Assembly: GCA_045128715.1 (NCBI GenBank)
Contig: JBGVRU010000017.1
Coordinates: forward strand, 18,909-82,908
Length of the DNA stretch: 64,000 bases
Source: Acutalibacteraceae bacterium
Lineage (GTDB): Bacteria > Bacillota > Clostridia > Oscillospirales > Acutalibacteraceae
Direction: 5' to 3'
The notes below the pieces were generated by a model, which saw nothing but the letters and a program-made list of their open reading frames with translations, was not told where the DNA came from and ran no database searches. The translations under genes and the position numbers were made by a program. This document shows positions 1 through 64,000 of the stretch, in pieces (position 1 is the first letter of the stretch; the number at the start of each line of letters is the position of its first letter).

Positions 1-991
1 TTACGATTACATTATTATATAATTTAGTTGGAGTAAACGAAGCAATAACCTTTTTTCCATCTGTAACCGAAACGGTAGTTTCAGCAGATTCGATATTATA
101 CATAAAAGACGGTTGCGTAGAGGATGGAGCAAAGGCTGTAGCCATACCTGAAGAGCCTACTATTACCGCAACACCTCCGTTAACGGTAGCTGTTCCGCCG
201 TAGTCCAATGAGCCATTGCCATTGTTTGTAGGACCTGATACTAAAAGAATACCGCCCGAAATGGTAATATCACCATTTGAGTCAATACCGTCACCTGAAG
301 CATTAACTAAGATATAACCGTCAGTAAAATTAATCTGTGCATTCGAATCACTTTCAAATGGATTTTGTCCTGGACGACCTCCCATTGAGGAGGAGTCATT
401 ACCGCCTGCAGCATTAAAACCGTCATCCAAAGCAGTAAGATCTATATCGCCACCCGATACGGTTATTGCAGTGGCTTCTATACCTTCGTAGGATTTGGTA
501 ATTTTTAATGTGCCGTTTGAAATAATAAGCTGGTCATCAGCATGAATACCGTCGTCACCTGATGATATATTAAAGCTACCTCCTTTAATTTCAAGGTCAC
601 TGTTTGAATGAATGGCATCGTCAGAAGAATCAATATTAAAATCACCGTTATCTATTTCAATTAAACTAACTGCTTTTAATGCCTTTGCACTGTCATTATC
701 AGTAGAGCTGCTTTGTCCGCCCCACATACCCCAACGATTGCCTTCACTACCGTAATTATTGCTGCTCACTGCAGAGCCGCCGCCTGTTTTGATGTTGAAT
801 TTACCATTCCTTATAAAAAGTGCAGTTTCAGCTTGGATACCGTCATTCTGAGCAGTAATGTCAAAGCTGCCCGATTCTATCAGCACATATCCGCGTGTTC
901 CGTCCTCGGTGTTGGTTGATTTAATACCGTCGGTTCCGGCATTTACAGTAATATCAGAATTAGAAATTTTAACACAATCCTTACTTATCAT
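1..991 (-). CDS. beta-helix-like repeat / carbohydrate-binding-domain protein (type associated with VTC/CotH clusters); partial, runs off the window start and lacks a normal N-terminus
   Basis: Minus-strand frame is open from ATG 991 to position 1. It is absent from the ORF track because it has no stop in the window. My translation reads MISKDCVKISNSDITVNAGTDGIKSTNTEDG...SSGDDGIHADDQL...ASGDGIDSNGDITISGG..., with a periodic DGI(K/Q/H/D)S repeat. No signal peptide follows this start. Confidence 0.6.
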   Translation of the reverse strand, partial: MISKDCVKISNSDITVNAGTDGIKSTNTEDGTRGYVLIESGSFDITAQNDGIQAETALFIRNGKFNIKTGGGSAVSSNNYGSEGNRWGMWGGQSSSTDNDSAKALKAVSLIEIDNGDFNIDSSDDAIHSNSDLEIKGGSFNISSGDDGIHADDQLIISNGTLKITKSYEGIEATAITVSGGDIDLTALDDGFNAAGGNDSSSMGGRPGQNPFESDSNAQINFTDGYILVNASGDGIDSNGDITISGGILLVSGPTNNGNGSLDYGGTATVNGGVAVIVGSSGMATAFAPSSTQPSFMYNIESAETTVSVTDGKKVIASFTPTKLYNNVIV

Positions 992-1394
992 AAATATTTG
1001 TTAAATAATTATAACCGTCTATGTAATCCGTAGCTATTCTTCTTTTGTAAACAACACCTTTAAACTTCTTTTTTATTTCTAAAAAGCAGGTACTCTTGTC
1101 ACTTGGTGTTCCGTAACATCGAAGCCGCAATTTTTCTTTATAAACAGGTTTTTCAATAGATTTCCGTATAATTCTGAAATCAGGTGTATCGAAATAAAGG
1201 TTACAGATATCACTTTCGCCGTATTTATCGGACACGGTATTTAGTGACAGCATATTTAAAGCATCATTATACTGTTCGGTGTTTAGTAAATACTTTTTTT
1301 CATAACGCTTAAAAATATATTGTGCCAAATTATCACCTCGCAAAATGTATTTTAATAGGATTTTTTCGTTAAATTGTGAATATATTTTTAACAA
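981..1394 (-). CDS. VTC (CYTH-like, polyphosphate polymerase) domain protein, C-terminally truncated fragment (137 aa; my recollection is that the family is roughly 230-250 aa)
   Basis: Contains FKRYEKKYLL, NLYFDTPDF, KPVYKEKLRLRCYG and FLEIKKKFKGVVYKRR, which match the N-terminal half of bacterial VTC domain proteins. The ORF stops where the next gene's sequence begins. Confidence 0.6.
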   Translation of the reverse strand: MLKIYSQFNEKILLKYILRGDNLAQYIFKRYEKKYLLNTEQYNDALNMLSLNTVSDKYGESDICNLYFDTPDFRIIRKSIEKPVYKEKLRLRCYGTPSDKSTCFLEIKKKFKGVVYKRRIATDYIDGYNYLTNIYDK

Positions 1395-1448
1395 GTGTGA
1401 TAATATTTTGAAAACTATTGGTAATGTCGTTTTTTGCTGAATTTTGAG

Positions 1449-1477
1449 TTGACATAAAACATTGAGAAATGTATAAT
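1449..1477 (+). promoter_or_regulatory. sigma-A type promoter (TTGACA-17-TATAAT)
   Basis: TTGACA at 1449-1454, a 17-nt spacer, TATAAT at 1472-1477; about 45 nt upstream of the 1523 start. Confidence 0.6.
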
Positions 1478-1522
1478 AAATGTGTATTTATAAAAATCAT
1501 CTTTTAAAGAAAGGGAACATGA

Positions 1523-3280
1523 ATGCACAAACTTAAAAAATCTTTTTCTTTATGTTTAGTGTTGCTTATAACGCTCACTTCAATATTCAACGGTGTTAAT
1601 TTAAATGTTTCGGCTTCTACTGTCACCACTGCTTATATAGAGGGTTCAAATATTAATGTAAGAGTAGCTCCCTCTAAAACAGATACTATTATTGAAAAGA
1701 TTTCATACACAACTGCCACTGTTCTAGAAACGGTAAATGACGGCACCTGGCTAAAAATTACTTATCATAACGGTATTGAGCAAATAACAGGATATATTTT
1801 TTATGATTCATCCTATATCAGAGTGGTAACTTATAATCCTGATGCCGATTTTGAAACCAAGCTGTTGGCTTTTCCAGAAAGCTATCGTGACGCTTTAAGA
1901 GGTCTAAAGGCAATATATAAAAACTGGGAATTTATTCCCGACCCCGTAACCATTACCTTTGCTGAGGCTGTGGCTTTAGAATCGGTTAATATGCGTAAGC
2001 AGGTGAGTTTTAGCTCACAACCTGTATCATGGCGTTCTATGGGTAGCGGTGCTTATGATTGGAATAAAGGTGAATGGGTAGTAACAAACGGCGGCTGGAC
2101 AGGTGCTTCAAGAGAAATTACCGCCTATTATATGGATCCTCGCAATTTTCTTAATACTACAGAAATTTATCAGTTTTTACAGCAGGGTTATGACCCTTCT
2201 TATCAAAATGAAGAGGGTGTTAAAAAGATAATAGCCGGCACTTTTATGGAAGTTAATTACAGCGATCCTAATGATATTGTCTACGGTGGCTCCTATGCCA
2301 AGGTTATTATGGAAGCTGCAAAGCAGGCGGGGGTAAGCCCTTATATATTAGCTTCTAAAATAAGGCAGGAAATCGGTGTTTCGGTTACCAATATGGTATC
2401 GGGTACATACTCCGGTTATGAGGGATATTACAATTTCTTTAATATCGGCGCTTCGGGAGGCGATTCGGGTACTGTTTTGATAAACGGATTGTCGCGTGCT
2501 AAATCAGAGGGATGGGATACACGCTCTAAGGCTATAATAGGCGGTGCGAAGTTTCTTTCTAATAACTATATCTCAAGGGGACAGGACACATATTATTATC
2601 AGGATTTTAATGTTCATAAGCCTAATGAGTTATGGCATCAATATGCTCAGGCAATTCACGATGCAAATTCTAAGGGTAAGCTTATGGCGGATTCTTATAT
2701 AAACGAAACCGATTTTGCACTCACTTTTAAAATACCTGTCTATACTGCAATGCCTGAATCTGTATCTCCGTTGCCGGTTTCTAATTCCAGTAAAAATAAT
2801 TATTATTTTGAAAATATTTCTGTTTCAGGCCTTACACCGTCATTTTCAATTTTTACCTATAATTACGATATGCATATTTCTGGTGACACCACGGTATATG
2901 TAAAGCCTGTAAATGGAGCTTCTTATGTAGGAGAGGGCAGTTACCAAATTAAAAATGGCAATAACACCGTTTCTCTAAAGGTTAAATCCGAAACAGGCTA
3001 TATCACAGATTATGTTTTGAATATTGATTCCTCTGTAGACTGTACTTTAACCGTAAGCTCAGGTACAGCGCCTATCCCCACGGTAAAGCGTGGCGACACA
3101 AACGGTGATGGAGCAATCACTTTAAGTGACCTTGCAAATATAAGACTTCATCTTTTAGGCAAGTTTACCCTGAGCGGTGATAATGCGTATGCAGCTGATA
3201 CAAATAAGGATAATCAGATTACATTAAGCGATTTGGCAAATGTGCGTTTACATTTGTTGGGATTATTTACAATTTCTTAG
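1523..3280 (+). CDS. secreted SH3b + GH73-type N-acetylglucosaminidase (peptidoglycan hydrolase) + cadherin-like beta-sandwich + C-terminal type I dockerin
   Basis: Signal peptide MHKLKKSFSLCLVLLITLTSIF...VSA. SH3b-like segment YIEGSNINVRVAPSK...WLKITY. Glucosaminidase-like segment YAKVIMEAAKQAGVSPYILASKIRQEIG...YYNFFNIGA. Duplicated Ca-binding dockerin DTNGDGAITLSDLANIRLHLLG / DTNKDNQITLSDLANVRLHLLG. Confidence 0.75.
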   Translation: MHKLKKSFSLCLVLLITLTSIFNGVNLNVSASTVTTAYIEGSNINVRVAPSKTDTIIEKISYTTATVLETVNDGTWLKITYHNGIEQITGYIFYDSSYIRVVTYNPDADFETKLLAFPESYRDALRGLKAIYKNWEFIPDPVTITFAEAVALESVNMRKQVSFSSQPVSWRSMGSGAYDWNKGEWVVTNGGWTGASREITAYYMDPRNFLNTTEIYQFLQQGYDPSYQNEEGVKKIIAGTFMEVNYSDPNDIVYGGSYAKVIMEAAKQAGVSPYILASKIRQEIGVSVTNMVSGTYSGYEGYYNFFNIGASGGDSGTVLINGLSRAKSEGWDTRSKAIIGGAKFLSNNYISRGQDTYYYQDFNVHKPNELWHQYAQAIHDANSKGKLMADSYINETDFALTFKIPVYTAMPESVSPLPVSNSSKNNYYFENISVSGLTPSFSIFTYNYDMHISGDTTVYVKPVNGASYVGEGSYQIKNGNNTVSLKVKSETGYITDYVLNIDSSVDCTLTVSSGTAPIPTVKRGDTNGDGAITLSDLANIRLHLLGKFTLSGDNAYAADTNKDNQITLSDLANVRLHLLGLFTIS

Positions 3281-3298
3281 TTAAGGGAGATTAAGTAT

Positions 3299-4843
3299 AT
3301 GAAAAAGATTTTAAAAACTGCTGTTGGATTAATTCTCAGTATTATAACTTTAACTTCTGTTTTAATAATAAATACTTCTGCGGCAGGTACTATTATTTCT
3401 TTCAACAAAAAATCTTTGACAGTTGGCGATACTGTTACCGTTACCGTTACTCTTGATGCCGGTGAAGCAATGTATTCGGCAGGTTGTGTGATAAATTATG
3501 ATAATAACGTAATTAACTATACATCAGGCAATGCTGTAGGTAATGCGGGTTCACTTAAAATTGTTGAGTCACCCTCTGGCGAAACTAAGGTTTCTTATTC
3601 TTTAACCTTTACTGCCGTTGCTGCTGGCAGCTCAGTTATATCTGTGGCGGACTGTAATTACGATACACTTGGTGCTAACGGTGCAGCATCTAAGGGCCTT
3701 TCCGGTGCATCTGCTACTTTAACCGTAAACAATGTCGCACTTTCTTCAAATGCTAATTTAAGCGCATTATCTTTAAGTGCAGGAACTCTTTCACCACGCT
3801 TTTCTGCTTCAAGAACAAGCTATACCGTTGCTGTTAAAAACTCTGTAACCGAATGTAAGATTTATGCTACTGCGGCTGACAGCGGTGCTAAGGTTGAGGT
3901 TAGCGGAGATGCTACACTTAAAATAGGTAAAAACATCCGCACTGTTACCGTTACCGCTCCAAGCGGCGCACAAAAAGTTTACACAATAACAATCAACCGT
4001 AGCGAAACTGATGAAGTGGTATCTTTAGAGGAAACTCCGACAGAGCCCACTGAAAACAAGCTTGAAACTTTAATAGAGGGTGTAACATATACTGTTGCTA
4101 CCGATATTTCCGCTGTGCCATTGTTTAAAGGCTTTACTGCGGCTACTGCACAGTACAACTCTCAGGATGTTGCTGTTGCTACCGATGCATATAATAATTA
4201 TAAGCTTTATTACTTAAAGGCAACCGACAGCGATATACTTGTTCCATTTACTTATGATGAAGAAAATAAGCTTTTCACAAAGCTTCTTTACTTTACTCAG
4301 GGTGAAAACACATATATTTATGCAGATATTCCTGAAGATAAGACCGTTAGCGATGGCTTTTACATAACTTCTGCCACAATCGGCGGAAATGAAGTTAAGT
4401 GCTTTGCAAGTAATGATTCTTCCTCTAGCGACTTCTATTATTTATACTGCTTTATAGACGGACGTTACGGTTTTTACCGTTATGACAGCCGTGAAAACGT
4501 AATTCAGCGTTATCCCGAATTAGAATTAGTAGATGTTGAGTTGGTAACAGATGATGAAAAGTCGGACAATATTTTCGTGCGATTTGCTTCTCTTACCACA
4601 AACGCTAAGCTTATTGTTATATCAATTATTTTGATTGTTATTTTCGCCATTGTGCTTGTTATTTTACTTATAATTAAATTTGTAAAGCGTAAGGGATCGG
4701 ATGTATATGACAATGACCAAGAACTACTTGGCGACAATGCATTCGATAACATTTCTTTCGGTAGCTTTTCAGTGAATGACAATGAAGAGGCTGACAGCGC
4801 CGAATCGGATACCGAAATTGTAAGCGAAGAAGCGGAAAACTAA
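3299..4843 (+). CDS. cell-surface cohesin-like + cadherin-like domain protein with C-terminal transmembrane anchor and acidic tail
   Basis: Signal peptide. Cohesin-like module LTVGDTVTVTVTLDAGEAMYSAGCVINYDNNVINYTSG...FTAVAAGSSVISV. Cadherin-like module NANLSALSLSAGTLSPRFSASRTSYTVAV...YTITINR. TM helix LIVISIILIVIFAIVLVILLII, then a D/E-rich tail. Confidence 0.55.
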   Translation: MKKILKTAVGLILSIITLTSVLIINTSAAGTIISFNKKSLTVGDTVTVTVTLDAGEAMYSAGCVINYDNNVINYTSGNAVGNAGSLKIVESPSGETKVSYSLTFTAVAAGSSVISVADCNYDTLGANGAASKGLSGASATLTVNNVALSSNANLSALSLSAGTLSPRFSASRTSYTVAVKNSVTECKIYATAADSGAKVEVSGDATLKIGKNIRTVTVTAPSGAQKVYTITINRSETDEVVSLEETPTEPTENKLETLIEGVTYTVATDISAVPLFKGFTAATAQYNSQDVAVATDAYNNYKLYYLKATDSDILVPFTYDEENKLFTKLLYFTQGENTYIYADIPEDKTVSDGFYITSATIGGNEVKCFASNDSSSSDFYYLYCFIDGRYGFYRYDSRENVIQRYPELELVDVELVTDDEKSDNIFVRFASLTTNAKLIVISIILIVIFAIVLVILLIIKFVKRKGSDVYDNDQELLGDNAFDNISFGSFSVNDNEEADSAESDTEIVSEEAEN

Positions 4844-4849
4844 AATTTT

Positions 4850-4879
4850 AACCGACTGTGTAAAAGCAGTCGGTTTTTT
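4850..4879 (+). terminator. rho-independent terminator
   Basis: AACCGACTG / CAGTCGGTT stem followed by a T-run, directly after the 4843 stop. Confidence 0.75.
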
Positions 4880-4912
4880 GTAATGAATTGAAAAAAAATT
4901 TCATATTTTTAA

Positions 4913-5188
4913 TTGGTGATAAATTTGAATACTTTAAAAATATTGGGAATTGTTTTAATATCCTTTTCAGCTTTTTTGATACTTATTTTTTCTTTATTGA
5001 GCAAAAAGCCTTTAGCTACTTTGCTTTTTAATAGTTTTATCGGCATAGTTTTGCTTGCAATAATTGACTTAACCTCTGGTTATTCAGGCGTTTATATTCC
5101 TACAAATCTATATACCGTTTTAGGCAGTGGTGTTTTCGGTATACCGGCAATAATCGGGTTTCTGTTGCTAAATATTATTTTTATGTAA
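4913..5188 (+). CDS. bofA: pro-sigma-K processing inhibitor BofA family protein
   Basis: About 90 aa with two TM segments; the C-terminal LGSGVFGIPAIIGFLLL resembles the BofA LLG.PG motif; sporulation genes occur elsewhere in the window. TTG start with a weak RBS. Confidence 0.5.
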   Translation: MVINLNTLKILGIVLISFSAFLILIFSLLSKKPLATLLFNSFIGIVLLAIIDLTSGYSGVYIPTNLYTVLGSGVFGIPAIIGFLLLNIIFM

Positions 5189-5252
5189 TTAATACTCGCA
5201 AAATGCTTTGGTTTATGGTAAAATTAATTTTAGTAAAATCGGTGGTGAAATA

Positions 5253-8200
5253 ATGCTTCAGTTTATTTTAGGCAAACCCTCATCAGGAAAAACCTTTACG
5301 GTAATAAAAAAAATTAAAGATTTAACTAAAATCGGTAAAGAGTCCATTCTAATAGTGCCTGAGCAATTTACCTTTGAAAGTGAGCGTCTTATCCTTAAAG
5401 AATTGGGGGACAAGGCATCTCTTAACGTATCTGTACTTAGCTTCACACGTCTTTATGATGAGGTGGGCAGAAATGTAGGTGGAATTGCAGGCACTGTGTT
5501 GGAGGATGCTGATAAGGTTATTTTTATGAGTCGAGCTTTAAATATTTTAAAGGACGAGCTTAAGCTGTGGCGAAGATATGTATCTTCGGTAAGTTTTGCT
5601 AAAACAATGCTTGATACGGTTGGTGAATTTAAAATAAATGCTTTCGGCTGTGACGATTTACTAGAAGCCGCGGAGGAAATCAAAAACCCTCCGCTTGCGG
5701 CCAAGCTACAAGAAATAGCATTAATTTACCGTCAGTACGATATGTTTGTTGGCGAAAAATTTATTGACACTGCTGACTGCCTTACAAAGCTTTACAATAC
5801 TCTTGGTAACTATAATTTTTTTGAAGGAAAAACTGTTTTTCTTGATTCTTTTAAAGGGTTTACCGGTCAGCAGTTTAAGATTATTGAAAGAATTATCAGT
5901 CAAGCAGAGAATGTTTACATAAGCCTCACAGATGATGTGTATAACAATAAACAGTTTGGTGTTTATACAAATATACGCATTGCTGCCGAGCGTATTAAAA
6001 AATTCGCTGTTTCTTGCGGTAAAACTGTGGCAGAACCAATAATTTTAAACAAAACTTTCTATAAAGCAACTGCTCTTAAAGGCCTCGAAAATTTAATGTC
6101 GAGTGGAAAATGTGTTGATTTTACCGATGATGGCAGTGTTATTATACGAAAATCAACCGATATTTATGATGAGGCGGAGGCAGCAGCACGCACTATAAGA
6201 AGACTAGTTCGCACAAAGGGCTATCGCTACCGTGATTTTGTTATAATTGCCCGTGATGCCGATAGCTGTAATGAGGCTGTTGCAAATGCCTGCAAACGCA
6301 ATGATATAAGCTGTTTTTATGATAACCGTCTTCCATTATCAGCTTTTCCGCTCTCGGTTGCAGTAGAAGCGGCTATAGCTGCTATAAAGCTTAATTCGGC
6401 AGATATATTGCGTTTCAATAAAACGGGACTTGGCTACCTTATGCCTGAAGAAATTTCCTTTTTGGAAAATTATGTTTATTTGTGGAATATAGAGGGGGAG
6501 GATTGGCTAAAAGTATGGGATATGGATCCCAGAGGCTTTACTACTAATCCTATTAACCAAATAGAATTTACGGAAAAATTAGAAAAGCTTAATAAATTAA
6601 GAGGACTGGCTATCAAGCCAATATTAAATTTTAAAAAACACTTTGGTACTAATGCAAAAATAATGGTTGAGGCTATTTTTACTTTATTCGATGAATGCGA
6701 TTTTACAACTAAGCTATCCAATATTTCGGATAAATTGGATAACGATGCTTCGGATTTCTCATTAGAGGTGATGAAATCTGCTTATGACCAGTACATTAGT
6801 ATTCTCAGCAGTATGGTGCGTTGCTACGGCGAAATGAATATTACTACTGCTGTCTTTACTGAAGGCTTGAGCCTTGCGGTTTCATTAGCCAGCGTTGGTG
6901 TTATTCCGCAAATGCTTGATCAGGTCACCTTTGGCTCAGCTGACAGAATTCGCCCGTCGCGACCTAAAATTGCCTTTATAATCGGTGCTAATCAGGGCAT
7001 TTTTCCGCAATTTACCTCGAATAACGGTCTATTTAATATTATAGAACGTCGTAATCTTATTAGTGCTGGTCTTAATATTGCGGATAATTCTGTTTATTCC
7101 TCTGTTGATGAAGAATATCTTGTTTACTGTAATGTTTGCTGCCCATCCGACAGGTTGTACATTTCTTTCAGCGAGCAAACTGTTTCGGGCGAAAGCTTAG
7201 AGCCATCTGCCTTTGTAAGAAATGCTTTGGACAAGCTTTGCCTTAATTTGGTATCAGATACACTGGAAGAGCTAAACGAGTTTAACGCCCCTCAGACTGA
7301 GGCTGCTGCATTTACCGATTATTGCCGCAATAAGCTGAGATCTCCCATTACCGCTTTAACTATTGCTTATGCTTTGGAAGCTACGGAAACAGGTGAGAAG
7401 ATAAACCATTTAAAAGATGTTACTGGAACAATCAAAAAATGTTTAGCTTCCGATACTGCTAAGAAATTATACGGCAGTAACATTAGTATGTCTGCTACAA
7501 AGTTTGATACTTATAATCGCTGTAAGTTTTCGTTCTTTTGCCGTTACGGTTTAGGTGCCCAAAAATTGCTTCCTGCTGAGTTTAACGTTATGCAAAGAGG
7601 TACTGTAGTTCACTTTGTTTTGGAGCGACTTATATCTGAACATGGGGACAATATTTCTGAGCTTACAAATGATGAGCTTGATATATTAACCGAAAAATAC
7701 ATCAATATGTATCTTGACAGTGTTAATGGTTATCGTAGCACTGAAAATGCAAAAAGCAGATTTTTAGTTTCAAGAATATCACGTTCTTTAAAGGAGGTAA
7801 TTCACCATATTGCGGCTGAGCTTAGTCAAAGCAAATTTAAGCCTAAAGCCTGTGAACTCGGAATAGGTACCGAAAATGCTGATATAAATGTTAGGTTTCC
7901 GTTTGACGAAGGTAATATTTCATTGATAGGTAGCATCGACCGTGTGGACGAATATAATGGATTCATACGTATAATTGACTACAAGACAGGCTCTAAAAGC
8001 TTCAAGCTTCCCGATATACTGTTCGGTCTAAATATGCAAATGCTTATTTATCTTTATGCTGTTATCAGGGGCAACGGCATTGATGACGATAATGCTGCAG
8101 GAATTTTGTATCAGCCGTCTCGACGTGATATTAATGATAATGGTATGGCAATGAACGGTCTGTTACCCTCCGTTCCAGAGCTGTTTTTTGCAATGGATAA

Positions 8201-8522
8201 AAAGGGCGAGGGTGAGTTTGTACCGAAACTTTCCTTCAATAAGGACGGTACGGTTTCCAAAAGGAGCAATTCTTTTATTGAAAAAGAGGGCTTTACAGAA
8301 ATTTTTGATTATATAGAGCTTTTGATGAAAAATACAGGTAATAGAATTATAGGAGGCGATATTGCTATTTCTCCTACCGATGGCAGGGAATCGCCTGCAT
8401 GTAAATACTGTGATTTCAGTTCGGTATGCGGTTTTGAAAACAATACCCCTGAAAAAGTGCCCGAGCTTAATAATGATAAGGTATTTGAAAAAATAAAGGA
8501 GGCAAAGATAAATGGCATTTAA
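5253..8522 (+). CDS. addB: helicase-exonuclease AddAB, subunit AddB
   Basis: N-terminal Walker A GKPSSGKT. C-terminal PD-(D/E)XK nuclease with an Fe-S cysteine cluster (CKFSFFC ... CKYCDFSSVCGF). Immediately upstream of and overlapping addA. Start placed at ATG 5253, downstream of RBS GGTGGTGA. Confidence 0.85.
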   Translation: MLQFILGKPSSGKTFTVIKKIKDLTKIGKESILIVPEQFTFESERLILKELGDKASLNVSVLSFTRLYDEVGRNVGGIAGTVLEDADKVIFMSRALNILKDELKLWRRYVSSVSFAKTMLDTVGEFKINAFGCDDLLEAAEEIKNPPLAAKLQEIALIYRQYDMFVGEKFIDTADCLTKLYNTLGNYNFFEGKTVFLDSFKGFTGQQFKIIERIISQAENVYISLTDDVYNNKQFGVYTNIRIAAERIKKFAVSCGKTVAEPIILNKTFYKATALKGLENLMSSGKCVDFTDDGSVIIRKSTDIYDEAEAAARTIRRLVRTKGYRYRDFVIIARDADSCNEAVANACKRNDISCFYDNRLPLSAFPLSVAVEAAIAAIKLNSADILRFNKTGLGYLMPEEISFLENYVYLWNIEGEDWLKVWDMDPRGFTTNPINQIEFTEKLEKLNKLRGLAIKPILNFKKHFGTNAKIMVEAIFTLFDECDFTTKLSNISDKLDNDASDFSLEVMKSAYDQYISILSSMVRCYGEMNITTAVFTEGLSLAVSLASVGVIPQMLDQVTFGSADRIRPSRPKIAFIIGANQGIFPQFTSNNGLFNIIERRNLISAGLNIADNSVYSSVDEEYLVYCNVCCPSDRLYISFSEQTVSGESLEPSAFVRNALDKLCLNLVSDTLEELNEFNAPQTEAAAFTDYCRNKLRSPITALTIAYALEATETGEKINHLKDVTGTIKKCLASDTAKKLYGSNISMSATKFDTYNRCKFSFFCRYGLGAQKLLPAEFNVMQRGTVVHFVLERLISEHGDNISELTNDELDILTEKYINMYLDSVNGYRSTENAKSRFLVSRISRSLKEVIHHIAAELSQSKFKPKACELGIGTENADINVRFPFDEGNISLIGSIDRVDEYNGFIRIIDYKTGSKSFKLPDILFGLNMQMLIYLYAVIRGNGIDDDNAAGILYQPSRRDINDNGMAMNGLLPSVPELFFAMDKKGEGEFVPKLSFNKDGTVSKRSNSFIEKEGFTEIFDYIELLMKNTGNRIIGGDIAISPTDGRESPACKYCDFSSVCGFENNTPEKVPELNNDKVFEKIKEAKINGI

Positions 8523-11500
8523 CCCCACCAAAGAGCAGAAAAAGGCCATAGAAACAAAAGGTAATATTCTTGTTTCTGCTGCTGCAGGCTCCGGTAAAAC
8601 GGCTGTGCTTGTCGAAAGGGTAATATCACGTCTTTGCTCTGAGACCGACGGCATCAGCGCCGACCGTTTGCTGATTGTTACCTTTACAAATGCCGCTGCT
8701 GCGGAAATGCGTTCAAGAATAGAAAAACGGTTGGATGAAATAATTTTTCAAAATCCTGATAATGTGACTTTACTAATACAAAAGCACCTGCTTTCATCTG
8801 CAAAGATATGCACTATCGATTCCTTTTGCATAGACTTGGTACGTGAAAATTTCGAAAAGGTAGGAATCGCGCCCGATTTTAAAATGAGCGACGGTGCTGC
8901 GTTGGTATCTGCAGACAGCAGGGTATTATCAGGTATTATAAACCGCTATCTTGAAAACGGTGATACTGTATTCGGTGAGTTACTGGATATTATAGGCGCG
9001 GAATATGACGAGGGAAATTTTTCCGATTTTATATTGAGAATTTATAATTACAGCCGTCAATTGCCGTTTCCTAATAAATGGTTCGAATCATTAAGTGAGC
9101 CTTACGGTAAAAAATTTACAAAAGATAATATTTGGTGGAAATATGCCTTCAAAAAAGCTGAAAAAGCATTGAAAGAGGCAATTTCTTCACTAAATCGATC
9201 TAAGGAATTATTAACTGTATCCGAAAAGGCTCACAGTAGTTTTCTACTGCCTTTTTCCGAGCTTGGTAATAATTTAGTCTCACTTTTGGAGATTGCTGAA
9301 GAGTGCGATTGGGATGACTTTTATGGCAAGCTTAAAAATCTTACAGTTCCGTCTTTGCCTGCCGTAAGGGGAGTTTCAGATATTTTTGAGGTTACTGCCG
9401 CAAAAGAAATTTATAAATCAATATCGTCAAAAACTCTTGCAGGGCTTGAAAAAATATTCTTTGCAGATTGCGAATTTATCAACAAGCAGTTTTCAAAGCT
9501 TTATCAACCTTTAAAGCTTTTAACTGATATTTTAAAGGAATTCCAGCAAGCATTGTTTGATGAGTATACAAGAATTAATACATACACTTTCCATAATACC
9601 GAGCACTTAGCGCTTTCATTGCTCTGCGAAGAAGCAGACGGTGAGGTCAAAATCAGACCCGAAGCTCAAGAGCTACTTAACCGATTTGATGAGGTTATGG
9701 TGGACGAATATCAAGACACTAACGATTTACAGGATATGCTTTTCTATGTGCTGTCAAACAAAGAGAGCAAGCTGTTTGTTGTTGGTGATGTGAAGCAGAG
9801 TATATACGGATTCAGAGGTGCTAATCCAATCAACTTTTTAGCTAAGAAGAACCGTTATATTTCTATAGAAAATTCTAATGAAAATGATCCAAAGAAGATA
9901 ATATTAGGTAACAATTTTCGCTGCAAGCCCGAGGTTTGTGATTTTATTAATTTCTTCTTTGAACGTTTTATGACTGATGATACGGGGGATATAATCTATG
10001 ATGAAGAGGAGAGGCTCATTCCTGCGTCAGTATACCCCGAAATTGATGCTGTACCAACAGAATTCCACCTTATAGGAACTAAGGGCAGTGATTTGCCTGC
10101 TACTGTTTTGGAAGCCCGTCACATTGGTGAATATATCAAAAATCTTATGAATTCGGGAAATATAATAAAAGCAGATGATAATACCTTAAGACCTACTAAA
10201 TATTCCGATTTCACAATACTTTTGCGTTCTGCGAAATTAAAGGCGCCTATTATTGCTGAGGAGCTAAAAAAGCAGGGGATACCTGTAAGCTATACTTCCG
10301 AGGAATTCATTGAAACTACCGAAATTTCCACCTTTTTATCATTTTTAAAGGTAATCGACAATCCTCAGTCGGATATAGATCTGCTATGTGTTATGATGTC
10401 TCCCATATTTTCATTTACCCCTGATGAAATGGCGGAGCTACGTATCGGCGACAGAAAAGGAGATATTTTCGGTACTGTAATAACAGCAGCGAATGGCGGT
10501 AATAAAAAGGCAGAAGCTTTCCTTAAAGCCTTGGAAAGCTACAGGCTTTTGGCAATTACCAATACATTACCAAAGCTTATCTCTGTTTTGCTTTTAAAAA
10601 CAGGATATCTAGACACCGTTGCGGCTTTCAGTGATGGTGCCAAACGCCGAAATAATCTTTTATTACTAAGCTATTATGCAGAACAATTTTCCACCGGAGA
10701 GAATTTATCACTCTCACAGTTTTTGAAGCGGATTGATAAGCTGTCTACGGGACTTAGGGCGGCAGGTGTTTCCTCTGGCGGAGATAATGTTAAGATTATG
10801 AGCATACACGCTTCAAAAGGATTGCAGTTTCCTGTATGTATCATCGCAGGTATTGGCTCTGCTTTCAATGACAGTGAGGCTCATGAAAGCTGCCTTTATT
10901 CCACAGAGTTTGGACTTGGTTTTAAGTATTTTGACGAAACCGCAAAAACCAAGTTTACAACTGTCAGCAGAGAAGTTATTCTTGATAACGCGCGTGCTGA
11001 ACGCTTGGAGGAGGAATTGCGCCTTTTGTATGTTGCAATGACACGTACTCAGGATAAATTGGTGTTTGTGGGTAATGCATCTGACATAGATAAAAAGGCT
11101 GCCGAGCTCAAATCATTATTGATTTCTTCCGATTGCAGGATAACATCAGGCATTTTTTCAAAAACGAGAACATATCTTGATTGGTTGATTTTATGCCTGT
11201 TACTGCACCCTGACGGTAAGGAGCTGCAACTTAACGGTAACAGTATAATAGTAAATCAAACCGAAAGCCGTATAACTGTTAAGCTGATAGACCATTCTGT
11301 CATTAATCTCACCGAAAATGTTAATAAAATTGCCGAAATCACACCTGATTACGGTATGGCTAAGCTGATTTCGGAAAATATCAGCTTTAAATACCCTTAT
11401 GAGGATATACTTAAAATTGAATCAAAGGCTTCGGTATCAAAGCTAGCAAATAGTGCAGAGTCTGCTAAATTTGCTTTTACTGCCCGTCCTGAATTTATGA

Positions 11501-12018
11501 ATAAAGACGGTCTTTCAGCACCTCAGAAAGGCACTGCGATGCACAAGGTTATGCAATTTTTTGATTTCCAAAAACATAGCGCTGTTGATAGCGAGCTTGA
11601 AAGGCTTTATGAATGGCAGTATTTAACCGAAAATGAGTATAACTCTATTGATAGAGTGGCTCTTAAGAAATTCTTCTGTAGCGAAACCTTTAAAAGAATT
11701 CTTAATTCTTTAAATGTTAACCGTGAAATGCGTTTTCTCACAGAATTGCCTGCCGTAAAAATTGCTCCCCATTTAGACGAAAGGTTCAGTGATGAAAAAA
11801 TAATAGTTCAAGGTGCTGTCGATGTTTGCTTTGTGGAAGCGGACGGAATTGTTATTCTAGACTTTAAAACCGACAGGGTAGAAGATATCAGTGATTTAGC
11901 AGTAACTTACGGTGAGCAACTTAGCATTTATGCATTGGCTGCCGAAAAGATTTTTGAAAAACCTGTAAAGCAGAAGATTATCTATTCTTTTTTCTGCGGT
12001 AAGGAAATTGAGGTATAA
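8512..12018 (+). CDS. addA: helicase-exonuclease AddAB, subunit AddA (UvrD-like helicase + nuclease)
   Basis: AAAGSGKT Walker A, VDEYQDTN, and a C-terminal nuclease segment VQGAVDVCF...ILDFKTD. Confidence 0.9.
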   Translation: MAFNPTKEQKKAIETKGNILVSAAAGSGKTAVLVERVISRLCSETDGISADRLLIVTFTNAAAAEMRSRIEKRLDEIIFQNPDNVTLLIQKHLLSSAKICTIDSFCIDLVRENFEKVGIAPDFKMSDGAALVSADSRVLSGIINRYLENGDTVFGELLDIIGAEYDEGNFSDFILRIYNYSRQLPFPNKWFESLSEPYGKKFTKDNIWWKYAFKKAEKALKEAISSLNRSKELLTVSEKAHSSFLLPFSELGNNLVSLLEIAEECDWDDFYGKLKNLTVPSLPAVRGVSDIFEVTAAKEIYKSISSKTLAGLEKIFFADCEFINKQFSKLYQPLKLLTDILKEFQQALFDEYTRINTYTFHNTEHLALSLLCEEADGEVKIRPEAQELLNRFDEVMVDEYQDTNDLQDMLFYVLSNKESKLFVVGDVKQSIYGFRGANPINFLAKKNRYISIENSNENDPKKIILGNNFRCKPEVCDFINFFFERFMTDDTGDIIYDEEERLIPASVYPEIDAVPTEFHLIGTKGSDLPATVLEARHIGEYIKNLMNSGNIIKADDNTLRPTKYSDFTILLRSAKLKAPIIAEELKKQGIPVSYTSEEFIETTEISTFLSFLKVIDNPQSDIDLLCVMMSPIFSFTPDEMAELRIGDRKGDIFGTVITAANGGNKKAEAFLKALESYRLLAITNTLPKLISVLLLKTGYLDTVAAFSDGAKRRNNLLLLSYYAEQFSTGENLSLSQFLKRIDKLSTGLRAAGVSSGGDNVKIMSIHASKGLQFPVCIIAGIGSAFNDSEAHESCLYSTEFGLGFKYFDETAKTKFTTVSREVILDNARAERLEEELRLLYVAMTRTQDKLVFVGNASDIDKKAAELKSLLISSDCRITSGIFSKTRTYLDWLILCLLLHPDGKELQLNGNSIIVNQTESRITVKLIDHSVINLTENVNKIAEITPDYGMAKLISENISFKYPYEDILKIESKASVSKLANSAESAKFAFTARPEFMNKDGLSAPQKGTAMHKVMQFFDFQKHSAVDSELERLYEWQYLTENEYNSIDRVALKKFFCSETFKRILNSLNVNREMRFLTELPAVKIAPHLDERFSDEKIIVQGAVDVCFVEADGIVILDFKTDRVEDISDLAVTYGEQLSIYALAAEKIFEKPVKQKIIYSFFCGKEIEV

Positions 12019-12088
12019 AAATAGTAGGATACCCAAGAGGGCGCACTTCATTACAAAGTGTGTCTTCCACGGAAATCCTACTATTTTT
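12019..12088. terminator. bidirectional terminator hairpin between convergent addA and rsmA
   Basis: ATAGTAGGAT (12021-12030) pairs with ATCCTACTAT (12075-12084); the loop holds an inner CACTT/AAGTG hairpin; T-runs are present on both strands. Confidence 0.55.
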
Positions 12089-12932
12089 AAAGTGAATCGG
12101 CAATTGCGGCTAATTGTTCCATATTTAGCTCTTCACCACGGACAGTTTCACTTAAACCCATTTGTTTTAATGTATCTCTAAGGGCGTTTTTATCAATTTT
12201 CAAAGTGTTTGAAACTGTGTTTAAAAGGGTTTTTCGACGCTGAGAAAAACAGGCCTTTGTAAAGGCAAAAAATTTCTTTTCGTCTTTTACTTCGATAGGC
12301 GGTTTTTCCCTTATTTTTAGCTGAATTACGGCAGAATCAACATTTGGTGATGGCATAAAACTTTCTCTGCCGACTTGGAATAAAATCTCACTTTCCGCAT
12401 AATAATTTACTGCAACTGTAACTGCGCCCGATTCTCTGGTGCCTACTTTGGCGCAAAGCCTTTCTGCCGCTTCAAGCTGAACCATTACCGTAATGGATTT
12501 TATTGGCAAGCGGCTTTCCAATAGCATCATTACTATGGGGGAAGTAATATAGTAGGGAAGATTGGCGCATACACAAATACTGTCACAGTCGGCAAAGTGT
12601 TCTTCTATGATTTGTTTTAAATCTAACTTCATTGCATCGCCGTAAATAATCTCTACATTTTCACAGTCCGCAAGGGTAATTGGTAAAAGCTTTTTAAGTC
12701 TCTCATCTAATTCAATAGCAACTACCTTTTTAGCTTTTTTAGAAAGCTCATAGGTCAGCACTCCAATACCTGGACCTATTTCCAAAACTCCTGTATTACT
12801 TTCACAAGCGGCTTCTGCCATAGCAGGGCAAACACTGCTGTCAATTAAAAAATTTTGTCCCAGGCTTTTTTTAAAGGAAAAACCGTTCTTATTAAGCAGG
12901 GATTTAAGTGTATTTATATCTGAAAGATTCAT
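12087..12932 (-). CDS. rsmA: 16S rRNA (adenine1518/1519-N6)-dimethyltransferase
   Basis: LGQNFL motif, SAM-binding VLEIGPGIGVLT, NLPYYI. Start moved to the second ATG (12932), which has an AGGAG RBS 7 nt upstream. Confidence 0.85.
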   Translation of the reverse strand: MNLSDINTLKSLLNKNGFSFKKSLGQNFLIDSSVCPAMAEAACESNTGVLEIGPGIGVLTYELSKKAKKVVAIELDERLKKLLPITLADCENVEIIYGDAMKLDLKQIIEEHFADCDSICVCANLPYYITSPIVMMLLESRLPIKSITVMVQLEAAERLCAKVGTRESGAVTVAVNYYAESEILFQVGRESFMPSPNVDSAVIQLKIREKPPIEVKDEKKFFAFTKACFSQRRKTLLNTVSNTLKIDKNALRDTLKQMGLSETVRGEELNMEQLAAIADSL

Positions 12933-13001
12933 ATTTTTGCTCCTAAAAGTCATTTTATTTGATTATACCCTAATAAAATACATCTTGCAATAAAATTTTA
13001 G

Positions 13002-13030
13002 GTGACAAAAGGTGAAATTTATGATAGAAT
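13002..13030 (+). promoter_or_regulatory. putative promoter (GTGACA-17-TAGAAT, with a TG one base upstream of the -10)
   Basis: Hexamers and 17-nt spacing read directly from the sequence; lies upstream of the 13046 ORF. Confidence 0.4.
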
Positions 13031-13045
13031 ATATACAAAATTATT

Positions 13046-13807
13046 TTGGATGTGAATTTTGTGGATAACAGATATTATGAAAACGTAATTAACGAGATGC
13101 AGCCTTTCCTTGATGAGCACGGCTTTAAAGTTGCCGAAGACGGCATTTTTGCAAACGAAAATAAGCGTATTTTCGTGAATTATAATGATGACAGACAGAT
13201 GTATACACTTTCTGTTGCTGACATTGGTGAGGATACTACCGTTTCGGAATTTAGAGAAATTAACGCTTGGCTTTTTGATGACAGTCAGAATGCGAAGGAC
13301 GCTACTGCTGTAGGTATTGATTTTGTAAATTCTTTACGTAAGGAATTGGGTATCAAAATTAAGCGTGCTGTAAATAATGATATTGAACTGCCGTCTGCTT
13401 CTAAGTCAGGAGCGATGACAGTTACAGGCTTTGCCAAAAAGATGCTTGACGTTTTCCCGACTTTAAAGGACGAATATAAAGAGCATATTTCTGTTTACGG
13501 AAATTTCCTTTACATTAACTTCTTTGGTGAAAATTTGGTTCCCTTAATGAATAACCTTTTTGTTACAGGTACAAAAAAGCAGATTAAAAAGCTATATGAT
13601 GTTTTTGAGGTGGCTTACGTAAAAGGGGATAGGGATACTGTTAATATTATGGTTGCTTTACTCTGCGCTGCTTCTTATAAAGATGAAAAAGCTACAGAGT
13701 CTGTAAGAGAAATGCTTTCAGAGGATTCTCATTTCTTAGCTTCCTATAATAATTTTATACCTGTCTTCGCAAATAATAAGAAGCTTTTAGCTGCTCTTAT
13801 CAAATAA
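13046..13807 (+). CDS. hypothetical protein (no family recognised)
   Basis: 253-aa ORF with no competing frame. Start is uncertain (TTG at 13046; an internal Met lies further in). Confidence 0.5.
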   Translation: MDVNFVDNRYYENVINEMQPFLDEHGFKVAEDGIFANENKRIFVNYNDDRQMYTLSVADIGEDTTVSEFREINAWLFDDSQNAKDATAVGIDFVNSLRKELGIKIKRAVNNDIELPSASKSGAMTVTGFAKKMLDVFPTLKDEYKEHISVYGNFLYINFFGENLVPLMNNLFVTGTKKQIKKLYDVFEVAYVKGDRDTVNIMVALLCAASYKDEKATESVREMLSEDSHFLASYNNFIPVFANNKKLLAALIK

Positions 13808-14325
13808 ATATTTTTTAATTAAACAAAACTATAATTATGTTAAAAAATTAAAAGTTTAAATTTTTTAAGATAATGTTGCAAACAATATCAGCTAAAATGT
13901 TTCGGGGGAATAATTATACAAGAGGTATTATCTTGTATAAATGTCCCCCTAAAAATTTTATACCCAATTATACTAAATGAATATTTAGTAGAATTCAGGG
14001 GAGAGAAATTAGTCTAATTTTCGTAAAACAGCTTCCTTACATAAATTAACCCCAAAATAGTTTTATGTTAGCTTCTATTATAAACTAATATAAATAATAA
14101 TTCCAATCAATATAAATGTATTTAAATTAAATTTTTTCTAAATCATAGCAATATATTAAATTTTACAATTTAACATATTTCTATTTTGTTTTTGAGATGA
14201 TTATTTAAATTTTCATCCACTCAGTTTTTTCAGTAGATACTTAATATCATCTTAAAAATTTCTATTTGATAATTTTTTAATAAATTTCAAGAAAACCTTA
14301 TATATTAAAAAATATTAAAAAACAC

Positions 14326-14354
14326 TTGATTTTATTTTAAACATATTGTATAAT
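14326..14354 (+). promoter_or_regulatory. promoter of tRNA-Leu (TTGATT-17-TATAAT)
   Basis: TTGATT at 14326-14331, TATAAT at 14349-14354; about 20 nt upstream of the tRNA 5' end. Confidence 0.65.
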
Positions 14355-14374
14355 CCAATAGTCAACTTTAATTT

Positions 14375-14461
14375 GCCGGTGTGATGGAATTGGCAGACGT
14401 AGTGGACTCAAAATCCACCGGTAGCGATACCGTGCCGGTTCGAGTCCGGCCACCGGCACCA
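14375..14461 (+). tRNA. tRNA-Leu (anticodon CAA), CCA encoded
   Basis: Acceptor GCCGGTG/CACCGGC, anticodon arm GTGGA-CTCAAAA-TCCAC, long variable arm, T-arm GCCGG-TTCGAGT-CCGGC, terminal ACCA. Confidence 0.9.
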
Positions 14462-14467
14462 TTTATT

Positions 14468-14498
14468 TACCGAGTACCTTTGTGTCCTCGGTATTTTT
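14468..14498 (+). terminator. rho-independent terminator after tRNA-Leu
   Basis: TACCGAG / CTCGGTA stem followed by TTTTT. Confidence 0.7.
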
Positions 14499-14577
14499 GT
14501 TATATTATGTTTTGTATAGATTGTTAATAAAATAACAAATAGGGAATTTTAAATTTTCAAGCTTAATATAAAATTTA

Positions 14578-14614
14578 ACGAGTGAGACAAATTCATTATA
14601 AATGTCTCACTCGT
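14578..14614 (-). terminator. terminator hairpin downstream of nth
   Basis: ACGAGTGAGACA / TGTCTCACTCGT 12-bp stem immediately past the nth stop. Confidence 0.6.
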
Positions 14615-14618
14615 TTAT

Positions 14619-15257
14619 TTACTGATATTTAACACATTTTTTTGGACAAATATCGTTCAAAATGCATTTTTCACAATGCGCTGTTCTTGCGGTGCAGATA
14701 TCTCTGCCGAAAAGAACTGTTCTATGGCAAAAATCGTTTGATTTATCAGGCGGTAAGAGCTTTCGCATCACAGTTTCAACAGTAAGCGGATTTTTTGAAT
14801 CCACAAATCCTAAGCGATTACAAATTCTTATAAAATGAGTATCTGTAACAACTGCAGGCTTTTTATAAATATCACCGCAAACAAGATTTGCAGTTTTTCT
14901 GCCTACTCCCGGCAACTTGGTAAGTTCCTCAATAGTATCAGGAACGGTGCCGCCATAATCAGTTATCAATTTTTTTGCTATACCGATTAAATCCTTAGCC
15001 TTTGTTTTATAAAGACCACAGGTTTTAATAAGCTCCTCTACCCTACCTAAAGATGCTTTTGACATTGCAGCGGCGTCGGGAAATTCTTTGAAAAGCTCGG
15101 GAGTTACCATATTTACTCTTTTGTCTGTACATTGTGCCGATAACCTTGTAGAAATAAGTAGCTGAAAGGCATCGGTGTAATCCAAAGAGCAAATAGCATC
15201 AGGATAAAGCTTTTCAAGTCTTGCTACAGATTCTGTTACTCGTTCTTTTTTACGCAT
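14619..15257 (-). CDS. nth: endonuclease III (DNA-(apurinic/apyrimidinic site) lyase)
   Basis: HhH-GPD segment LTKLPGVGRKTANLV and a C-terminal 4Fe-4S cluster loop CTARTAHCEKCILNDIC. Confidence 0.9.
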   Translation of the reverse strand: MRKKERVTESVARLEKLYPDAICSLDYTDAFQLLISTRLSAQCTDKRVNMVTPELFKEFPDAAAMSKASLGRVEELIKTCGLYKTKAKDLIGIAKKLITDYGGTVPDTIEELTKLPGVGRKTANLVCGDIYKKPAVVTDTHFIRICNRLGFVDSKNPLTVETVMRKLLPPDKSNDFCHRTVLFGRDICTARTAHCEKCILNDICPKKCVKYQ

Positions 15258-16302
15258 TTGTGGCCTCTAATTTAAGATCATTTGGTTTTATAAGCCTCAT
15301 TTTACGCATAGCCTCTGCTACTGTAAAAGAAATTACTGCCGGTAACACAAAGTGCATTAAAATGATTTCAAGTAATGCAACCACTGGACTGAAGCCTACA
15401 GTTAGCATACTGTCATAAGCCATAAACTGACCAACAAGACCTGCCGAGCCCATACCAGAGCCAACAGGATTACTTACCATTTTAAGCAGAGCTGAAGAAA
15501 TCGGACCTAAAATTGCACTTGAAATGATTGAGGGCAACCATATAAGAGGATTTCTTACTATATTAGGTACCTGTAGCATTGAAGTTCCAAGACCTTGTGC
15601 AATAAGACCGCCGAATTTATTTTCACGATAGCTTATAACAGCAAAGCCTACCATATTGCAACAACAACCAACAGTAGCAGCACCTGCTGCAAGACCTGTA
15701 ATACCCATAGAAACACCGATAGCAGCTGAGGAAATCGGCAAGGTTAAAATTATCCCCATAAGAACAGAAACTGCAATACCGCCTAAAACAGGATGCTTTA
15801 CAACGTTAATGTTTACAAGCTCTCCAAGCCACATCATGGCTGCGGAAATATATGGGCCTACAAAATAACCTGCGGCAGAACCTGCAATAATGCAACAAAC
15901 AGGCGTAACTATTATATCCACCTTTGTTTTACCTGAAACTAATACGCCCATTTCAATAGCGATATACGCAGCAATAAAAGCACCTAAGGGTTCACCCGGC
16001 TTGCCAATTACGAAGGCTTCGTTTACAAGATTAGGGAATGCACCTATCATACCGCAAACAGCGGCAGCAACCGTTGTGAGAGGAGATGATTTCAGCTTGC
16101 AAGCAACACCTACACCAATACCTGCACCGGTAAGTGTTTTGGCAACATTACCCATTGAATATAAATAATCAGCTACAATATTATTACCGAGGAGCGTAGC
16201 TATCTGGCAAAGAATTGTACCGATTATCAGTGTTGAGAACAAACCGTAAGCCATACCTGAAAGACCATCAATAAACAAACGGTTTATGTACTTCTTAAAC
16301 AT
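15250..16302 (-). CDS. PTS EIIC_2-family membrane protein (orphan EIIC-like permease)
   Basis: 350 aa, polytopic and glycine-rich. N-terminal FIDGLSGMAYGLFSTLIIGTIL and GVGVA motifs resemble the PTS_EIIC_2 family. Overlaps nth by 8 nt. Confidence 0.5.
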   Translation of the reverse strand: MFKKYINRLFIDGLSGMAYGLFSTLIIGTILCQIATLLGNNIVADYLYSMGNVAKTLTGAGIGVGVACKLKSSPLTTVAAAVCGMIGAFPNLVNEAFVIGKPGEPLGAFIAAYIAIEMGVLVSGKTKVDIIVTPVCCIIAGSAAGYFVGPYISAAMMWLGELVNINVVKHPVLGGIAVSVLMGIILTLPISSAAIGVSMGITGLAAGAATVGCCCNMVGFAVISYRENKFGGLIAQGLGTSMLQVPNIVRNPLIWLPSIISSAILGPISSALLKMVSNPVGSGMGSAGLVGQFMAYDSMLTVGFSPVVALLEIILMHFVLPAVISFTVAEAMRKMRLIKPNDLKLEATNA

Positions 16303-16426
16303 TGTACTTCCTCCTAAAATTTTTTATTGTATTAATTATACTGCCATTTTAAAAAATTAACAATAGTGTATATGACAATATTTTTAGAAAATACTAATAC
16401 TAATTTATCTAATTGGGGGAAATCAA

Positions 16427-17407
16427 ATGAAAACCGTTGCTTTTTTTGATACAAAAATCTATGATAGGGAAAGTTTTTTAAAATTCAGCAACGATGATAT
16501 TAATATCAGATTTTTTGAAAACAAGCTTAATCGGGACACAGTAAGTATGGCGGCTTGCTGTGATGCAGTATGTGTTTTTGTGAATGACAGTATTGATAAA
16601 ACCGTAATAGAACAGCTTGAGAAATTTGGTGTAGGTCTTGTTGCAATGCGGTGCGCAGGTTATAATAATGTGGATTTAAAGGCGACACGTGGCAGAGTGC
16701 AGATAGTAAGAGTGCCTGCATATTCGCCCTATGCCGTTGCCGAGCACGCTATTGGTATGATTTTGCTTTTGAACCGTAAGCTTCACAGAGCGTATATAAG
16801 AACTAGGGATCACAACTTTTCGCTTGAAGGTCTTACCGGCTTTGATTTACATGGAAAAACGGTTGGTGTTATAGGTACAGGTAAAATTGGTCGTGCTTTT
16901 TGCGAAATTGCAAAGGGCTTCGGTATGAATATTTTAGGTTTTGATCCTTACGAAAGTAAAGAATTTAAAGGTAAATATGTAACTCTTGATGAGCTGTTAA
17001 GTAAAAGTGATATAATAACACTGCACTGCCCTCTTACTAAAGAAAACCGCCATATAATTAATGCAGAAACAGTTGCCAAAATGAAGCAGGGTGTTTTTAT
17101 AATTAATACATCACGTGGTAAGCTTATAGACACTCAGGCTCTTATTGACGGGTTAAAATCGGGCAGAATAGGCGCTGCAGGACTTGATGTTTATGAAGAA
17201 GAAACTTCCCTCTTTTTTGAGGATTTTTCAGAAGAAATAATACATGACGATACTCTTTCAACACTTATCTCGATGCCTAATGTATTGGTAACGTCTCATC
17301 AAGCGTTTTTGACAAGAGAGGCACTTAACGCTATTGCTGAAACCACAATGAAAAACTTAGAGGATTACTTTAACGGAAAAGAGCTTGTAAATGAAATAAG
17401 TATTTGA
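16427..17407 (+). CDS. ldhA: D-lactate dehydrogenase / D-isomer-specific 2-hydroxyacid dehydrogenase
   Basis: NAD-binding VGVIGTGKIGR; catalytic-region motifs NTSRG and VLVTSHQAF; length and N-terminus are typical of LdhA. Confidence 0.75.
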   Translation: MKTVAFFDTKIYDRESFLKFSNDDINIRFFENKLNRDTVSMAACCDAVCVFVNDSIDKTVIEQLEKFGVGLVAMRCAGYNNVDLKATRGRVQIVRVPAYSPYAVAEHAIGMILLLNRKLHRAYIRTRDHNFSLEGLTGFDLHGKTVGVIGTGKIGRAFCEIAKGFGMNILGFDPYESKEFKGKYVTLDELLSKSDIITLHCPLTKENRHIINAETVAKMKQGVFIINTSRGKLIDTQALIDGLKSGRIGAAGLDVYEEETSLFFEDFSEEIIHDDTLSTLISMPNVLVTSHQAFLTREALNAIAETTMKNLEDYFNGKELVNEISI

Positions 17408-17463
17408 ATTTATAGGCAAAATTACTAAGAAAAATTTCGTGACACAAGAATAACAATATCTCC

Positions 17464-17492
17464 TTGCAAGTTATTGAATTATATGATATAAT
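17464..17492 (+). promoter_or_regulatory. promoter (TTGCAA-17-TATAAT)
   Basis: Hexamers at 17464-17469 and 17487-17492. The -10 ends only 8 nt before the GTG at 17501. Confidence 0.5.
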
Positions 17493-17500
17493 TTGGCAAG

Positions 17501-18160
17501 GTGATTATTTTGACAAGAATTTACTTAATACGCCATTGCGAAGCTATCGGCAATATTAAAAAAATGTTTCAGGGTCTTAGTGACTTTGATATTACAGAGC
17601 TTGGTTCCCGTCAATTAAAGGCACTTGAGAAGCGATTTGAAAGTATTCATATTGATCGAGTGCTTTCAAGTCCTCTTTTGCGTACCAGAAAGACAGCAAA
17701 TGCTATTATAGGTAAAAGAAGTCTTCAGTTAGAAATAGAGGAAGGGCTTATCGAGCTTAATGGCGGTGTTATTGAAGGCAGAACCTATGATGAAATTTAT
17801 GCTACATTTCCCGAATTTAAGGATATGTGGCAAAATCACCCTGAGGATTTTGCACCTGAAAATGGTGAAACGATGCTCCATGCTTATGACAGAATTTGGA
17901 ATACTGTGTTAAGAATTGCAAGCGAAAATAAGGGTAAAACTGTTGCCTGCGCTTCTCATGGTGGAGTATTACGCTGTCTTAATTGTAAGCTTTTAAAGGA
18001 CGATATTACTAAAATGAAAGAGGTTCCTTTTGGCTATAATACTGCGGTAACTTTAATCGAATTTGATGGCGATTTAAATTATGAAGTTAAGTTTTTTGAT
18101 GACGCTTCTCATATTACAGAGGAGCTTATGAATAAGGTTGCCGCTATACCAAATAAATAA
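17501..18160 (+). CDS. histidine phosphatase (phosphoglycerate mutase) family protein
   Basis: IYLIRHCEAIGN (RHG-type motif), SSPLLRTRKTA, and a later SHGG histidine. The start could instead be TTG at 17510. Confidence 0.75.
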   Translation: MIILTRIYLIRHCEAIGNIKKMFQGLSDFDITELGSRQLKALEKRFESIHIDRVLSSPLLRTRKTANAIIGKRSLQLEIEEGLIELNGGVIEGRTYDEIYATFPEFKDMWQNHPEDFAPENGETMLHAYDRIWNTVLRIASENKGKTVACASHGGVLRCLNCKLLKDDITKMKEVPFGYNTAVTLIEFDGDLNYEVKFFDDASHITEELMNKVAAIPNK

Positions 18161-18173
18161 TTAAGGTATTTAT

Positions 18174-18602
18174 ATGATTATAATGTCAGTTGATTTAGGA
18201 AAGGCGCGAACGGGAATTGCTGTCTCGGATAGTGGCGAATCCTTTGCTTTTCCAAAAAAAGTCATAATAGAATATAATGAAGAAAAGCTAATCGGTAAAA
18301 TTTGTGATACTGCAAAGGAATTATCTGCCGAGCTGATAGTTGTCGGTTATCCAAAGAATATGGACGGCAGTGAGGGCCCACGAGCACAGGAATGTAAAGA
18401 AATTGCAGAAAAAATTACGTCTCACTGCGGAATTCGGACAATTATGTGGGATGAACGTTGCACTACCCTTTCTGCCCATACAGCACTTAATTACACCGAT
18501 ACAAGAGGTAAAAAACGCAAAGAAATTGTTGATGTTGTAGCTGCTGTTATTATTCTTGAAGATTACTTGAGTTTTAAAAAAAATAATATAGCGGTTAAAT
18601 AA
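18174..18602 (+). CDS. ruvX: Holliday junction resolvase RuvX (YqgF)
   Basis: MSVDLGKARTGIAVSD N-terminus, VVGYPKNMDGSEG and WDERCTT motifs. Confidence 0.85.
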   Translation: MIIMSVDLGKARTGIAVSDSGESFAFPKKVIIEYNEEKLIGKICDTAKELSAELIVVGYPKNMDGSEGPRAQECKEIAEKITSHCGIRTIMWDERCTTLSAHTALNYTDTRGKKRKEIVDVVAAVIILEDYLSFKKNNIAVK

Positions 18603-18621
18603 ATTAAAATAATGCTTATTG

Positions 18622-18660
18622 TGACACAGCTTCCTTACGAGGTGTGTCATGTTTTATTTT
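18622..18660 (+). terminator. rho-independent terminator after ruvX
   Basis: TGACACA / TGTGTCA stem followed by TGTTTTATTTT. Confidence 0.6.
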
Positions 18661-18753
18661 GAACTTTGGTATTGATATTGTCTATGGTAGTTTGAAAGAC
18701 AATATAATGTTTCATTCTTAAAAGAAACAGAAAAAATTAGAAAAACACATAAT

Positions 18754-18789
18754 AAAACCCCTTATTTAGCTAAAAAATAAGGGGTTTTA
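18754..18789 (-). terminator. terminator downstream of larA
   Basis: AAAACCCCTTATT / AATAAGGGGTTTT 13-bp stem flanked by A/T runs. Confidence 0.7.
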
Positions 18790-18815
18790 TTAGTTTATAG
18801 CTTTAATAATTAGAT

Positions 18816-20093
18816 TTAATTTTTAACTATTACCGAAACACCGTCGGGAATAGCAATAATTTTTACATCCTGCTTATTAAGTATTTTCCTTGCTTTATTT
18901 AAAGCCTCTTCAATACTGTGAGCCGGAATCAAATGCATAGCTTCAATCAAACTGTCTGGTAATTCAGAAACATATATTACAGTTGCCTTCAATAGAATTC
19001 TTAAAAGTATCTGTGCTTCCCACTGATCAGGAAGTGTTTCATGCCTGCCACGCTTTAAAATATCCGACATACTTTTAGCAATATCCTTTTCATAGGCTAC
19101 CTGATTATAAAAATGGTCACCGCCAGTGCCGTCAAGAGAAGCTGCAAGCATAATTATAACGCCACCTTTTTTAACAGTGGCTTCAGCGGCGGTCATTCCC
19201 TTTACAGCTTGATAAATATTTTGGTCAAGAGGATATCCGCCGTTAGTTGATATTGCAATATCTGATTCGATCGCATCAACACTGCAAAGCTTTGAAAGAA
19301 AATCAGTACCCGCTTTATGCGCCATTTCAGGATCGCCTGCAGCAGCAAACAAAACTTCTTTTTCAGCATTAAGAACTACGTTTACTATAAATTTAAGCTT
19401 TGCGGTTTTTGCAGCCCAAAGCATATCCTTGTGTACAGGGTTATTTTCAAGAATTCCCGTACGTGCGTTTGGACTGTTTAAAAATTCCGAACAATGATTA
19501 CACATAACAGTGGGGCGGCTTGCAATGCCAGGTAATACACTTTTTCTCCCACCTGAAAAACCCGCAAAGAAATGTGGTTCTATAAATCCTTCAGAAATCA
19601 GCAGATCAGCTTCAATAGCTATAGAATTGATTTCACAGTCGCCACCTGAGGGGAGTTTGCCAATATTTACAAGCTTTTCGCGTTCATCACAATCGTGTAT
19701 GTAAATTTTTTCATTTTCAACGATTTGCTCACCAAATTTGGCTTTAAGCTCTTCCCTTGTGGTACCTCTGTGGCAGCCTGTGGCTATTAGTATGGTGATT
19801 TGGGCATTAGGGTTAGTGCTTCTAATCTCATCAAGCATAGCCGGTATTATCACCTTGCTAGGCACAGGACGTGTATGGTCACTTGCAATAATTACAATTT
19901 TATTTTTTTTACGCGCTAACTCTGATAGCCTTTCAGAACCAATGGGATTTTTTAAGGCTTCACGCACCAACTCTTCGCCATTTAGTTCTTCTTTATATTC
20001 ATTTATTGCGGAGGTAAGAACTCCTGAAAGCTCATTCTCATTAAAATCATAACTCAGATTAGATTTACCGTACGGAAACATTATTTCTTTCAA
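18816..20093 (-). CDS. larA: nickel-pincer-dependent lactate racemase family protein (LarA / DUF2088)
   Basis: 425 aa; IIASDHTRP and IATGCHRG motifs and an overall LarA-like layout. Confidence 0.75.
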   Translation of the reverse strand: MKEIMFPYGKSNLSYDFNENELSGVLTSAINEYKEELNGEELVREALKNPIGSERLSELARKKNKIVIIASDHTRPVPSKVIIPAMLDEIRSTNPNAQITILIATGCHRGTTREELKAKFGEQIVENEKIYIHDCDEREKLVNIGKLPSGGDCEINSIAIEADLLISEGFIEPHFFAGFSGGRKSVLPGIASRPTVMCNHCSEFLNSPNARTGILENNPVHKDMLWAAKTAKLKFIVNVVLNAEKEVLFAAAGDPEMAHKAGTDFLSKLCSVDAIESDIAISTNGGYPLDQNIYQAVKGMTAAEATVKKGGVIIMLAASLDGTGGDHFYNQVAYEKDIAKSMSDILKRGRHETLPDQWEAQILLRILLKATVIYVSELPDSLIEAMHLIPAHSIEEALNKARKILNKQDVKIIAIPDGVSVIVKN

Positions 20094-20094
20094 T

Positions 20095-20652
20095 TCACAT
20101 ATCTCCCTTGCAATTTCTCAATCGAATATTATGTATAACGTTCATAATCAATGGAATAAGTATCAACTGTAATATAATACCGGGTATAGCGTCCAAAAAT
20201 GCACCTGTAATAAAAGCAGTAATGGTAAATGCTTTATTGCCGATACCAAATAGAATTGACTTTACTATTCCCCAAATAATTCGTCCCACAACCATAGCTG
20301 ATATGAGACAAAAATACAAATATCCTATTCTTTTCTTTTTTGAGCGTGCATACAAAAATCCAATTACGAAACCGTAGGCTGATAATTCAAAAGCCATCCA
20401 TACAGCGTTTGGATAAATAGGCGGCATTGAAAATATTAAAGAACGCAGAAATGGCATCATAAATCCTACCGTAAATCCGTACTGCCAACCACATAAAAGA
20501 CCGCAAAGCATAACTGGAATATGCATAGGCAGTAATGTATCACCTATTTCCTTGATTTGACCTGTCAAAAAAGGTAAAATAATGCCTATTGCCAAAAAAA
20601 GTGCTGAGATTATCAGTTTGCTTAAATTTTTGTTTTTTACAAGTATTGCCAT
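20095..20652 (-). CDS. ECF-transporter S-component-like membrane protein (substrate unknown)
   Basis: About 185 aa, 5-6 TM segments, LLPMHIPVMLCGLLCGWQYGFTVGFMMPFL motif. Start placed at ATG 20652 after RBS GAGG. Its stop lies 1 nt before the larA start. Confidence 0.5.
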   Translation of the reverse strand: MAILVKNKNLSKLIISALFLAIGIILPFLTGQIKEIGDTLLPMHIPVMLCGLLCGWQYGFTVGFMMPFLRSLIFSMPPIYPNAVWMAFELSAYGFVIGFLYARSKKKRIGYLYFCLISAMVVGRIIWGIVKSILFGIGNKAFTITAFITGAFLDAIPGIILQLILIPLIMNVIHNIRLRNCKGDM

Positions 20653-20806
20653 ATTATACCTCAAAGTTTTTTATGCTTAATATTATATCACATAAAAAGC
20701 ATAATGTAAATAGTTAGCTTACTAAGAAATTTTGTTGACTTGCTATGATATTAGATGTAAAATAAAATTCAGTAGAATTTTTGATTAGTATGGATGTGAT
20801 AAAACA

Positions 20807-22528
20807 GTGAGAATAATAATTAGATATTTAAGGGAATTTTATGGGCGGATGACTTTAGGTTTTGTAATTAAAACAGTTGCCACTGTTGCTGAACTGATGT
20901 TACCTTATATTCTTACTCACATTCTAAAGGATGTTATGGGAAGAAAAATAACAGACATTATCCTTTGGGGCTCTCTTATGATAGTCTGCTCCGCAATAGC
21001 AGGTATATTTAACGTTATAGCTAACAGAATAGCCGCACTTGTATCGCGGAATTTTGCAGAAAATATGCGCCGTGATTTATTTTATAAAACACTTAGCCTT
21101 TCAGCGGCACAGACGGATAAATTCACAATACCCTCACTTGAATCCCGTATCACTACTGATACATATAATGTTCACGGCTTTATCAATATGATTCAGCGTA
21201 TGGGTGTACGCGCACCTATTATGCTAATAGGCGGTATTGCAATTACCCTGTTTATGGATATGCATCTTTCACTTGTAATGATTGCTATGCTTCCGCTTAT
21301 ATTTGTAACGATTTATTTTATCAGAAAAAATGGTGTGCCGCTTTATACTAAAGTTCAGCACTCTGTTGATGATATGATTAGAGTGGTTCGTGAGGATGCT
21401 CAAGGTATCCGTGTAATTAAAGCACTTTCAAAAATTGATTATGAGCACCGACGCTATGATAAAGCAAATAAATCTCTTGTTAAGGATGAAACAAAAGCAG
21501 GTATTATAATGGGTAGTGTTCATCCCGTAATGACCTTATTTATGAATATGGGAAGTGTGGCTGTTATTGCAATAGGCGCGGCAAGAATTTCCAACTCCCT
21601 TTCAGAGCCCGAAACCGTAATTGCTTTTATGCAGTATTTTACCCAAATTTCAATGGCAATGATGGCAGTCACACGTATGTTTGTAATGTACACGAAAAGC
21701 TCAGCCTCTGCACGCAGAATTTCAGAGGTGCTCTGCACAGAAGAAGATATTACCGTAAAAACAAAAACAGAATATCCCGATAAACCGACCGATGCCCATA
21801 TATTGTTTGATGGTGTTACATTTTCATATAACGGGAAACGCAATAATTTAGAAAATATAAGCTTTTGTATACCAAAGGGCGGCTCACTTGGTATAATCGG
21901 CGCTACGGGTTCCGGTAAATCGACCGTAATTCAGCTTTTGCTCCGTTTTTACGATACTGATGAAGGTGGTATTTATATAAACGGCGAGAATATTCGTACT
22001 ATGGAAAAGGAAAAGCTATATCAAATGTTCGGCTCTGCCCTTCAGCAGGACTTCTTGTATGCTGATACTATTGAGGAAAATATCCGTTTCGGTCGAGATA
22101 TTTCTGATGAGTATATAAGAGAGGCTGCAAAAATAGCACAAGCAGACGGATTTATAAGCAGCTTCCCTGATGGTTACAACCATCTGCTCTCTCCACATGG
22201 AACCAATATTTCGGGCGGACAAAAACAGCGTGTTTTAATATCCCGTGCTATAGCCGCAAAACCTGATATTCTTATCCTTGATGACAGTTCCTCTGCACTT
22301 GATTATAAAACTGACTCAGCACTAAGACGAGCTCTAAATGAGTGTATGAGTGACACCACCGTTGTGACTGTTGCTCAAAGAGTTAGCTCTGTTAAAAATT
22401 GCGGTCTGATTATAGTTCTTGAGGACGGTAAAATAATCGGAATGGGATCTCATGCTGAATTACTTGAAAGTTGTGTTGAGTACCGTGAGATAAGCGATTC
22501 TCAGATGGGAGGTGCAATAGTTGAGTAA
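20807..22528 (+). CDS. ABC transporter ATP-binding/permease protein (exporter half-transporter)
   Basis: N-terminal 6-TM domain; Walker A GATGSGKST, signature ISGGQKQR, Walker B ILILDDSSSALD. Confidence 0.85.
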   Translation: MRIIIRYLREFYGRMTLGFVIKTVATVAELMLPYILTHILKDVMGRKITDIILWGSLMIVCSAIAGIFNVIANRIAALVSRNFAENMRRDLFYKTLSLSAAQTDKFTIPSLESRITTDTYNVHGFINMIQRMGVRAPIMLIGGIAITLFMDMHLSLVMIAMLPLIFVTIYFIRKNGVPLYTKVQHSVDDMIRVVREDAQGIRVIKALSKIDYEHRRYDKANKSLVKDETKAGIIMGSVHPVMTLFMNMGSVAVIAIGAARISNSLSEPETVIAFMQYFTQISMAMMAVTRMFVMYTKSSASARRISEVLCTEEDITVKTKTEYPDKPTDAHILFDGVTFSYNGKRNNLENISFCIPKGGSLGIIGATGSGKSTVIQLLLRFYDTDEGGIYINGENIRTMEKEKLYQMFGSALQQDFLYADTIEENIRFGRDISDEYIREAAKIAQADGFISSFPDGYNHLLSPHGTNISGGQKQRVLISRAIAAKPDILILDDSSSALDYKTDSALRRALNECMSDTTVVTVAQRVSSVKNCGLIIVLEDGKIIGMGSHAELLESCVEYREISDSQMGGAIVE

Positions 22529-24323
22529 ACAAGAAAAAACAAAAAAGCTTGACAGAAAAACCGTAAAAAGCATCTTTTTGCGTCTTTGCACCTATATATT
22601 AAATTACTGGTATCTGTTTATTCCAGCTGTAATTTTAACCTTTATATCAAATCAGCTATCTCTATTAGGTCCTAAATATTCCGGAGATGCTATTGATGCT
22701 TTAGCGGCTGTAGGAGGCGTTGATTTCGATTCGGTATGGTATAATGTAGTTAAAATGATTATTTGCTATGCTTTATCATCTGTACTGTCCTACATTTTGG
22801 CAACGCTGATGATATTTATGAGTCAAAAAATAGTTTACACTATGCGACGCCAGCTTTTTGAAAAATTGACTTCGCTGCCTGTAGGTTATTTTGATACCCA
22901 CCCCACAGGAGATATTATAAGCCATATTTCCTATGATATTGATACCATTAACAGTTCCCTTTCTCACGACCTTGTACAGATAATGACAAGTATATATACC
23001 GTTATCGGTTCACTGATATTTATGTGGAATATTTCAAAACCGTTGATTATTGTGTTTGCCATAACTGTACCTACTTCAATATTGTTTACTAGATTTCACT
23101 CAAAACGTGTCCGTCCTCTCTTTCGCGCACGTTCCAAAAAGCTAGGTGAGCTTAACGGCTATGCCGAAGAAATGCTTTCTGGCTGCCGCACTATTAAAGC
23201 TTATGTCCGTGAGGATGAAATAGGACGACGCTTTAATAAACGAAACACCGACTCTATGAATGCATATTACAAGGCTGACTATTATGGTTGTACAATGGGT
23301 CCTACAGTGAACTTTATAAACAATCTTTCAATCTCACTTATAATGATACTGGGCGGAATACTTTATCTTTATTCCCAAAACGGTATTGCTAAAGCAGGCT
23401 CACTGTTTTTTATAACGCTAGGCGGTGTTTCTCAGTTCGTGCAGTACTCACGCAAATTTGCAGGCCCAATAAACGAATTTGCAAATATTATTAATGAATT
23501 GCAGTCTGCGTTCTCTGCCGCTGAGCGTGTATTCAAAATTATTGATGAAGAACCTGAGCATAAAGATTCCCAAAATGCTGTTGTTATTGAAAATATTAAG
23601 GGTGAGGTTGAGTTTGAAAATGTCGTTTTCGGTTATACGCCAGATAAAACAATTCTCAAAAGCATATCATTTGCTGTAAAGCCAGGTAAAACTATTGCGA
23701 TTGTAGGTCCCACAGGAGCCGGAAAAACCACAATAATTAATCTGCTTATGCGATTTTACGATGCAAACGACGGCAGTATAACGGTCGATGGCACTGAATC
23801 AAAAAAAATAATCCGAAAATCGCTCCGTCAGGCTTATACGATGGTGCTTCAGGATACCTGGCTATTTTGCGGTTCTATATATGACAATATCGCTTACGGC
23901 AGAGAAAACGCAACTGAGGAAGAAATAAAAGTCGCCGCGCGCGCTGCTCGCATAGATAAATATATTGAATCTTTGCCAGACGGTTACAATACGCTTCTTA
24001 CTGATGACGGCATTAATATTTCAAAGGGTCAACGTCAGCTTATAACAATTGCCCGTGCTATGATAGCTAATTCTCAAATGCTGATTCTTGACGAAGCTAC
24101 ATCAAATGTTGATTCTAAAACAGAGATGAAAATACAGGAAGCTATGGCAGAGCTGATGAAAGGTCGTACCTGCTTTGTTATAGCTCACAGACTTTCAACC
24201 ATTCAGAATGCCGATCTAATTATTGTTATTCAGGACGGAAAAATCACCGAAAGCGGAAACCACCAAGAGTTGATGCAAAAGAACGGATTTTACAGCACAC
24301 TTTATAATTCTCAGTTTAATTAA
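22521..24323 (+). CDS. ABC transporter ATP-binding/permease protein (partner half-transporter)
   Basis: Walker A GPTGAGKTT, signature ISKGQRQL, Walker B MLILDEATSNVD. Overlaps the upstream partner by 8 nt. Confidence 0.85.
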   Translation: MSKQEKTKKLDRKTVKSIFLRLCTYILNYWYLFIPAVILTFISNQLSLLGPKYSGDAIDALAAVGGVDFDSVWYNVVKMIICYALSSVLSYILATLMIFMSQKIVYTMRRQLFEKLTSLPVGYFDTHPTGDIISHISYDIDTINSSLSHDLVQIMTSIYTVIGSLIFMWNISKPLIIVFAITVPTSILFTRFHSKRVRPLFRARSKKLGELNGYAEEMLSGCRTIKAYVREDEIGRRFNKRNTDSMNAYYKADYYGCTMGPTVNFINNLSISLIMILGGILYLYSQNGIAKAGSLFFITLGGVSQFVQYSRKFAGPINEFANIINELQSAFSAAERVFKIIDEEPEHKDSQNAVVIENIKGEVEFENVVFGYTPDKTILKSISFAVKPGKTIAIVGPTGAGKTTIINLLMRFYDANDGSITVDGTESKKIIRKSLRQAYTMVLQDTWLFCGSIYDNIAYGRENATEEEIKVAARAARIDKYIESLPDGYNTLLTDDGINISKGQRQLITIARAMIANSQMLILDEATSNVDSKTEMKIQEAMAELMKGRTCFVIAHRLSTIQNADLIIVIQDGKITESGNHQELMQKNGFYSTLYNSQFN

Positions 24324-24330
24324 AAATACA

Positions 24331-24363
24331 AAACCGAAATACTAAATTAGTATTTCGGTTTTT
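24331..24363 (+). terminator. rho-independent terminator after the ABC operon
   Basis: AAACCGAAATACT / AGTATTTCGGTTT stem followed by a T-run. Confidence 0.75.
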
Positions 24364-24383
24364 ACTATTGACAGTGACAAAGT

Positions 24384-24428
24384 AAAAAGGGGCTGTCTCA
24401 CTAAGAAAAAGTGAGGCAGCCCCTTTTT
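24384..24428. terminator. strong bidirectional hairpin; on the minus strand it directly follows the partial tRNA-Lys 3'-end copy
   Basis: AAAAAGGGGCTGTCTCAC / GTGAGGCAGCCCCTTTTT, an 18-bp stem with one mismatch and U-runs on both strands. Confidence 0.7.
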
Positions 24429-24447
24429 CTGGTGATCCATCGGGGAT
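24426..24447 (-). repeat. 22-nt exact direct repeat of the tRNA-Lys 3' end plus its downstream junction (second copy at 24639-24660)
   Basis: TTTCTGGTGATCCATCGGGGAT occurs at both positions. The copy at 24639-24660 spans the acceptor/T-stem 3' end of the intact tRNA-Lys. Confidence 0.85.
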
Positions 24448-24604
24448 GAATCCGCTTCGCGTTTTCTCTGCTTGACGACCGTTTGCTTTGCAAACAGTAC
24501 CCGTCTTCGCACCGCTACGCTACAAAACAGTTCACCGAACTGTTTTGCTTAACGCTTTGCGCCCTCTCAGGGTTCGAATCCCCTCTTATACTTTTCACAA
24601 AATT

Positions 24605-24640
24605 AAAAAACCTGAAACAACCAAAAGGCCATTTCAGGTT
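24605..24640 (-). terminator. rho-independent terminator after tRNA-Lys
   Basis: Minus-strand AACCTGAAA / TTTCAGGTT stem followed by TTTTTT. Confidence 0.7.
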
Positions 24641-24642
24641 TC

Positions 24643-24718
24643 TGGTGATCCATCGGGGATTCGAACCCCGGACACCTTGATTAAAAGTCAAGTGCTCTGC
24701 CAACTGAGCTAATGAATC
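24643..24718 (-). tRNA. tRNA-Lys (anticodon UUU), CCA encoded
   Basis: Reverse complement reads GATTCAT-TA-GCTCAGTTGGCAGAGC-A-CTTGA-CTTTTAA-TCAAG-GTGTC-CGGGG-TTCGAAT-CCCCG-ATGGATC-A-CCA. Confidence 0.9.
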
Positions 24719-24748
24719 AAATGCTACCTTGAATTTGACAGCTTAAAC

Positions 24749-24777
24749 ATTATATCAAGAGTGTTCCCCAATGTCAA
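24749..24777 (-). promoter_or_regulatory. promoter of tRNA-Lys (TTGACA-17-TATAAT on the minus strand)
   Basis: Reverse complement reads TTGACA ttggggaacactcttga TATAAT, about 30 nt upstream of the tRNA. Confidence 0.65.
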
Positions 24778-24793
24778 TAGAAAGTTTCATTTT

Positions 24794-25069
24794 TTAGGAA
24801 AAAATTTTCAAAAACAGTAATATTACAGTTACTTGAAGCATAATTACAATAGGTAATCCTATCATAAATTTATTATGCTTGGTTTTATGGCGGATTATTT
24901 GCATTGTAATATACATTAAAACGCCGCCACCTAATATACTTAACAGCATTAATGTTTTTTCGCTTATACGTCTGTTGCCGTAAATCGCACTCAATTTATC
25001 AATAATGCAAACAATTGCTGACATGATATTCACGAATATTATGTAAACCAAAAAGCAAGTATAAAGCAT
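24794..25069 (-). CDS. DUF1294 domain membrane protein
   Basis: DKLSAIYGNRRISEKTLMLLSILGGGVLMYITMQIIRHKTKHNKF matches the DUF1294 core. Start placed at ATG 25069 after RBS AAGGAGA; the track ORF extends to 25138. Confidence 0.7.
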   Translation of the reverse strand: MLYTCFLVYIIFVNIMSAIVCIIDKLSAIYGNRRISEKTLMLLSILGGGVLMYITMQIIRHKTKHNKFMIGLPIVIMLQVTVILLFLKIFS

Positions 25070-25121
25070 ATCACGCTTCTCCTTAAAATTAATGAGTTGA
25101 TTTTCATTAATTTTAACATTT

Positions 25122-25814
25122 TTAAATTGCTTTTTCAATCTGTTTTTTTAGCTTGCATATTATCCTTTTTTCAAGTCTTGAAATATATGACTGTGAAATA
25201 CCTAAGGTATCCGCAACTTCCTTTTGGGTATATTCCTCATAACCGTTCATACCGAAACGCATTTCCATTATCTGCTTTTCTCTTGCAGGCAATTGATTAA
25301 CAAATCCGTTCAGCTGACAGCGCTCATCTTCAATCTCGACTCCCCTGCCTATTTCATCACCGTCGCTACCTAAAATATCAGATAATAGCAGTTCATTTCC
25401 GTCCCAATCTATATTAAGAGGTTCATCAATGGAAATTTCGTTTTTTTGTGTGGAAATTTTTCTTAAATACATTAAAATTTCGTTTTCAATACATCGTGAA
25501 GCATAAGTAGCAAGCTTGATATTACGGTCGCTGCAAAATGTGTTTACAGCTTTTATCAGACCAATTGTGCCAATTGAAATCAAATCTTCAATATTTATTC
25601 CCACAGAATCGAATTTTCTTGCTATATATACTACAAGCCGCAGATTGTGTACTATGAGCTTATCTCTTGATTTATCGGTATTTTCCGCAATCAGCTCCCT
25701 CTCCTCTTCCTGAGAAAGCGGTGGTGGCAATATTTCAGGTCCGTTTATATAATAAATAGGTTTGATTAAACCTATTTTAAGGAAAAGCCTATAAACTAAA
25801 TTAAAAAATTTCAT
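25122..25814 (-). CDS. sigE: sporulation sigma factor SigE (pro-sigma-E)
   Basis: Pro-sequence ending [14 protein letters not shown]; regions 2-4 ([32 protein letters not shown]); located directly downstream of spoIIGA. Confidence 0.85.
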
Positions 25815-25829
25815 AATATTTACCGCCTC

Positions 25830-26669
25830 TTAATTAAAAATTTTAGGATTTACTATAGCTTCATACCCGTCACAGAGAGCTTCTTTAGAAATTGCGAGTA
25901 TAGGTTTTTTTATTGTAATATTACTGCTTTGGGTTTTAATATCTGCCCTTTCGCAGCGGTAACCATCTAAAGTATCCATTCCTGTAACTGTGGTGCACGG
26001 TACAACACGGTAACGCTTTTTTAAAGAATCATCTGTGCTAATATCTCTTTCTCCGAAAAGTGAATAGTATACCGATTTATCAGCAATTATTACTTCCGAT
26101 TTACCGAATATGTCTTCGATAGAATTACCGGTATCGATAATGGCATTTAAGCTGACCTTACTTTCCTCTGCAAACAACGTTATTTCGCATTTCTCCGCCG
26201 CTTTAGATGTGCCTGAAAAAATGCGGATCAAAGCTGTAAAGGTTAAATAAAATGCTACAGTTGAGCAAATTAATATCAGCGGTGATATATTAAAGTAAAC
26301 CACCGAGTTATTTATTATCATTCCGTCAGGTTTAAATATGTGCCAAACTGCTATCATAATTCCGGCATATAAACAGGTCACACAGAAGACCGTTCCGCTT
26401 GCTTTTAAAAAATACTTTAGACTTTTATAACCGAAGGACAATAAAGTCATTACAATGCAAATTACAAGCTTATACAGCAACTCAAAAATCACAGCTGATT
26501 GCGGTAAAAATATGTAAAGCGAGGATACACCCCCGAAAGCCGCTGATAAAATAATACGAATGATTTTAGCTTTTGAACAAAGAAATCGCTTTACTGCCAA
26601 AAGTAAAAAGTAATTTACTATTAAGTTAAGAATAATTAATATGTCAGCATAAACTACCAATATAATCAC
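25830..26669 (-). CDS. spoIIGA: sigma-E processing peptidase SpoIIGA
   Basis: Five N-terminal TM segments and the aspartic protease motif AIIDTGNS; adjacent to sigE. Confidence 0.85.
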   Translation of the reverse strand: MIILVVYADILIILNLIVNYFLLLAVKRFLCSKAKIIRIILSAAFGGVSSLYIFLPQSAVIFELLYKLVICIVMTLLSFGYKSLKYFLKASGTVFCVTCLYAGIMIAVWHIFKPDGMIINNSVVYFNISPLILICSTVAFYLTFTALIRIFSGTSKAAEKCEITLFAEESKVSLNAIIDTGNSIEDIFGKSEVIIADKSVYYSLFGERDISTDDSLKKRYRVVPCTTVTGMDTLDGYRCERADIKTQSSNITIKKPILAISKEALCDGYEAIVNPKIFN

Positions 26670-26760
26670 CGGTTATATTATACATTTTTAAAAATGAAAA
26701 AAAGGTCGATAAAAAAGGTATAAAAAAATTACTTATCTGATTTTTAATCGGATAAGTAAT

Positions 26761-27336
26761 TTAAATATGCATTAATTTTGAGAATGTGGAATAATCCTTA
26801 AGCTTACCTGTATATATAAGTTCTGTATTTGGTATGTTAAGGAAATGAATCGGCTGTGGTATATCCTCAAGGTTTTCACTGCCATCAATTTCAGACTTTA
26901 CCAAGACATCCTTTATAAACTCAGAACAATAAAAACGTTTTTTAGATTTAATAACAATCTTAAACCAAGCAAACAAAAGTCCCAAATAGTTATACCCAAA
27001 CTCGCTTTTATTTGAAACCATATAATCAATACGGTCACGAATAGCATTATATTTTTCTTCAGGAATTTCAAGGCTTATAATTTTAACCTTTGTATTCGTA
27101 AAACGTCTAAATGTACCGTGGTTGGGTGATTCTAAGACAAAACCGCCCCAAAATGGATTGTATGGATTTTTTCTGCCGAAAGAGTACATACATTGCAGGT
27201 CATCGGTAAGGCCTAAAGAAGCGTGGTTATATTCAGCACCTGTAATAACTTTAAGGATACGTGAAAGAATCGTGCCGGTTTGACTTATAACAATATATAT
27301 TTTTTTAATATTTTCCTCAACAGGCATATATGTCAC
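26761..27336 (-). CDS. permuted papain-like (NlpC/P60 superfamily, YiiX/C92-like) hypothetical protein
   Basis: His (EYNHASLG) precedes Cys (RFYCSEFI), as in permuted papain-fold enzymes. The assignment is tentative. Confidence 0.4.
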   Translation of the reverse strand: MTYMPVEENIKKIYIVISQTGTILSRILKVITGAEYNHASLGLTDDLQCMYSFGRKNPYNPFWGGFVLESPNHGTFRRFTNTKVKIISLEIPEEKYNAIRDRIDYMVSNKSEFGYNYLGLLFAWFKIVIKSKKRFYCSEFIKDVLVKSEIDGSENLEDIPQPIHFLNIPNTELIYTGKLKDYSTFSKLMHI

Positions 27337-27404
27337 TTCTTTTATGAATAAATTATTAATTTCTAATTATTATACTATATTTCGTATTATATTGCAAGTT
27401 TTTT

Positions 27405-27450
27405 GTAGTATTATATCTAAATGAAATGTAGTATTATATCTAAATGAAAA
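27405..27450 (+). repeat. tandem duplication, 2 x 23 bp (GTAGTATTATATCTAAATGAAAT/A)
   Basis: Copies at 27405-27427 and 27428-27450 differ only in the last base. A third partial GTATTATAT lies at about 27384. Confidence 0.85.
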
Positions 27451-27488
27451 ATATAAAGGAGAATTAATGCTTCTTTCTTTTTTGTGTG

Positions 27489-27517
27489 TTGAAGTTATGA
27501 TTAATTTATGATATAAT
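27489..27517 (+). promoter_or_regulatory. promoter of the ZIP transporter gene (TTGAAG-17-TATAAT)
   Basis: Hexamers at 27489-27494 and 27512-27517. Confidence 0.55.
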
Positions 27518-27559
27518 TACAGAAATAAAGCATATAATCGCGGTTTATAAGGAGTAATT

Positions 27560-28312
27560 ATGGATTTAGTATTACTTACAGCTCTCGGTGTAGGCGGAGC
27601 TACTGTAATTGGTTCATTAATAGGATTTTTGTTTAAGAAAATTTCTCATAAGTTTTCGGATATCGTACTGTCTTTTGCGGCGGGTGTTATGCTGTCTGCC
27701 GCTGTGTTGGGACTGATTTTGCCCTCCTTAAATTATGGTGGAAAGTTTGGTCTGTTAATTACGGTCACAGGAATTTTTGTCGGAGCTTTATGCCTTGATA
27801 TCATAGATAAGTTAGTACCTCATCTACATAAGCTTGTCGGCACTGATACCGAGCCGCATAATAATGCAAATTTGAGCAAGGTTTTACTTTTTGTAACCGC
27901 TATTGCCATACACAATTTGCCGGAGGGTATTGCTGCAGGTGTAGGCTTCGGTTCAGGCGATACATCACAAGCACTTATTATTGCGGGCGGTATCGCACTG
28001 CAAAATATACCTGAGGGTATGGTCATTATAGGTCCGATGTTGGCGGCAGGCGTAACACCGAAAAAGACCTTTATATGTGCTATGATAACAGGACTAATGG
28101 AGGTGCTCGGTACACTTGTCGGCTATTTTGCGGTAAGTATTGCATCAGCAATCCTCCCGTTTGCTCTAAGCTTTGCAGGCGGAACTATGCTTTATGTAAT
28201 CAGCGATGAAATGATCCCCGAAACCCACGCTCACGGAAATGAGAGAGGAGCCACTTATGCGCTTTTGGTAGGTTTTTGCGTAATGCTTATAACTGATGTG
28301 TTACTTGGTTGA
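27560..28312 (+). CDS. ZIP family divalent metal transporter (ZupT-like)
   Basis: HNLPEGIAAG and QNIPEGM motifs; 8 TM segments; 250 aa. Confidence 0.8.
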   Translation: MDLVLLTALGVGGATVIGSLIGFLFKKISHKFSDIVLSFAAGVMLSAAVLGLILPSLNYGGKFGLLITVTGIFVGALCLDIIDKLVPHLHKLVGTDTEPHNNANLSKVLLFVTAIAIHNLPEGIAAGVGFGSGDTSQALIIAGGIALQNIPEGMVIIGPMLAAGVTPKKTFICAMITGLMEVLGTLVGYFAVSIASAILPFALSFAGGTMLYVISDEMIPETHAHGNERGATYALLVGFCVMLITDVLLG

Positions 28313-28352
28313 TGTTTTGATTAAAATTTCTTATTGATTTATTTAAAAAAGA

Positions 28353-28381
28353 TTGACATAGTGTATAAATTGATTTATAAT
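28353..28381 (+). promoter_or_regulatory. consensus sigma-A promoter (TTGACA-17-TATAAT)
   Basis: TTGACA at 28353-28358, TATAAT at 28376-28381. Confidence 0.7.
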
Positions 28382-28398
28382 ATTATGTAGAAAATTCA

Positions 28399-28435
28399 AG
28401 TGCACTTGATTCCTTTGGTTAAGTGCACTATTTTT
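28399..28435 (+). promoter_or_regulatory. leader element: two copies of the palindrome AGTGCACT, able to form an 8-bp hairpin followed by a T-run
   Basis: AGTGCACT at 28399-28406 and 28422-28429, followed by ATTTTTAT. Lies between the promoter and the 28457 start codon. Confidence 0.5.
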
Positions 28436-28456
28436 ATGTAAACGGAGGTATAGAAA

Positions 28457-29569
28457 ATGCCAAAGACTAACATTGTCGATTGGAAGACCATTACTGATTT
28501 TGTTATTGACTCATTTGTTGGTTACGGAGTTCCCCGTGCAGATGCTGAAATCTGTGCAGACGTTCTTTTAGAGTCAGATAAGAGAGGTATTGAGTCACAC
28601 GGTGTTAACCGTTTTAAGCCCGTTTATCTTGACAGAATTAAGGCTGGTATTCAGCAGGCTGTTACCGAAATTGAAATCGTTAAGGAAACCCCCACCACCG
28701 CTGTTATCGACGGTCATCACGGTATGGGTCAGGTAATCGGACATAAGGCTATGAGTATGGCTATCGCTAAAGCTAAGGAATACGGTATGGGTATGGTTGT
28801 TGTTCGTAATTCCTGCCACTATGGTATTGCAGGCTATTACACCTCTATGGCAACTGCTGCTGGCTGTATCGGTATGACAGGTACTAACGCACGTCCCTCT
28901 GTTGCCCCTACACACGGTGTTGAGGGTATGTTCGGTACTAACCCCTTTACCATCGGTGTTCCTACTGATGAGGCTTTCGATTTTAACTTTGACTGCGCTA
29001 CCTCTATCACCCAAAACGGTAAGGTAGAATATTATGAGAGAATAGGTGAAGCTGTTCATCCAGGTACCATAATCGGTAGCGACGGTTCTGCTGTTGAGGG
29101 CGACGCGGGTGTTGCTCTTAAAAAAATTCGTAATGGTACTGCTGCGCTTACCACCCTTGGCGGTATCGGTGAGGATTTAGGCGGTTACAAGGGTTACGGC
29201 TTTGCTTTAGCAGTTGAATTCTTTTCATCCATACTTCAGGATGGTGCTTACGGTAAGGATCTTGACGGTAAGGATAAAAACGGAAACATCCGTCCTTATC
29301 AACTCGGTCACTGGTTCATTGCTATTGATACCAATCATTTCTTAGGTGAAGACCTTGCCCGTAAAAAGGCAGGCGAGATCACTCGCAGTATCCGCGCTTC
29401 AAAAAAGGCCCCCGGTGCTGAGAGAATTTACACCGCAGGAGAAAAAGAATATGAGATCCGTCTTGCACGTAAAGACGGTGTGCCTATTAATGAGTCTGTT
29501 CAAAAAGAAATTATTGAGGTACGTGACTCATTAGGACTAACGCAGTATAAATTTCCTTGGGAGGATTAA
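28457..29569 (+). CDS. Ldh_2 family (malate/L-lactate/L-sulfolactate-type) NAD(P)-dependent oxidoreductase
   Basis: GIESHGVNRF, HHGMGQV, NSCHYGIAGYY and GTNPF motifs are characteristic of the type-2 malate/L-lactate dehydrogenase family. Confidence 0.75.
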   Translation: MPKTNIVDWKTITDFVIDSFVGYGVPRADAEICADVLLESDKRGIESHGVNRFKPVYLDRIKAGIQQAVTEIEIVKETPTTAVIDGHHGMGQVIGHKAMSMAIAKAKEYGMGMVVVRNSCHYGIAGYYTSMATAAGCIGMTGTNARPSVAPTHGVEGMFGTNPFTIGVPTDEAFDFNFDCATSITQNGKVEYYERIGEAVHPGTIIGSDGSAVEGDAGVALKKIRNGTAALTTLGGIGEDLGGYKGYGFALAVEFFSSILQDGAYGKDLDGKDKNGNIRPYQLGHWFIAIDTNHFLGEDLARKKAGEITRSIRASKKAPGAERIYTAGEKEYEIRLARKDGVPINESVQKEIIEVRDSLGLTQYKFPWED

Positions 29570-29571
29570 AA

Positions 29572-30744
29572 ATGGATATAAGACAAGAATCACTTAAAAA
29601 ACATTATGAGTGGAACGGTAAAATTGAAGTTATTTCTCGTGCGCCCATAGATTCAAAAGAAGACCTTTCTCTTGCATACACTCCTGGTGTTGCAGAGCCC
29701 TGTCTTGAAATAAATAAGGACATAAATAAATCTTACGAGCTTACCCGCCGTTCAAACCTTGTTGCAGTTATTACTGACGGTACAGCAATTTTAGGTCTTG
29801 GTGACATTGGCCCCGAGGCAGGTATGCCTGTAATGGAGGGTAAATGTGCTCTCTTTAAAGCTTTTGCTGATGTTGACGCATTCCCTCTTTGCATAAAATC
29901 AAAGGATGTTGATGAGATTGTACGCACAATATATCTGCTTTCAGGTAGCTTTGGCGGAATCAATCTTGAGGATATTTCAGCACCCCGCTGCTTTGAAATT
30001 GAGCAAAAATTAAAGGAAATCTGCGATATTCCGATTTTCCATGACGACCAGCACGGTACTGCTATAGTTGTTGCTGCAGCACTTATCAATGCTTTAAAGC
30101 TTGTTAAAAAGCAGATAGGCGATGTTAAGGTTGTTATCAATGGTGCAGGCTCTGCAGGTATTGCTATTGGCAAGCACCTTATGAATATGGGCGTTAAAAA
30201 CCTCACCTTCTGTGACCGCTTCGGTATCATATGTGAGGGTGATGAAAACAATAACCCTGCTCAGGAAGAAATTTCAAAGGTTACTAACCTTGAGCATAAA
30301 AAAGGTACACTTGCTGATGCACTAATGGGCGCTGATGTATTTATAGGTGTTTCTGCTCCTAACCTTGTAACTCCCGAGATGGTAAAATCAATGGCTAACG
30401 ATGCTATTATGTTCCCTATGGCTAACCCAACACCTGAAATTATGCCTGATGTTGCAAAGAAAGCAGGAGCAAGAGTTGTGGGTACAGGACGTTCTGATTT
30501 TCCAAACCAGATTAACAATGTTTTAGCTTTCCCAGGTATATTCCGCGGTGCGCTTGATTGCCGAGCAACCTGCATTAATGAGGAAATGAAGGTTGCAACC
30601 TCTTTTGCATTGGCATCTCTTATTCCTGATGATGAAATTACAGAGGAAAATATCATTGCTCCCGCACTTGATAAAAGAGTAGCGCAGGTTGTTGCCGAGG
30701 CTGTTGTAAAAACTGCCAAGGAAACAGGTGTAGCAAGAATTTAA
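29572..30744 (+). CDS. NAD(P)-dependent malic enzyme (short, MaeB-N-type)
   Basis: LAYTPGVA, DGTAILGLGDIG, FGGINLEDI, FHDDQHGTA and GAGSAG motifs. ATG 29572 follows RBS GGGAGGA. Confidence 0.85.
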   Translation: MDIRQESLKKHYEWNGKIEVISRAPIDSKEDLSLAYTPGVAEPCLEINKDINKSYELTRRSNLVAVITDGTAILGLGDIGPEAGMPVMEGKCALFKAFADVDAFPLCIKSKDVDEIVRTIYLLSGSFGGINLEDISAPRCFEIEQKLKEICDIPIFHDDQHGTAIVVAAALINALKLVKKQIGDVKVVINGAGSAGIAIGKHLMNMGVKNLTFCDRFGIICEGDENNNPAQEEISKVTNLEHKKGTLADALMGADVFIGVSAPNLVTPEMVKSMANDAIMFPMANPTPEIMPDVAKKAGARVVGTGRSDFPNQINNVLAFPGIFRGALDCRATCINEEMKVATSFALASLIPDDEITEENIIAPALDKRVAQVVAEAVVKTAKETGVARI

Positions 30745-30762
30745 TCCTTTATTTAAATAAAG

Positions 30763-30793
30763 CTGTCTTACTTGAATGTGAGGCAGTTTTTTT
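30763..30793 (+). terminator. rho-independent terminator after the malic enzyme gene
   Basis: CTGTCTTAC / GTGAGGCAG (9 bp including 2 G-U pairs) followed by TTTTTTT. Confidence 0.65.
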
Positions 30794-30801
30794 ATATAAC
30801 C

Positions 30802-30830
30802 TTGCATTTTATAAAAATATGTGGTAAAAT
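30802..30830 (+). promoter_or_regulatory. promoter (TTGCAT-17-TAAAAT, extended -10 TGg)
   Basis: Hexamers at 30802-30807 and 30825-30830. Confidence 0.5.
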
Positions 30831-30837
30831 AACTAAT

Positions 30838-30951
30838 GCCAAACAAAATTTAAAAGTCATACGTATAGGTATTTGTATTATTATTTTGGTAAAAATACAA
30901 ATGCTCTATTTCTGCATTTACTTGTACGTGTGATGTTAGATTTTGTTTGGC
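30838..30951 (+). promoter_or_regulatory. about 115-nt rod-like leader structure (nested long-range helices)
   Basis: GCCAAACAAAAT (30838-49) pairs with ATTTTGTTTGGC (30940-51). GTCATACGTA (30856-65) pairs with TACGTGTGAT (30925-34, 2 G-U). An inner GTATTTGTA / TACAAATGC hairpin is also present. Confidence 0.5.
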
Positions 30952-30975
30952 GACAGTAGAGCTATGTGTTTTTCG

Positions 30976-31002
30976 GTGCGTGGCTTTGCTGCGCACTTTT
31001 TT
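30976..31002 (+). terminator. terminator-like hairpin in the leader, just upstream of the micro-ORF RBS
   Basis: GTGCGTGG / CTGCGCAC (8 bp, 2 wobble pairs) followed by TTTTTT; RBS AGGAGGG follows at 31008. Confidence 0.4.
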
Positions 31003-31024
31003 AATTTAGGAGGGAAGTAAAAAA

Positions 31025-31162
31025 ATGGCAGAAAATAAATCACCTGACTACAAGCAGATGTATTTAACACTATTGAATGAAGTTGAAAATACAATACAAA
31101 AACTCATTGGTGCTCAAAATGCTTGTGAGGAAATTTACATAGATACGGATGGCGAGGAATAA
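31025..31162 (+). CDS. 45-aa acidic micro-protein (MAENKSPDYKQMYLTLLNEVENTIQKLIGAQNACEEIYIDTDGEE)
   Basis: Below the ORF-track size cut-off. My translation gives ATG 31025 after RBS AGGAGGG and TAA at 31160-31162. The unit has its own promoter, leader and downstream terminator. Confidence 0.45.
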   Translation: MAENKSPDYKQMYLTLLNEVENTIQKLIGAQNACEEIYIDTDGEE

Positions 31163-31206
31163 ACTGCACTGTTGATTTTATGGAAAATGACAGGGCAGTT
31201 ATTTTT
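31162..31206 (+). terminator. rho-independent terminator after the micro-ORF
   Basis: AACTGCACTG / CAGGGCAGTT (one mismatch) followed by ATTTTTA. Confidence 0.55.
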
Positions 31207-31213
31207 ATGATAC

Positions 31214-31242
31214 TTGAATTTATAAATGAATTGTGCTATATT
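31214..31242 (+). promoter_or_regulatory. promoter of the SPFH gene (TTGAAT-17-TATATT)
   Basis: Hexamers at 31214-31219 and 31237-31242. Confidence 0.5.
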
Positions 31243-31271
31243 AAATATATAAAGTTTCAGGAGGAATTTTA

Positions 31272-32063
31272 ATGACAAAGGCTAAAAAAATATCTAAAAT
31301 TGCTATTATTGCTGTCGCTGTAATTTTTACAGTTATTGTGATTTCAAATTGCTTTACCGTTGTTGATGCAGGTCACACAGGTGTTGTTGTGACTTTAGGT
31401 AAGGTGAATGAGGGTGTTCTGCAGGAAGGACTTCATTTAAAAGCTCCTTTTGTTCAGAAAATAGTTAAGATAGATAATCGTATTGTTAAGCTTGAGGTTG
31501 ATACTGAAGCTTTTTCAAAGGACTTACAGACAGTTGAAACTACACTTGCAATCAATTATCGAGTGGATACATCTAAATCCTACAGTATTTACAAAAATAT
31601 TGGTGCTCAGTATGAAAATGTTCTGTTAGTTCCTGCTGTTAATGAGGTTTTAAAGGCTATCACGTCGCAGTATACCGCTGAGGAAAGCGTTACAAATCGT
31701 TCCCTTATTTCAGACGGACTTATCGACGGTCTTAATGATAAGCTCAATAATATCGGCCTTTATGTAACCGATGTTAATATTATTAATTTTGATTTTTCAG
31801 ATGCTTTTATTACCGCTATTGAAGAAAAACAGGTTGCTCAACAGCAATTACTTAAAGCAGAGACTGAGAAGCAGACTGCTATCACCAACGCAGAAGCAGA
31901 AGCCGAAACCACAAGAATTAAAGCTGAAGCCGAGGCAGAAGCAAATAATAAAATTAAGTCTTCTCTTAACGAGGATGTTATTCGTTCTAAGTTTTATGAA
32001 AAATGGAACGGTGAGCTTCCTCAGGCAATGGGAAGTGATTCAATTATAACCAGCTTAGAATAA
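31272..32063 (+). CDS. SPFH/band-7 (prohibitin-like) domain membrane protein
   Basis: N-terminal TM helix; GHTGVVVTLGKV...GLHLKAPFVQKI SPFH core; C-terminal alanine/glutamate-rich coiled coil AEAEAETTRIKAEAEAEA. Confidence 0.8.
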   Translation: MTKAKKISKIAIIAVAVIFTVIVISNCFTVVDAGHTGVVVTLGKVNEGVLQEGLHLKAPFVQKIVKIDNRIVKLEVDTEAFSKDLQTVETTLAINYRVDTSKSYSIYKNIGAQYENVLLVPAVNEVLKAITSQYTAEESVTNRSLISDGLIDGLNDKLNNIGLYVTDVNIINFDFSDAFITAIEEKQVAQQQLLKAETEKQTAITNAEAEAETTRIKAEAEAEANNKIKSSLNEDVIRSKFYEKWNGELPQAMGSDSIITSLE

Positions 32064-32067
32064 TTAA

Positions 32068-32295
32068 TTAAAAAACACAATAGGTTTGACAGGCAAGAGT
32101 CGACTTCATTACGGTTTCAACTCTTACTTGCCAAACCTCTTTTTCAGATATAATAATATTAACTTTATGTATTCCCTTCCCTATTGCTTCAACAAAATTA
32201 TGCGTAAATACATTTTTAATTTGATCTATCTCTTTTTGAAAAGTTTGCAAATATAATTTTACATCTGAAAATCTTATGTTCAGTATTTTCATCAT
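32068..32295 (-). CDS. doubtful 75-aa ORF (possible gene remnant)
   Basis: Track ORF only. Its 3' third is made of the SPFH terminator hairpin, and I recognise no RBS or family. Confidence 0.15.
   Translation of the reverse strand: MMKILNIRFSDVKLYLQTFQKEIDQIKNVFTHNFVEAIGKGIHKVNIIISEKEVWQVRVETVMKSTLACQTYCVF
32082..32145 (+). terminator. long-stem terminator after the SPFH gene
   Basis: AGGTTTGACAGGCAAGAGT / ACTCTTACTTGCCAAACCT followed by CTTTTTC. Confidence 0.65.
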
Positions 32296-32313
32296 TTTAA
32301 TGTTTTAAAACAC

Positions 32314-32342
32314 TTGACGGCAATTGTTTTAAATGATATAAT
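32314..32342 (+). promoter_or_regulatory. promoter of tRNA-Arg(CCU) (TTGACG-17-TATAAT)
   Basis: Hexamers at 32314-32319 and 32337-32342. Confidence 0.65.
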
Positions 32343-32371
32343 CAATTTCACAGTTTTAAAAATTAATATTC

Positions 32372-32446
32372 GCCCCCTTAGTTAAATGGACATAATAAAC
32401 CCCTCCTAAGGGTTAGTTGTGCGTTCGATTCGCGCAGGGGGTGCCA
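32372..32446 (+). tRNA. tRNA-Arg (anticodon CCU), CCA encoded
   Basis: Acceptor GCCCCCT/AGGGGGT, anticodon arm AACCC-CTCCTAA-GGGTT, T-arm GTGCG-TTCGATT-CGCGC, terminal GCCA. Confidence 0.85.
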
Positions 32447-32447
32447 A

Positions 32448-32487
32448 AAGAACACCGCAAGGATTCAGTCCTTGCGGTGTTCTTTTG
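32448..32487 (+). terminator. rho-independent terminator after tRNA-Arg(CCU)
   Basis: 16-bp stem AAGAACACCGCAAGGA / TCCTTGCGGTGTTCTT followed by TT. Confidence 0.8.
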
Positions 32488-32514
32488 TTCCATAATTATT
32501 CATATCAATAATAA

Positions 32515-32730
32515 CATGAGATACATACACATATATGTTTACTCCCACAGTTTTAAGTGATATTGTGCCGATGGCTCAGTGATATTTTTACTTCGTGAAA
32601 GTGATATTATATTCGCCCTAAAACTCACGAAGCGAATATGACTTTTTTGTAATATCACTGTGAAGCAATATAACTCGTATTTGGCGCATATAACTGAAAA
32701 ACCTACAAGTCGAAACTTGTCGGTTTTTTG
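32515..32730 (+). ncRNA. candidate structured non-coding RNA/element (AGTGATATT repeats, pseudoknot-capable core, own terminator)
   Basis: No ORF longer than 14 aa. AGTGATATT at 32556, 32578 and 32600, with an inverted copy at 32651-32659. Helices CTTCGTGA(32591-98)/TCACGAAG(32625-32) and ATATTCGC(32609-16)/GCGAATAT(32632-39) interleave. Terminator at 32701-32729. Strand and ends are uncertain. Confidence 0.35.
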
Positions 32731-32766
32731 AAAAGGGTGTACGAATTCGATGCCCTTTTATTTTTT
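32731..32766. terminator. second hairpin (AAAAGGG/CCCTTTT with a CGAATTCG loop) between convergent units
   Basis: 7-bp stem followed by a T-run on the plus strand. On the minus strand it lies downstream of the TIGR04076-like gene. Confidence 0.5.
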
Positions 32767-32821
32767 CACCTATGTGTTCGAACCCCTACATATTTTAAGA
32801 TAGTGTTTGATGAATAAATTT

Positions 32822-33153
32822 TCAGTCTTTTGGTCTGGGACCATTGGGCAGACGGTTTCCATTTTCATCACGGTTAATGGGAGTTGCTTTGAGATGAAAT
32901 TGTATACATCCATCAGCACAAGGAATATTCATTTCATATTTTTCTTTTTCTCCTCTATATGTAAAGTCACCACCACATCGAATGACTTCACACCATGTGT
33001 ATACTTTTATCATTGTTTTAGGACACATTCCAGCAGGACATTCATAGGAAAAAACAAATTTGTCTCCTTTTTCCAAACCGAGCCTACAATGTCCTGCTTT
33101 TCCCGATATTCGGTTAATTCAAATTGCCAATCTTCAGTACACCATTTTTGCAA
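32822..33153 (-). pseudogene. TIGR04076-family small Cys-rich protein, apparently frameshifted
   Basis: RBS GGAGGA plus TTG 33153 gives (M)QKWCTEDWQFELTEY..., which runs out of family-like sequence. The C-terminal 84 aa (track ORF 32822-33076: GDKFVFSYECPAGMCPKTM...RCGGDF) continue upstream in another frame as INRISGKAGHCRLGLEKGDKF, back to a TGA at 33119-33121. A 1-nt frame change near 33110-33121 is needed to join the two parts. Confidence 0.55.
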
Positions 33154-33190
33154 ATAAATATCCTCCGTCAAATTTTTATTCGTTGGTTAA

Positions 33191-33219
33191 ATTATACCAT
33201 AAGTTATATTTATAATCAA
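33191..33219 (-). promoter_or_regulatory. promoter of the TIGR04076-like gene (TTGATT-17-TATAAT, extended -10 TGg)
   Basis: Reverse complement reads TTGATT ataaatataacttatgg TATAAT. It abuts the hairpin/12-mer array. Confidence 0.6.
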
Positions 33220-33220
33220 C

Positions 33221-33437
33221 GCTTTGCGAAGCAAAGCACATTAATTATCACGGCGAAGCCGTGTATATCATCAATTCCATAAGGAATTGCATATCATCAA
33301 AGCGGAACGCTTTGTATATCATCATTGCAAAAGAATTTTTGATGCACACCTGAAGGTGTGATGAGATACAAGGGCGGTAAAACCGCCCTTGATGATATAC
33401 AGCCTAACGGCTGATGATATACCATTGCTTTCGCAAT
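33221..33437. repeat. array of 8-9 short perfect hairpins of differing sequence, alternating with a conserved 12-mer (3 direct TGTATATCATCA-type, 3 inverted TGATGATATACA-type)
   Basis: 12-mers at 33262-73, 33288-99 and 33313-24 (direct) and at 33359-70, 33390-401 and 33412-23 (inverted). Hairpins at 33221-37, 33251-61, 33274-87, 33300-12, 33345-60, 33371-89, 33402-11 and 33424-37. Confidence 0.8.
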
Positions 33438-33441
33438 GGAT

Positions 33442-33477
33442 AAAAAAATTCGACTTGTCGAAACAAGTCGAATTTTT
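33442..33477 (-). terminator. rho-independent terminator after tRNA-Arg(UCU)
   Basis: AAATTCGACTTGT / ACAAGTCGAATTT stem flanked by A/T runs, immediately 3' of the tRNA. Confidence 0.75.
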
Positions 33478-33554
33478 TGGCACGCTGAAAGGGACTCGAA
33501 CCCCCGACCCTCTGCTTAGAAGGCAGATGCTCTATCCAGCTGAGCTATCAGCGC
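33478..33554 (-). tRNA. tRNA-Arg (anticodon UCU), CCA encoded
   Basis: Reverse complement reads GCGCTGA-TA-GCTCAGCTGGATAGAGC-A-TCTGC-CTTCTAA-GCAGA-GGGTC-GGGGG-TTCGAGT-CCCTT-TCAGCGT-G-CCA. Confidence 0.9.
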
Positions 33555-33589
33555 AAATAGAAATTAATCACATTTACACAACGTTTAGG

Positions 33590-33618
33590 ATTATATCATA
33601 TTATTTGAGAAAAGGCAA
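33590..33618 (-). promoter_or_regulatory. promoter of tRNA-Arg(UCU) (TTGCCT-17-TATAAT)
   Basis: Reverse complement reads TTGCCT tttctcaaataatatga TATAAT. Confidence 0.6.
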
Positions 33619-33645
33619 GTGTTTTTGTGATTAATTTTTATTTTT

Positions 33646-34770
33646 TTAAGATTTCCTGAAATACATAAACAGTTGGCACTTAATCATACCGTTATAAAGC
33701 TTACGGCGTTTATCGGCAGTAGAACCGAAATACTTTTCAAACTCATCATGAGGGCTTATAATATAATACTTCTGACCATCGCTGCGTACAAAACGCTCCC
33801 CCATTGTTTTATAAAGCTGCTCAGCCTCTTTAACGTCGAGCAGTCTTTCGCCGTAAGGTGGATTGGTAACTAAAAGACAACGCTCTTTAGGAGGAGTAAA
33901 ATCGTGTATATCACCTACTGAGGCCTTGACATATTTTTCAACACCTGCTTTTTTAGCGTTTGCGAGGGTGAGTTCTACACAGGCAGGGTCAATATCATAG
34001 CCTTGAGCACTGAAATCAATGTTATGGCGAATTAAATCCTGTGCGCGGGTACGTTCCTCACGCCAAATTTTTTCGTCTAAAAATCTGAAGCGCTCAGCCG
34101 CAAAATAACGACGAAGGCCTGGAGCAATATTAGCCGCCATTAATGCAGATTCAATTAGCAGGGTTCCACTGCCGCAGAAAGGATCGAAAAACAAAGTATC
34201 AGGGAAAATACGTGCCAAATCGCACATTGAAGCCGCCAAGGTTTCTTTTAACGGAGCATCGTTTGAATTACGGCGGTATCCCCTTTTGTGTAATCCGTCA
34301 CCGCTGGTATCTATCATCATAGTAACAATATTTTTATGAATCGAAAACCTTATTTTGTATTCGGGACCTGTTTCTGCAAAGCGAGTGACAGAATATTTTA
34401 ATTTAAGTCTTTCAACAATGGCTTTTTTTATAATTGATTGGCAATCGGGAATGCTGAAAAGCTGTGAATTAATGCTCCAGCCGTTTACCGGGAATGCATC
34501 GTCTTTACCGATATAATCCTCCCATGGCAGAGCCTTAACGCCGTCAAAAAGCTCTGTAAAGGTTACGGCATCAAATTCACCAACATTTATTAAGATACGT
34601 TCAGCAAACCGTGAGCATATATTAGCACGCGCCAACATATTTTGGTCACCTGAAAGTAAAACTCTGCCGTTTTCGGCGACAACCTCACTAAAACCCATTC
34701 TGCGAAATTCATCCGCTGCAATACTTTCAACACCGAATAGGCACGGTGCTACTAAATTTATTTTATTCAT
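33646..34770 (-). CDS. THUMP-domain class I SAM-dependent RNA methyltransferase (RlmL/YpsC-like)
   Basis: N-terminal THUMP-like region, SAM-binding FFDPFCGSGTLLIE, catalytic TNPPYGERL. Confidence 0.8.
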   Translation of the reverse strand: MNKINLVAPCLFGVESIAADEFRRMGFSEVVAENGRVLLSGDQNMLARANICSRFAERILINVGEFDAVTFTELFDGVKALPWEDYIGKDDAFPVNGWSINSQLFSIPDCQSIIKKAIVERLKLKYSVTRFAETGPEYKIRFSIHKNIVTMMIDTSGDGLHKRGYRRNSNDAPLKETLAASMCDLARIFPDTLFFDPFCGSGTLLIESALMAANIAPGLRRYFAAERFRFLDEKIWREERTRAQDLIRHNIDFSAQGYDIDPACVELTLANAKKAGVEKYVKASVGDIHDFTPPKERCLLVTNPPYGERLLDVKEAEQLYKTMGERFVRSDGQKYYIISPHDEFEKYFGSTADKRRKLYNGMIKCQLFMYFRKS

Positions 34771-34826
34771 AATTGACCTCTAAATAAAAAGACGGAACTG
34801 CAAAAAGCGGCTCCGCCCGAAATAAT

Positions 34827-35279
34827 TTACTTCATTGCTCCGCGTTTTGAACGCTTTGCTTCGGGATTCTTTCTCTTCAAATCAGAGAATTTCTCATCGC
34901 TGGTTTGCTTAAAACGACTCATCATCTCTTCAAAGCTGGCAGGCTCGTTTTTCTTAGGCATCCAGGTATATGAACCGTCTGGCTTGGGAGGTGGTGTATT
35001 ACGTCGCTCTCTGCGTTCACGAGGCTGTTGCTCCTGCTTTTCGCTTTCAAGAGCACGCTTTATACTTAATGAAATCTTACCGTCATCACCGATGTTTAAA
35101 ACTTTCATTTTTACAACATCGCCCACTTTTACGAATTCGTTTATATCGTTAACATAGGAACGGGCAACCTCTGAAATATGTACCAAACCCGATTTATTCT
35201 CCCCAAGATCTACAAATACACCGAAATTGGTAATACCTGTAATTTTGCCTTCAACGATTTGTCCAACATTAAGTTCCAT
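34827..35279 (-). CDS. S1 RNA-binding domain protein (YabR-like)
   Basis: GQIVEGKITGITNFGVFVDLGENKSGLVHISEV S1 fold followed by a basic/acidic tail. Confidence 0.8.
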   Translation of the reverse strand: MELNVGQIVEGKITGITNFGVFVDLGENKSGLVHISEVARSYVNDINEFVKVGDVVKMKVLNIGDDGKISLSIKRALESEKQEQQPRERRERRNTPPPKPDGSYTWMPKKNEPASFEEMMSRFKQTSDEKFSDLKRKNPEAKRSKRGAMK

Positions 35280-35316
35280 AAAGAAAAGAAATCCCCCTCA
35301 AAATTGCTTTAATATA

Positions 35317-35607
35317 CTAACTGCCTGAGTAGTCAATAAAAACCTGTTCATTTGAATAAATATAACCCAAACGTTCACGGGCAGCCTTTTCGATTATCTG
35401 TTGGTTAGATTCGGAATCAAGCATAGAACGCAATTCCTCAATATCATTTTGCTCTGCCACATATTGTTCGTTTAGCTGTGAAAGCTCTTTGCGTTTTTCA
35501 TTCAGATCGCTCCAAAGATCTGTTAACGTAACAGAAAAGTATGCACAGACTCCTAAAATAAAAAGCCGCAAAATAACGCTTTTATTCTTTTTAGTCTTAT
35601 GTTTCAT
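35317..35607 (-). CDS. divIC: septum formation initiator family protein (DivIC/FtsB-like)
   Basis: Single N-terminal TM helix, a coiled coil (LSQLNEQYVAEQNDIEELRSML) and ARERLGY; lies in the yabP-yabQ-divIC gene order. Confidence 0.7.
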   Translation of the reverse strand: MKHKTKKNKSVILRLFILGVCAYFSVTLTDLWSDLNEKRKELSQLNEQYVAEQNDIEELRSMLDSESNQQIIEKAARERLGYIYSNEQVFIDYSGS

Positions 35608-35668
35608 TAATAATCGAGCTCCGTATATTAAATTACCTGCTTAGTATACAACAATCACTGTTGCTTTT

Positions 35669-36115
35669 TCAAGAGTTTTTTAAAGTATTTGAAGCTTTTT
35701 TCAAAAAAAATGCAGTTTTTTTGTATTTTTTTCCAAGAGAGACTTCTATAGCTATTATAATCTTATTAAATACTCTAGCAATAAAGTTAAAAAAGCAAGA
35801 AAAGGCGACAAAAACTTTGGACAACAAAAGCACAAGAATTTTAGAAAGTGTGAGCTTAAAGCTGAAAAAACCAATAATTATTCCAAAAATAATATAAAAT
35901 CTTACTTCACCGTTAGTAGTGGCTAAAAGAAATAGAAAAATTACAGGCGAGGCTATAATAAAAAAGAAAATATCTTGAAAGAAAATCGCAATATCGGAAT
36001 TAAGACCTGCTTTTCTTAACGACGAGAGAACATCATAAAAAACACTTAAAATAACGCCCGTAATTATTGACCATAAAAAGCAAACCGTTTGCAGACTGTT
36101 ACTGATTTCCCACAT
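35669..36115 (-). CDS. yabQ: spore cortex biosynthesis protein YabQ
   Basis: About 150-aa polytopic membrane protein immediately downstream of yabP; conserved synteny. Confidence 0.6.
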   Translation of the reverse strand: MWEISNSLQTVCFLWSIITGVILSVFYDVLSSLRKAGLNSDIAIFFQDIFFFIIASPVIFLFLLATTNGEVRFYIIFGIIIGFFSFKLTLSKILVLLLSKVFVAFSCFFNFIARVFNKIIIAIEVSLGKKYKKTAFFLKKASNTLKNS

Positions 36116-36118
36116 AAT

Positions 36119-36403
36119 CTATTTAAACAGTCTGGAAAAAAATCCGCTGCCTTTCTCCTCTGCTGTGTATACAATGGCATTAACTTTGCCTTCACCTGCA
36201 AGATCACCTGTTTCGGCTTCAAAGGTTTGTATATGAAGTCCCATACCTTTAATAACTAAGGTACCCTGCGTGCTATCTAACATCACGGTTTCTTCATCAA
36301 AGGATATAACATCTTTTACACCGCTGAGGGTGAATTTTTTTCTGTTCTCAATAATGATGTTATTATTACTGCGTAAATTTTCTTCCAAAATAAAACACTC
36401 CAA
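36119..36403 (-). CDS. yabP: sporulation protein YabP
   Basis: IIENRKKFTLSGVKDVISFDEETVMLDSTQGTLVIKG matches the YabP/YqfC-type repeat. Confidence 0.75.
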   Translation of the reverse strand: MECFILEENLRSNNNIIIENRKKFTLSGVKDVISFDEETVMLDSTQGTLVIKGMGLHIQTFEAETGDLAGEGKVNAIVYTAEEKGSGFFSRLFK

Positions 36404-36456
36404 AATACATACTGAAGCAAACTGCTACAGTAAAATATATTTAAGGAATGCTTTTC

Positions 36457-36699
36457 TTATTCAATAATTTTGTAAAGACCTTCGGCGTCTTCTTTTTTTA
36501 CGGTTTCAGCAACGGATATTACTTGAGCTTTAAAGTTTTTGGCGCCAAAAGTAATTTCTATAATGTCATTTACCTTAACATCATAAGATGCTCTTGCAGC
36601 CTTACCGTTAACAATTACTCTGCCCGCATCGCAAGCTTCGTTAGCAACGGTTCTGCGTTTAATAATTCTTGAAACCTTTAAGAATTTATCTAATCTCAT
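36457..36699 (-). CDS. S4-domain RNA-binding protein (YabO/Hsp15-like)
   Basis: MRLDKFLKVSRIIKRRTVANEACDAGRVIVNGK is an S4 motif. Confidence 0.8.
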   Translation of the reverse strand: MRLDKFLKVSRIIKRRTVANEACDAGRVIVNGKAARASYDVKVNDIIEITFGAKNFKAQVISVAETVKKEDAEGLYKIIE

Positions 36700-36710
36700 A
36701 TAATCACCTA

Positions 36711-36738
36711 AAAAATAAGCCGCCCATAAGGCGGCTTA
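36711..36738 (-). terminator. rho-independent terminator after hup
   Basis: TAAGCCGCC / GGCGGCTTA stem followed by a T-run on the minus strand. Confidence 0.8.
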
Positions 36739-36744
36739 CAAAAA

Positions 36745-37017
36745 TTACTTTATAGCGTCTTTAAGAGCTTTACCTGCTTTGAAAGAGGGGTTTTTAGAAG
36801 CAGCGATCTTGATTTTAGCGCCGGAATGGGGATTAATGCCTTCTCTAGCAGCACGCTCTTTAACAGCGAAAGTACCAAAGCCTACGAGCTGAATCTTTTC
36901 ACCTTTCTTGAGTTCGGTAGCTACGGTGTCGATAAAAGCAGCGAGAGCCTTATCTGCATCCTTCTTAGCAATACCTGCTTTCTCAGCAATAGCAGCAACT
37001 AATTCTGTTTTGTTCAT
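36745..37017 (-). CDS. hup: HU family DNA-binding protein
   Basis: [13 protein letters not shown]...GFGTF...RAAREGINP...; ATG 37017 follows RBS GGAGG. Confidence 0.9.
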
Positions 37018-37160
37018 AACCAAAACCTCCATAATTTTTTAACATAATCGTTACTAATAATCCTTGCACATAATTGTACTATTTAAATTTACCATACTTT
37101 ATTTAAAAAATCAATAGATTTTGGTTGATTTTTTTAAAAAAACAACCAAAAGCTATATTT

Positions 37161-38876
37161 TTAATTGTTTTTTCCTGTTTTTTTAGCTTTAAAACCGTAA
37201 AATAGCTTTAAAATTTTGTTAATTACAGGTGTTTCTGCGATTTCGTCATAAGTAAAAACCTTTAAAATAACAGTAAAAATAACATAAACCAGAACGGCTG
37301 CAACCACAGATAATACAGTAATAACGGAAGATTCACCGATAAGCGAAACTGCAAAAGCTACCGCCCCGCAAATAGCCGAACAAATTATAGGCTTTATAAA
37401 TATATCGGTAACACTTGGTAAACTGTCTAATGTTTTAAATACAGATATAATATTAAGTGTAAAAATAATAATAAAGCACAAAACGGTTGATATTACCGAA
37501 CCGTAAATATTAAGAGCAGGTATACCGCAGAGCAACAGATTAAAAATTACTTTTACAGTAACTCCTATTACCACATTCTTAAGCGCTGAATTTTGATTGT
37601 CTACGGCTTGCAAAATATTGCCCATAACAACCGAAATACCTGATAAAGCAGAAGCTATACCGAACAGTAACAGCATTTTTCCTCCTATTACAGAAGAATT
37701 ACTTTCGCCGTAAATCAAGAACATTATTTCTTTATTTAAAGCAATGAAACCTATTCCTGCAGGAAAGCTTATTACGGCAGATATCTTTAAAAGTTTGCAG
37801 CAATTTTTAATAAGCGTAGGCTTGTCCCCTGTTTTGAAAGCCATTGATATATGAGGAACTGCACTTACACCTAAAAAGGCTGTCAAAGTTGGAACAATGT
37901 TATAAAGTGTATAAGCCTTACTGCGAATACCGTAAAGAAATGTCGGCAAAGTGGTAGCTTCAATAAGCTCTCCACTCGTTTTACCGAATTCATTTATTGA
38001 GCTTGCAAATATATTCGCGAAATAAGTATAATCATCTGCTAACAATCCTGATAACTGCCATCTTACGGTAATGCTGTCTATAAGACCTATTATATTACCT
38101 GAAAATGAATACAGAGCTATAGGTAATGCTATTATTACTATTCTTTTTAGAAAATCTTTGTCACATAAATCGGATTTCTTAGATTCTTGCCCAATATATC
38201 TGTTGTTTTTATAGCTTATATGAAGATAAATACAGGAAAAAACAGTGCCTAATGTAATACCGCACAAAGCTGCTGCAGCGGCAAGCGCCGCATTGTTTGT
38301 AAGCTTTATGGTGAAAAAAGCAAAGGAAAATCCCAAAATAAGCTTTGAAAGGGCTTCTATAAGGCTGGAAACAGACGGTGTTATCATATTTGAAAGTCCT
38401 TCAAAATACCCTCTGTAAGCGGATGAAAGGCAACAAAACGCAAAGGACGGTATAATAGCTAAATAGCAGTAAATACTGTTCTTTGCGGTATCCGTAGCAT
38501 AAGTAAAAGAAGCTATAAGAATTAAGGAAATTAAAGAAAGCTCAATTCCAAAAATTAAAAACAGTTTTCTCGAAATGCAAAATACCTTATTTATTTTTTC
38601 GGTATTTTTAGACGAATAATGTTCTGAAACTACTTTTGAAACTGCAATAGGAAGACCTGAAACAGAAAGTAAAATAATAGGACTTATAAGGTCATAAGCA
38701 ATAGAAAAATAGCCAAAACCCAAATCGCCCAAACAAAAATCCGATGAGAGCGGAATTTTGAATAAAGCTCCTATAAGCTTTGTAAGAATTGCAGTAAATA
38801 ATAAAATAAACGCTCCCTGTTCAAAGGTTTGTTTTTTATAATTAGATTTTATCATAACGTTATAAATCAATTTCAA
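37161..38876 (-). CDS. MOP-superfamily flippase, SpoVB-like (stage V sporulation protein B / polysaccharide biosynthesis protein)
   Basis: 571 aa, about 14 TM segments, N-terminal FEQGAFILLFTAILTKLIGALFKIPL typical of SpoVB/MurJ-like flippases. Confidence 0.6.
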   Translation of the reverse strand: MKLIYNVMIKSNYKKQTFEQGAFILLFTAILTKLIGALFKIPLSSDFCLGDLGFGYFSIAYDLISPIILLSVSGLPIAVSKVVSEHYSSKNTEKINKVFCISRKLFLIFGIELSLISLILIASFTYATDTAKNSIYCYLAIIPSFAFCCLSSAYRGYFEGLSNMITPSVSSLIEALSKLILGFSFAFFTIKLTNNAALAAAAALCGITLGTVFSCIYLHISYKNNRYIGQESKKSDLCDKDFLKRIVIIALPIALYSFSGNIIGLIDSITVRWQLSGLLADDYTYFANIFASSINEFGKTSGELIEATTLPTFLYGIRSKAYTLYNIVPTLTAFLGVSAVPHISMAFKTGDKPTLIKNCCKLLKISAVISFPAGIGFIALNKEIMFLIYGESNSSVIGGKMLLLFGIASALSGISVVMGNILQAVDNQNSALKNVVIGVTVKVIFNLLLCGIPALNIYGSVISTVLCFIIIFTLNIISVFKTLDSLPSVTDIFIKPIICSAICGAVAFAVSLIGESSVITVLSVVAAVLVYVIFTVILKVFTYDEIAETPVINKILKLFYGFKAKKTGKNN

Positions 38877-39570
38877 TAACAGCTTTTATAAGCTTGATTA
38901 TATAATCTGAAAGAAGTGTTTCGTCGGATGTATTCATTTCTCTGTAGCTGTCAACAGCATCGTCACCGGCATCATCAGAAATACGACGAAGGCTTAGGAA
39001 CGGAACATCTGCAAAATTACAAACATAAGCAATAGCGGCGGTTTCCATATCACATGACATTGCGCCGAATTCTTTTTTAAGTGTATTTCTTACCTCACTG
39101 TCGCAGATAAATCTGTCACCCGTAACTGCTGTCCCGTATTTAGCCTGAGGTAATATTTTTCCCGCTAATTCGAGCAAGAATTTATCTGCCTCATATATAT
39201 ATTTTTGAGAAGGTTTTTCACAAAGCTTATAGCCGATACCTGTAAGGTCGAAATCATGCTCCAAAAAGCGCTCGCAAAGGCATAATTCATTTCTTTTGAT
39301 TTCGCTGATACCGCCTGATAAGCCGTAATTGAATATATAGTTGCATCCAATATCAACCAAATGTGTAGCAACAGCAGCGGCATTTACCTTACCAATTCCG
39401 CAAAGAAGCGATATAACCTCTGCTTTGCCGTTTTCGGTATTTACATAAAATCTGTGTCCCGAACGTCCTAAAAAGCTATAGTCAGAATATTCACCCGACT
39501 CAATAAGCTCTGTTAAGGGCTTATATTCATCATTATCGGCAACAATAATTCCGATTTTAATGTCCTTCAT
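38860..39570 (-). CDS. mtnN: 5'-methylthioadenosine/S-adenosylhomocysteine nucleosidase (PNP_UDP_1 family)
   Basis: IGIIVA...CGIGKVNAA...CDMETAAIA motifs. Confidence 0.7.
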   Translation of the reverse strand: MKDIKIGIIVADNDEYKPLTELIESGEYSDYSFLGRSGHRFYVNTENGKAEVISLLCGIGKVNAAAVATHLVDIGCNYIFNYGLSGGISEIKRNELCLCERFLEHDFDLTGIGYKLCEKPSQKYIYEADKFLLELAGKILPQAKYGTAVTGDRFICDSEVRNTLKKEFGAMSCDMETAAIAYVCNFADVPFLSLRRISDDAGDDAVDSYREMNTSDETLLSDYIIKLIKAVIEIDL

Positions 39571-39571
39571 T

Positions 39572-39940
39572 TTAATCTTCCTTTACAAGCTTTGCACCGC
39601 AGGAACTGCAGAAAGCCGAGTCATCCTTAACATAAGATTCGCAGTGCGGGCATACCTTCATATTTTTGGTTGCATTAATTTCATCTTTAAGCTGCTTAAT
39701 TAGATCATTCTTTTCGTTGATTTGGCTGATTAAATCTTTAATTACGGCATCCTCAAGCTCAGCATCCTTTACAGCTTCATAATAAAGCTTACCTAAGGCC
39801 TCAAAATCCTTATTTCGCTTGTTTTCGATAGCAACAATATCAAACTTTTGCTTTTGGGTAGTAACAACCTCATTGGTCTTTTTGCGGGCAATATCAAATG
39901 CCTCTTTAGCCTTATTTACTGCATTGTCTAAAAAATCCAT
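39572..39940 (-). CDS. coiled-coil protein with C-terminal zinc ribbon
   Basis: CPHCESYV...CSSCGAKL CxxC pairs; the remainder is a predicted helical coiled coil. Confidence 0.6.
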   Translation of the reverse strand: MDFLDNAVNKAKEAFDIARKKTNEVVTTQKQKFDIVAIENKRNKDFEALGKLYYEAVKDAELEDAVIKDLISQINEKNDLIKQLKDEINATKNMKVCPHCESYVKDDSAFCSSCGAKLVKED

Positions 39941-39967
39941 ATTTTTTCCTCCGTAAATATAATTTGA

Positions 39968-40900
39968 TTAAAATTTGTTAAAAATCCCGTCTCCAATAAA
40001 TTCACGTATCAGAGAGGTTTGGGGTACTAACGAGCGGTCAATAGAGTTGAATTTTTCAAGAGCTTGTGCGGTACGCATAAAATATTCATAGCATACTGTT
40101 CCCTCGTTAAGCTCATCACGCAACTTTAAAATTTCATCTCTGTAAACACAGGGTTCATAAATATGCAGTGTTTTGATTCGCACATCGGCGGTATTTTTAA
40201 AACAGTAAAGGTATTTCCGCTCTCCCGCAACAACACCGTTCCATAAAGACAAGGTATCTTTCAGCAGAGTTCCCCTGAAAACACGGTCTCTGAGAGCTCG
40301 TCTTGCCAAACGTATCTGACGGCTGGATAACAGCTGTTCACCGAAATTATCTTCAATAGAACAATTAACGCTGATGTACATTTTAAAAATATTTTCCCTT
40401 GGTGCTAAATCCGTTATTACGGGGTTAAGTGCGTGAAGTCCCTCAGCGATAATAATACCACGCTCACCTACATCTGCAAATCGGTCATTTATAATGCTAT
40501 TCTTATTAGCAAAATCGTATCTGGGCAGCATAGTCTTACCATTTGTAATAATTTCAGTAAAGCACTTTTTTATAAGTTCAGTATTAAGGGAAGCTACTGA
40601 TTCAATATCTCTTGAGCCATTTTCTAAAACAGGCAGCAACTCATAAGGTAAATAAAAATCATCAAGAGAAACTACAACGGTTTTTTCACCTAATTCTTCC
40701 AAACGCTTACATAGAATATGCGCGGTTGTGGTTTTACCCGAACCTGACGGTCCTGCAAGGGCTACAATTTTAATTGCATCATTATCGGCAATAGTTTGTG
40801 CGGTATTATAAATTTCTTTAATATATTGTTCTTCAGCTTGTTTTATAAGCTTTTCGGGCTCCAATGCAGCCTTATTAATTTCACCTACTGTATTTATCAT
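39968..40900 (-). CDS. P-loop nucleoside/uridine kinase-like protein
   Basis: Walker A GPSGSGKTTTA and a PRK/uridine kinase-like layout. Confidence 0.55.
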   Translation of the reverse strand: MINTVGEINKAALEPEKLIKQAEEQYIKEIYNTAQTIADNDAIKIVALAGPSGSGKTTTAHILCKRLEELGEKTVVVSLDDFYLPYELLPVLENGSRDIESVASLNTELIKKCFTEIITNGKTMLPRYDFANKNSIINDRFADVGERGIIIAEGLHALNPVITDLAPRENIFKMYISVNCSIEDNFGEQLLSSRQIRLARRALRDRVFRGTLLKDTLSLWNGVVAGERKYLYCFKNTADVRIKTLHIYEPCVYRDEILKLRDELNEGTVCYEYFMRTAQALEKFNSIDRSLVPQTSLIREFIGDGIFNKF

Positions 40901-42341
40901 AAAACTCTGTAATTGCCTTCTTTCTTGAAATCAGTTCCTGGAAACGGTCAATATATTCGTATGGGTATTTAAAATTAAAAATTCTTTCGATATACTCACC
41001 ATTAGGCTCTCTGAGCTTTGTTACAGCCGAAGCGCCGCAAGCTAAAATTGTATGCGTTTCGTCCATAATATAAACATTGTAAAGACACTCATATCCTATT
41101 TTAGCATATCCAACATTTTCAAGATTACCTACTGTTTTGCTCTGCCTATACATATAATACGGTATTATATCGTTTTCTGCTAATTTATCGTGAGCAAAAT
41201 CTACCATATAAGAGGCCATAATACCTGTTTCGGTTTCTGGTAAAAGGCCTTTTATATTAAGCTCTGACGACCTTTTCATTGACAGTGAATGAACTGTAAC
41301 GCTCTCAGGGTTTAATTCCAAAATCTTTTTAATTGTATTCTCAAAGCTTTCGGGTGTATCTGTAGGAAGACCTGCAATCAAGTCAGTATTTATATTGTTA
41401 AAACCAACTTTTCGTGCCATTTTAAAGGCTTCTACGGTTTCTTCTGCGGTGTGTTTTCTGCCGATAACTTTCAATACGTCGTTGTTCATAGTTTGCGGAT
41501 TAATACTTATCCTTGTAGCACCGTAATTTTTAATAACCGAAAGCTTTTCTTCGGTTATGGTGTCAGGTCTACCCGCCTCCACCGTATATTCCCTTAAATT
41601 ATGTAAATTAAAATTAACCATAACAGTATTCATAATTTTTTGGAGGGCATCAGCAGAAAGCGATGTAGGAGTACCGCCGCCTATATAAACAGTTTCGAGC
41701 TTTAAACCAAGTTTATTAGCGATATCAGCTGTAATTTTTAGTTCCTCGCATAATGTATCAACATACTGTGGCATTAGCCTTTTTGCACTGTCAACTGAAT
41801 GCGATACAAAGGAACAGTAAGTACACCTTGTAGGGCAGAAAGGAATCGAAATATAAAGACTGAATGAATTCGGAGTGGAAAGCGAAGTAATTTTTTCTTC
41901 CCTTAAAAAAGTTTCCTTGCAAAGCGACAACTTTTTGTTGCAGATTTTTAAGGTGTTTTTGAAATATTGCTCGGTTTTTTCAGCACCGTCAGCTTTAACA
42001 AGCCGAGAGTAAAGCTTTGCAGGGCGAACACCTGTTAAAATCCCCCACTGCGGAGTATAACCAGATGCTTTTATAAAGCATTCAAAAAGACTAAGTGCCA
42101 ACTTTAATTCACTTTCTTTTTTAGTATCCTTTGCAGCAGGGTTAATTTCTGCTTCTTCCTCAAAAACTGTACCGTTTAAGTAGAGGGTGGATACTGCCTT
42201 ATTACTGTAAAGCTTAGTAACAGCTGAACGGTCGCTTAAATTTTCGGTTTCAAAAAATTCTATTTTTTCAAAAGGTAAGAATATTCTTACAAGCTTTTCA
42301 AGTTCATACCTGAAAGAATGATTTATAAAACAAAGATTCAT
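40881..42341 (-). CDS. hemZ: radical SAM coproporphyrinogen-III oxidase-like protein (HemZ/HemN family)
   Basis: CPTRCTYCSF radical SAM cluster motif; GGGTPT; 486 aa. Confidence 0.65.
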   Translation of the reverse strand: MNLCFINHSFRYELEKLVRIFLPFEKIEFFETENLSDRSAVTKLYSNKAVSTLYLNGTVFEEEAEINPAAKDTKKESELKLALSLFECFIKASGYTPQWGILTGVRPAKLYSRLVKADGAEKTEQYFKNTLKICNKKLSLCKETFLREEKITSLSTPNSFSLYISIPFCPTRCTYCSFVSHSVDSAKRLMPQYVDTLCEELKITADIANKLGLKLETVYIGGGTPTSLSADALQKIMNTVMVNFNLHNLREYTVEAGRPDTITEEKLSVIKNYGATRISINPQTMNNDVLKVIGRKHTAEETVEAFKMARKVGFNNINTDLIAGLPTDTPESFENTIKKILELNPESVTVHSLSMKRSSELNIKGLLPETETGIMASYMVDFAHDKLAENDIIPYYMYRQSKTVGNLENVGYAKIGYECLYNVYIMDETHTILACGASAVTKLREPNGEYIERIFNFKYPYEYIDRFQELISRKKAITEFYDKYSR

Positions 42342-42350
42342 ATATTTTCC

Positions 42351-42959
42351 TTAAATAAATGGATTGTATTGTCTTTCTAAGGCTACGGTAGTTCCCTCTC
42401 CGTGACCTGAAAGAACTGTAATGTCACCGTCTAGAGTGAGTATTTTATCAATTGATTTTCTAAGTGCCACAAAATCGCCTCCTGGGAAATCCGTTCTTCC
42501 TACTGACCGAGAGAATAAAGTGTCACCCGAAAAGAGAATATCTTCAATAAAATAGCATACACCCCCAACAGTATGACCAGGGGTAAATAAAACTTTGATT
42601 TTTATATCCCCGACGGTAATTTCTTCATTGTCCGCAAGTAAAATATCAGCTGAAAAAGGCAAAATATGCGCGTGAAAACGGTCGGAAAGATTAAAAGAGC
42701 AGTCACTTAAAGCGAAATTTTCATTTTCGCCTATAGCGATTTTCGTATTTGTAGCTTCGCGCAATAAGGGAGCGGCACCTATATGATCAAAGTGAGCGTG
42801 AGTTAAAAGTATAAGTCTTTCTTTATCAGAATTCAAAAGCAAAAAATCCTCAACAGCTTGCGATTTGAAGCCTGGGTCAATAACTAAAGCGGCTTTTTCG
42901 GTTGAAACCAAGTAACAGTTAGTCCCGATATGACCTAATGTTAAAGCTTTAATTTCCAT
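42351..42959 (-). CDS. MBL-fold metallo-hydrolase
   Basis: LTHAHFDHIGA metal-binding motif and TPGHTVGG. Start placed at ATG 42959. Confidence 0.8.
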   Translation of the reverse strand: MEIKALTLGHIGTNCYLVSTEKAALVIDPGFKSQAVEDFLLLNSDKERLILLTHAHFDHIGAAPLLREATNTKIAIGENENFALSDCSFNLSDRFHAHILPFSADILLADNEEITVGDIKIKVLFTPGHTVGGVCYFIEDILFSGDTLFSRSVGRTDFPGGDFVALRKSIDKILTLDGDITVLSGHGEGTTVALERQYNPFI

Positions 42960-43413
42960 TTTTTCTCCAAATCTCGGTATCAAAAATTATAGTGACAGGT
43001 CCGTCATTTACAAGACTTACCTTCATATCAGCACCGAAAATGCCTTCGGCAACCTTTTTAATACCCATCTCACGAAGCTTTTCACAGTATTGCTTATAAA
43101 GCTTTTCAGCATTTACAGGCTCCATTGCATTTATAAAAGAGGGCCTATTACCTTTTTTAACGTCTGCCAATAAGGTAAATTGAGAAATCGCTAAAATTTC
43201 ACCCTTCAAATCAAGTAGGGATAAATTCATTTTATCGTTTTCATCACAGAAAACCCTTAAATTTGCGGTCTTTTTAGCCAGAATTTCAACATCCTCTATG
43301 GTGTCACCCTCTGCCGCGCCAAAAAGCACCAAAAATCCTTTACCGCATTCGCCTACAATTTTACCTTCTACCTCAACTGAGGCGGAAGACACCCTTTGAA
43401 TTACAGCTTTCAT
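42949..43413 (-). CDS. dtd: D-aminoacyl-tRNA deacylase
   Basis: MKAVIQRV N-terminus, SQFTLLAD, GNRPSF motifs. Confidence 0.9.
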   Translation of the reverse strand: MKAVIQRVSSASVEVEGKIVGECGKGFLVLFGAAEGDTIEDVEILAKKTANLRVFCDENDKMNLSLLDLKGEILAISQFTLLADVKKGNRPSFINAMEPVNAEKLYKQYCEKLREMGIKKVAEGIFGADMKVSLVNDGPVTIIFDTEIWRKNGN

Positions 43414-45606
43414 TTAATTATTAATCCTTTCCACACTGAAGGCACCGTCAATTTTTTCAATTCTTAAAATAATACTGCGTAAATGTTCAACACTTTCTGC
43501 ACTAATAGTTACGGTTACCATACAGTTGCCGTCACGTGTTTCACGCGCGTTAATACTGTGAACAGGTACACGCATATTGTTAATTGCATTCATAACATCT
43601 ATTACTATACCGTCGCGGTTAATAAACATTGCCTGAATGGTTGAAGTAAAGCTTTCAGACTTTGTACCGTCCCAATGGGCGCTTATCCAACGCTCTGGTT
43701 CTTCAGCGGTTGAAATATCGTGAGGCACGTTATTACAGTCGCGTTTATGAATTGAAACGCCGTGTCCACGGGTGATAAAGCCAATAATATCGTCACCAGG
43801 TAAAGGTGCGCAGCATTTTGAAAGCTTAATAAGGCAGTTATCAATACCCTCGACTACAACACCCTCAGAGGATTTTGCAACCTTACTCTCCTGAATAGGA
43901 ACAATTTTAGGAGCCTTTGCAGCAGCCTGCTTTTTATTGAAGTCGTCCTTAATTCGTGGAATAAGCTTAGAAAGACTAATCCCACCGTAACCGATAGCAG
44001 CATAAAGCTCTTCAATATTAGCAAGCTTGCACTTTTTGGCAAGCTCATCAAAGTATGCTTCGTATTCGCTGTCATCGATTATAATATCATTACGGCGAAG
44101 CTCTTTTTCGAAAGAAAGCTTGCCCGCGGCAATATTTTCTTCACGCTTTTCTTTTTTGAACCAAGAACGTATTTTTGCCTTAGCCTGAGTAGTTACCGCA
44201 ATATTAAGCCAATCTCTTCCGGGACCGTGCCCTGCCTGATTAGTGGTTAAAATCTCGATAACTTCGCCTGTTTTAATTTCGTGGTTTATTGGTACAATTC
44301 TTCCGTCAACCTTAGCGCCAACCATTCTTATACCTACAGCTGAGTGTATTGCAAAAGCAAAATCAACTACCGTAGCGCCAACAGGCAGATTTATAACATC
44401 GCCCTTAGGGGTAACAGCAAAAACATCCTCCTGTGAAAGGTCTACCTTAATACTTCTTACAATATCACTAGCATCAGCAGTTGCAGACTGACTGTCAAGA
44501 ATCTGTCGTATCCAGGCAAGACGGTCTTCAAGACTCTTATCGTTCTTAGAAATACCCTCTTTATACTTCCAGTGCGCTGCAATACCGAATTCGGCTGTAT
44601 GATGCATATCAAAGGTACGTATCTGAATTTCAAAGGGTATTCCTGCTCTGCTAATAACAGTTGTGTGCAAAGACTGATACATATTAGGCTTAGGTGTAGA
44701 AATATAGTCTTTAAACCTGTTAGGAATAGGTCTGAACATATCGTGCATTATACCAAGAATATTGTAACAGTCAGCTACGGTATCGGTAATAATACGTATT
44801 GCATAAACATCGTAGATTTCGTCAAAATCCTTATCCTGAACATACATTTTACGGTATATTCCGTGAATGGATTTAACTCTGCCCTGAAAAGACATCGGCA
44901 CATCAGGCATTTCTTCCTTTAAGCGTTCTTCAATACGGACTCTGATATCCTCTAAAATCTGCTCACGCTCTTTTTTATGAAGCGAAAGGGATCTTTCAAT
45001 TTCACTGTAACCCACAGGGTCAAGATGCTTTATTGCTAAATCCTCTAATTCCTCTTTTACCGGACGAATACCTAAACGGTGTGCTATAGGTGCGTATATT
45101 TCAAGCGTCTCAACCGACTTATCTCTCTGCTTTTGCTCAGGCATAGCATCAATAGTACGCATATTGTGAAGTCGGTCAGCAAGCTTTATAATAATTACCC
45201 TGATATCCTGCCCCATTGCAATAAGCATTTTTCTGAGACTCTCAGCCTGCTCCTGCTCTTTGGTGGAAAAATTAAGCTTGTTGATTCGGGTAACACCATC
45301 AACAAGGAGGGCTACCTCTGCGCCAAACTGGTTTTTAATATCATCGACGGTAGCGTCAGTATCCTCAACTACATCATGAAGCAATGCCGCTGAAATAGAC
45401 TGTGAATCTAAGCCAAGGGAAATAATTATTTTTGCCACATTATATGGATGGATATAATAATCCTCATGTGACCTGCGTTTCTGACCCTCATGAGCGGTAA
45501 CACAGCATTCAAAAGCTTTTTTCACCAAATCAAAATCATAGCTGCCGCCAAAGTTTAGCATACACTGATGTAATTCATCGTAATGTTTGATTTGTTGTTC
45601 AGTCAC
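43414..45606 (-). CDS. rel: bifunctional (p)ppGpp synthetase/hydrolase, RelA/SpoT family
   Basis: HD hydrolase domain (HDVVEDT), synthetase domain (YQSLHTTV), then TGS and ACT regions. Confidence 0.9.
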   Translation of the reverse strand: MTEQQIKHYDELHQCMLNFGGSYDFDLVKKAFECCVTAHEGQKRRSHEDYYIHPYNVAKIIISLGLDSQSISAALLHDVVEDTDATVDDIKNQFGAEVALLVDGVTRINKLNFSTKEQEQAESLRKMLIAMGQDIRVIIIKLADRLHNMRTIDAMPEQKQRDKSVETLEIYAPIAHRLGIRPVKEELEDLAIKHLDPVGYSEIERSLSLHKKEREQILEDIRVRIEERLKEEMPDVPMSFQGRVKSIHGIYRKMYVQDKDFDEIYDVYAIRIITDTVADCYNILGIMHDMFRPIPNRFKDYISTPKPNMYQSLHTTVISRAGIPFEIQIRTFDMHHTAEFGIAAHWKYKEGISKNDKSLEDRLAWIRQILDSQSATADASDIVRSIKVDLSQEDVFAVTPKGDVINLPVGATVVDFAFAIHSAVGIRMVGAKVDGRIVPINHEIKTGEVIEILTTNQAGHGPGRDWLNIAVTTQAKAKIRSWFKKEKREENIAAGKLSFEKELRRNDIIIDDSEYEAYFDELAKKCKLANIEELYAAIGYGGISLSKLIPRIKDDFNKKQAAAKAPKIVPIQESKVAKSSEGVVVEGIDNCLIKLSKCCAPLPGDDIIGFITRGHGVSIHKRDCNNVPHDISTAEEPERWISAHWDGTKSESFTSTIQAMFINRDGIVIDVMNAINNMRVPVHSINARETRDGNCMVTVTISAESVEHLRSIILRIEKIDGAFSVERINN

Positions 45607-47695
45607 AGTTATCGCTCCTTTCGGTTAGTAATTTATAAGTCGGCGAATTTAAAAGGTTGGTTTTAACTCCGTTTACAGCCTTATAAAAACCCTTGGTACT
45701 TTTTTCTATAAGACCTAATTCTTCTAAGGTTAAAAGAGAAATACAGGTTTTACCGAAACCTAAATCATTCATAAATATATATTTTATTCTATCAGGTAAT
45801 ATTTCTTCCTCGGAAATTTTCTTGAAAACAAAACCTACTTCTTCTCTAGTTGGCAAAAGCTTTAAAGGATCATATACCCTGCCCGACATAAAATTATTGA
45901 ACTCTGTTACAGAATCAAACAGACTGTCATCATTAGTACCGTTAATTCTTAGTGCTTTTATTTGTACAGAAACCGAATATTCGCCTCTGAATAAATTTGC
46001 TTCTACCGATACCGCTAAATCCAAAGTGTCACCTGTTTTAAAACAAAAATTATCAGTTGAAACACCGAAAAGCATAGCCTGAAATGAATTATTGCCTTTA
46101 GTGAATAAAAGTCTTAAATGCTTATTATTGGCTACAGGGGTAATTCTTTCCAAAGCAACACCGTAAACACCGAATAGCGGCGCTTTATTACCGGCACCAT
46201 AAGGCTCTAATTCCTTTAAAGCAAAAGCTAAATCAAGGGAAAGTGCCGATGGGTTCAACCTGCAATCTAAATTAAGAACAGGCGGAATAAAGGGTAAATT
46301 TGCAGCATAGTCATTGATTCTTTTTCTAAATTCAGGAATATCATCTGGTTTAAGGCTAATACCTGCCGCCTGATCGTGACCTCCAAATTTAATTGTTAAA
46401 TCCCTGCAAGAGTTAATGGCATTGTAAAGTGAAAAGCCTTCAATACTTCTGCCTGAACCTGAAGCTAAATCACCGTCAATGGAAATCAGTACCGAAGGAC
46501 AACCATATTTCTCGGTAATTCTTGCGGCTACAATGCCCACAACACCGTGATGCCAGTCCTTGCTGGCCGCCACTATAATACGGTCATACATCAGCTTCTC
46601 AGTTTCAATTATTTGCACAGCCTGATCTAAAATTTTCTTTTCAATTTGCTGCCTTACAGTGTTTTCACTGTCAATTTCGTTTGCTATTCCGAGCGCAATC
46701 ATCATATTATCGGTCATAAGGAGCTCCACTGCCCGTTCTGCCTTGCCCATTCTGCCTGCAGCGTTTATTCTAGGGCAAAGTCCAAAAGCTATTCTAGAGG
46801 CATTTACAGAAGATTTTTCAATACCTGCTACATTTAGGAGAGCAGAAAGACCTGTAAGTGGCGCAGTTTTAAGCTTTTCAATACCGCACTTTACAATGCT
46901 TCTGTTTTCTAAGGTCAAGGGCATTATATCGGCAATTACCGCCAAGGCTAAAATATCTGCAAAATAAGGGAGTAATTCTTCTGGCTCCTTGTTTTCCATG
47001 ACGCAAATAAGCCTGAATGTTACCTCAGCGCCGCAAATTTCCTTAAAAGTAGATGGGCAGTCCTTTCTATGAGGGTCAACAACAGCATCGGCTATAGGCA
47101 ATGTATCAGAGGGTAAGTGATGGTCAGTTACAACCACTTTCATACCAAGCTCCTTAGCAAGAGCGATTTCCTCATTGCATACGATACCGTTATCAACCGT
47201 AACTATCAGCTTTGTATGCTCGTTAAAAAGCTTTTTTATTGCATTTATATTCATACCGTAGCCCTCTGTAAAGCGGTCAGGTATATAATAGCAGCAATTA
47301 GCGTCTCTGGTTTTCAAATAGTTATATAAAAGTGCGGTTGCGGTAACGCCGTCACAGTCATAGTCGCCGTAAACAGCTATCTTTTCGCCCGTTTCAATAG
47401 ACTCATTGATAATTTCAGCGGCTTTTACAATATCAGCCATTTCGTAAGGGTTCGAAAAGCAGGGGTCGTTAGATAAAAATTCTTCTAATTCGCAGGGGTC
47501 AGAATACCCTCTTGCAGAGGCTATGAGCGCTACAATAGGGTCAACATTACATTCTTCTGCCAATTCTTTAGCAAGCTGCTTATCATAGCTTGCTACCTGC
47601 CATTTTTTAAGCCCCAAAGTGTTCACCGCCCTTAATGCAATTTTGAGTTGCTTATCAATAATTATCGACAAGCAGTAAATCAATTTAAATTTCAA
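45599..47695 (-). CDS. recJ: single-stranded-DNA-specific exonuclease RecJ
   Basis: DHH motifs (VYGDYDCDGVT, VVTDHH), DHHA1 (GGHDQAAG). The true start is probably internal (TTG near 47617, giving ...GLKKWQV); the first 26 codons of the track ORF look non-coding. Confidence 0.85.
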   Translation of the reverse strand: MKFKLIYCLSIIIDKQLKIALRAVNTLGLKKWQVASYDKQLAKELAEECNVDPIVALIASARGYSDPCELEEFLSNDPCFSNPYEMADIVKAAEIINESIETGEKIAVYGDYDCDGVTATALLYNYLKTRDANCCYYIPDRFTEGYGMNINAIKKLFNEHTKLIVTVDNGIVCNEEIALAKELGMKVVVTDHHLPSDTLPIADAVVDPHRKDCPSTFKEICGAEVTFRLICVMENKEPEELLPYFADILALAVIADIMPLTLENRSIVKCGIEKLKTAPLTGLSALLNVAGIEKSSVNASRIAFGLCPRINAAGRMGKAERAVELLMTDNMMIALGIANEIDSENTVRQQIEKKILDQAVQIIETEKLMYDRIIVAASKDWHHGVVGIVAARITEKYGCPSVLISIDGDLASGSGRSIEGFSLYNAINSCRDLTIKFGGHDQAAGISLKPDDIPEFRKRINDYAANLPFIPPVLNLDCRLNPSALSLDLAFALKELEPYGAGNKAPLFGVYGVALERITPVANNKHLRLLFTKGNNSFQAMLFGVSTDNFCFKTGDTLDLAVSVEANLFRGEYSVSVQIKALRINGTNDDSLFDSVTEFNNFMSGRVYDPLKLLPTREEVGFVFKKISEEEILPDRIKYIFMNDLGFGKTCISLLTLEELGLIEKSTKGFYKAVNGVKTNLLNSPTYKLLTERSDNCD

Positions 47696-47823
47696 GTATA
47701 TACATTATACATATCCATAATATATTTAATTAATTCTACCACTAAAGACCGTGTTTTTCAACTTTTTTGTTATTTTTCGCAAAAAAAGTGAGGACTTTTT
47801 ACAGTCCCCATTTAAAATATCTG

Positions 47824-48351
47824 CTATTTTAGAATTTTTCTTACTCTACCTTGCAAAACTCTTATATACATCATTGCCATTCGGGAAATTGCAATATCAT
47901 ATAAAATAAATACAATAATCCCCAAAATTAAGAGAATGCCAATACCGTATTTGCCGTAGGAGTTAATATCTTCAAGACTTATACCAAAAATGCCGGCAAT
48001 TACATAGTAAATCAAAGAAACCGAAGATATAAAACAAGAAAGCTTTATTATCCATTCGATTATTGGTCTACGTAACTTTTCTACTAAAGCTTTAATTATA
48101 GGATAATAACCGAAAAGACCTATATACATAAGCTTGCTTTCGGGTTCGGCAAGTAGGAACACCAAAACAGCTGATGCCAAATATGCAGTAAATGCCCATT
48201 TATAATCTGTTTCAATTACTAAAATCATTATAAACAGTCCTGCTATAGCGGGTATTGCATAAGTAAGATAAGGAAAGTATGATAACAGCATAAATGCGGT
48301 AGCTAATGCTGCCATCATAGCACAAAAAGTGATTTTTGTGTTTCGTTTCAT
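47824..48351 (-). CDS. polytopic membrane protein (ECF S-component-like, unassigned)
   Basis: 175 aa, 5 TM segments; I recognise no diagnostic motif. Confidence 0.4.
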   Translation of the reverse strand: MKRNTKITFCAMMAALATAFMLLSYFPYLTYAIPAIAGLFIMILVIETDYKWAFTAYLASAVLVFLLAEPESKLMYIGLFGYYPIIKALVEKLRRPIIEWIIKLSCFISSVSLIYYVIAGIFGISLEDINSYGKYGIGILLILGIIVFILYDIAISRMAMMYIRVLQGRVRKILK

Positions 48352-48363
48352 TTTATCACCTGC

Positions 48364-48966
48364 TTAACAGCACGGAATAAGGTCGCCGCCCATACATTCG
48401 CAGCAGCAATCGGCACATATAAGATTAGTACAGCAATCACATTCATTCATACCGCCGCCATAAGAACGGTAAGGATTATACTGATTACCTGACTGACGCT
48501 GTGCGCGGTTAAGTGCGTTACGGTATTCGGGGTTAGTAGGATCCATTCTTACTGCAGTAGAAAAACTGGTATAAGCCTGATCGAACCAACCTCTGCGGTA
48601 AAGCACAGTTCCGTTAAGAAAATACCATTCAGCACTTCTTGACTGCGGAGGTACGCCATCCAATACTTCCTGTGCTTGCTCAAGTCTGCCTTGATTAATA
48701 AGCTGTCTAACCTCAGGGAAGGCTGTTGTTCCGCCTGCATTACTATAGTTGGCGTCATAAGTGTCCTTTTTACCGCTGCGGCGTTTGTTCATAATTGAAT
48801 CATAAGCCTCATTGATTTCTTTCATCTTCTCTCCTGCTAAATCAGAAAGAGGATTATCAGTATAATTATCAGGGTGGTATTTACGTGCCAATTCCCTATA
48901 AGCGTTTTTAATTTCTTCGTCTGTTGCATTTTTATCAATACCTAAAACAGAATACGGATCCCTCAT
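48364..48966 (-). CDS. J-domain protein with TPR-like middle region and poly-cysteine C-terminal tail
   Basis: J domain DPYSVLGI...[12 protein letters not shown]-terminus [27 protein letters not shown] has 11 Cys in the last 24 residues. Confidence 0.8.
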
Positions 48967-49805
48967 ATATTTAACTCCTTTTTGAAAGTATCTTCCAGTC
49001 CTAAATAGATAATATTACCTAAAATATGCTTGTGTTTTTTAATTTCTAAAAGCTCAAAGGCTTTTGCTGCCTCATTAACACAAAAATAAAGCTGCGGCAC
49101 TACCTTTTCCTTGATAATTTCCTGATTGTTTTCGGCAAGCATATACCTTAGTACATTATATGTTCCTTTTTTAATATCTTCTTCTAAATCACAAGCGGCA
49201 TCTAAAATATAAATATATCTGCCAAGGCAATAGCCAATACGCTCCAAAACTCGTTTTTCGGTTTCATTATCACTGCAAAGCATTAATAATTTGGATAACG
49301 CCTTAGCTGTAGGATCAGCAATTCTATCAATCTCGCGGCATCCGCTTTTTTCAAGCTGTGACTGTTCGCTTATATAATCGGCGACCGTTTCTTCAATCTT
49401 AGGATATTGCTTTTTAGCTTTTTTATGAGCACCGCTGAAAATTGGAAGCAGTAATAAATATCCTAATTTTTTAAAACCTTTTTCATCCTCTACATTATCC
49501 TTAAGCTTATAGTAAAGCATTATCATAGCCGCAGCAGACGGCATTTTAAGATCGTTTGTTTCTTTGCAATAATTACATTTTTTAAAAGGATTAAAAGCAC
49601 AGCGTTTACGTTCAAAGCTTGTACAGCCATCCTTTAAAGCCATATTAAGAAGTGCCAAAAATGTAAAATCATAGCTAAGTGTTAAGCGGGCAAGCAAACC
49701 ATAGTTTTTGCCAAGCTCCTTACAAAGAGAGCAATAAACCGCTTTATAAATTTCAAATTCTTTAATTTTCATTTCAGGCTTATCCGCTTTTATATAGCCA
49801 AACAT
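48963..49805 (-). CDS. DUF5685 family protein
   Basis: N-terminus [32 protein letters not shown] matches what I recall of DUF5685. Overlaps the J-domain gene by 4 nt. Confidence 0.6.
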
Positions 49806-49888
49806 TTTTACACCTCTTATCTTAACATTATATCACAATCAAAAGAACATTGGTGAATAATATGTAAATTAATGCCTTCTTTAGGACA

Positions 49889-52738
49889 TTAATTTAACAT
49901 ATTTTTAAGAAACTGACCTGTATATGATTTTTCGCATTCAGCTACCTTTTCAGGAGTACCACTTGCAACAACTGTACCGCCGCCGTCGCCACCCTCAGGA
50001 CCTAAATCAATAATATGGTCGGCGGTTTTAATAACATCAAGATTATGCTCAATTACAAGTACAGTATTTCCACTATCAACAAATCTTTGCAAAACCTCTA
50101 TAAGCTTATGCACATCAGCGGTGTGTAAACCTGTTGTAGGCTCATCAAGTACATAAATTGTCTTTCCTGTTCCTCTTTTTGAAAGCTCCGCCGCTAATTT
50201 TACACGTTGAGCTTCACCACCCGAAAGGGTTGTTGCGGGCTGACCTATTTTAACATAGCCAAGACCAACATCACAAAGGGTTTTAAGCTTTCGTGCGATT
50301 TTGGGTATACTTTCAAAGAAATAGTAACCCTCTTCAACTGTCATTTCAAGCACATCGTAAATACTTTTACCTTTATACTTAACACTCAGAGTTTCCCTAT
50401 TATAACGGCTACCGCCGCAAACCTCACAGGGAACGTAAATATCGGGTAAAAAGTGCATTTCTATCTTTAAAATACCGTCGCCCTGACAGGCCTCGCATCT
50501 GCCACCCTTAACATTAAAGGAAAATCTGCCTGAATTATATCCGTGCATTTTAGCGTCCTTTGTAGAGGCGAATAGCTCGCGAATATCCGTGAAAACACCT
50601 GTATATGTTGCAGGGTTAGAACGAGGAGTTCTGCCTATCGGTGACTGGTCGATATTAATTATTTTATCAAGATTTTCAATACCCTCAATAGATTTATACT
50701 TACCCGCAATGGTTTTTGCATTATTAAGCTTGTTAGCCAAAACCTTACAAAGTATATCATTAACAAATGAGGACTTACCGCTACCTGAAACACCTGTAAC
50801 ACAGCAAAAAGTTCCGAGCGGAATTTTGACATTAATTTTTTTTAAGTTATTTTCAGCCGCACCTTTAACGGTTAAGAAGCTTCCGTTGCCCTTACGTCTT
50901 ACAGCAGGTACAGGTATCTTCTTTCTTCCAGTAAGATAATCAGATGTTATAGATTCCTTGCAGTCCTTGAGTTTTTCCATCTCACCTGAGAAAATAACAT
51001 TACCGCCGTGAATACCTGCACCTGGGCCTATATCCACAATATAGTCAGCCGCACGCATAGTATCCTCGTCGTGCTCAACAACTATTACGGTATTACCTAA
51101 ATCACGAAGCCTTTTCAAGGTTGAAATAAGACGTTCATTGTCCCTTTGGTGGAGACCAATGCTCGGCTCATCAAGAATATAAAGCACACCCATAAGCGAA
51201 GAACCGATTTGGGTGGCAAGTCTAATACGCTGACTTTCTCCGCCTGAAAGAGTACCCGAGGAGCGTGATAAATCAAGATATTCAAGACCAACACTTTGTA
51301 GAAATGAAAGTCTTTCCTTAATTTCCTTTAAAATCGGTTTTGCTATCATACTGTCTCTTGAACCAAACTCTAATTTTTCTATAAACTCAAGCTCACGACT
51401 TACCGACATATCGCAAAATTCTTTAATATTCTTTCCGCCGACAGTTACCGCTAAATATTCAGGCTTTAGCCTTGCACCCTTACAGTCGGGACAAGCGCTT
51501 TCATGCATATAGGTTTCAATTTCGTTTCTTGAATAATCACTTGTGGTTTCCTTATAGCGTCTTTCAAGGTTGTTTATTACTCCCTCAAACGGTGCATAGT
51601 AAGTTCCTCCACCGTAATCTGTGGTACGAACAAGCTTAATCTTCGTTTCACCCGTTCCATAAAGAACAACATTTTTAGCTTCCTCGCTCAGGCTTTTCCA
51701 AGGAGCATTCACATCAAACCCGTAATGCTCGGCCAAACCCTTATAATACATTTCGGCTATACTGCTCGCATCAGGATTAAACCATGAATTAACCCCCCAG
51801 CCTGATGCTTTAATACATCCATCTAATAAGGATTTATCCTCATCATTTATTATCAGCCTTTTATCAATTTTCATAAACATTCCTATACCAGTGCAGGTAG
51901 GACAAGCGCCCATCGGATTATTAAAGGAAAACATTGTAGGTGTTAATTCAGGTATACTGATACCGTGCTCATCACAGGCATAGCTTTGGGAGAATTGCAG
52001 CTCCTCTCCACCGATAACATCAACCGCAACAAGACCGCCCGAAAGTGCAACGGCGGTTTCAATACTGTCAGTTAAACGGGACTGTATATCTTCTTTAATA
52101 ACAAGACGGTCAACAACAACCTCTATCCAATGCTTTTTATTTTTTTCAAGCTTGATTTCTTCTGCAAGGTCGTAAATATTACCGTCAATTCTTACTCTTG
52201 AATAACCCGATTTGCGTGCGGCTTCAAGCTCTTTAGCATGCTCACCTTTTCTGCCCTTTACTACAGGTGACAGAATCTGGAACTTTGTGCCAAGCTCTAA
52301 TTTCATAACAATATCAACTATTTGGTCGGTTGTTTGTTGACTTATCTCCTTGCCGCAAATAGGACAATGCGGAATACCTACTCTGGCATATAAAAGACGC
52401 AAATAGTCATAAATCTCGGTAACCGTACCAACTGTCGAACGTGGGTTTTTAGAGGTGGTTTTTTGGTCAATAGAAATTGCAGGAGAAAGCCCCTCAATAG
52501 TATCAACATTAGGTTTTTCCATCTGACCCAAGAACTGACGTGCATAGGAAGAAAGGGATTCAACGTACCTACGCTGTCCCTCTGCGTATATAGTATCAAA
52601 AGCTAGCGAGGACTTACCGCTACCCGATAATCCCGTAAAAACTATCAGCTTATCTCGCGGTATTTCAACATCAATATTCTTAAGATTATGCTCATTAGCA
52701 CCCTTAATAATAATTTTATCGTTAGCCAAATTAATCAT
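49889..52738 (-). CDS. uvrA: excinuclease ABC subunit A
   Basis: Two ABC ATPase modules ([18 protein letters not shown]), zinc-finger cysteines, 949 aa. Confidence 0.95.
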
Positions 52739-52914
52739 CCTAAGTTTAAATTTTACTCCCCTATTTTACGACATTTTTTTTTTAAAGTAAATACTTTATT
52801 AGTATTTGTTATTAAAAAAATATATACTAATTTTATCTGTTGGCTTTATTTTTGAAAATATCTATAATATACTACTAAAGTACGAATAGGGGTGTCTTTA
52901 TGGAAAAGTTTGTT

Positions 52915-53610
52915 TTAATCTAATATTTTTCCGTCTGTAGAGATAGTTACAACTCTCCACGGAATAAATTTACCACTTGTTTGCAAAGCCTGTTTAACCG
53001 CATATTCAATACCGCCACAGCAGGGTACTTCCATTCGCACGACGGTCACACTCTTAATATCGTTGTTTGAGATAATTGCGGTTAGTTTTTCGGTATAATC
53101 GCCTTCATCAAGTTTTGGACAGCCGATGAGTGTTATGCGGTTACGGATAAACTCATTATGGAAATTACCGTATGCATATGCTGTGCAATCTGCCGCAATC
53201 AAAAGATTTGCGCCGTCAAAATATGGTGCATTTATTGGAACGAGTTTAATTTGTACAGGCCATTGTGAAAGCTGACTGCTTGTAGGAACAGTAGAACTAC
53301 TGCAATCAAGGTTACCTCTGTCAATGCCTTTTGATTGTGTACCGGGGCAACCGCAAGGCAGAGTGTCTAGCTTTTTCGCTTTAGCTTCAAGCACAGCAGC
53401 TTCATCATAAGCGGGAGCTTCTCTTTCCTCAAAGGTTATTGCATCCACGGGACAAGTAGGAAGACAATTACCAAGTCCGTCGCAATAATCTTCACGAACG
53501 AGTTTGGCTTTGCCGTTTATCATTTCGATTGCACCTTCGTGGCAAGCAACGGCGCAAGCACAACAACCATTACATTTTTCTTCGTCGATTTTAATGATTT
53601 TTCTAATCAT
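52915..53610 (-). CDS. 4Fe-4S dicluster domain protein with a conserved C-terminal Cys-containing domain
   Basis: CNGCCACAVACHEGAI and CDGLGNCLPTCPVDAI ferredoxin motifs; C-terminal VPCCGG. ATG 53610 follows RBS GAGGAG; the track ORF's 23 upstream codons are discounted. Confidence 0.75.
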   Translation of the reverse strand: MIRKIIKIDEEKCNGCCACAVACHEGAIEMINGKAKLVREDYCDGLGNCLPTCPVDAITFEEREAPAYDEAAVLEAKAKKLDTLPCGCPGTQSKGIDRGNLDCSSSTVPTSSQLSQWPVQIKLVPINAPYFDGANLLIAADCTAYAYGNFHNEFIRNRITLIGCPKLDEGDYTEKLTAIISNNDIKSVTVVRMEVPCCGGIEYAVKQALQTSGKFIPWRVVTISTDGKILD

Positions 53611-53639
53611 ACACTTACTCCTCTTCAATTCTAAAGATA

Positions 53640-53652
53640 TTGATAACATCAA
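53640..53652. promoter_or_regulatory. palindrome TTGATAACATCAA (Crp/Fnr-like half-sites, atypical spacing)
   Basis: TTGAT-AAC-ATCAA lies 30-40 nt upstream of the ferredoxin-like gene start, next to a divergent Crp/Fnr regulator gene. Confidence 0.35.
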
Positions 53653-53665
53653 TGTCAGGTCAACA

Positions 53666-53804
53666 AAACCGAATTTCACCGCACTCTGCTTTAGGTGGTT
53701 AACAGCCTAAATCAGTATGACTATATGCAGTCTCCGATCTGATGCCCTCTGCTGCAGGGAAAACTGCCTCTTCTCTCAACCAACGTAATTTTGATATTCG
53801 GTTT
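53666..53804. other. about 139-nt inverted-repeat-closed structured element in the divergent intergenic region
   Basis: AAACCGAAT (53666-74) pairs with ATTCGGTTT (53796-804). Internal hairpins: TTTAGG...CCTAAA, GCAGT...ACTGC, CCCT...AGGG. The only ORF over it (53742-53954) looks spurious. Confidence 0.3.
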
Positions 53805-53822
53805 CAGTTCTATCACCTCCCA

Positions 53823-53851
53823 TTGACTTTACGGCTCAATTATAGTACAAT
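53823..53851 (+). promoter_or_regulatory. promoter of the Crp/Fnr gene (TTGACT-17-TACAAT)
   Basis: Hexamers at 53823-53828 and 53846-53851. Confidence 0.55.
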
Positions 53852-53895
53852 AAATAAAACAATGCGGTTGTTTTTACAACGGAAAGTGATGTTTT

Positions 53896-54555
53896 ATGAA
53901 AAAGTATATTTCTATCCTGAGAAGAACTCAAATATTTGCCGGCGTGGGCGATGATGAAATTATATCTATGCTTTCTTGTCTCGGCGCAAGACTTTTTACC
54001 TATAAAAAAGGAGAATATGTATTACGACAAGGTGAGCATTCAAGCGATATTACCGTTTTGGTTGAAGGAAATCTCCATATTCAAAAGGATGATTATTGGG
54101 GAAATCGCAGTATCCTTGGTCAGATAGCAGTTGGCGAGATGTTTGGGGAAGCCTACGTTGCACCCGAAAGCGGTGCATTGCTCAACGATGTTGTAGCAGT
54201 AGAAGATAGCGCTGTTATTTTCTTTGATGTAAAGAGAATTATTACCTCCTGTTCTTCTGCCTGTCGATTTCACGCTATAGTGGTGCAGAATATGTTCTTC
54301 GCAATTTCCGAGAAAAACAGAAAACTCGTGCAAAAACTCGGTCATATGTCCAAGCGTTCCACACGAGAAAAACTAATCTCATATTTATCTGAAGAAGCCA
54401 AAAAGCAAAAAAGCTCAAACTTTACCATTCCATTCAATCGTCAGCAACTTGCAGACTTTTTATCTGTTGAACGTAGTGCCATGTCTAACGAACTTTGCAA
54501 AATGCGTGATGATGGTTTGATTGAGTTTGAGAAAAATTGCTTTAAGTTATTATAA
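53896..54555 (+). CDS. Crp/Fnr family transcriptional regulator
   Basis: N-terminal cNMP-binding-like beta-roll (FGE motif MFGEAY); C-terminal HTH REKLISYL...NRQQLADFLSVERSAMSNEL. Confidence 0.85.
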   Translation: MKKYISILRRTQIFAGVGDDEIISMLSCLGARLFTYKKGEYVLRQGEHSSDITVLVEGNLHIQKDDYWGNRSILGQIAVGEMFGEAYVAPESGALLNDVVAVEDSAVIFFDVKRIITSCSSACRFHAIVVQNMFFAISEKNRKLVQKLGHMSKRSTREKLISYLSEEAKKQKSSNFTIPFNRQQLADFLSVERSAMSNELCKMRDDGLIEFEKNCFKLL

Positions 54556-54907
54556 GTGGTAAATGATGAACTTCAAACAATTTTGTGGAGTATTCTACTT
54601 TTTATGACAAGTAATTCGGATGCAATGTTATGTTAGGAATATTGATGGAACCCCTTTTAATTTAGTTGTAATTATGTTATAATATTTATCAAATTGTAAT
54701 ATGTTGTGTTATTTCGTGTTATTCTGACCCGTTTCGTATTAACCTGCTGACTTTTTAAAAACAAGCTTGTTTTTTGTACTGATTACGATTACAAAATTGT
54801 GACCCAAATTCGTGTAATTGCATATTCGACAACTTTTGAGCGAATTTTTAAGTGAATTTACAGAGTGAAAACGACAAAAAATAATCAAAAAGAGAGAAGT
54901 GAGATAA

Positions 54908-56869
54908 GTGTCGGATAAGTTTATTTTACATTCAAATTACAATCCAACAGGCGATCAGCCTGAAGCTATAGACAGGCTTGTAGAGGGACTTAACCGCGGT
55001 GATAAAGAACAGGTATTACTGGGAGTTACAGGCTCGGGTAAAACCTTTACCATGGCTAATATAATTGAAAAGGTAAACCGACCAACTCTTGTTCTCGCTC
55101 ACAATAAAACACTTGCCGCACAGCTTTGCTCAGAGTTTCGCGAATTCTTCCCTGAGAATGCGGTGGAGTATTTTGTATCATATTACGACTACTATCAGCC
55201 CGAAGCCTATATTCCTGGAACTGACACATATATCGAGAAGGATTCAGCAATTAATGATGAAATTGACAAACTTCGTCACTCGGCCACCTGCGCCTTATCA
55301 GAGCGGCGTGATGTAATAATAGTTGCCTCGGTTTCCTGCATTTACTCGCTCGGTAACCCTATTGATTACCGAAATATGGTAATCTCTTTGCGTGAGGGTA
55401 TGGAAAAAAGCCGTGACGAGCTTATTATGAAGCTTGTTGATTTGCAGTATGAAAGAAATGATATAAACTTTGTAAGAAATAAATTCCGTGTGCGTGGCGA
55501 TACAGTAGAAATCTTCCCTGCATATTCAATGGAAAATGCTATTCGTGTTGAATTTTTCGGTGATGAAATTGACCGAATTTGTGAAATCAATACCGTAACA
55601 GGCGAAATTAAGGCCTTCTTATCGCATATTGCCATTTACCCCGCCTCGCACTATATTGTGCCTCAGGATAAGCTACAGGACGCTTTGCAGGAGCTCCTTG
55701 ATGAAATGGAGCTAAGAGCTAAATTTTTTATTGAAAATGAAAAGCTGATAGAAGCTCAAAGAATTCGCCAACGGACCGAGTATGATGTCGAAATGCTAAG
55801 GGAAATAGGCACTTGCAAGGGAGTTGAAAACTATTCAAGAGTACTATCCCGCCGACCTGCAGGCAGCACACCATCTACCCTACTTGATTACTTCCCCGAT
55901 GATTTTATACTGTTTGTTGATGAATCACACGTAACTCTTCCGCAGGTGCGTGGAATGTACGGCGGTGACAGGGCAAGAAAAGAAAATCTTGTTGAATACG
56001 GATTTCGTTTACCTTCTGCCTTTGATAATCGCCCTCTTAATTTTGAGGAATTTTACAGCCACTTAAATCAGGCGATTTTCGTATCTGCCACCCCTGCTGA
56101 TTTTGAAAAGGAGCACGCAACCCAAATAGTTGAACAGGTTATCCGCCCTACAGGTCTTTTAGACCCGCAAATTTCGGTAAGACCTACCGTGGGTCAAATT
56201 GATGACCTTATCTCTGAAATAAATATAAGAACAGCTAAAAAAGAACGTGTGCTTATAACTACCCTTACCAAAAAAATGGCAGAAGATCTTACAGATTACC
56301 TTGAAAACATAGGTGTTAAAGTAAGATATATGCACTATGATATTGATACTATGGAGCGTATGGAAATAATACGAGACCTCCGTCTTGGTGAATTTGATGT
56401 TCTCGTAGGCATTAACCTATTGCGTGAGGGTCTTGATATACCCGAGGTCTCTCTTGTTGCTATTCTTGACGCGGACAAGGAGGGTTTTCTAAGAAGCGAA
56501 ACCTCACTTGTGCAAACCATAGGCAGAGCGGCACGAAATGCCGAGGGAACGGTTATTATGTATGCGGACAGTGTAACTCCCTCCATGGAGCGTGCTATCA
56601 GTGAAACCGAACGCAGACGAGCCATTCAGCAGAAATATAATGAGACACACGGAATTACACCAAAGACTATTATAAAAGATGTACACGATATTATAGAAAT
56701 CGGTAGCAAGGTTGACAAGGATAAGCCTGCTTCTAAAATGTCCCGTATGGAGCGTGAAGCTGAAATTAAACGCTTGACATACGAAATGAAACAGGCGGCA
56801 AAAATTCTTGAATTCGAGCATGCCGCAATTCTACGTGATAAGATTGAAAAGCTTAGAAAAATGAAATAG
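54908..56869 (+). CDS. uvrB: excinuclease ABC subunit B
   Basis: GVTGSGKT Walker A, DESH box, a helicase C-terminal domain and a C-terminal UVR motif ([11 protein letters not shown]). GTG start. Confidence 0.95.
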
Positions 56870-56883
56870 CATTACATCCATCA

Positions 56884-56920
56884 AAAAAATCCCGTTCGAG
56901 CAGCTCGAACGGGATTTTTT
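56884..56920. terminator. bidirectional terminator between convergent uvrB and prs
   Basis: AAAAATCCCGTTCGAG / CTCGAACGGGATTTTT 16-bp stem with U-runs on both strands. Confidence 0.85.
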
Positions 56921-56931
56921 AAGTAGCTTAA

Positions 56932-58062
56932 TTATTTACTTTCATTATACTTTGCAACAACCTTTTTAATACGGTCGGCAGGGTCAAGAAGACTGCTAAT
57001 GGAATTATCATAGTTAAGGGTTTCAACTATAAGAGCTATATACTTTGACATATTAACACTGCAATACCATTCTCGCTTCAAAAGTTCTTCGGGCTGGAAG
57101 ATAAGGTTAGTTGTGAATACCTTGTCAATAAGACCGTTCTTATAGTATTCATCAAACTTTTCAAGGCCTTCAACAAAAAGACCGAAGGTTGAAAATACAA
57201 AAATTCTACCTGCACCCTTTTCCTTAAGCTTTGCAGCAATATCAAGCATGGATTCACCTGAAGAAATCATATCATCAACAAGTATTAAATCTTTTCCTGT
57301 AATATCATTACCTAAAAACTCATGCGCTTCAATGGGGTTTCTGCCGTTTACTATTACAGAATAATTACGGCGTTTGTAGAACATACCAAGCTCTAATCCC
57401 AAAACGGAGGAATAATAGATACAACGACCCATACCGCCCTCATCGGGAGATACTATCATAGTGTGCTCTCTGTCAAGCTTAACATCAGGAACAGTTTTAA
57501 GTAATGCCTTAATCATCTGATAAGCAGCCTGAACATTATCAAAACCATCAAGCGGAATTGCGTTGTTAACACGGGGGTCGTGAGCATCAAAAGTAATGAT
57601 GTTCTTAACACCCATTGCAACTAACTCCTGTAAAGCCATCGCACAGTCCATAGACTCTCTTGTAGTTCTTCTGTGCTGTCTTCCCTCGTAAAGCATAGGC
57701 ATAATAACAGTGATTCTTCTGGCCTTACCGCCAAGTGCTGCTATAATACGCTTCAAATCCTGAAAATGGTCATCAGGACTCATAGGAACGGTCATACCGT
57801 ACATCTTGTATGTTACATTATAATTAAAACAGTCACAAATAATGTAAACATCGAGACCTCTTGCTGTGTGGTTAAGAACGGCTTTAGCCTCACCTGTGCC
57901 GAAACGTGGGCAGTTTGCAGAAACTACAAAAGACTCTTCCTCAGGAATATTGCGCCATTGCTTTAAGTAATAGTCAACCTTTGAGGAAATGTCCTCACAA
58001 CCACGCATACTGATAAGTGCTAAATCGCCGTAAGGGGTATGTTTAAAATCAATGCTTGCCAT
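56932..58062 (-). CDS. prs: ribose-phosphate pyrophosphokinase family protein (long form)
   Basis: PRPP-binding loop [13 protein letters not shown]; N-terminal Prs-like domain ([10 protein letters not shown]); 376 aa. Confidence 0.75.
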
Positions 58063-58179
58063 ATAAAAATCCTCCGCATTTTTATTTTCAGTTATATATT
58101 ACCACATTTTACTCGACAAAAAAAGACCTTTTATAAAAAAATATTAAAAAATTTTTTAAAGAAAACAATTACTTTTTTA

Positions 58180-58208
58180 TTGAATAAGAACAGATATTTT
58201 GGTATAAT
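58180..58208 (+). promoter_or_regulatory. promoter of thyX-tmk (TTGAAT-17-TATAAT)
   Basis: Hexamers at 58180-58185 and 58203-58208. Confidence 0.6.
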
Positions 58209-58242
58209 GTTGTCGAATATAATTTTGAAAGGAGAAATTTTA

Positions 58243-59016
58243 ATGGCTAAAGTATATCTTTTAGCACATACTCCAAACCCTGAGCACACCGTAGCTTCTG
58301 CTGCAAAGCTTTGCTACAGCAGTTCATCTATAAGTAATTTAACTGAAAACTTAACCGATGAAAAAGCAGCATCCTTTGTGGAGATGCTTTCAGAAATCGG
58401 TCACGAAAGTCCTATAGAGCACGCAAGCTTCACCTTTGGTATAGAGGGCGTTTCCCGCTCACTCTTAGCCCAGATTACACGACATAGAATGGCATCTTTC
58501 TCTGTTAAGAGTCAAAGATATGTGCGTGAGGGTGCTTTTGAATATGTTACCCCTCCTGAAATAGCAAGCGATCCTGAGGCACTCGCTCTTTATGAGGAGA
58601 TAATGACTGAAGACCAAAAAAAATACGATCGCATTGCAGAAATACTTAAAGAAAAGCATAAAAAGTTATTTTTAGCTGAGGGTAAGGATGAAAAAACCGC
58701 TACCCGACTTGCAGAAAAAAAGGCAATTGAGGATGCGCGCTTTGTTTTGCCTAACGCTTGTGAAACCCAGATGGTTATGACTATGAATGCCCGTTCACTT
58801 CATAATTTCTTTAAACACCGTTGCTGCGCCCGCGCTCAATGGGAAATTCAGGATATTGCTAACCAAATGCTTAAATTAGTATCAGAAGCGGCTCCAAATC
58901 TTTTCAAAAATGCAGGTCCCTCCTGTCTTACAGGTCCTTGTCCGGAAGGTAAAATGTCCTGCGGAAAAGCGAAAGAAATGAAAGAGTTTTACGGGAGACT
59001 TAAAAACAATGGGTAA
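58243..59016 (+). CDS. thyX: FAD-dependent thymidylate synthase ThyX
   Basis: ThyX motif [17 protein letters not shown] 58243 follows RBS AAAGGAGA. The track ORF's 68 upstream codons overlap the promoter and are not coding. Confidence 0.9.
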
Positions 59017-59671
59017 GCTAATAGTAATTGAAGGTCTTGACGGAAGCGGTAAATCTACCCAACTTGATTTACTATATAAAAATCTTAATGCTAAGAGTAT
59101 TGATTGCCGCAGTGTATCCTTCCCAAATTATAATGATCCCTCAAGCACATTAGTTAAAATGTATTTAAACGGCAATTTCGGTAAAAAACCGAGTGATGTT
59201 AACGCATTTGCAGCATCGGTATTTTATACCGTCGACCGCTACGCATCTTTCAAGGCAAATTGGGGTGAATATTATAACAACGGAGGAACCGTTATTGCAG
59301 GTAGATACACCACCTCTAATGCCGTTCATCAGGCTTCAAAGCTTCCTGAAAGCGAGTGGGAAAGCTTTCTTTCCTGGCTTTATGATTTTGAATACAACAA
59401 AATCGGTATTCCAAAACCAGATAAGGTTATTTTCCTTGATATGCCGGTTGAGGTTTCTCAAAAGCTTTTGACCAAAAGATACAATGGTGATAACTCCAAA
59501 AAGGACATTCACGAAAACGATTCCGAATATCTTGACCGTTGCAGAAAGGCGGCAGTTTTTACTGCTGAATATTCAGGCTGGGAAACTATTCCCTGTTCAA
59601 AAAACGGTGAAGCCCGTACAATTGATGAAATTGCAAAAAATGTGCTTGATAGCGTATTAAAGCTTTATTAA
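59009..59671 (+). CDS. tmk: thymidylate kinase family protein
   Basis: [15 protein letters not shown]-loop; overlaps thyX by 8 nt. Confidence 0.8.
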
Positions 59672-59682
59672 AGAGGAAAATT

Positions 59683-60222
59683 ATGATTTATACATTTTTG
59701 GCTAAAGGCTTCGAAGAATGTGAAGCATTGGCCCCGATTGATATTTTAAGGCGAGCTGATATTGAGATTAAAACTGTGGGTATCGGTTCAAAGACTGTAA
59801 CAGGCTCGCACGGTATATCTGTGGTTTGTGATTTAGTTGAAGACGAAGTAAGCACCGAAAATCTCCATGGAATTATTCTCCCAGGAGGAATGCCCGGAAC
59901 CTTAAATCTTGAAAACAGCAAAACCGTTCAAGGCTATATTGATTTTGCCGCAAAAAACAACCTTTTAATCGGTGCAATTTGTGCAGCGCCCTCAATTCTT
60001 GGTCATAAGAATCTTTTGTTAGGCAAAAAAGCTACATGTTTTACAGGCTTTGAAAAGGATTTAATAGGCGCTACAATTTCTGATAAGCCTGTAATAAGAG
60101 ACGGAAATATTATTACCGCTTACGGTGCGGGTGCGGCATTCGATTTTGGTTTTACCTTACTAGAAGCACTTACCGACAAGAAAACCACCGAAAAATTAAA
60201 GAAGCAAATGCGGTATAAATAA
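59683..60222 (+). CDS. DJ-1/PfpI family protein
   Basis: GIILPGG and nucleophile elbow IGAICAAP. Confidence 0.85.
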   Translation: MIYTFLAKGFEECEALAPIDILRRADIEIKTVGIGSKTVTGSHGISVVCDLVEDEVSTENLHGIILPGGMPGTLNLENSKTVQGYIDFAAKNNLLIGAICAAPSILGHKNLLLGKKATCFTGFEKDLIGATISDKPVIRDGNIITAYGAGAAFDFGFTLLEALTDKKTTEKLKKQMRYK

Positions 60223-60239
60223 AATTGAGGAGTGTTAAT

Positions 60240-61499
60240 ATGGAAGAAAATTTTAAAAATTTAAATTCCCCCGACTCCACCGAAGATATAGTATCCTCTT
60301 CATCTTCGGCAGATGAGGAATATGTGTTGGGAAAAGGTTTCAATATTAATGAAAATCCTTACGGAGACGACAACAATTCTAAAACTAAGAAGAGAACGAA
60401 AAATAATTCATTCGTTAAAAACATTATTTGGATAGTATCTATTGTTGCGGTTTCCATAGGACTAGCATTCGGTATAATTTATGCCGGTGCAGATTTTATG
60501 GGATTAGGCTTTGGCAGAGGCGAAAATGTGGGTATGAATATAGAGATGGGCACACCTGCTTCTAAAGTTGCAGAGCGGTTAGAAGAGGTTGGTGCGGTAA
60601 AAATGCCCTTACTTTTCCGTCTATATTCTAAAATTAAGGGTTATGACAGTCAGTTTAAATACGGCTTTTATTCCTTTAACACCGAATCCGGTTATGAAGC
60701 TATTGCTCAAATGCTTATAAATGAAGGGGCAAAAGCTGAAAGCATTACCGTTACTATACCTGAGGGTACAGGTGTTCACGACTACATTAAAAATGTTAAC
60801 GGTGAGGATGTTACCGTGCCGGGTATCGGAGCTCTGCTCGAAAAGGCAGGAGTTTGCTCTAAAGCTGATTTTCTTTCAGCACTTAACAATGTTAAATACG
60901 ACTCAAAGCTGCTCAAAAATGTTAATGTTGGTAAAACCTATTGCGAGCTTGAGGGCTATCTCTTCCCTAATACCTACGAATTCTTTGCATACGATTCTGA
61001 AGAATGTGCTCAGCTTGTTGTTGAAAAGCTTATAAGCGAAGCTGAAAAACAAATTACCGATACTATGTATAAAAGAGCCGAAGAATTGGGATATTCAATG
61101 AACGAAATTCTTACAATGGCTTCTATTATACAAATGGAAGCGGGCAAATCCACCGATGAAATGGCAAATGTTGCCGCTGTTTTCTATAACAGGCTAAATA
61201 ATGAAACAGAGGGCGGAAAATTAGGCTCATCACCTACCTGCTATTACGGTACTTTCCACAAAAATGATGATGACCGCTATGATACCTATAAGATTAAGGG
61301 CTTACCCCCAGGGCCCTTATGCTCACCCGGTATAGACGCTATTAAGGCAGCTCTTTATCCCACAGAGGATAGCCCCTATTTATTCTTTGTGACTGATAAA
61401 GACGGTAAGTTCTATTACCATAAAACCTATTCAGAACAGCAAAAAACCATTAGCAAGCTACAGCAAGGAAACAATTGGATTTATGAATATTTCGACTGA
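60240..61499 (+). CDS. mltG: endolytic murein transglycosylase MltG (YceG family)
   Basis: N-terminal TM helix, LEGYLFPNTYEF, ASIIQMEA and VFYNRL motifs. ATG 60240 follows RBS GAGGAG. Confidence 0.85.
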   Translation: MEENFKNLNSPDSTEDIVSSSSSADEEYVLGKGFNINENPYGDDNNSKTKKRTKNNSFVKNIIWIVSIVAVSIGLAFGIIYAGADFMGLGFGRGENVGMNIEMGTPASKVAERLEEVGAVKMPLLFRLYSKIKGYDSQFKYGFYSFNTESGYEAIAQMLINEGAKAESITVTIPEGTGVHDYIKNVNGEDVTVPGIGALLEKAGVCSKADFLSALNNVKYDSKLLKNVNVGKTYCELEGYLFPNTYEFFAYDSEECAQLVVEKLISEAEKQITDTMYKRAEELGYSMNEILTMASIIQMEAGKSTDEMANVAAVFYNRLNNETEGGKLGSSPTCYYGTFHKNDDDRYDTYKIKGLPPGPLCSPGIDAIKAALYPTEDSPYLFFVTDKDGKFYYHKTYSEQQKTISKLQQGNNWIYEYFD

Positions 61500-62721
61500 T
61501 ATTATTAAAGTACCCGAGCTTTTAGCTCCTTCAGGTGATTTAACAAGGCTTAAGGCTGCAGTTGATTACGGTGCTGATGCCGTTTATCTTGCAGGCGAAG
61601 AATTTGGTATGAGAACTGCCGCCACCAATTTTGGTGAGAAGGATTTAAAGGCCGGTATTGAATACGCCCACTCTCATGGAGTTAAAGTACACATAACCTG
61701 CAACACAATTCCTCACAATGCCGAAATGCCACGTCTACCTTCTTTTTTGGAACAGCTCAATTCCGTAGGTGCCGATGCAATTATAGCATCAGATTTAGGC
61801 ACTATGGAGCTTGTTAAAAAATATGCTCCTGATTGTGATTTACACATATCGGTGCAGTCGGGTATTTGCAACTATGAAACCGCTAAAGCCTTTTATAATA
61901 TGGGCGCCAAGCGTGTGGTTTTAGCAAGAGAGCTATCTCTCGATGAAATTGCCGAAATAAGAGCAAAAACACCCGCAGACTTAGAAATTGAGGCTTTTGC
62001 CCACGGAGCAATGTGTGTTTCTTTTTCGGCGAGATGCTTACTGTCAAGCTATATGACAGGCAGAGACGCCAACCGTGGCGACTGTGCACAATCATGCCGC
62101 TGGAGCTATTCTCTTATGGAGGAAAAGCGCCCCGGTCAATATTTCGATATAACCGAAACCGATAGAGGCACATATATCTTAAATGCAAATGATATGTGTA
62201 TGGCAGAATACCTTGATAAAATGACTGCGGCAGGTGTTGACAGTATAAAGCTTGAAGGCAGAGCAAAGTCTCACTATTATACTGCGGTTGTTACAAACGC
62301 TTACCGTGGCGCTCTTGACAGCTTGGCTAAAAATCCGTTAGATTGGAAATGCCCGGCTTGGGTTTTAGATGAGCTTAATAAAATAAGCCACCGCACCTAT
62401 TCTACAGGTTTTTACTTAGGTTTGCCACAGAATTCGCAGACCTATGAGAACGCAGGGTATGTAAGAGATTATTCTGTAGCGGCTATAGTTGAAGATTATA
62501 AGGATGGTATGATTATAGCTACACTCAAAAACAAATTTTTAAAGGGTCAGGAGTTTGACTGTTTAGAGCCAAAGGCAGTGCCCTTTAATGTAATAGCAAA
62601 TGAGCTTTTTGATGCTAAGGACAATCCTATAGATACGGCTCCTCACCCGATGATGACTGTAAAAATACCATTTCCTCGCCCTGTTAAAAGCGGCTCACTT
62701 CTCAGAATGAAAGCCGAATAA
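61483..62721 (+). CDS. peptidase U32 family protein
   Basis: ELLAPSGD N-terminus, VVLARELS and EAFAHGAMC motifs. Confidence 0.85.
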   Translation: MNISTDIIKVPELLAPSGDLTRLKAAVDYGADAVYLAGEEFGMRTAATNFGEKDLKAGIEYAHSHGVKVHITCNTIPHNAEMPRLPSFLEQLNSVGADAIIASDLGTMELVKKYAPDCDLHISVQSGICNYETAKAFYNMGAKRVVLARELSLDEIAEIRAKTPADLEIEAFAHGAMCVSFSARCLLSSYMTGRDANRGDCAQSCRWSYSLMEEKRPGQYFDITETDRGTYILNANDMCMAEYLDKMTAAGVDSIKLEGRAKSHYYTAVVTNAYRGALDSLAKNPLDWKCPAWVLDELNKISHRTYSTGFYLGLPQNSQTYENAGYVRDYSVAAIVEDYKDGMIIATLKNKFLKGQEFDCLEPKAVPFNVIANELFDAKDNPIDTAPHPMMTVKIPFPRPVKSGSLLRMKAE

Positions 62722-62726
62722 GAATT

Positions 62727-62766
62727 AAAAAACACCTCTTGTTAATACTAAACAAGAGGTGTTTTT
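62727..62766 (+). terminator. rho-independent terminator whose 3' arm contains the RBS of the following PBP gene
   Basis: AAAAACACCTCTTGTT / AACAAGAGGTGTTTTT; ATG 62768 follows immediately. Confidence 0.7.
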
Positions 62767-62767
62767 T

Positions 62768-64000
62768 ATGACTGATAATTTCTTGTTTTGGCGTGTTTTT
62801 ACAAGGAGAGCCGCAATTAGCTTTTTCGTTGTTGTATTACTATTTCTTACCTGCATTTTAAGGGTGGCTGTTACCGCCGTTTCAGACTATTCAGAAATAC
62901 AAAAAAAACAGAATTTTTTGCGACTTAAAATAAAAGATCTACGCGGTACTATTTTTGACTGTAACTTGGTACCTCTTAGTAATAATTCCAAAAAAATTAT
63001 TGCCGCAGTCTCCCCAACACCGCGTGCAGTTACTGCCATAAGCGCAGTGCTTAACGGCAAAGAATTGGAAAGTATCTTGACACGTCTTAAAAACGGAAAG
63101 CCAGTACTGTGCGAGGTTCCAAAAATGATAGAATGTGACGGTATTGTTTGTACAGAAATCTACGAAAATTCCATAGAAAATACCGTTGCAGTCCATACAT
63201 TAGGGTATACCGATACAGAAGGCAACGGTGTTTCAGGACTTGAGAAAGCATATGACAATGTTTTAAACAGTAAAGCAGAGGCTTATATTGCCTATGAATG
63301 TGACGCCAGAGGTAAATTGCTTGAGGGTGCGAAGGCTAAAATTTATAACGATTCATCTGTTGCTGCCGGTGGAGTTGTAAGTACCATTGATATAAACATA
63401 CAATCTATTGCTGAAAATGCTGCTGAAAACCTAGAGATTGGCGCTGTAGTAATTGCAGAAGCAGATACAGGAAAAATAAGAGCATCTGTCAGTAGACCTA
63501 CTTTTGATACCAGAAACATTTCTGATTATTTAAGCTCTGCTGATTCTCCACTTCTTAACCGAACAATAAGTGCATATAATGTTGGATCAGTATTTAAGCC
63601 CTGCGTTGCAGCTGCAGGTATAGAAAGCAATAAATCAAATTATTTATATAACTGCACAGGTAGTTGTGAAATTATAGACAGATATTTTAAATGTCATAAA
63701 TACGATGGACACGGTTATATGAATTTAAGGCAAGGTCTTGCAAATTCCTGCAACACTTATTTCTACAATTTTGCCTTTAATATAGGTGCAGATAAAATAC
63801 TGAAAACCGCCTCAGTTTTACAGCTTGGTAAGGCCTTAAAACTTTGTAATGGTATTGAAACTGCTAAAGGTTCAATACCAGAATTAAGCTCACTTTCTAA
63901 CATTGCACATCTTGCGAACCTTGGTATCGGTCAGGGTGAGTTGATGCTTTCCCCTGTTTCTATATTAACCCTTTACTGTGCCATTTCTTCGGGTGGAGTT
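62768..64000 (+). CDS. penicillin-binding protein 2 / SpoVD-like transpeptidase; partial, runs off the window end
   Basis: Not in the track because it has no stop. My translation reads MTDNFLFWRVFTRRAAISFFVVVLLF (TM helix) ... LRGTIFDCN ... GSVFKP (SxxK) ... NSCNTYF (SxN). The frame is open to position 64000. Confidence 0.8.
   Translation, partial: MTDNFLFWRVFTRRAAISFFVVVLLFLTCILRVAVTAVSDYSEIQKKQNFLRLKIKDLRGTIFDCNLVPLSNNSKKIIAAVSPTPRAVTAISAVLNGKELESILTRLKNGKPVLCEVPKMIECDGIVCTEIYENSIENTVAVHTLGYTDTEGNGVSGLEKAYDNVLNSKAEAYIAYECDARGKLLEGAKAKIYNDSSVAAGGVVSTIDINIQSIAENAAENLEIGAVVIAEADTGKIRASVSRPTFDTRNISDYLSSADSPLLNRTISAYNVGSVFKPCVAAAGIESNKSNYLYNCTGSCEIIDRYFKCHKYDGHGYMNLRQGLANSCNTYFYNFAFNIGADKILKTASVLQLGKALKLCNGIETAKGSIPELSSLSNIAHLANLGIGQGELMLSPVSILTLYCAISSGGV

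Follow-up and report, generated by a model that had tools for sequence, protein, structure and literature searches.

Putative membrane tethering of a dockerin-bearing GH73-type glucosaminidase by a cohesin protein encoded in the same operon in an Acutalibacteraceae bacterium

Introduction

Cohesin-dockerin docking is textbook knowledge for cellulosomes and amylosomes. The two-gene locus described here, from an Acutalibacteraceae bacterium that is an uncultured gut member of the Clostridia, resembles these scaffoldin-based systems in having a surface cohesin anchor with a C-terminal transmembrane helix and a type I-like dockerin with duplicated F-hands. It differs from them in comprising one cohesin and one cargo, in its predicted target, which is the cell's own wall and not dietary polysaccharide, in the presence of only two dockerins in the genome, and in a stalk domain of a family not seen in scaffoldins. 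Single-cohesin proteins anchored by a transmembrane helix have been noted in ruminococci (PMC13463774, PMC11557425).

Non-cellulosomal docking, outside plant-fibre degradation, is represented by Clostridium perfringens, where the modules link secreted host-glycan-degrading enzymes to one another. In its modelled structure, the cohesin encoded at our locus is most similar to those of the C. perfringens NanJ GH33 and GH84C enzymes, at a sequence identity of only 14–19%; here, however, the cargo is a predicted peptidoglycan hydrolase and the cohesin is carried on a membrane-anchored stalk.

In Staphylococcus aureus, the membrane glucosaminidase SagB is positioned by its partner protein SpdC (Schaefer et al., bioRxiv 10.1101/2020.05.21.109470). 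The enzyme considered here is assigned to the same GH73 sub-type, and a partner is likewise proposed to keep it at the membrane. SagB carries a transmembrane helix of its own at the N terminus and SpdC is a CAAX-protease-like protein with eight transmembrane segments, whereas here a secreted enzyme would be attached by dockerin-cohesin contact to a single-pass protein.

The single literature precedent for a dockerin-cohesin autolysin is a passing remark on Ruminococcus bicirculans, whose single dockerin and single cohesin are described as "associated with a GH73 enzyme" (Ze et al. 2015, PMC4611034, citing Wegmann et al. 2014). Like the single-pair genomes discussed below, this non-cellulolytic gut member of Oscillospirales has its sole cohesin-dockerin pair together with GH73; the remark is a single sentence of genomic description, and the likeness drawn here is one of description. 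No binding, localisation or functional data on the R. bicirculans pair were found in the literature searched.

Organization of the locus

The window, i.e. the whole 64,000-nt stretch of DNA analysed, contains near its beginning two genes with the following boundaries and transcription signals.

1449..1477, forward strand: sigma-A/sigma-70 consensus promoter TTGACA-17-TATAAT; gene 1 starts 46 nt further downstream
1523..3280, forward strand: gene 1 (585 aa), secreted protein with SH3b, GH73 glucosaminidase, cadherin-like and dockerin modules, from the ORF, domain matches and homologues
3281..3298, forward strand: intergenic spacer containing the ribosome-binding site GGGAG, read from the sequence
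3299..4843, forward strand: gene 2 (514 aa), type I membrane protein bearing its cohesin at the distal end, from the ORF
4850..4885, forward strand: intrinsic terminator with a 10-bp stem, 5 GC pairs and a T-run

The promoter reported in the preliminary description of this DNA matches the consensus at 12 of 12 positions and is the sole such match within positions 1–7000 of the window; TTGACA-17-TATAAT sites number 47 in the whole 1.62-Mb genome (97% complete). Of 46 related loci, 34 have the same perfect promoter 30–50 nt before gene 1. The terminator reported there downstream of gene 2 was likewise recovered, as a hairpin spanning positions 4850–4875 followed by the T-run. The genes share one reading frame and are separated by 18 nt, rather than the 19 nt given earlier, and in 58 related loci the spacers are mostly 0–38 nt long (one has 99 nt), with a ribosome-binding site in most of them. 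Gene 2 is directly followed by bofA, the terminator being located between them. As judged from these sequence signals, the arrangement is best explained as a two-gene operon under a strong vegetative (sigma-A consensus) promoter.

Dockerin-bearing glucosaminidase encoded by gene 1

The modules of the gene 1 product, all on the forward strand, are located as follows.

1523..1615, forward strand: signal peptide (aa 1–31, ...NVSA|S), read by eye from its basic N terminus, hydrophobic core and AxA-like cleavage site
1646..1816, forward strand: SH3b-like module (aa 42–98), PF08239 SH3_3
1865..2746, forward strand: GH73-type N-acetylglucosaminidase region (aa about 115–408), from NCBIfam SagB and PDB matches
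2369–2371, forward strand: codon of the catalytic glutamate E283, by alignment to AtlE
2804..3037, forward strand: cadherin-like beta-sandwich spacer (aa 428–505), by hhalign
3092..3262, forward strand: dockerin made up of two nearly identical F-hand repeats of 22 residues, DTNGDGAITLSDLANIRLHLLG and DTNKDNQITLSDLANVRLHLLG, PF00404

Profile and PDB matches, together with the sequence itself, reproduced the succession of signal peptide, SH3b-like module, GH73, cadherin-like module and duplicated dockerin initially proposed for this protein. The SH3b match (25.1 bits, E = 2e-5) is slightly under the cut-off of 27, and most gene 1 homologues carry a precomputed PF08239 match. The cadherin-like module was matched solely by profile-profile comparison, which indicated homology to the PF12733 module in gene 2 (98% probability in hhalign, E = 1e-13).

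The GH73 assignment was reached by a route other than the Pfam Glucosaminidase model suggested at first: PF01832 gave no match to gene 1 at E <= 1, and precomputed PF01832 matches are absent among 120 gene 1 homologues. The region instead matches NCBIfam SagB (76.7 bits, E = 1.6e-21) and, in the PDB, AtlE (4pi7, E = 1e-16), Atl (Atl-GL, 6fxo) and SagB (6fxp/6u0o), the latter two at 5e-15. E283 aligns with the catalytic glutamate of AtlE, the residue mutated in the E138A entry (PDB 4pi8), and is kept in 47 of 48 homologues. The N-acetylglucosaminidase activity is therefore predicted from homology and the conserved general-acid glutamate, and the catalytic domain is classified from its sequence as a divergent SagB/AtlE-like GH73 sub-type. 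Identity with SagB proper (NCBIfam NF052642) was rejected, as 76.7 bits is far below the equivalog cut-off of 425, and the protein has a cleavable signal peptide, no transmembrane helix, and a single-pass partner instead of a polytopic one of the SpdC type.

The dockerin passes PF00404 at 34.0 bits against a cut-off of 22.9 (aa 524–578), reaching 38.5 bits in the genome search, and matches type I dockerins in the PDB (E = 1e-5); its AF2 model has pLDDT of 94–97. The F-hand loops DTNGDGAITLSD... and DTNKDNQITLSD... have D or N at loop positions 1, 3, 5 and 12, and residues D525, D529, D536, D559, D563 and D570 show conservation of 98% or more. The recognition positions 10/11/17/18 are identical between the two repeats.

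Membrane-anchored cohesin protein encoded by gene 2

Gene 2 belongs to a family of more than 800 proteins. Like gene 1, its product starts with a signal peptide, which is followed by six segments.

3389..3733, forward strand: mini-cohesin module (aa 31–145), from PF00963, AF2 and Foldseek
3758..4000, forward strand: cadherin-like beta-sandwich (aa 154–234), PF12733
4007..4063, forward strand: acidic Ser/Thr/Pro/Glu linker (aa 237–255), from the sequence
4064..4534, forward strand: membrane-proximal all-beta domain (aa 256–412), conserved and lacking a Pfam model, from AF2
4607..4675, forward strand: transmembrane helix (aa 437–459), a 23-residue hydrophobic run followed by KFVKRK
4676..4840, forward strand: acidic cytoplasmic tail of 55 aa with 16 D/E and 4 K/R

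The layout from signal peptide through cohesin-like and cadherin-like modules to the transmembrane helix and acidic tail, recognized in the preliminary description, is consistent with profiles, AF2 models and sequence. For the cohesin, the PF00963 profile gave a divided result, with 25.1 bits in a six-frame genome search and 23.1 bits, below the cut-off of 24.1, in hmmscan; about half of the gene 2 homologues have a precomputed match to this profile. The module is modelled by AF2 with pLDDT of 94–98, and the top PDB matches found by Foldseek are the C. perfringens cohesins 2vo8, 2w1n and 2jh2 (E = 3e-8 to 1e-7, TM-score 0.72–0.73), followed by type I, II and III cohesins, with probability 1.00 throughout; the best 25 matches are almost all cohesins. 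The model thus predicts a cohesin fold, a nine-stranded jelly-roll beta-sandwich, for the N-terminal module, in agreement with its initial identification.

The cadherin-like module is well above threshold (PF12733, 41.3 bits against 24.2). The following region, first described as about 190 aa of unknown fold, resolves into the acidic linker, a variable and gap-rich stretch of the family alignment, and the conserved all-beta domain, which is modelled with 16 strands (pLDDT 92, pTM 0.82); this domain has no solved neighbour, Foldseek searches of the PDB and BFVD yielding no structural relative (best E = 0.1, TM-score <0.22). It is represented by 2,405 cluster representatives, nearly all of 470–550 aa with the domain at about aa 250–420, and contains most of the invariant residues of the gene 2 family. 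The family alignment shows a conserved F-D motif in the acidic tail.

Evidence for pairing of the dockerin and the cohesin

The proposal that the two genes form a self-contained tether is supported by universal synteny, single-pair sibling genomes and specific co-divergence. Of 57 loci of the gene 2 family, with identity down to 30%, 52 retain upstream DNA, and each of these has a gene of the GH73-cadherin-like-dockerin type directly before the gene 2 homologue; in one of the 52 the upstream gene has no detectable dockerin. The downstream flank (bofA-addB) differs between loci. At least seven related genomes, five of the same genus and two of other families, encode exactly one dockerin and one cohesin, which are adjacent and on the same strand.

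With GH73, the beta domain and the two cadherin-like modules regressed out, dockerin identity still follows cohesin identity (partial Mantel r = 0.47, p = 0.0005), while the dockerin has no residual correlation with the neighbouring module of its own protein (r = 0.12, p = 0.06). In nearly all species the two dockerin repeats agree in their recognition residues, and 20 four-residue recognition types occur among 48 species. In 42 of 48 pairs, R or K at dockerin position 17 occurs together with E or D at cohesin position 90, which ranks first among the 173 acidic columns examined across both proteins; this association rests on about four state changes on the tree, so that phylogenetically independent contrasts cannot reach significance. 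Arg17 and Glu90 are a candidate salt bridge. Taken as a whole, the cohesin shows no enrichment of column-wise mutual information with the dockerin. Overall, these sequence comparisons support the pairing by four independent lines: adjacency, single-pair genomes, co-divergence and Arg17/Glu90 co-occurrence.

The genome itself encodes three cohesins and two dockerins. The two further cohesins are canonical, one on a lipoprotein (contig C25) and the other on a transmembrane-anchored protein (contig C59). The second dockerin is internal to a 1,513-aa protein and consists of a single repeat scoring 22.8 bits in hmmscan, barely below the cut-off of 22.9. The pair is therefore not literally the sole one here, and cross-binding may occur. 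A cellulosome or amylosome was rejected, since gene 2 has a single cohesin, the genome has two dockerins and neither of them is located on a fibre- or starch-degrading enzyme. The lineages with the pair are small-genome, non-fibrolytic gut Clostridia, several of which have no other cohesin or dockerin.

Given this complement, the gene 1 dockerin might dock to the C25 or C59 cohesin, or gene 2 might hold other cargo such as the 1,513-aa protein, with adjacency reflecting co-regulation only. The higher PF00963 scores of the other two cohesins (50–55 bits, against 23–25 for gene 2) and the modest pTM of 0.57 for a single-chain AF2 model of dockerin, linker, signal peptide and cohesin would fit such an arrangement, although a pTM of this size speaks neither for nor against a confident interface. 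We consider it improbable, as in the single-pair genomes these modules have no other partner of their kind, dockerin divergence specifically follows the adjacent cohesin, and the competing dockerin is the weak, single-repeat one.

Proposed function

The two-gene vegetative operon probably produces a membrane-tethered, trans-assembled peptidoglycan glucosaminidase. The gene 1 product would be exported via its signal peptide, bind the wall through SH3b and present at its C terminus a dockerin of two symmetric calcium-binding repeats. Gene 2 would provide a single-pass type I membrane protein with an ectodomain acting as a stalk, in which the all-beta domain, acidic linker and cadherin-like module follow one another outward from the membrane, with the single small cohesin at the tip. 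The dockerin would plug into this cohesin, and the enzyme would thereby be kept at a fixed height over the membrane of the producing cell. Such tethering would stop the enzyme from diffusing away, and as the cell grows or divides the enzyme would cut glycan strands in the wall of that same cell, a self-directed housekeeping role. The arrangement would be functionally akin to SagB and SpdC of S. aureus, where the glucosaminidase is membrane-anchored.

A further-reaching and rather doubtful reading sees in the gene 2 protein more than a passive leash, namely an autolysin positioner of a new class that would be the trans-assembled equivalent of SagB-SpdC. The fixed-length stalk would then act as a ruler setting the distance from the membrane at which glycan is cut, and the enzyme would be linked through the conserved beta domain and acidic tail to the machinery of wall synthesis or division. 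Each dockerin-cohesin interface would become a private lock and key as it diversifies, so that a cell in a dense gut community captures only its own autolysin.

Hydrolase and membrane-partner operons also occur in sporulation, e.g. SleB-YpeB, and bofA is located directly downstream, syntenic in many loci. The pair might accordingly act in mother-cell lysis, engulfment or cortex remodelling and be expressed only in sporulating cells; mother-cell lysis was among the roles first suggested for it. We hold this to be quite unlikely. The perfect promoter in 34 of the 46 loci is of the sigma-A and not the sigma-E/K/F/G type, and its conservation argues against a sporulation-only role. The terminator moreover separates gene 2 from bofA, and the pair persists at many loci where the bofA-addB flank is absent or inverted.

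Tethering of a vegetative autolysin also accounts for the locus better than an outward-aimed enzyme, i.e. a surface bacteriolysin used against neighbours or a device for harvesting peptidoglycan from the gut lumen, with the diversified dockerin and cohesin types keeping the weapon private. SH3b targeting modules are common in bacteriolysins, and the long ectodomain stalk (about 400 aa) and the 20 recognition types agree with this possibility. It is nevertheless very unlikely: the anchor is in the cytoplasmic membrane, under the wall of the producing cell itself, the nearest matches of the catalytic domain are the housekeeping autolysins SagB, AtlE and Atl, the operon has no evident immunity gene, and the pair is mainly vertically inherited in a core-genome neighbourhood.

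Least probable of all is that no docking takes place, the gene 2 module being a beta-sandwich of general type and the dockerin serving as a stabiliser that binds calcium or as a tail for wall binding, as the borderline cohesin score and the numerous orphan dockerins of non-cellulosomal organisms (PMC4081043) might suggest, since the Foldseek matches, the PF00963 matches in half of the gene 2 family, the specific co-divergence and the genomes in which the adjacent pair is the sole dockerin and cohesin all argue for docking.

The plug-and-socket of cellulosomes thus appears to serve housekeeping as well, fixing a peptidoglycan glucosaminidase to the membrane of the cell that makes it. If confirmed, it would represent a new spatial control of autolysins, beside SagB-SpdC, FtsEX-dependent hydrolases and LytH-ActH, would suggest a wider, possibly older, use of cellulosome parts, and would offer a source of small, naturally orthogonal cohesin-dockerin pairs.

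The locus also reveals two annotation gaps. One is the large beta-domain family of gene 2, which has neither a model nor a structural relative. The other is the GH73 domain of the gene 1 family, which is missed by PF01832, and because of this the enzymes are named merely "SH3 domain-containing protein" in sources.

Organization of the locus

The pair is encoded by two genes on one strand, located exactly where the preliminary description had placed them, and both the promoter and the terminator reported there were recovered.

1449–1477, upstream of gene 1: sigma-A promoter, matching TTGACA-17-TATAAT at 12/12 positions
1523–3280, same strand as gene 2: gene 1, open reading frame of 585 aa
3299–4843, same strand as gene 1: gene 2, open reading frame of 514 aa
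4850–4885, downstream of gene 2: terminator, a 10-bp GC-rich hairpin with a T-run

The 18-nt spacer between the genes contains a GGGAG ribosome-binding site; in related loci the spacers are mostly 0–38 nt long, also with a ribosome-binding site. Genes 1 and 2 share a reading frame, separated by one TAG codon and five sense codons (window 1523–4843). Homologues share it in 15–17 of 58 related loci, about the chance expectation; the common frame was used as a modelling convenience only, and no read-through is claimed. Beyond the terminator lie bofA, then addB and addA, and the minus-strand flank comprises a VTC-domain gene in truncated form and a gene for a Cthe_2159 beta-helix protein. In this flank (window 2–1394, minus strand), the 137-aa VTC-domain open reading frame matches the first half only of the PF09359 profile (positions 1–114 of 235) and overlaps the start of the Cthe_2159-type protein, which extends past the window edge.

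Gene 1: a putative glucosaminidase with a dockerin

The dockerin of gene 1 matches its Pfam model above the cut-off (34 bits, aa 524–578) and consists of two almost identical F-hand repeats, in which the calcium-ligand aspartates are all invariant. The SH3_3 match at aa 42–98 falls slightly under the cut-off (25.1 bits versus 27). By hhalign, aa 428–505 are homologous to the PF12733 domain in gene 2 (probability 98%, E 1e-13), which confirms the presence of a cadherin-like module.

The glucosaminidase segment noted in the preliminary description holds as a GH73 domain through NCBIfam SagB (E 1.6e-21, aa 189–395) and PDB sequence matches to S. aureus AtlE (1e-16), Atl-GL and SagB, but not through PF01832, the Pfam GH73 model, which has no match in the catalytic region. 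These similarities clearly indicate a catalytic region of the SagB/AtlE type. The catalytic Glu was located by means of two AtlE PDB entries differing only by the E-to-A catalytic mutation; it aligns with E283 of gene 1, kept in 47 of 48 homologues. The invisibility of the GH73 domain (window 1865–2746) to PF01832 extends to the whole gene 1 family and represents an annotation gap; in public sources, members that are named at all are called just "SH3 domain-containing protein".

Gene 2: a membrane-anchored cohesin protein

By Pfam, the cohesin of gene 2 is borderline (23.1 bits versus a cut-off of 24.1; 25.1 bits when the genome was searched in six frames); of more than 100 full-length homologues, about half have a precomputed cohesin match. 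The gene 2 sequence gave no match in the PDB at E ≤ 1. For structure prediction, a read-through segment comprising dockerin, spacer, signal peptide and cohesin (window 3056–3748, stop read as Gly) was folded with an alignment of 96 rows, both paired and unpaired, whose blocks were drawn from related loci: 15 in-frame fusions, 43 dockerins and 37 cohesins. Both domains were modelled confidently (mean pLDDT 91; cohesin 94–98), while the pTM of 0.57 for this single-chain model says nothing firm on docking. The closest PDB neighbours of the cohesin model are the non-cellulosomal cohesins of C. perfringens NanJ and GH84C (E 3e-8 to 1e-7, TM 0.72–0.73), followed by cohesins of types I, II and III and that of A. 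fulgidus. According to the predicted model, the N-terminal module of gene 2 is a cohesin by fold, in agreement with the assignment made earlier from sequence pattern; the refuting outcome named with that assignment, a module failing to fold as a cohesin, did not arise.

The other modules described for gene 2 were also identified: a cadherin-like domain (Pfam, 41 bits, aa 154–234) and, in the C-terminal portion, a transmembrane helix (aa 437–459) followed by a tail of 55 residues, 16 of them acidic. The most conserved portion of the protein in the family alignment is aa 256–412, which is covered by no Pfam model. It is predicted to form an all-beta, hairpin-rich domain (pLDDT 92, pTM 0.82), for which a Foldseek search of PDB and BFVD found no neighbour (best E about 0.1, none below 0.09; TM < 0.22). 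A profile of this beta domain retrieved 2,405 cluster representatives at 50% identity from 1.8 billion proteins searched; nearly all are 470–550 aa long with the domain at about aa 250–420, which is the architecture of gene 2. The pair comes with an uncharacterised domain family of about 2,400 members. Within the order, the beta domain (window 4064–4534) is present in 30 of 401 genomes and 8 of 178 genera.

Evidence for pairing

Four independent lines of comparative evidence, namely synteny, genome census, co-divergence and recognition residues, indicate that genes 1 and 2 form a pair, and support the self-contained tether proposed in the preliminary description.

A gene 2 homologue was found in 63 species-level genomes, of which 57 were tabulated and 52 retain upstream DNA. 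A gene 1-type neighbour encoding GH73, cadherin-like and dockerin modules lies upstream in all 52 loci, the exception in composition being locus L023, without a detectable dockerin. This adjacency persists down to 30% identity, and the downstream bofA-addB flank often differs among related loci.

The genome carrying the window (1.62 Mb, 97% complete) encodes only two dockerins and three cohesins. Those outside the pair are located on contigs C59 and C25:

[quoted passage not shown]
C25, 26356–26727, minus strand: third cohesin, in a canonical single-cohesin protein of about 157 aa with a lipoprotein-like signal (…GVTGC)
C59, 19331–19453, minus strand: second dockerin, weak, internal and single-repeat (22.8–30 bits)

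Both cohesins score 50–55 bits with PF00963, and the dockerin, the sole other one in this genome, is carried by a secreted protein of 1,505–1,513 aa without any other Pfam domain. Exactly one dockerin and one cohesin, adjoining on one strand, are encoded by five genomes from the window's own genus (G002, G004, G006, G022 and G023) and likewise by two genomes of other families (G038 and G040). Across the genus (genomes G001–G024; 1.0–2.3 Mb), dockerins number from 1 to 30 per genome, so that some members have a larger system besides the GH73 pair, possibly an amylosome-like one, and the pair persists independently of such systems.

Co-divergence was assessed with pairwise identity matrices for seven segments of 48 pairs. 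Among these segments, dockerin identity correlates best with cohesin identity, and the correlation remains once GH73, the two cadherin-like modules and the beta domain are regressed out (partial Mantel r 0.47, p = 0.0005); no residual correlation was found between the dockerin and the neighbouring module of its own protein (r = 0.12).

In nearly every dockerin the two repeats are identical at positions 10/11/17/18, with 20 types in 48 species; the same recognition residues in both repeats are a hallmark of the dual binding mode. Arg or Lys at dockerin position 17 co-occurs with Glu or Asp at residue 90 of the cohesin, within the motif IVE-SP-SGE, in 42 of 48 pairs, the strongest association among 173 acidic columns tested in both proteins. 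With only some four changes of this trait along the tree, R17/E90 is no more than suggestive as a candidate contact; phylogenetically independent contrasts gave 2–4 usable pairs, too few for any significance. Column-wise mutual information between the dockerin recognition positions and gene 2 columns was not enriched in the cohesin overall (Mann-Whitney p = 0.47), and only E90 and columns 119–123 stand out.

Dockerin types require 23 changes when mapped on the backbone tree, compared with a minimum of 19 and with 34–37 in shuffles, so that inheritance is mostly vertical, with few homoplasies, such as locus L008. Frequent cassette swapping in the clade is not supported by these counts.

Proposed function and comparison with known systems

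The pair most likely represents a membrane-tethered autolysin assembled in trans. The dockerin of the secreted glucosaminidase would plug into the cohesin atop a single-pass membrane stalk, and the tethered enzyme would act on the wall of the producing cell itself, at a fixed distance from the membrane. Its nearest counterpart in function is SagB of S. aureus, a glucosaminidase that is anchored in the membrane, shares the GH73 sub-type of gene 1 and is positioned by the membrane protein SpdC for cleaving nascent glycan strands (bioRxiv 10.1101/2020.05.21.109470). Gene 1 probably works in a SagB-like way but is not a member of the SagB family proper, because it scores 76.7 bits against a cut-off of 425, lacks a transmembrane helix and has a different partner. 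A cellulosome or amylosome is dismissed, since the pair has a single cohesin for a single cargo and includes no enzyme that degrades fibre.

As predicted from its modules, the pair joins two known kinds of system, non-cellulosomal cohesin-dockerin docking and partner-positioned membrane autolysins. The only precedent found is one sentence in Ze et al., 2015 (PMC4611034), citing 2014 work, on a single dockerin and cohesin associated with GH73 in Ruminococcus bicirculans. Recent surveys report transmembrane-anchored single cohesins in ruminococci, with partners not known there (PMC13463774, PMC11557425). The literature search found no binding, localisation or genetic test of such a GH73-dockerin/cohesin pair.

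Promoter and expression

The promoter at 1449–1477 is the only perfect match to the consensus in the first 7 kb of the window. In 34 of 46 loci a perfect sigma-A promoter precedes the gene 1 start by 30–50 nt; the loci failing this test are mostly start-codon miscalls. The whole genome contains 47 perfect sites, some of them preceding genes that, judged by eye from N-terminal translations, presumably encode alanyl-tRNA synthetase, GreA, TypA/BipA and EF-P. The promoter sequence points to strong expression of the pair in vegetative growth. Of the roles suggested in the preliminary description, mother-cell lysis is disfavoured: the conservation of the sigma-A promoter speaks against use in sporulation only, which the neighbouring bofA might suggest, and a sporulation-specific function is rejected as the main explanation on that ground.

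Two further motifs recur across species around the promoter (window 1419–1500) and in the gene 1 upstream regions of loci L001–L058: a TTTTGTCGAAT-like motif about 10–25 nt upstream of the -35 element and a TGTAT(A/G)T-like motif 5–8 nt downstream of the -10 element. The first could represent an UP element or a regulator site, the second a conserved region of transcription start.

Follow-up and report, generated by a model that had tools for sequence, protein, structure and literature searches.

A protein-less, structured element family behind tRNA genes of gut Clostridia has ends that match the neighbouring tRNA gene

Results

An exact repeat of the tRNA-Lys 3' end encloses a structured element

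The window, a stretch of 64,000 nucleotides from an Acutalibacteraceae bacterium, carries on its minus strand an intact tRNA-Lys(UUU) gene followed by a second copy of the gene's 3' end. No second tRNA-Lys gene was found in the assembly. The features of the locus are listed below in the direction of tRNA transcription.

24749..24777, minus strand: tRNA-Lys promoter, consensus sigma-70, TTGACA-17-TATAAT with TG
24643..24718, minus strand: tRNA-Lys(UUU) gene, intact (ARAGORN and Rfam tRNA model, 70.9 bits)
24639..24660, minus strand: proximal copy of the 22-nt repeat, tRNA-Lys positions 59-76 plus trailer GAAA
24605..24641, minus strand: Term1, hairpin and T-run, terminator of tRNA-Lys
24584..24604, minus strand: A+T-rich spacer from Term1 to the element
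24570..24583, minus strand: 5' arm ("antiT") GGGGATTCGAACCC, reverse complement of tRNA-Lys positions 51-64
24448..24569, minus strand: conserved structured core
24562-24572, minus strand: P2 of the core, CCCT-GAG-AGGG, overlapping the 5' arm
24517-24555, minus strand: P3, a long hairpin
24474-24505, minus strand: P4-P6, GACGGGTAC..GGTCGTC
24448-24469, minus strand: P7/P8 and the conserved GCGGATTC
24426..24447, minus strand: distal copy of the 22-nt repeat, tRNA-Lys positions 59-76 plus GAAA
24384..24428, minus strand: Term2, hairpin and T-run 3' of the element
24330..24362, strand unassigned: bidirectional hairpin at the end of a convergent ABC-transporter gene (stop at 24323); flank only, outside the element

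The 22-mer TTTCTGGTGATCCATCGGGGAT occurs exactly twice in the window by exact-match count (24426-24447 and 24639-24660) and was absent from all 100 shuffles of the window; the exact repeat is beyond chance expectation. An earlier note on this DNA had described the duplicate, had placed its upper copy on the 3' end of tRNA-Lys and had seen a hairpin terminator after each copy on the minus strand, and all of this was borne out. The inverted T-arm core GGGTTCGAATCCCC that it reported on the plus strand at 24570-24583 and the hairpin GTTTGC-TTT-GCAAAC at 24481-24495 were likewise found in place. A further hairpin, AAAACAGTT-CACCG-AACTGTTTT, does exist but lies at 24524-24546 and not at 24514-24536, a displacement of 10 nt. 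Inspection of ORFs between the two repeats detected no integrase, as the note had said, and no credible ORF. A possible acceptor minihelix in the lower copy (GATTCAT/ATGGATC) was rejected as a coincidence, since GGATNYAT is conserved in the family regardless of the tRNA.

A search of the window for a promoter of the element's own gave none, and the tRNA-Lys promoter is the sole promoter-like site found that could transcribe the element, by read-through. Hairpins resembling Term1 follow tRNA-Lys at element-free sites in two other species, and a strain that is ~98.8% identical has a different hairpin in place of Term2. Terminator hairpins around tRNA genes are replaced very rapidly in these genomes, and old junctions are blurred.

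The element belongs to a conserved family with a strand-specific fold

The ~150 nt between Term1 and the lower repeat, for which the earlier note had proposed a genome search, are single-copy in this genome. Related genomes have the segment too, many of them as multiple copies that follow various tRNA genes. The part of the window from 24430 to 24583 (minus strand) reads as one complete copy of an element, giving a full 163-position match to the family covariance model (183.8 bits).

A consensus fold was obtained with RNAalifold on a MAFFT alignment of 13 sequences, and the covariance model was built from the same alignment. In this fold helix P1 links the two ends of the element: the first 6 nt of the 5' arm pair with the distal repeat, positions 59-64 of which form the 3' strand of P1, and TCGAA is left unpaired. 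P2 is CCCU-GAG-AGGG, P3 a long hairpin around AAAACAGU...ACUGUUUU, P4-P6 a bipartite hairpin GACGGGUAC..GGUCGUC, and P7/P8 a short hairpin ahead of a conserved GCGGAUNY. RNAalifold scored 18 of the 45 pairs as compensatory among the 13 sequences. When 64 distinct copies were compared, standard pairs occupied 94.6% of pair cells (80.6% in shuffles; 40-51% in controls with partners slid by 1-3 columns) and double-sided changes were seen at 36/45 pairs, figures that are inflated because the 64-copy alignment was fitted to the model, the 13-sequence RNAalifold run being independent of that fit. Several conserved U:G pairs become A·C mismatches on the opposite strand, and the window copy folds at -59.4 (z -4.45) as the tRNA strand versus -49.8 as the other strand, an advantage of ~10 kcal/mol. 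These two observations argue that selection sees a single strand of tRNA sense, as RNA or as ssDNA. The multi-helix fold is conserved, covarying and strand-specific.

The element is thus one member of a conserved, protein-less family of ~160 nt that lies behind tRNA genes in gut Clostridia. The covariance model matched 88/121 genomes in the genus sample (0-9 copies each), 88/301 genomes and 46/152 genera in the order sample, and 62/251 genomes and 38/156 genera in the sample of the class Clostridia (up to 11 copies per genome); most genomes surveyed are MAGs, so absences in these counts are soft. An exact 19-mer scan of named genomes found carriers among Oscillospirales MAGs (Acutalibacteraceae, Oscillospiraceae, Ruminococcaceae) and at least one cultured carrier species, Acetanaerobacterium elongatum. 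In one 17.5-kb stretch all four tRNA genes are occupied by elements.

Rfam 15 gave no credible family match on 24430-24600 at E-values up to 10, and blastn of phage and plasmid collections returned no match to the element. Viral contigs yielded only two real element matches, four further 17-mer matches being due to chance. Full-text searching of the literature found no description of the element.

The ends are tailored to the adjacent tRNA gene

Almost every copy examined has a tRNA or tmRNA gene immediately upstream on its own strand. The distance from gene to element was 37-59 nt in two censuses, and copies not directly behind a tRNA or tmRNA gene were behind another copy, in an array. In Acetanaerobacterium elongatum (CGMCC 1.5012), where the element sits without a terminator between tRNA-Thr(UGU) and a second tRNA gene, the distance is 17 nt. 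Partner genes include those for Lys-UUU, Arg-UCU/CCG/ACG, Leu-GAG/CAA/CAG, Thr-CGU/UGU, Glu, Ser-GGA/UGA/GCU, Gln, Trp, Pro and tmRNA; one core family stands behind at least 15 different tRNA species.

The ends of 79 copies were compared position by position with the neighbouring tRNA. Across tRNA positions 51-64, the 5' arm has the complementary base in 68-79 of the 79 copies, depending on the position; complementarity falls to ~55-60% at positions 65-66, and is at the random level from position 67 on and, on the other side, at position 50. In the distal repeat, positions 59-76 agree with the tRNA in 73-79/79 copies, and 62/79 have the full 18/18 identity. At position 58 only 4 of 79 copies are identical to the tRNA, which places a sharp boundary at 58|59. 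The T-loop variants TTCGAAT, TTCGAGT, TTCGATT and TTCAAGT are each matched by a complementary arm, and position 57 of the tRNA covaries with the arm, though it has no partner inside the element. The arm thus tracks the T loop, position 57 included, and is antisense to an uninterrupted stretch across the start of the repeat. The same pattern was seen with Lys, Arg (three isoacceptors), Leu, Thr, Glu, Ser, Gln, Trp, Pro and tmRNA, and several unrelated cores within the same genome share the design of antisense arm plus tRNA 3' copy.

Beyond the CCA, the trailer matches the tRNA locus at +1 to +6 in 56-67/79 copies, and in some copies identity runs on through the terminator and the spacer. Such extension into trailer, terminator and spacer is duplication at the DNA level and not mimicry of a tRNA. 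The acceptor/CCA part of the distal copy has decayed in some copies.

Gain, loss, arrays and islets

A look-up of the identical sigma-factor protein led to two other assemblies of the same species, ~98.5-98.8% identical over ~4-6.6 kb. In one strain the element is present and differs by four substitutions, another hairpin stands in place of Term2, and the distal repeat lacks its CCA; the other strain lacks the element and has a different terminator directly after the CCA. Exact look-up of the ABC-transporter protein and a metagenome pattern scan for the strain-specific promoter gave no match. In other species tRNA-Lys is followed by a Term1-like hairpin and no element. Comparison of relatives, which the earlier note had suggested as a way to tell an empty from an occupied site, turned up both kinds, so that the condition under which the note would have been refuted, one arrangement without an island in all relatives, had a mixed outcome. 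The element shows insertion polymorphism between strains and species.

An orthologous pair of one naive and one filled site (loci L014 and L066) differs by the spacer, the element, positions 59-76 and a second terminator. By hand alignment, both terminators of the filled L066 site are homologous to the single terminator of naive L014 (89% and 79%). This comparison suggests that insertion duplicated everything from position 59 to the end of the terminator.

When the tRNA partner was traced on a tree of the core alone, its label had to change 15 times (minimum 12; ~25 in shuffles); core lineages therefore tend to stay with one tRNA, and there are a few well-supported switches. Distinct core lineages were seen behind orthologous tRNA-Lys genes that share the same terminator type.

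Tandem arrays, truncated 5' fragments and degenerate copies are common, and at the end of several arrays there is a partial 5' arm, broken off within the P2 loop (CCCTGAG|). At three loci the nearest tRNA gene is kilobases away from the element copies and other genes intervene; at two of the three, near-identical copies flank a 3-4 kb islet. The islet contains an HTH-AAA_28-CYTH protein and a protein of no assigned function at one locus, and an AraC regulator, a protein of no assigned function and an EamA transporter at another. The copies at the tRNA-Ser islet are identical exactly from the first arm base to the CCA. At the third locus, L101, a tandem pair of elements has 2.7 kb of tRNA-free sequence upstream.

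No protein recurs with the element

Clustering of ORFs in the flanks of ~45 and ~80 loci revealed no recurrent protein other than syntenic housekeeping genes, no recombinase among them, and 120+ loci had no integrase. The Y1 transposase (PF01797) was absent from this genome and several multi-copy carriers (G000, G004, G008, G015 and G045 lack it and have copies) and present in several non-carriers. Reverse transcriptase (PF00078) was found in 7/24 genomes and was absent from G000, G049, G060, G135, G137 and G045; TnpB (PF07282) was found in 0/24. The large serine recombinase PF07508 is nearly everywhere among the tested genomes and so is uninformative. IS110-family domains (PF01548/PF02371) were present in 8/14 carriers versus 1/9 non-carriers. 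Yet the IS110-family recombinase is missing from high-copy carriers such as G060, G049 and G008, and no DEDD/Transposase_20 gene adjoined the element in the examined flanks; the enrichment is weak and the family is not required.

Several candidate classes were set aside on these grounds. An IS200/IS605-type element, or a PATE derived from one, does not agree with the absence of the Y1 transposase in carriers, and the flanking hairpins are not conserved. Retro-insertion at T-runs, in the manner of a SINE, fails on carriers without reverse transcriptase. A TnpB omega-RNA (TAM TTCGA plus an 18-nt guide) would lack TnpB, and its guide, matching positions 59-76, would target the genome's own tRNA gene. 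An IS110 bridge RNA would have no neighbouring recombinase, the family being missing from high-copy carriers. A group I intron or trans-splicing ribozyme would share the logic of the guide, and the resemblance ends with its being antisense to the junction; the element departs from it in size, in terminal base and in splice-site wobble. A group I intron needs a core of at least ~200 nt, a terminal G before the 3' exon and a U·G at the 5' splice site; here the core is ~115 nt, every copy has C or T ahead of A59, and A58 pairs with U.

Discussion

Relation to known integrative systems

Islands at tRNA genes, with tyrosine integrases and sublocation to the T loop, have been described (Islander; PMC4383910); mycobacteriophage Ms6 has a T-loop attB (PMC1762012), and Dehalococcoides carries tandem islands at ssrA (PMC3146451). 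The element resembles such islands in that it targets the 3' portion of a tRNA or tmRNA gene, its identity block runs from the T loop to past the CCA with the gene left intact and a second 3' fragment at the far end, and its copies stack in tandem at one tDNA, a few of them bounding islets of 3-4 kb. It differs from them in being a unit of ~160-215 nt without integrase and usually without cargo, in having a target-antisense arm and an RNA-like covarying fold, and in serving at least 15 tRNA identities with one core family by a change of arms. As to regeneration of tRNA-Lys by element-borne sequence, the tRNA is intact, Term1 is native-like and the L066 terminators are both paralogous.

Integron attC sites and the attP of CTX-phi, a Xer-dependent IMEX, are strand-specific folded single strands of conserved structure. 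Their stem mimics or complements a double-stranded target, units stack by a fixed platform, and cassettes may be empty or carry genes. The element would similarly be a strand-specific folded single-strand site of 60-140 nt, and its strand-specific structure is kept by compensatory change. Its platform, however, is the T loop of a tRNA and not attI or dif, and its core is conserved in sequence beyond structure. The sharp 58|59 boundary would be the trace of a defined exchange point.

CIMEs, which are non-autonomous derivatives of integrative elements, and MITEs have att sites or terminal inverted repeats that are recognised by a known cognate enzyme. Like them, the element is short, protein-less, multi-copy, polymorphic in presence and absence and presumably mobilised in trans. 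Unlike them, it has no autonomous parent that we could find, and its ends are derived from the target and not fixed.

Targets are set by pairing in several systems, including the guide sequences of IS200/IS605, the bridge RNA of IS110, the omega RNA of TnpB and the guides of group I and II introns. Here too the joining point is bridged by a short stretch within the element that is complementary to the target, the arm being antisense to the ligated junction as in a group I internal guide sequence, and specificity changes with that short sequence. In contrast to these systems, the cognate proteins are absent from many carriers of the element; and in contrast to a group I intron, the core is too small, lacks a terminal G and matches no Rfam model.

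A tRNA-targeted cassette and its rivals

It is established that the element is conserved, structured, protein-less and anchored to tRNA genes, and that its ends match the local tRNA around 58|59. To account for this we propose, putting the chance of being right at about one half, that the element is a non-autonomous integrative cassette that homes to the 3' side of a matching tRNA or tmRNA gene and recognises the T-loop junction 58|59 through base pairing of its folded single strand. The active form, we infer, would be the folded strand of tRNA sense, either ssDNA or a read-through transcript. P1 and the adjacent unpaired TCGAA would present the complement of the target across 58|59, and a postulated recombinase or nuclease-ligase supplied in trans would exchange strands there. 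In the product one 3' end of the tRNA would be regenerated, and a second, displaced or duplicated, would lie ~213 nt away; the two would be the 22-nt repeat pair. Base pairing, and not a protein, would set tRNA specificity; arms that pair with the target would allow one core to serve many tRNAs. A cassette with the folded strand as its cis-acting site appears to be the most economical mechanism. Descriptions that take the proximal or the distal copy as the original are cyclic permutations of one unit.

Several observations do not sit easily with the cassette. The tested enzyme families do not track carriers, and the partial arms at array ends (CCCTGAG|) are predicted by neither simple model. 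The crossover point is ambiguous, downstream of Term1 or in the T loop; as Term1 is like the terminators native to species without the element, an insertion downstream of it that duplicated a long stretch of target is favoured over a crossover in the T loop. In the core tree the tRNA types come close to being monophyletic, so that much of the pattern could be vertical descent and loss. The fidelity of most core lineages to one tRNA type speaks for a passive repeat without dedicated machinery, as does the search for partner enzymes, which gave none; such a repeat would be spread and lost by homologous recombination through tRNA genes or other copies, by unequal crossing-over and by gene conversion between direct repeats, with quasi-palindrome template switching keeping the arm complementary to the adjacent T arm. 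Long repeats do co-occur with homology on both sides, as gene conversion predicts, and near-identical copies flank islets like portable homology. Such processes leave it unexplained, however, how new copies arise at naive genes for other tRNAs, why the 58|59 boundary is so sharp in 73-79/79 copies and what preserves, across the whole class, a complex fold whose unpaired bases are conserved, and we regard this account as improbable.

A non-coding RNA gene partnered with its tRNA, its patchiness a matter of dispensability, is the main rival, if still an unlikely one. Such an RNA would arise from the strong tRNA promoter through read-through, or within tRNA operons as part of the common transcript. 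The cognate tRNA or pre-tRNA would be the target of its antisense arm and tRNA-like 3' end, which could bridge 58|59 in the role of a splint or guide, serve as a decoy, or help in processing or quality control. The strand-specific, strongly covarying fold with its conserved unpaired nucleotides speaks for it, as do the position directly downstream of, and co-oriented with, a highly expressed RNA gene, the covariation of the arm with the partnerless T-loop position 57 and the recurrence of the same arm and 3' copy on several unrelated cores of one genome. In Acetanaerobacterium elongatum the element must be transcribed, as no terminator separates it from the two tRNA genes around it. Against these points, the element has no promoter of its own and stands behind a strong terminator at most loci; identity to the tRNA locus extends beyond the tRNA to the trailer, which has no function, and in some copies takes in all of the terminator and spacer; no Rfam family corresponds to it; and strain-level presence and absence, arrays, truncations and 0-11 copies per genome look selfish and not like housekeeping. 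The RNA of ~170 nt that the earlier note had offered as an option thus gains the conserved fold on the tRNA strand, and is weakened by the missing promoter and by a CCA that is sometimes decayed. The cassette and the tRNA-partnered RNA are not exclusive, as a mobile element may need its transcript.

The two other origins that had been put forward for the locus fare worse. A tyrosine-integrase island or prophage at the T loop of tRNA-Lys, nearly all of it lost and its attL and attR left ~190 nt apart, would explain a repeat that runs from the T loop past the 3' end with the tRNA regenerated, the classic footprint of a tDNA island, and to that extent the geometry of the repeats fits an att-type scar. 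The interior is not island residue, though: it is a complete family member, a full-length covarying unit present at hundreds of loci behind at least 15 tRNA species, with an antisense arm tailored to each tRNA; 120+ loci yielded no integrase; and the compensatory changes indicate pairing within a single strand and not double-stranded arms for binding a protein. A classical integrase scar is largely refuted and effectively excluded, and we accord the lost island very little probability. A diverged tandem tRNA-Lys pseudogene has in its favour the shared 3' 18 nt and a T-arm-like 14-mer, which is inverted; ARAGORN and the Rfam tRNA model were blank in 24428-24600 and the same core follows many other tRNAs, so that a degenerate second tRNA is refuted, with next to no probability left to it.

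Implications

Genes for tRNAs are classic landing sites for mobile DNA, and the specificity has so far been ascribed to integrase proteins. Here, in abundant gut Clostridia, as many as a dozen tRNA genes of one genome are occupied by a non-coding unit of ~160 nt, and this unit seems to specify its target through two short arms with a conserved fold between them. Ends that are tailored to the neighbouring tRNA point to an undescribed way of targeting insertions by base pairing.

It is possible, though we would not bet on it, that arm and core form a self-contained, reprogrammable module that directs DNA insertion next to any tRNA gene. Pairing across 58|59 would then direct a general enzyme of the host or of a mobile genetic element acting in trans, or, conceivably, the element's own catalytic RNA or ssDNA fold would act; integration sites would in that case be specified independently of protein, and the outcome would be tRNA-anchored arrays of cassettes that could also carry genes. 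Were the element to work instead as an RNA on its cognate tRNA, it would represent a new class of tRNA-specific regulator. If the arms do set specificity, the family would embody a new principle of nucleic-acid-guided integration, potentially programmable, and would explain a large share of the hitherto unexplained structured intergenic DNA beside tRNA genes in gut metagenomes; the 3' flanks of tRNA genes would be cassette platforms that also capture accessory genes.

Inserts That Share the Design of the Element

The genome to which the window belongs (G000) carries, outside the window, further inserts built like the element but around different cores. A second family, type B, lies behind tRNA-Gly UCC (G000:C68 21300-21614, minus strand) and has the core GGGAATCGAACAAGGAGC...AACAGTCCAGTGGACTGTT...; its design is that of the element: a 15-nt arm is antisense to the T arm, and 19 nt of the tRNA 3' end are copied. 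On contig C59, tRNA-Arg(CCG) is followed by a truncated 5' fragment of type B, and on C57 tRNA-Met is followed by a lone antisense arm. A third insert of ~150 nt, unrelated to the other two, is found at tRNA-Met (G000:C30 4700-5038, minus strand). It is bounded by a 20-nt repeat, ACGCCCCACCAAACAAGCAT, which comprises the 3' strand of the acceptor, the CCA and the trailer, and it contains CAGGGACT, which is antisense to the T arm. Its logic is that of the element, with another core and another boundary.

Terminator Hairpins and Distal Hairpin Modules

At the terminator site beside the element, the window (24333-24423) and locus L084 (4390-4438), from a strain ~98.8% identical to the window's, carry wholly unlike hairpin terminators, flanked on either side by conserved sequence. 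In a third strain yet another hairpin is present, immediately 3' of the CCA. Terminator hairpins seem to be exchanged as modules. A further type of module, distal to the element, was seen downstream of tRNA-Lys at the orthologous naive and filled loci L014 (47-170) and L066 (245-420) of genomes G007 and G081. It starts with GGGATGAGMACCCCGTGGGGTTCGTCGAAGC, after which variable hairpins alternate with GAAGC-like linkers, and it resembles the hairpin arrays at window positions 33221-33437.

Gene Islets and Recombinase Genes

At two loci, L231 (G429:C33 1512-5267) and L118 (185-4324), near-identical element copies bound islets of 3-4 kb. One islet encodes an HTH-AAA_28-CYTH protein and an unknown 402-aa protein; the other encodes an AraC regulator, an unknown 493-aa protein and an EamA transporter. 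No recombinase gene is present in either islet. The islets are either versions of the cassette that carry cargo or the outcome of capture by recombination between copies.

Only one element copy was seen adjoining recombinases. In IMG/VR UViG_3300020112_001660 (L088, 2039-7434), three consecutive large serine recombinase genes, an unknown 253-aa ORF and a terminator precede the 5' part of an element, which lies at the contig end; no tRNA is present upstream. In the window's own genome, three divergent recombinase genes of the IS110 family (DEDD plus Transposase_20; 448, 481 and 389 aa) take up nearly the whole of a 6.4-kb contig (L209, G000:C69 1-6436), with no obvious IS ends. This is an unusual cluster of recombinases of the RNA-guided type.

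Distribution and Transcription Context

Complete element copies also occur in bins of other phyla, on contigs labelled Collinsella aerofaciens (L089) and Ignavibacteriales MAG (L168). One, on a contig of 57% G+C, is located at tRNA-Arg(ACG); the other is at the extreme start of a 250-kb contig of 35% G+C. These copies reflect either mis-binning or chimeric assembly, or transfer between phyla.

Occupancy of tRNA genes can be near saturation: across 17.5 kb of locus L230 (G411:C107 36500-54000), each of four tRNA genes that stand singly and dispersed (Pro-CGG, Arg-ACG, Leu-CAG and Leu-GAG) has its own element copy ~48 nt downstream. In the cultured species Acetanaerobacterium elongatum (L102, NZ_FNID01000022.1, 600-1050), the element follows tRNA-Thr(UGU) after 17 nt, and the next tRNA gene begins ~40 nt 3' of it. 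Because the element lies between two tRNA genes, and no terminators separate it from either of them in this interval, it must belong to a polycistronic tRNA transcript. Acetanaerobacterium elongatum is therefore a good entry point for experiments.

Follow-up and report, generated by a model that had tools for sequence, protein, structure and literature searches.

A probable gene-less, eroded copy of a Gut-1-type hairpin-and-linker array beside tRNA-Arg(CCU) in an Acutalibacteraceae genome

The stretch at 32545-32729 of the window, by which we mean the whole 64,000-nucleotide piece of Acutalibacteraceae DNA that was analysed, is probably a gene-less and eroded copy of a Gut-1-type hairpin-and-linker array, a modular repeat dispersed in uncultured gut Clostridia, belonging to the GTGATAT-linker subfamily. 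The genome, a 1.62-Mb Acutalibacteraceae MAG, contains 10 copies of this modular repeat, the window copy being one of them and the most eroded of all. A sequence-only reading had seen in 32515-32730 a candidate sRNA or cis-element with a pseudoknot-capable core and its own terminator, related to a second array on the other side of a TIGR04076-like gene. Part of this stood: the stretch is structured and non-coding, and its architecture is akin to that of the array at 33221-33437. The part that did not is the stand-alone sRNA of about 200 nt with an H-type pseudoknot.

Results

Features of the 32515-32730 stretch

The individual features that had been described are present at the positions given for them. 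The linker AGTGATATT occurs in three direct copies (32556, 32578 and 32600, plus strand) and one inverted copy (32651-32659, minus strand), and its count in the window is 5 against 0.86 expected, a value reached in 0/100 shuffles. Two small hairpins, GCC-GAT-GGC within 32565-32577 and ACTT-CGTGA-AAGT at 32590-32602, were found, as well as the two helices of the proposed pseudoknot: CTTCGTGA (32591-98) with TCACGAAG (32625-32), and ATATTCGC (32609-16) with GCGAATAT (32632-39), both complementary at 8/8 positions, interleaved, and with G32632 common to both. The arms of the competing hairpin, 32586-32609 and 32650-32673, show 75% complementarity. There is no gene-like ORF in 32515-32730, the longest contained ORF (39 aa) lying on the minus strand. 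The region folds better than its shuffles, with z = -4.5 on the plus strand and -4.0 on the minus strand, and both strands fold equally well.

Architecture of the window copy

In full units of the family, a terminator-like hairpin is followed by half-array A, a conserved centre and an inverted half-array B, and half-array A is composed of four short hairpins spaced by a 9-nt linker, AGTKATATT. The window copy extends over approximately 32545-32729, with accessory modules up to 32793, and retains 8 linkers. Its order on the minus strand is TIGR04076-like gene, module X, module Y, terminator B, half-array A, centre, half-array B and the convergent tRNA-Arg(CCU).

Half-array A (32626..32696, minus strand, as placed by the MAFFT alignment A1) carries the linkers L1 CAGTTATATG (32687-96), L2 AGTTATATT (32667-75), L3 AGTGATATT (32651-59) and L4 AGTCATATT (32635-43), interspersed with a remnant of hairpin 1 (32676-86), hairpin 2 GCTTCAC (32660-66), a remnant of hairpin 3 (32644-50) and hairpin 4 CGCTTCGTG (32626-34). 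The stems of hairpins 1, 2 and 3 are broken or lost, and 13/20 model pairs form in this half, the fewest among 58 aligned copies (median 20). On the plus strand hairpin 2 reads GTGAAGC, one change from the mini-hairpin GCGAAGC.

The conserved centre (32609..32625), which reads AGTTTTAGGGCGAATAT on the minus strand, consists of a second copy of the hairpin 1 3' arm (GGCGAA) and then the first inverted linker. Its GCGAAT is invariant in the 12 copies of alignment A1, and the centre and the hairpin 1 5' arm switch jointly between linker subfamilies, TATTCGCC/GGCGAATA in one case versus ATATCCGTTCC/GGAACGGATAT in the other. A promoter inside the centre, suggested by TATAAT in GCGAATATAAT, was dropped since no suitably spaced -35 box is present.

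Half-array B (32556..32608, minus strand), the variable half, contains three linkers (32556-64, 32578-86 and 32600-08; AGTGATATT on the plus strand, AATATCACT on the minus strand) and two hairpins, both near-intact, at 32565-77 (one mismatch) and 32587-99 (a T-G wobble on the plus strand, that is C-A on the minus strand). The flank of its outer end (32545..32555, minus strand) reads ...ATATCACT followed by TAAAACTGTGG, and the copy on contig C28 of this genome and L156 share this outer end, ATATCACTAAAACTG. Neither a promoter nor a gene was found after half-array B in the window copy, which is followed there by the convergent tRNA-Arg(CCU) only.

At the other end, the terminal type B hairpin (32697..32729, no strand assigned) has the shape of an intrinsic terminator. 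The terminator that the sequence-only reading had placed here is seen, and with an A-run on one side and a T-run on the other it is bidirectional; the pattern scanner missed it because of one stem mismatch. On the minus strand it lies 3' of the TIGR04076-like gene, before L1. Hairpins nearly identical to it close the C28 copy and, at 33443-33478, the right-hand array. Beyond it are module Y (32732..32759, minus strand), a hairpin AAAGGG...CCCTTT that also accompanies terminator B and the array in the C28 and L031 matches, and module X (32770..32793), which reads ATATGTAGGGGTTCGAACACATAG on the minus strand and of which the part GGGGTTCGA resembles a tRNA T-arm. Window positions 32725-32793 match L031 3403-3471 at 85.5%, and a degenerate second X (CTGTGGGAGTAAACATAT on the minus strand) occurs just beyond the opposite end, near 32530-32550.

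The overall design recalls the BOX elements of Streptococcus pneumoniae, which are modular (boxA-boxB(n)-boxC) and made of conserved blocks of 45-60 nt. Both are modular intergenic repeats with variable internal modules, strong predicted structure and no coding capacity. There is no sequence relation between the two, and unlike BOX, which is not known to have a linked protein gene, the arrays described here combine 9-nt linkers with freely varying hairpins.

Relation to Gut-1

Since 2010 Gut-1 has had the status of an orphan motif in Rfam, known from human gut metagenomes only and from no identified organism, and was graded a likely non-coding RNA by Weinberg et al. (PMC2864571). It resembles the arrays of this genome in its short hairpins, its constant (G)UGAWAU linker and its restriction to uncultured gut-derived bacteria (RF01706; PMC2864571). 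Against a gathering threshold of 50 bits, three paralogues of the window copy score 61.9, 54.3 and 53.2 bits with the Gut-1 model, and five others 37.7-49.2 bits. The window copy itself stays below the threshold: in a scan of 32490-32740 the best match, 27.0 bits on the plus strand at 32555-32617, corresponds to half-array B, and the conserved half A gave no reported Gut-1 hit. Our own model R1, built from repeat copies, gives 85.2 bits (E 1.8e-15) on 32593-32700 of the minus strand, a score that is inflated by the presence of the window row in the training set. In alignment A1 the window copy aligns with its paralogues across the whole conserved half, with invariant linkers and centre, and on this alignment it can be regarded as homologous to Gut-1 member sequences. 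In the Rfam scan, which covered the region and seven paralogous loci, all matches other than the flanking tRNAs and Gut-1 were weak chance ones (snoRNA, miRNA, SpF41).

Half-array A is the Rfam Gut-1 motif, and Gut-1 is half of a larger inverted unit. The Rfam model covers 77 nt and three hairpins, whereas the unit here measures approximately 200-335 nt; unlike Rfam's Gut-1, it is built as an inverted doublet that includes a centre, ends in a terminator, and often has a promoter and a gene as well. The canonical GUGAAAU arrays of relatives have the identical full architecture. The linker of the window copy, UGAUAU, differs from that of canonical Gut-1. Each of the copies on C52 and C28 is a half-unit.

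Stem pairing, loops and the sRNA alternative

Across the family the four hairpins of half-array A are 97.6% paired, and 251 double changes were counted, affecting 16/20 pairs of the family model; 0/500 shuffles match the covariation score. Such strong covariation is what a structured RNA would give. A stand-alone sRNA, that is a transcript of about 200 nt ending at the 32701-32729 terminator and formed of hairpins and an H-type pseudoknot, could also account for a region that outfolds its shuffles and is closed by a terminator shape, and Gut-1 has been classed as sRNA by the Rfam curators and rated likely ncRNA (PMC2864571). We nevertheless consider this reading very unlikely. The pseudoknot is not kept: in seven full-length paralogues, 2-4/8 pairs of the first helix and 4-7/8 of the second can form, the latter mostly in the AT-rich part of the linker. 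Between the strong tRNA-Arg(CCU) terminator and the array there is no promoter-like site on the plus strand, the conserved half of the family is on the minus strand, and the window copy has lost 7/20 stem pairs. The equal folding of both strands and a copy number that ranges from 0 to 38 among relatives also argue against a single sRNA gene.

The stems and loops bear on the same point. Inner stems are about 97% Watson-Crick, and G-U pairs (8) are about as frequent as A-C mismatches (7), so the stems show no strand bias. This balance and the loop polarity described next speak against the catalogued view of Gut-1 as a single sRNA on Rfam's strand. As a means of assigning the strand this comparison failed for want of asymmetry, and loop analysis was used instead. 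Of the 228 loops of half-array A, 166 are GNA or GNRA when read against Rfam's orientation and 0 when read on Rfam's strand. In half-array B the polarity is reversed (27/68 versus 0), with a C-G closing pair in 58/68. Loop polarity is therefore a property of the half-unit and not of the whole element, and since it flips between the halves, no single transcript holds all the favoured loops. A nested linker-to-linker 'ladder' was considered for the fold and set aside: minimum-free-energy folds use some linker pairs, and pairing of L1 with the centre excludes the nesting of the other linkers.

The single-strand initiation sites ssiA and ssiB of RSF1010 lie on opposite strands, as do the favoured hairpins of half-arrays A and B. 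Mini-hairpin DNA of this kind (GCGNAGC or GCGNNAGC; phage G4 origin, ssiA/ssiB of RSF1010) shares with the arrays its C-GNA-G or C-GNRA-G loops on very short stems, and for mini-hairpins of the GCGNAGC type the DNA form is far more stable than the RNA form (PMC13037366). The family consensus of hairpin 2 on its favoured strand is exactly GCGAAGC, the window copy having GTGAAGC. Unlike the ssi mini-hairpins, which are single, the arrays occur in many copies per chromosome and set four to five hairpins on constant linkers. The loop and stem pattern fits single-stranded-DNA-type hairpins better than one sRNA, and the opposite strands of the C-GNA-G/C-GNRA-G loops in A and B indicate that it is most likely as single strands, on either side of the centre and directed away from it, that the hairpins fold.

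Link with PF05635/TIGR02436 proteins

In 'master' copies a small gene for an Avd-like four-helix-bundle protein (PF05635/TIGR02436) is driven by a sigma-70 promoter that adjoins the last linker. The linked product has 116 aa and forms a four-helix bundle for which no catalytic activity is known; beside intact arrays it scores 95.5 bits with PF05635 and 107.6 bits with TIGR02436, and its closest solved chain is 2RLD, from a pentamer. An array lies directly upstream of 4/4 PF05635 genes in this genome and of 12/12 in G018 and G010 (a degenerate array only in two cases). Across 41 genomes, 27 contain both array and protein, 3 the array only, 1 the protein only and 10 neither (Fisher p = 2.6e-6); the co-occurrence among 16 other families gives p = 0.005. 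On the protein tree the linker classes cluster, with 22 changes versus 44.3 in shuffles (0/200 as low), and orthologous protein clades retain their linker type across species, a correlation that physical linkage and co-inheritance alone could produce.

Unlike the window copy, the C53 copy of the GTGATAT subfamily has a promoter and a co-oriented PF05635 gene, and the putative cognate protein of the subfamily in this genome is encoded at C53:1889-2239. A search in G018 (94% complete) for a match in trans failed for this subfamily: at least 6 gene-less GTGATAT copies are present, none of the 7 PF05635 genes found sits behind a GTGATAT array, and no matching gene-linked array was found there.

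Both the Avd proteins of DGRs and the ORFs of 23S rRNA intervening sequences belong to PF05635 (PMC10053308). As in these cases, where intervening sequences lie inside rRNA hairpins (PMC10053308), the protein here is encoded near a structured nucleic-acid element. Unlike a DGR, the genome (97% complete) contains no match to a reverse transcriptase (PF00078), and a template/variable repeat pair was not found. The putative partner of the protein would here be the hairpin-linker array, in which it differs from DGR Avd.

Copy number, synteny and mobility

Gut-1 matches number 0-38 per relative genome, and many are at contig ends. With a crude ORF call, 31 copies are co-directional with the upstream gene and 16 opposite (p = 0.04), a bias that would not be expected of a purely strand-blind DNA element, and 11/58 copies come after a co-directional tRNA at a distance of 30-39 nt (187 nt in one case).

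The comparative alignment of the tRNA-Arg(CCU) flank that had been proposed brought no sign of conservation: nothing similar was found in five congeneric genomes and one contig (L014, weak tRNA match). In L012 this flank carries an array with a different linker. In the Band_7 neighbourhood of 80 relatives, none has tRNA-Arg(CCU) behind the gene, and L031 has Band_7, then Y-X, then an array, without tRNA-Arg(CCU), left array or small gene. A search for a strain-level empty site at the window locus found only one other contig, which is 100% identical, and the 72-aa ORF adjoining the C2 copy, used as an empty-site query, matched no protein on record. In 8 metagenome contigs the terminator that follows an HTH gene is whole; in this genome it is split in the loop, and an array is joined to its left half. 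This is the only split terminator site found, and it goes together with a larger rearrangement, the MAG being fragmented. No insertion was found that is clean and keeps both flanks.

Alignment to a known IS or MITE had been named as an outcome that would speak against the sRNA, and what we found comes close to it, the alignment being with a dispersed repeat that has Rfam Gut-1 paralogues. An element of REP/REPIN or MITE type, moved in trans by RAYT/Y1 or another transposase that recognises the hairpins or inverted ends, deserves consideration here. In the REP, BIME and REPIN sequences of Enterobacteria and Pseudomonas, which are associated with RAYT, the palindrome is conserved, extragenic and arranged in inverted doublets. 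The arrays are similar in being extragenic palindromic repeats in inverted doublets, located behind genes and terminators, with a copy number that varies between species, contigs that break inside arrays, and a gene-linked 'master' next to many gene-less copies. Several points nonetheless make such an element highly improbable. The Y1 transposase (PF01797) was not found above the Pfam cut-off in this genome (best 18.5 bits versus 23), and neither a target-site duplication nor a transposon-type terminal inverted repeat was seen at the ends compared, the inversion being that of the half-arrays. Moreover, it is the linker that stays constant here and the palindromes that vary, the reverse of REP, and the linked gene encodes a four-helix-bundle protein.

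Relation between the left and right arrays

The right-hand array shares with the window copy its inverted half-arrays, variable hairpins, constant linker, TGATAT core and terminator cap; the two belong to different linker subfamilies, GTGATAT versus GATGATATAC. The proposal that they are the ends of one gene-carrying element receives unexpected, though partial, support from the C28 locus, where the same pair of blocks brackets different cargo: window 33504-33247 matches C28 2308-2563 at 82%, and window 32796-32600 (minus strand) matches C28 3658-3863 at 76% over 208 nt, with a PF05635 gene (114-aa product) and an HTH-like gene (by eye, putative) as cargo on C28 and the TIGR04076-like gene in the window. 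What does not agree with the proposal is that the arrays have the same orientation and are each complete alone.

A more elaborate version would make them the borders of a cassette joined to a tRNA gene at its 3' end, ordered on the minus strand as tRNA, terminator, right array, promoter, cargo, X-Y-terminator B and left array, which would accumulate behind tRNAs by site-specific insertion and leave X as a T-arm leftover. The copies just behind co-directional tRNAs are in line with it; in addition, at least 5 copies are preceded by tRNA 3'-end-like fragments not called by ARAGORN, and in L031 a right-type array adjoins X-Y without cargo. We hold this version to be doubtful, given that X and the tRNA share only about 9-10 nt (GGGGTTCGA) and that the acceptor end is absent, that an integrase was neither sought nor seen beside the loci examined, and that most copies in this genome are behind protein-coding genes and not tRNAs. 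It extends the reading of the stretch as an eroded, gene-less array copy and does not exclude it.

Discussion

We tentatively propose, as one possible explanation for the family, that Gut-1-type arrays are not sRNA genes and that Avd-like four-helix-bundle proteins (PF05635/TIGR02436) have them as nucleic-acid partners. The 7-11-nt linker, placed between very stable C-GNA-G ssDNA hairpins on both strands, would be specific to the protein clade that reads it. Protein, array and outward promoter would together constitute a cassette, self-propagating or able to capture genes, with terminator loops and the positions behind tRNA genes as the places where it settles, and eroded gene-less copies such as that in the window would be its fossils.

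The narrower reading given at the outset, that of an eroded array copy, is the more probable one. In it the hairpins are probably under selection for exact Watson-Crick pairing and for C-GNA-G/C-GNRA-G loops, and most likely fold as single strands, more likely of DNA than of RNA, with both strands folding from the centre outward. Between them, the invariant linkers would be sequence-specific recognition sites, most plausibly of the cognate four-helix-bundle protein. Gene-less copies are probably non-autonomous by-products of the spreading of the family into terminator-rich intergenic DNA. The window copy is in decay, and at most still acts as the terminator of the neighbouring gene.

As a decaying relic the window copy probably has little function, and it is the family that matters more. 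Gut-1 is now placed in named lineages, namely Acutalibacteraceae and other Clostridia MAGs, and RF01706 matches should not be taken as sRNA genes on the annotated strand. The PF05635/TIGR02436 family, so far unexplained, gains a candidate partner through adjacency, co-occurrence and matching linker types. Two old unknowns thus merge into one question, whether the protein binds the linker, and whether it does so as DNA or as RNA.

Results

The left array and the Gut-1 family

Between tRNA-Arg(CCU) (32372-32446, + strand) and tRNA-Arg(UCU) (33478-33554, - strand; both ARAGORN) lies the left array, at about 32545-32729. Read directly in 32100-33700, the linker AGTGATATT stands on the + strand at 32556, 32578 and 32600 and on the minus strand at 32651-32659; across the 64-kb window it occurs five times where 0.86 copies are expected, a count that no shuffled sequence attained. 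The small hairpins described between the copies are in place, 32697-32729 forms a hairpin (terminator B) with an A-run on one flank and a T-run on the other, and an ORF check found no credible ORF in the stretch, which folds better than shuffles on both strands (z = -4.5 and -4.0).

The sequence-only reading had taken this region for a candidate small RNA with a pseudoknot. The two 8-bp helices on which the pseudoknot was built are perfectly complementary and interleaved, but paralogues do not keep them: in seven paralogues, 2-4 of 8 pairs form in helix 1 and 4-7 of 8 in helix 2, the latter mostly from AT-rich linker. As judged by this comparison, the helices are local accidents. Furthermore, no promoter-like site was found upstream of the left array on the + strand; the strong sites of the region belong to the tRNA (32314-32342) and the TIGR04076-like gene (33219-33191). 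The sequence observation is confirmed, while the reading as an sRNA with a pseudoknot is unsupported.

An Rfam scan of the left array returned one suggestive match, Gut-1 (RF01706; 27 bits, where the gathering score is 50), whose consensus consists of hairpins with GUGAAAU between them. Searching the source genome (a 1.62-Mb assembly in 90 contigs) for GTGATAT clusters revealed the identical direct-then-inverted pattern at eight places, which were aligned end to end with MAFFT. The paralogous loci match Gut-1 at 61.9, 54.3 and 53.2 bits, with five others at 37.7-49.2 bits, all on the strand opposite to that proposed earlier. A covariance model (R1) built from 12 copies (alignment A1) found 10 copies in the genome and scored 32593-32700, minus strand, at 85 bits; the window row was part of the training set, and the alignment is better evidence than this score.

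In Rfam orientation (window minus strand), the unit starts with a terminator-like hairpin, followed by half-array A (L1 CAGTTATATT, hairpin 1 CGCC-UUGC-GGCG, L2, hairpin 2 GC-UUC-GC, L3, hairpin 3, L4 and hairpin 4, L1-L4 being constant linkers), the centre AGTTTnnnGGCGAATATA, and half-array B, a unit of A's kind, inverted. The window copy has nearly intact linkers and centre, but its hairpin 1 lacks the 3' arm, hairpin 2 carries one mismatch and hairpin 3 is deleted; 13 of the 20 model pairs form, the lowest of 58 aligned copies (median 20). Within a Gut-1-type hairpin-array family, the left array is an eroded member that scores below threshold and has no gene.

Dispersal of the arrays

The array behaves as a dispersed repeat and not as a gene conserved at the window locus. 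Forty relatives carry 0-38 Gut-1 matches per genome; some genomes of the genus have none, and some other families have 29-34. Contigs end within 100-200 nt of many of these matches. The DNA downstream of tRNA-Arg(CCU) is unrelated in five congeneric genomes and in one contig (L014, where the tRNA match is weak), and none of 80 relatives has tRNA-Arg(CCU) behind the Band_7 gene. At one locus in a relative (L031), the Band_7 gene is followed by the accessory modules Y-X (85.5% identical to window 32725-32793), directly by a right-type array, and by a tRNA; tRNA-Arg(CCU), the left array and the small gene are absent there.

At contig C44 of the source genome, the sequence departs in a terminator loop after ...GCCGTA into the terminal hairpin of the element; the terminator is intact behind the same 77-aa HTH gene (AAAAACACTCTGCCGTAACAGCAGAGTGTTTTT) in eight metagenome contigs, and its remaining half was found on contig C25. 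This split terminator is a single case, and the part of the MAG around it is rearranged. Half-units occur on C52 and C28, and a full copy follows tRNA-Arg(ACG) on a fecal 'bacteriophage sp.' scaffold (record marked UNVERIFIED). A co-directional tRNA lies 30-39 nt (in one case 187 nt) upstream of 11 of the 58 copies. Orientation relative to the upstream gene is biased, not fixed: by a crude ORF call, 31 arrays run in the direction of that gene and 16 against it (p = 0.04).

Several related elements were also seen. The half-unit at G000:C52:13275-13650 (L015) ends just past the centre, and by eye the next DNA resembles a recombinase-type ORF in its C-terminal part. Another subfamily, with a terminator of its own, lies at G000:C27:63271-63480 (L017); its linkers read ACGATAT in 4 direct and 4 inverted copies. 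No PF05635 gene of the genome was seen to carry precisely this linker, and C33 comes closest with ACGATGT. Beyond half-array B, an extra repeated block of ~120 nt (G000:C7:4121-4270, C25:30176-30300, C44:650-790) comprises two long hairpins, AACAAGCAGG...CTTGTT and AAACGGATGTG...CATCCGTTT; the C7 block is inverted with respect to that in C25, which suggests that another family of repeats is nested with the arrays. In one congener, an ACATCAT/GCATCAT linker subfamily (L012, G011:C29) lies downstream of the orthologous tRNA-Arg(CCU), so that sites of one kind hold different arrays from species to species.

Stems, loops and strand

Alignment A2 (58 copies) shows 97.6% pairing over the four half-array A hairpins, and 251 double changes spread over 16 of 20 pairs; fitting A2 to the model biases it towards pairing. 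No slid control and none of the 500 shuffles reaches the covariation score. In a structure acting only as RNA, G-U pairs are expected to be tolerated far above A-C mismatches. In the inner stems, where ~97% of pairs are Watson-Crick, the G-U count (8) is close to that of A-C mismatches (7).

On the strand opposite to Rfam's, 166 of 228 half-array A loops are GNA (133) or GNRA (33), against none on the Rfam strand. Polarity is reversed in half-array B (27 of 68 versus 0), with a C-G closing pair in 58 of 68. Loop polarity in A and B thus defines the repeat unit as stem, C-GNA/GNRA-G, stem, plus AATATCACT, and the halves are true inverted copies whose favoured strands run outward from the centre.

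On the favoured strand, hairpin 2 has the consensus GCGAAGC. This is the archetypal 'mini-hairpin DNA', a motif that occurs at single-strand initiation sites and whose stability is extraordinary as DNA but far lower as RNA (PMC13037366). The identity favours, but does not establish, folding of the Gut-1-type hairpins as single-stranded DNA.

Association with PF05635 genes

All four PF05635 genes of the source genome have an upstream array and a promoter; the linkers are GTGATAT (C53), ACATCGTT (C33), ATTATTCAT (C72, degenerate array) and GATGATATAC (C28). At C53 the -35 box abuts the last linker (ATATCAC|TTGAAA-17-TATAAT). Two relatives (G018 and G010) have an upstream array at 12 of 12 PF05635 genes, one degenerate. 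Among 41 genomes, 27 contain both array and protein, 3 only the array, 1 only the protein and 10 neither (p = 2.6e-6); for the 16 that belong to other families, the tallies in this order are 5, 2, 0 and 9 (p = 0.005). At least 12 loci show the order Gut-1 (+), inverted half, then PF05635 (+) within ~25-230 nt.

Linker class is clustered on a tree of 71 C53-protein homologues (22 changes versus 44.3 when shuffled, 0 of 200 as low). Whole protein clades share one linker (GTTATGA, TTGAAAT, GTGAAAT, GCTAAAT or GTGATGT), and orthologous clades keep it across species while the hairpins change. Since a gene and its adjacent array are co-inherited, this clustering alone is no proof of recognition. G018 has gene-less GTGATAT copies, yet none of the seven PF05635 genes found there is GTGATAT-linked.

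The array-linked proteins are TIGR02436 'four helix bundle proteins' (closest solved chain 2RLD), and the PF05635 family resembles DGR Avd and 23S-IVS ORFs (PMC10053308). A DGR was ruled out, as reverse transcriptase is absent from the genome.

The C53 locus (L003, G000:C53:1889-2903) has the sole GTGATAT array accompanied by a PF05635 gene. From the opposite end, a 175-aa open frame (2376-2903, minus), which by eye resembles a HAD-type hydrolase, extends ~90-115 nt into the terminal hairpin and into half-array A; the 3' end of this gene may have been replaced by the element. In several relatives (L163, L138, L151, L141, L130, L135, L147, L162, L059) a near-identical promoter and leader, CTTGC-N12-GCTTTTATGCTATAAT ... 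AAGGCGGTGATGAT-ATG, begins within 5-10 nt of the last linker, and the downstream ORF starts differ.

Paired arrays around exchangeable genes

The two arrays flanking the small gene had also been proposed to be the ends of one element carrying it. The window minus strand matches C28 in two collinear blocks: 33504-33247 (C28 2308-2563, 82%; tRNA 3' end, terminator, right-type array) and 32796-32600 (C28 3658-3863, 76%; modules X, 32770-32793, and Y, 32732-32759, terminator B, half-array A). Between them, the window has a promoter and a frameshifted TIGR04076-like gene, and C28 a promoter, a PF05635 gene and an HTH-like gene (by eye). Thus, the two arrays recur as a pair around exchangeable genes.

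The Cys-rich TIGR04076-like gene (32822-33171, -) is split over two frames (ORFs 33010-33171 and 32822-33076); its strong promoter-like site (TTGATT-17-TATAAT) directly follows the right-hand array, and it occupies the position of the PF05635 gene at C28. The right-hand array (33221-33478, GATGATATAC linkers) and its paralogue (G000:C28:2308-2953) share the terminator and first hairpin (CCATTGCGAAAGCAATGG), the latter being followed by a promoter and the PF05635 gene (114 aa).

Fragments resembling tRNA 3' ends, not whole tRNAs, precede several other copies, which hints that cassettes may stack behind tRNA genes. At L151, L139, L169, L119 and L135, apparent tRNA 3' ends (T-arm to CCA) directly precede terminator and array; ARAGORN calls no tRNA at these ends, which may be displaced.

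Discussion

The left array probably has no function of its own, apart from supplying the terminator of the neighbouring gene. For the family, we infer from genomic association, its sole support, a mechanism in which single-strand hairpins would display the linkers and an Avd-like protein would read them.
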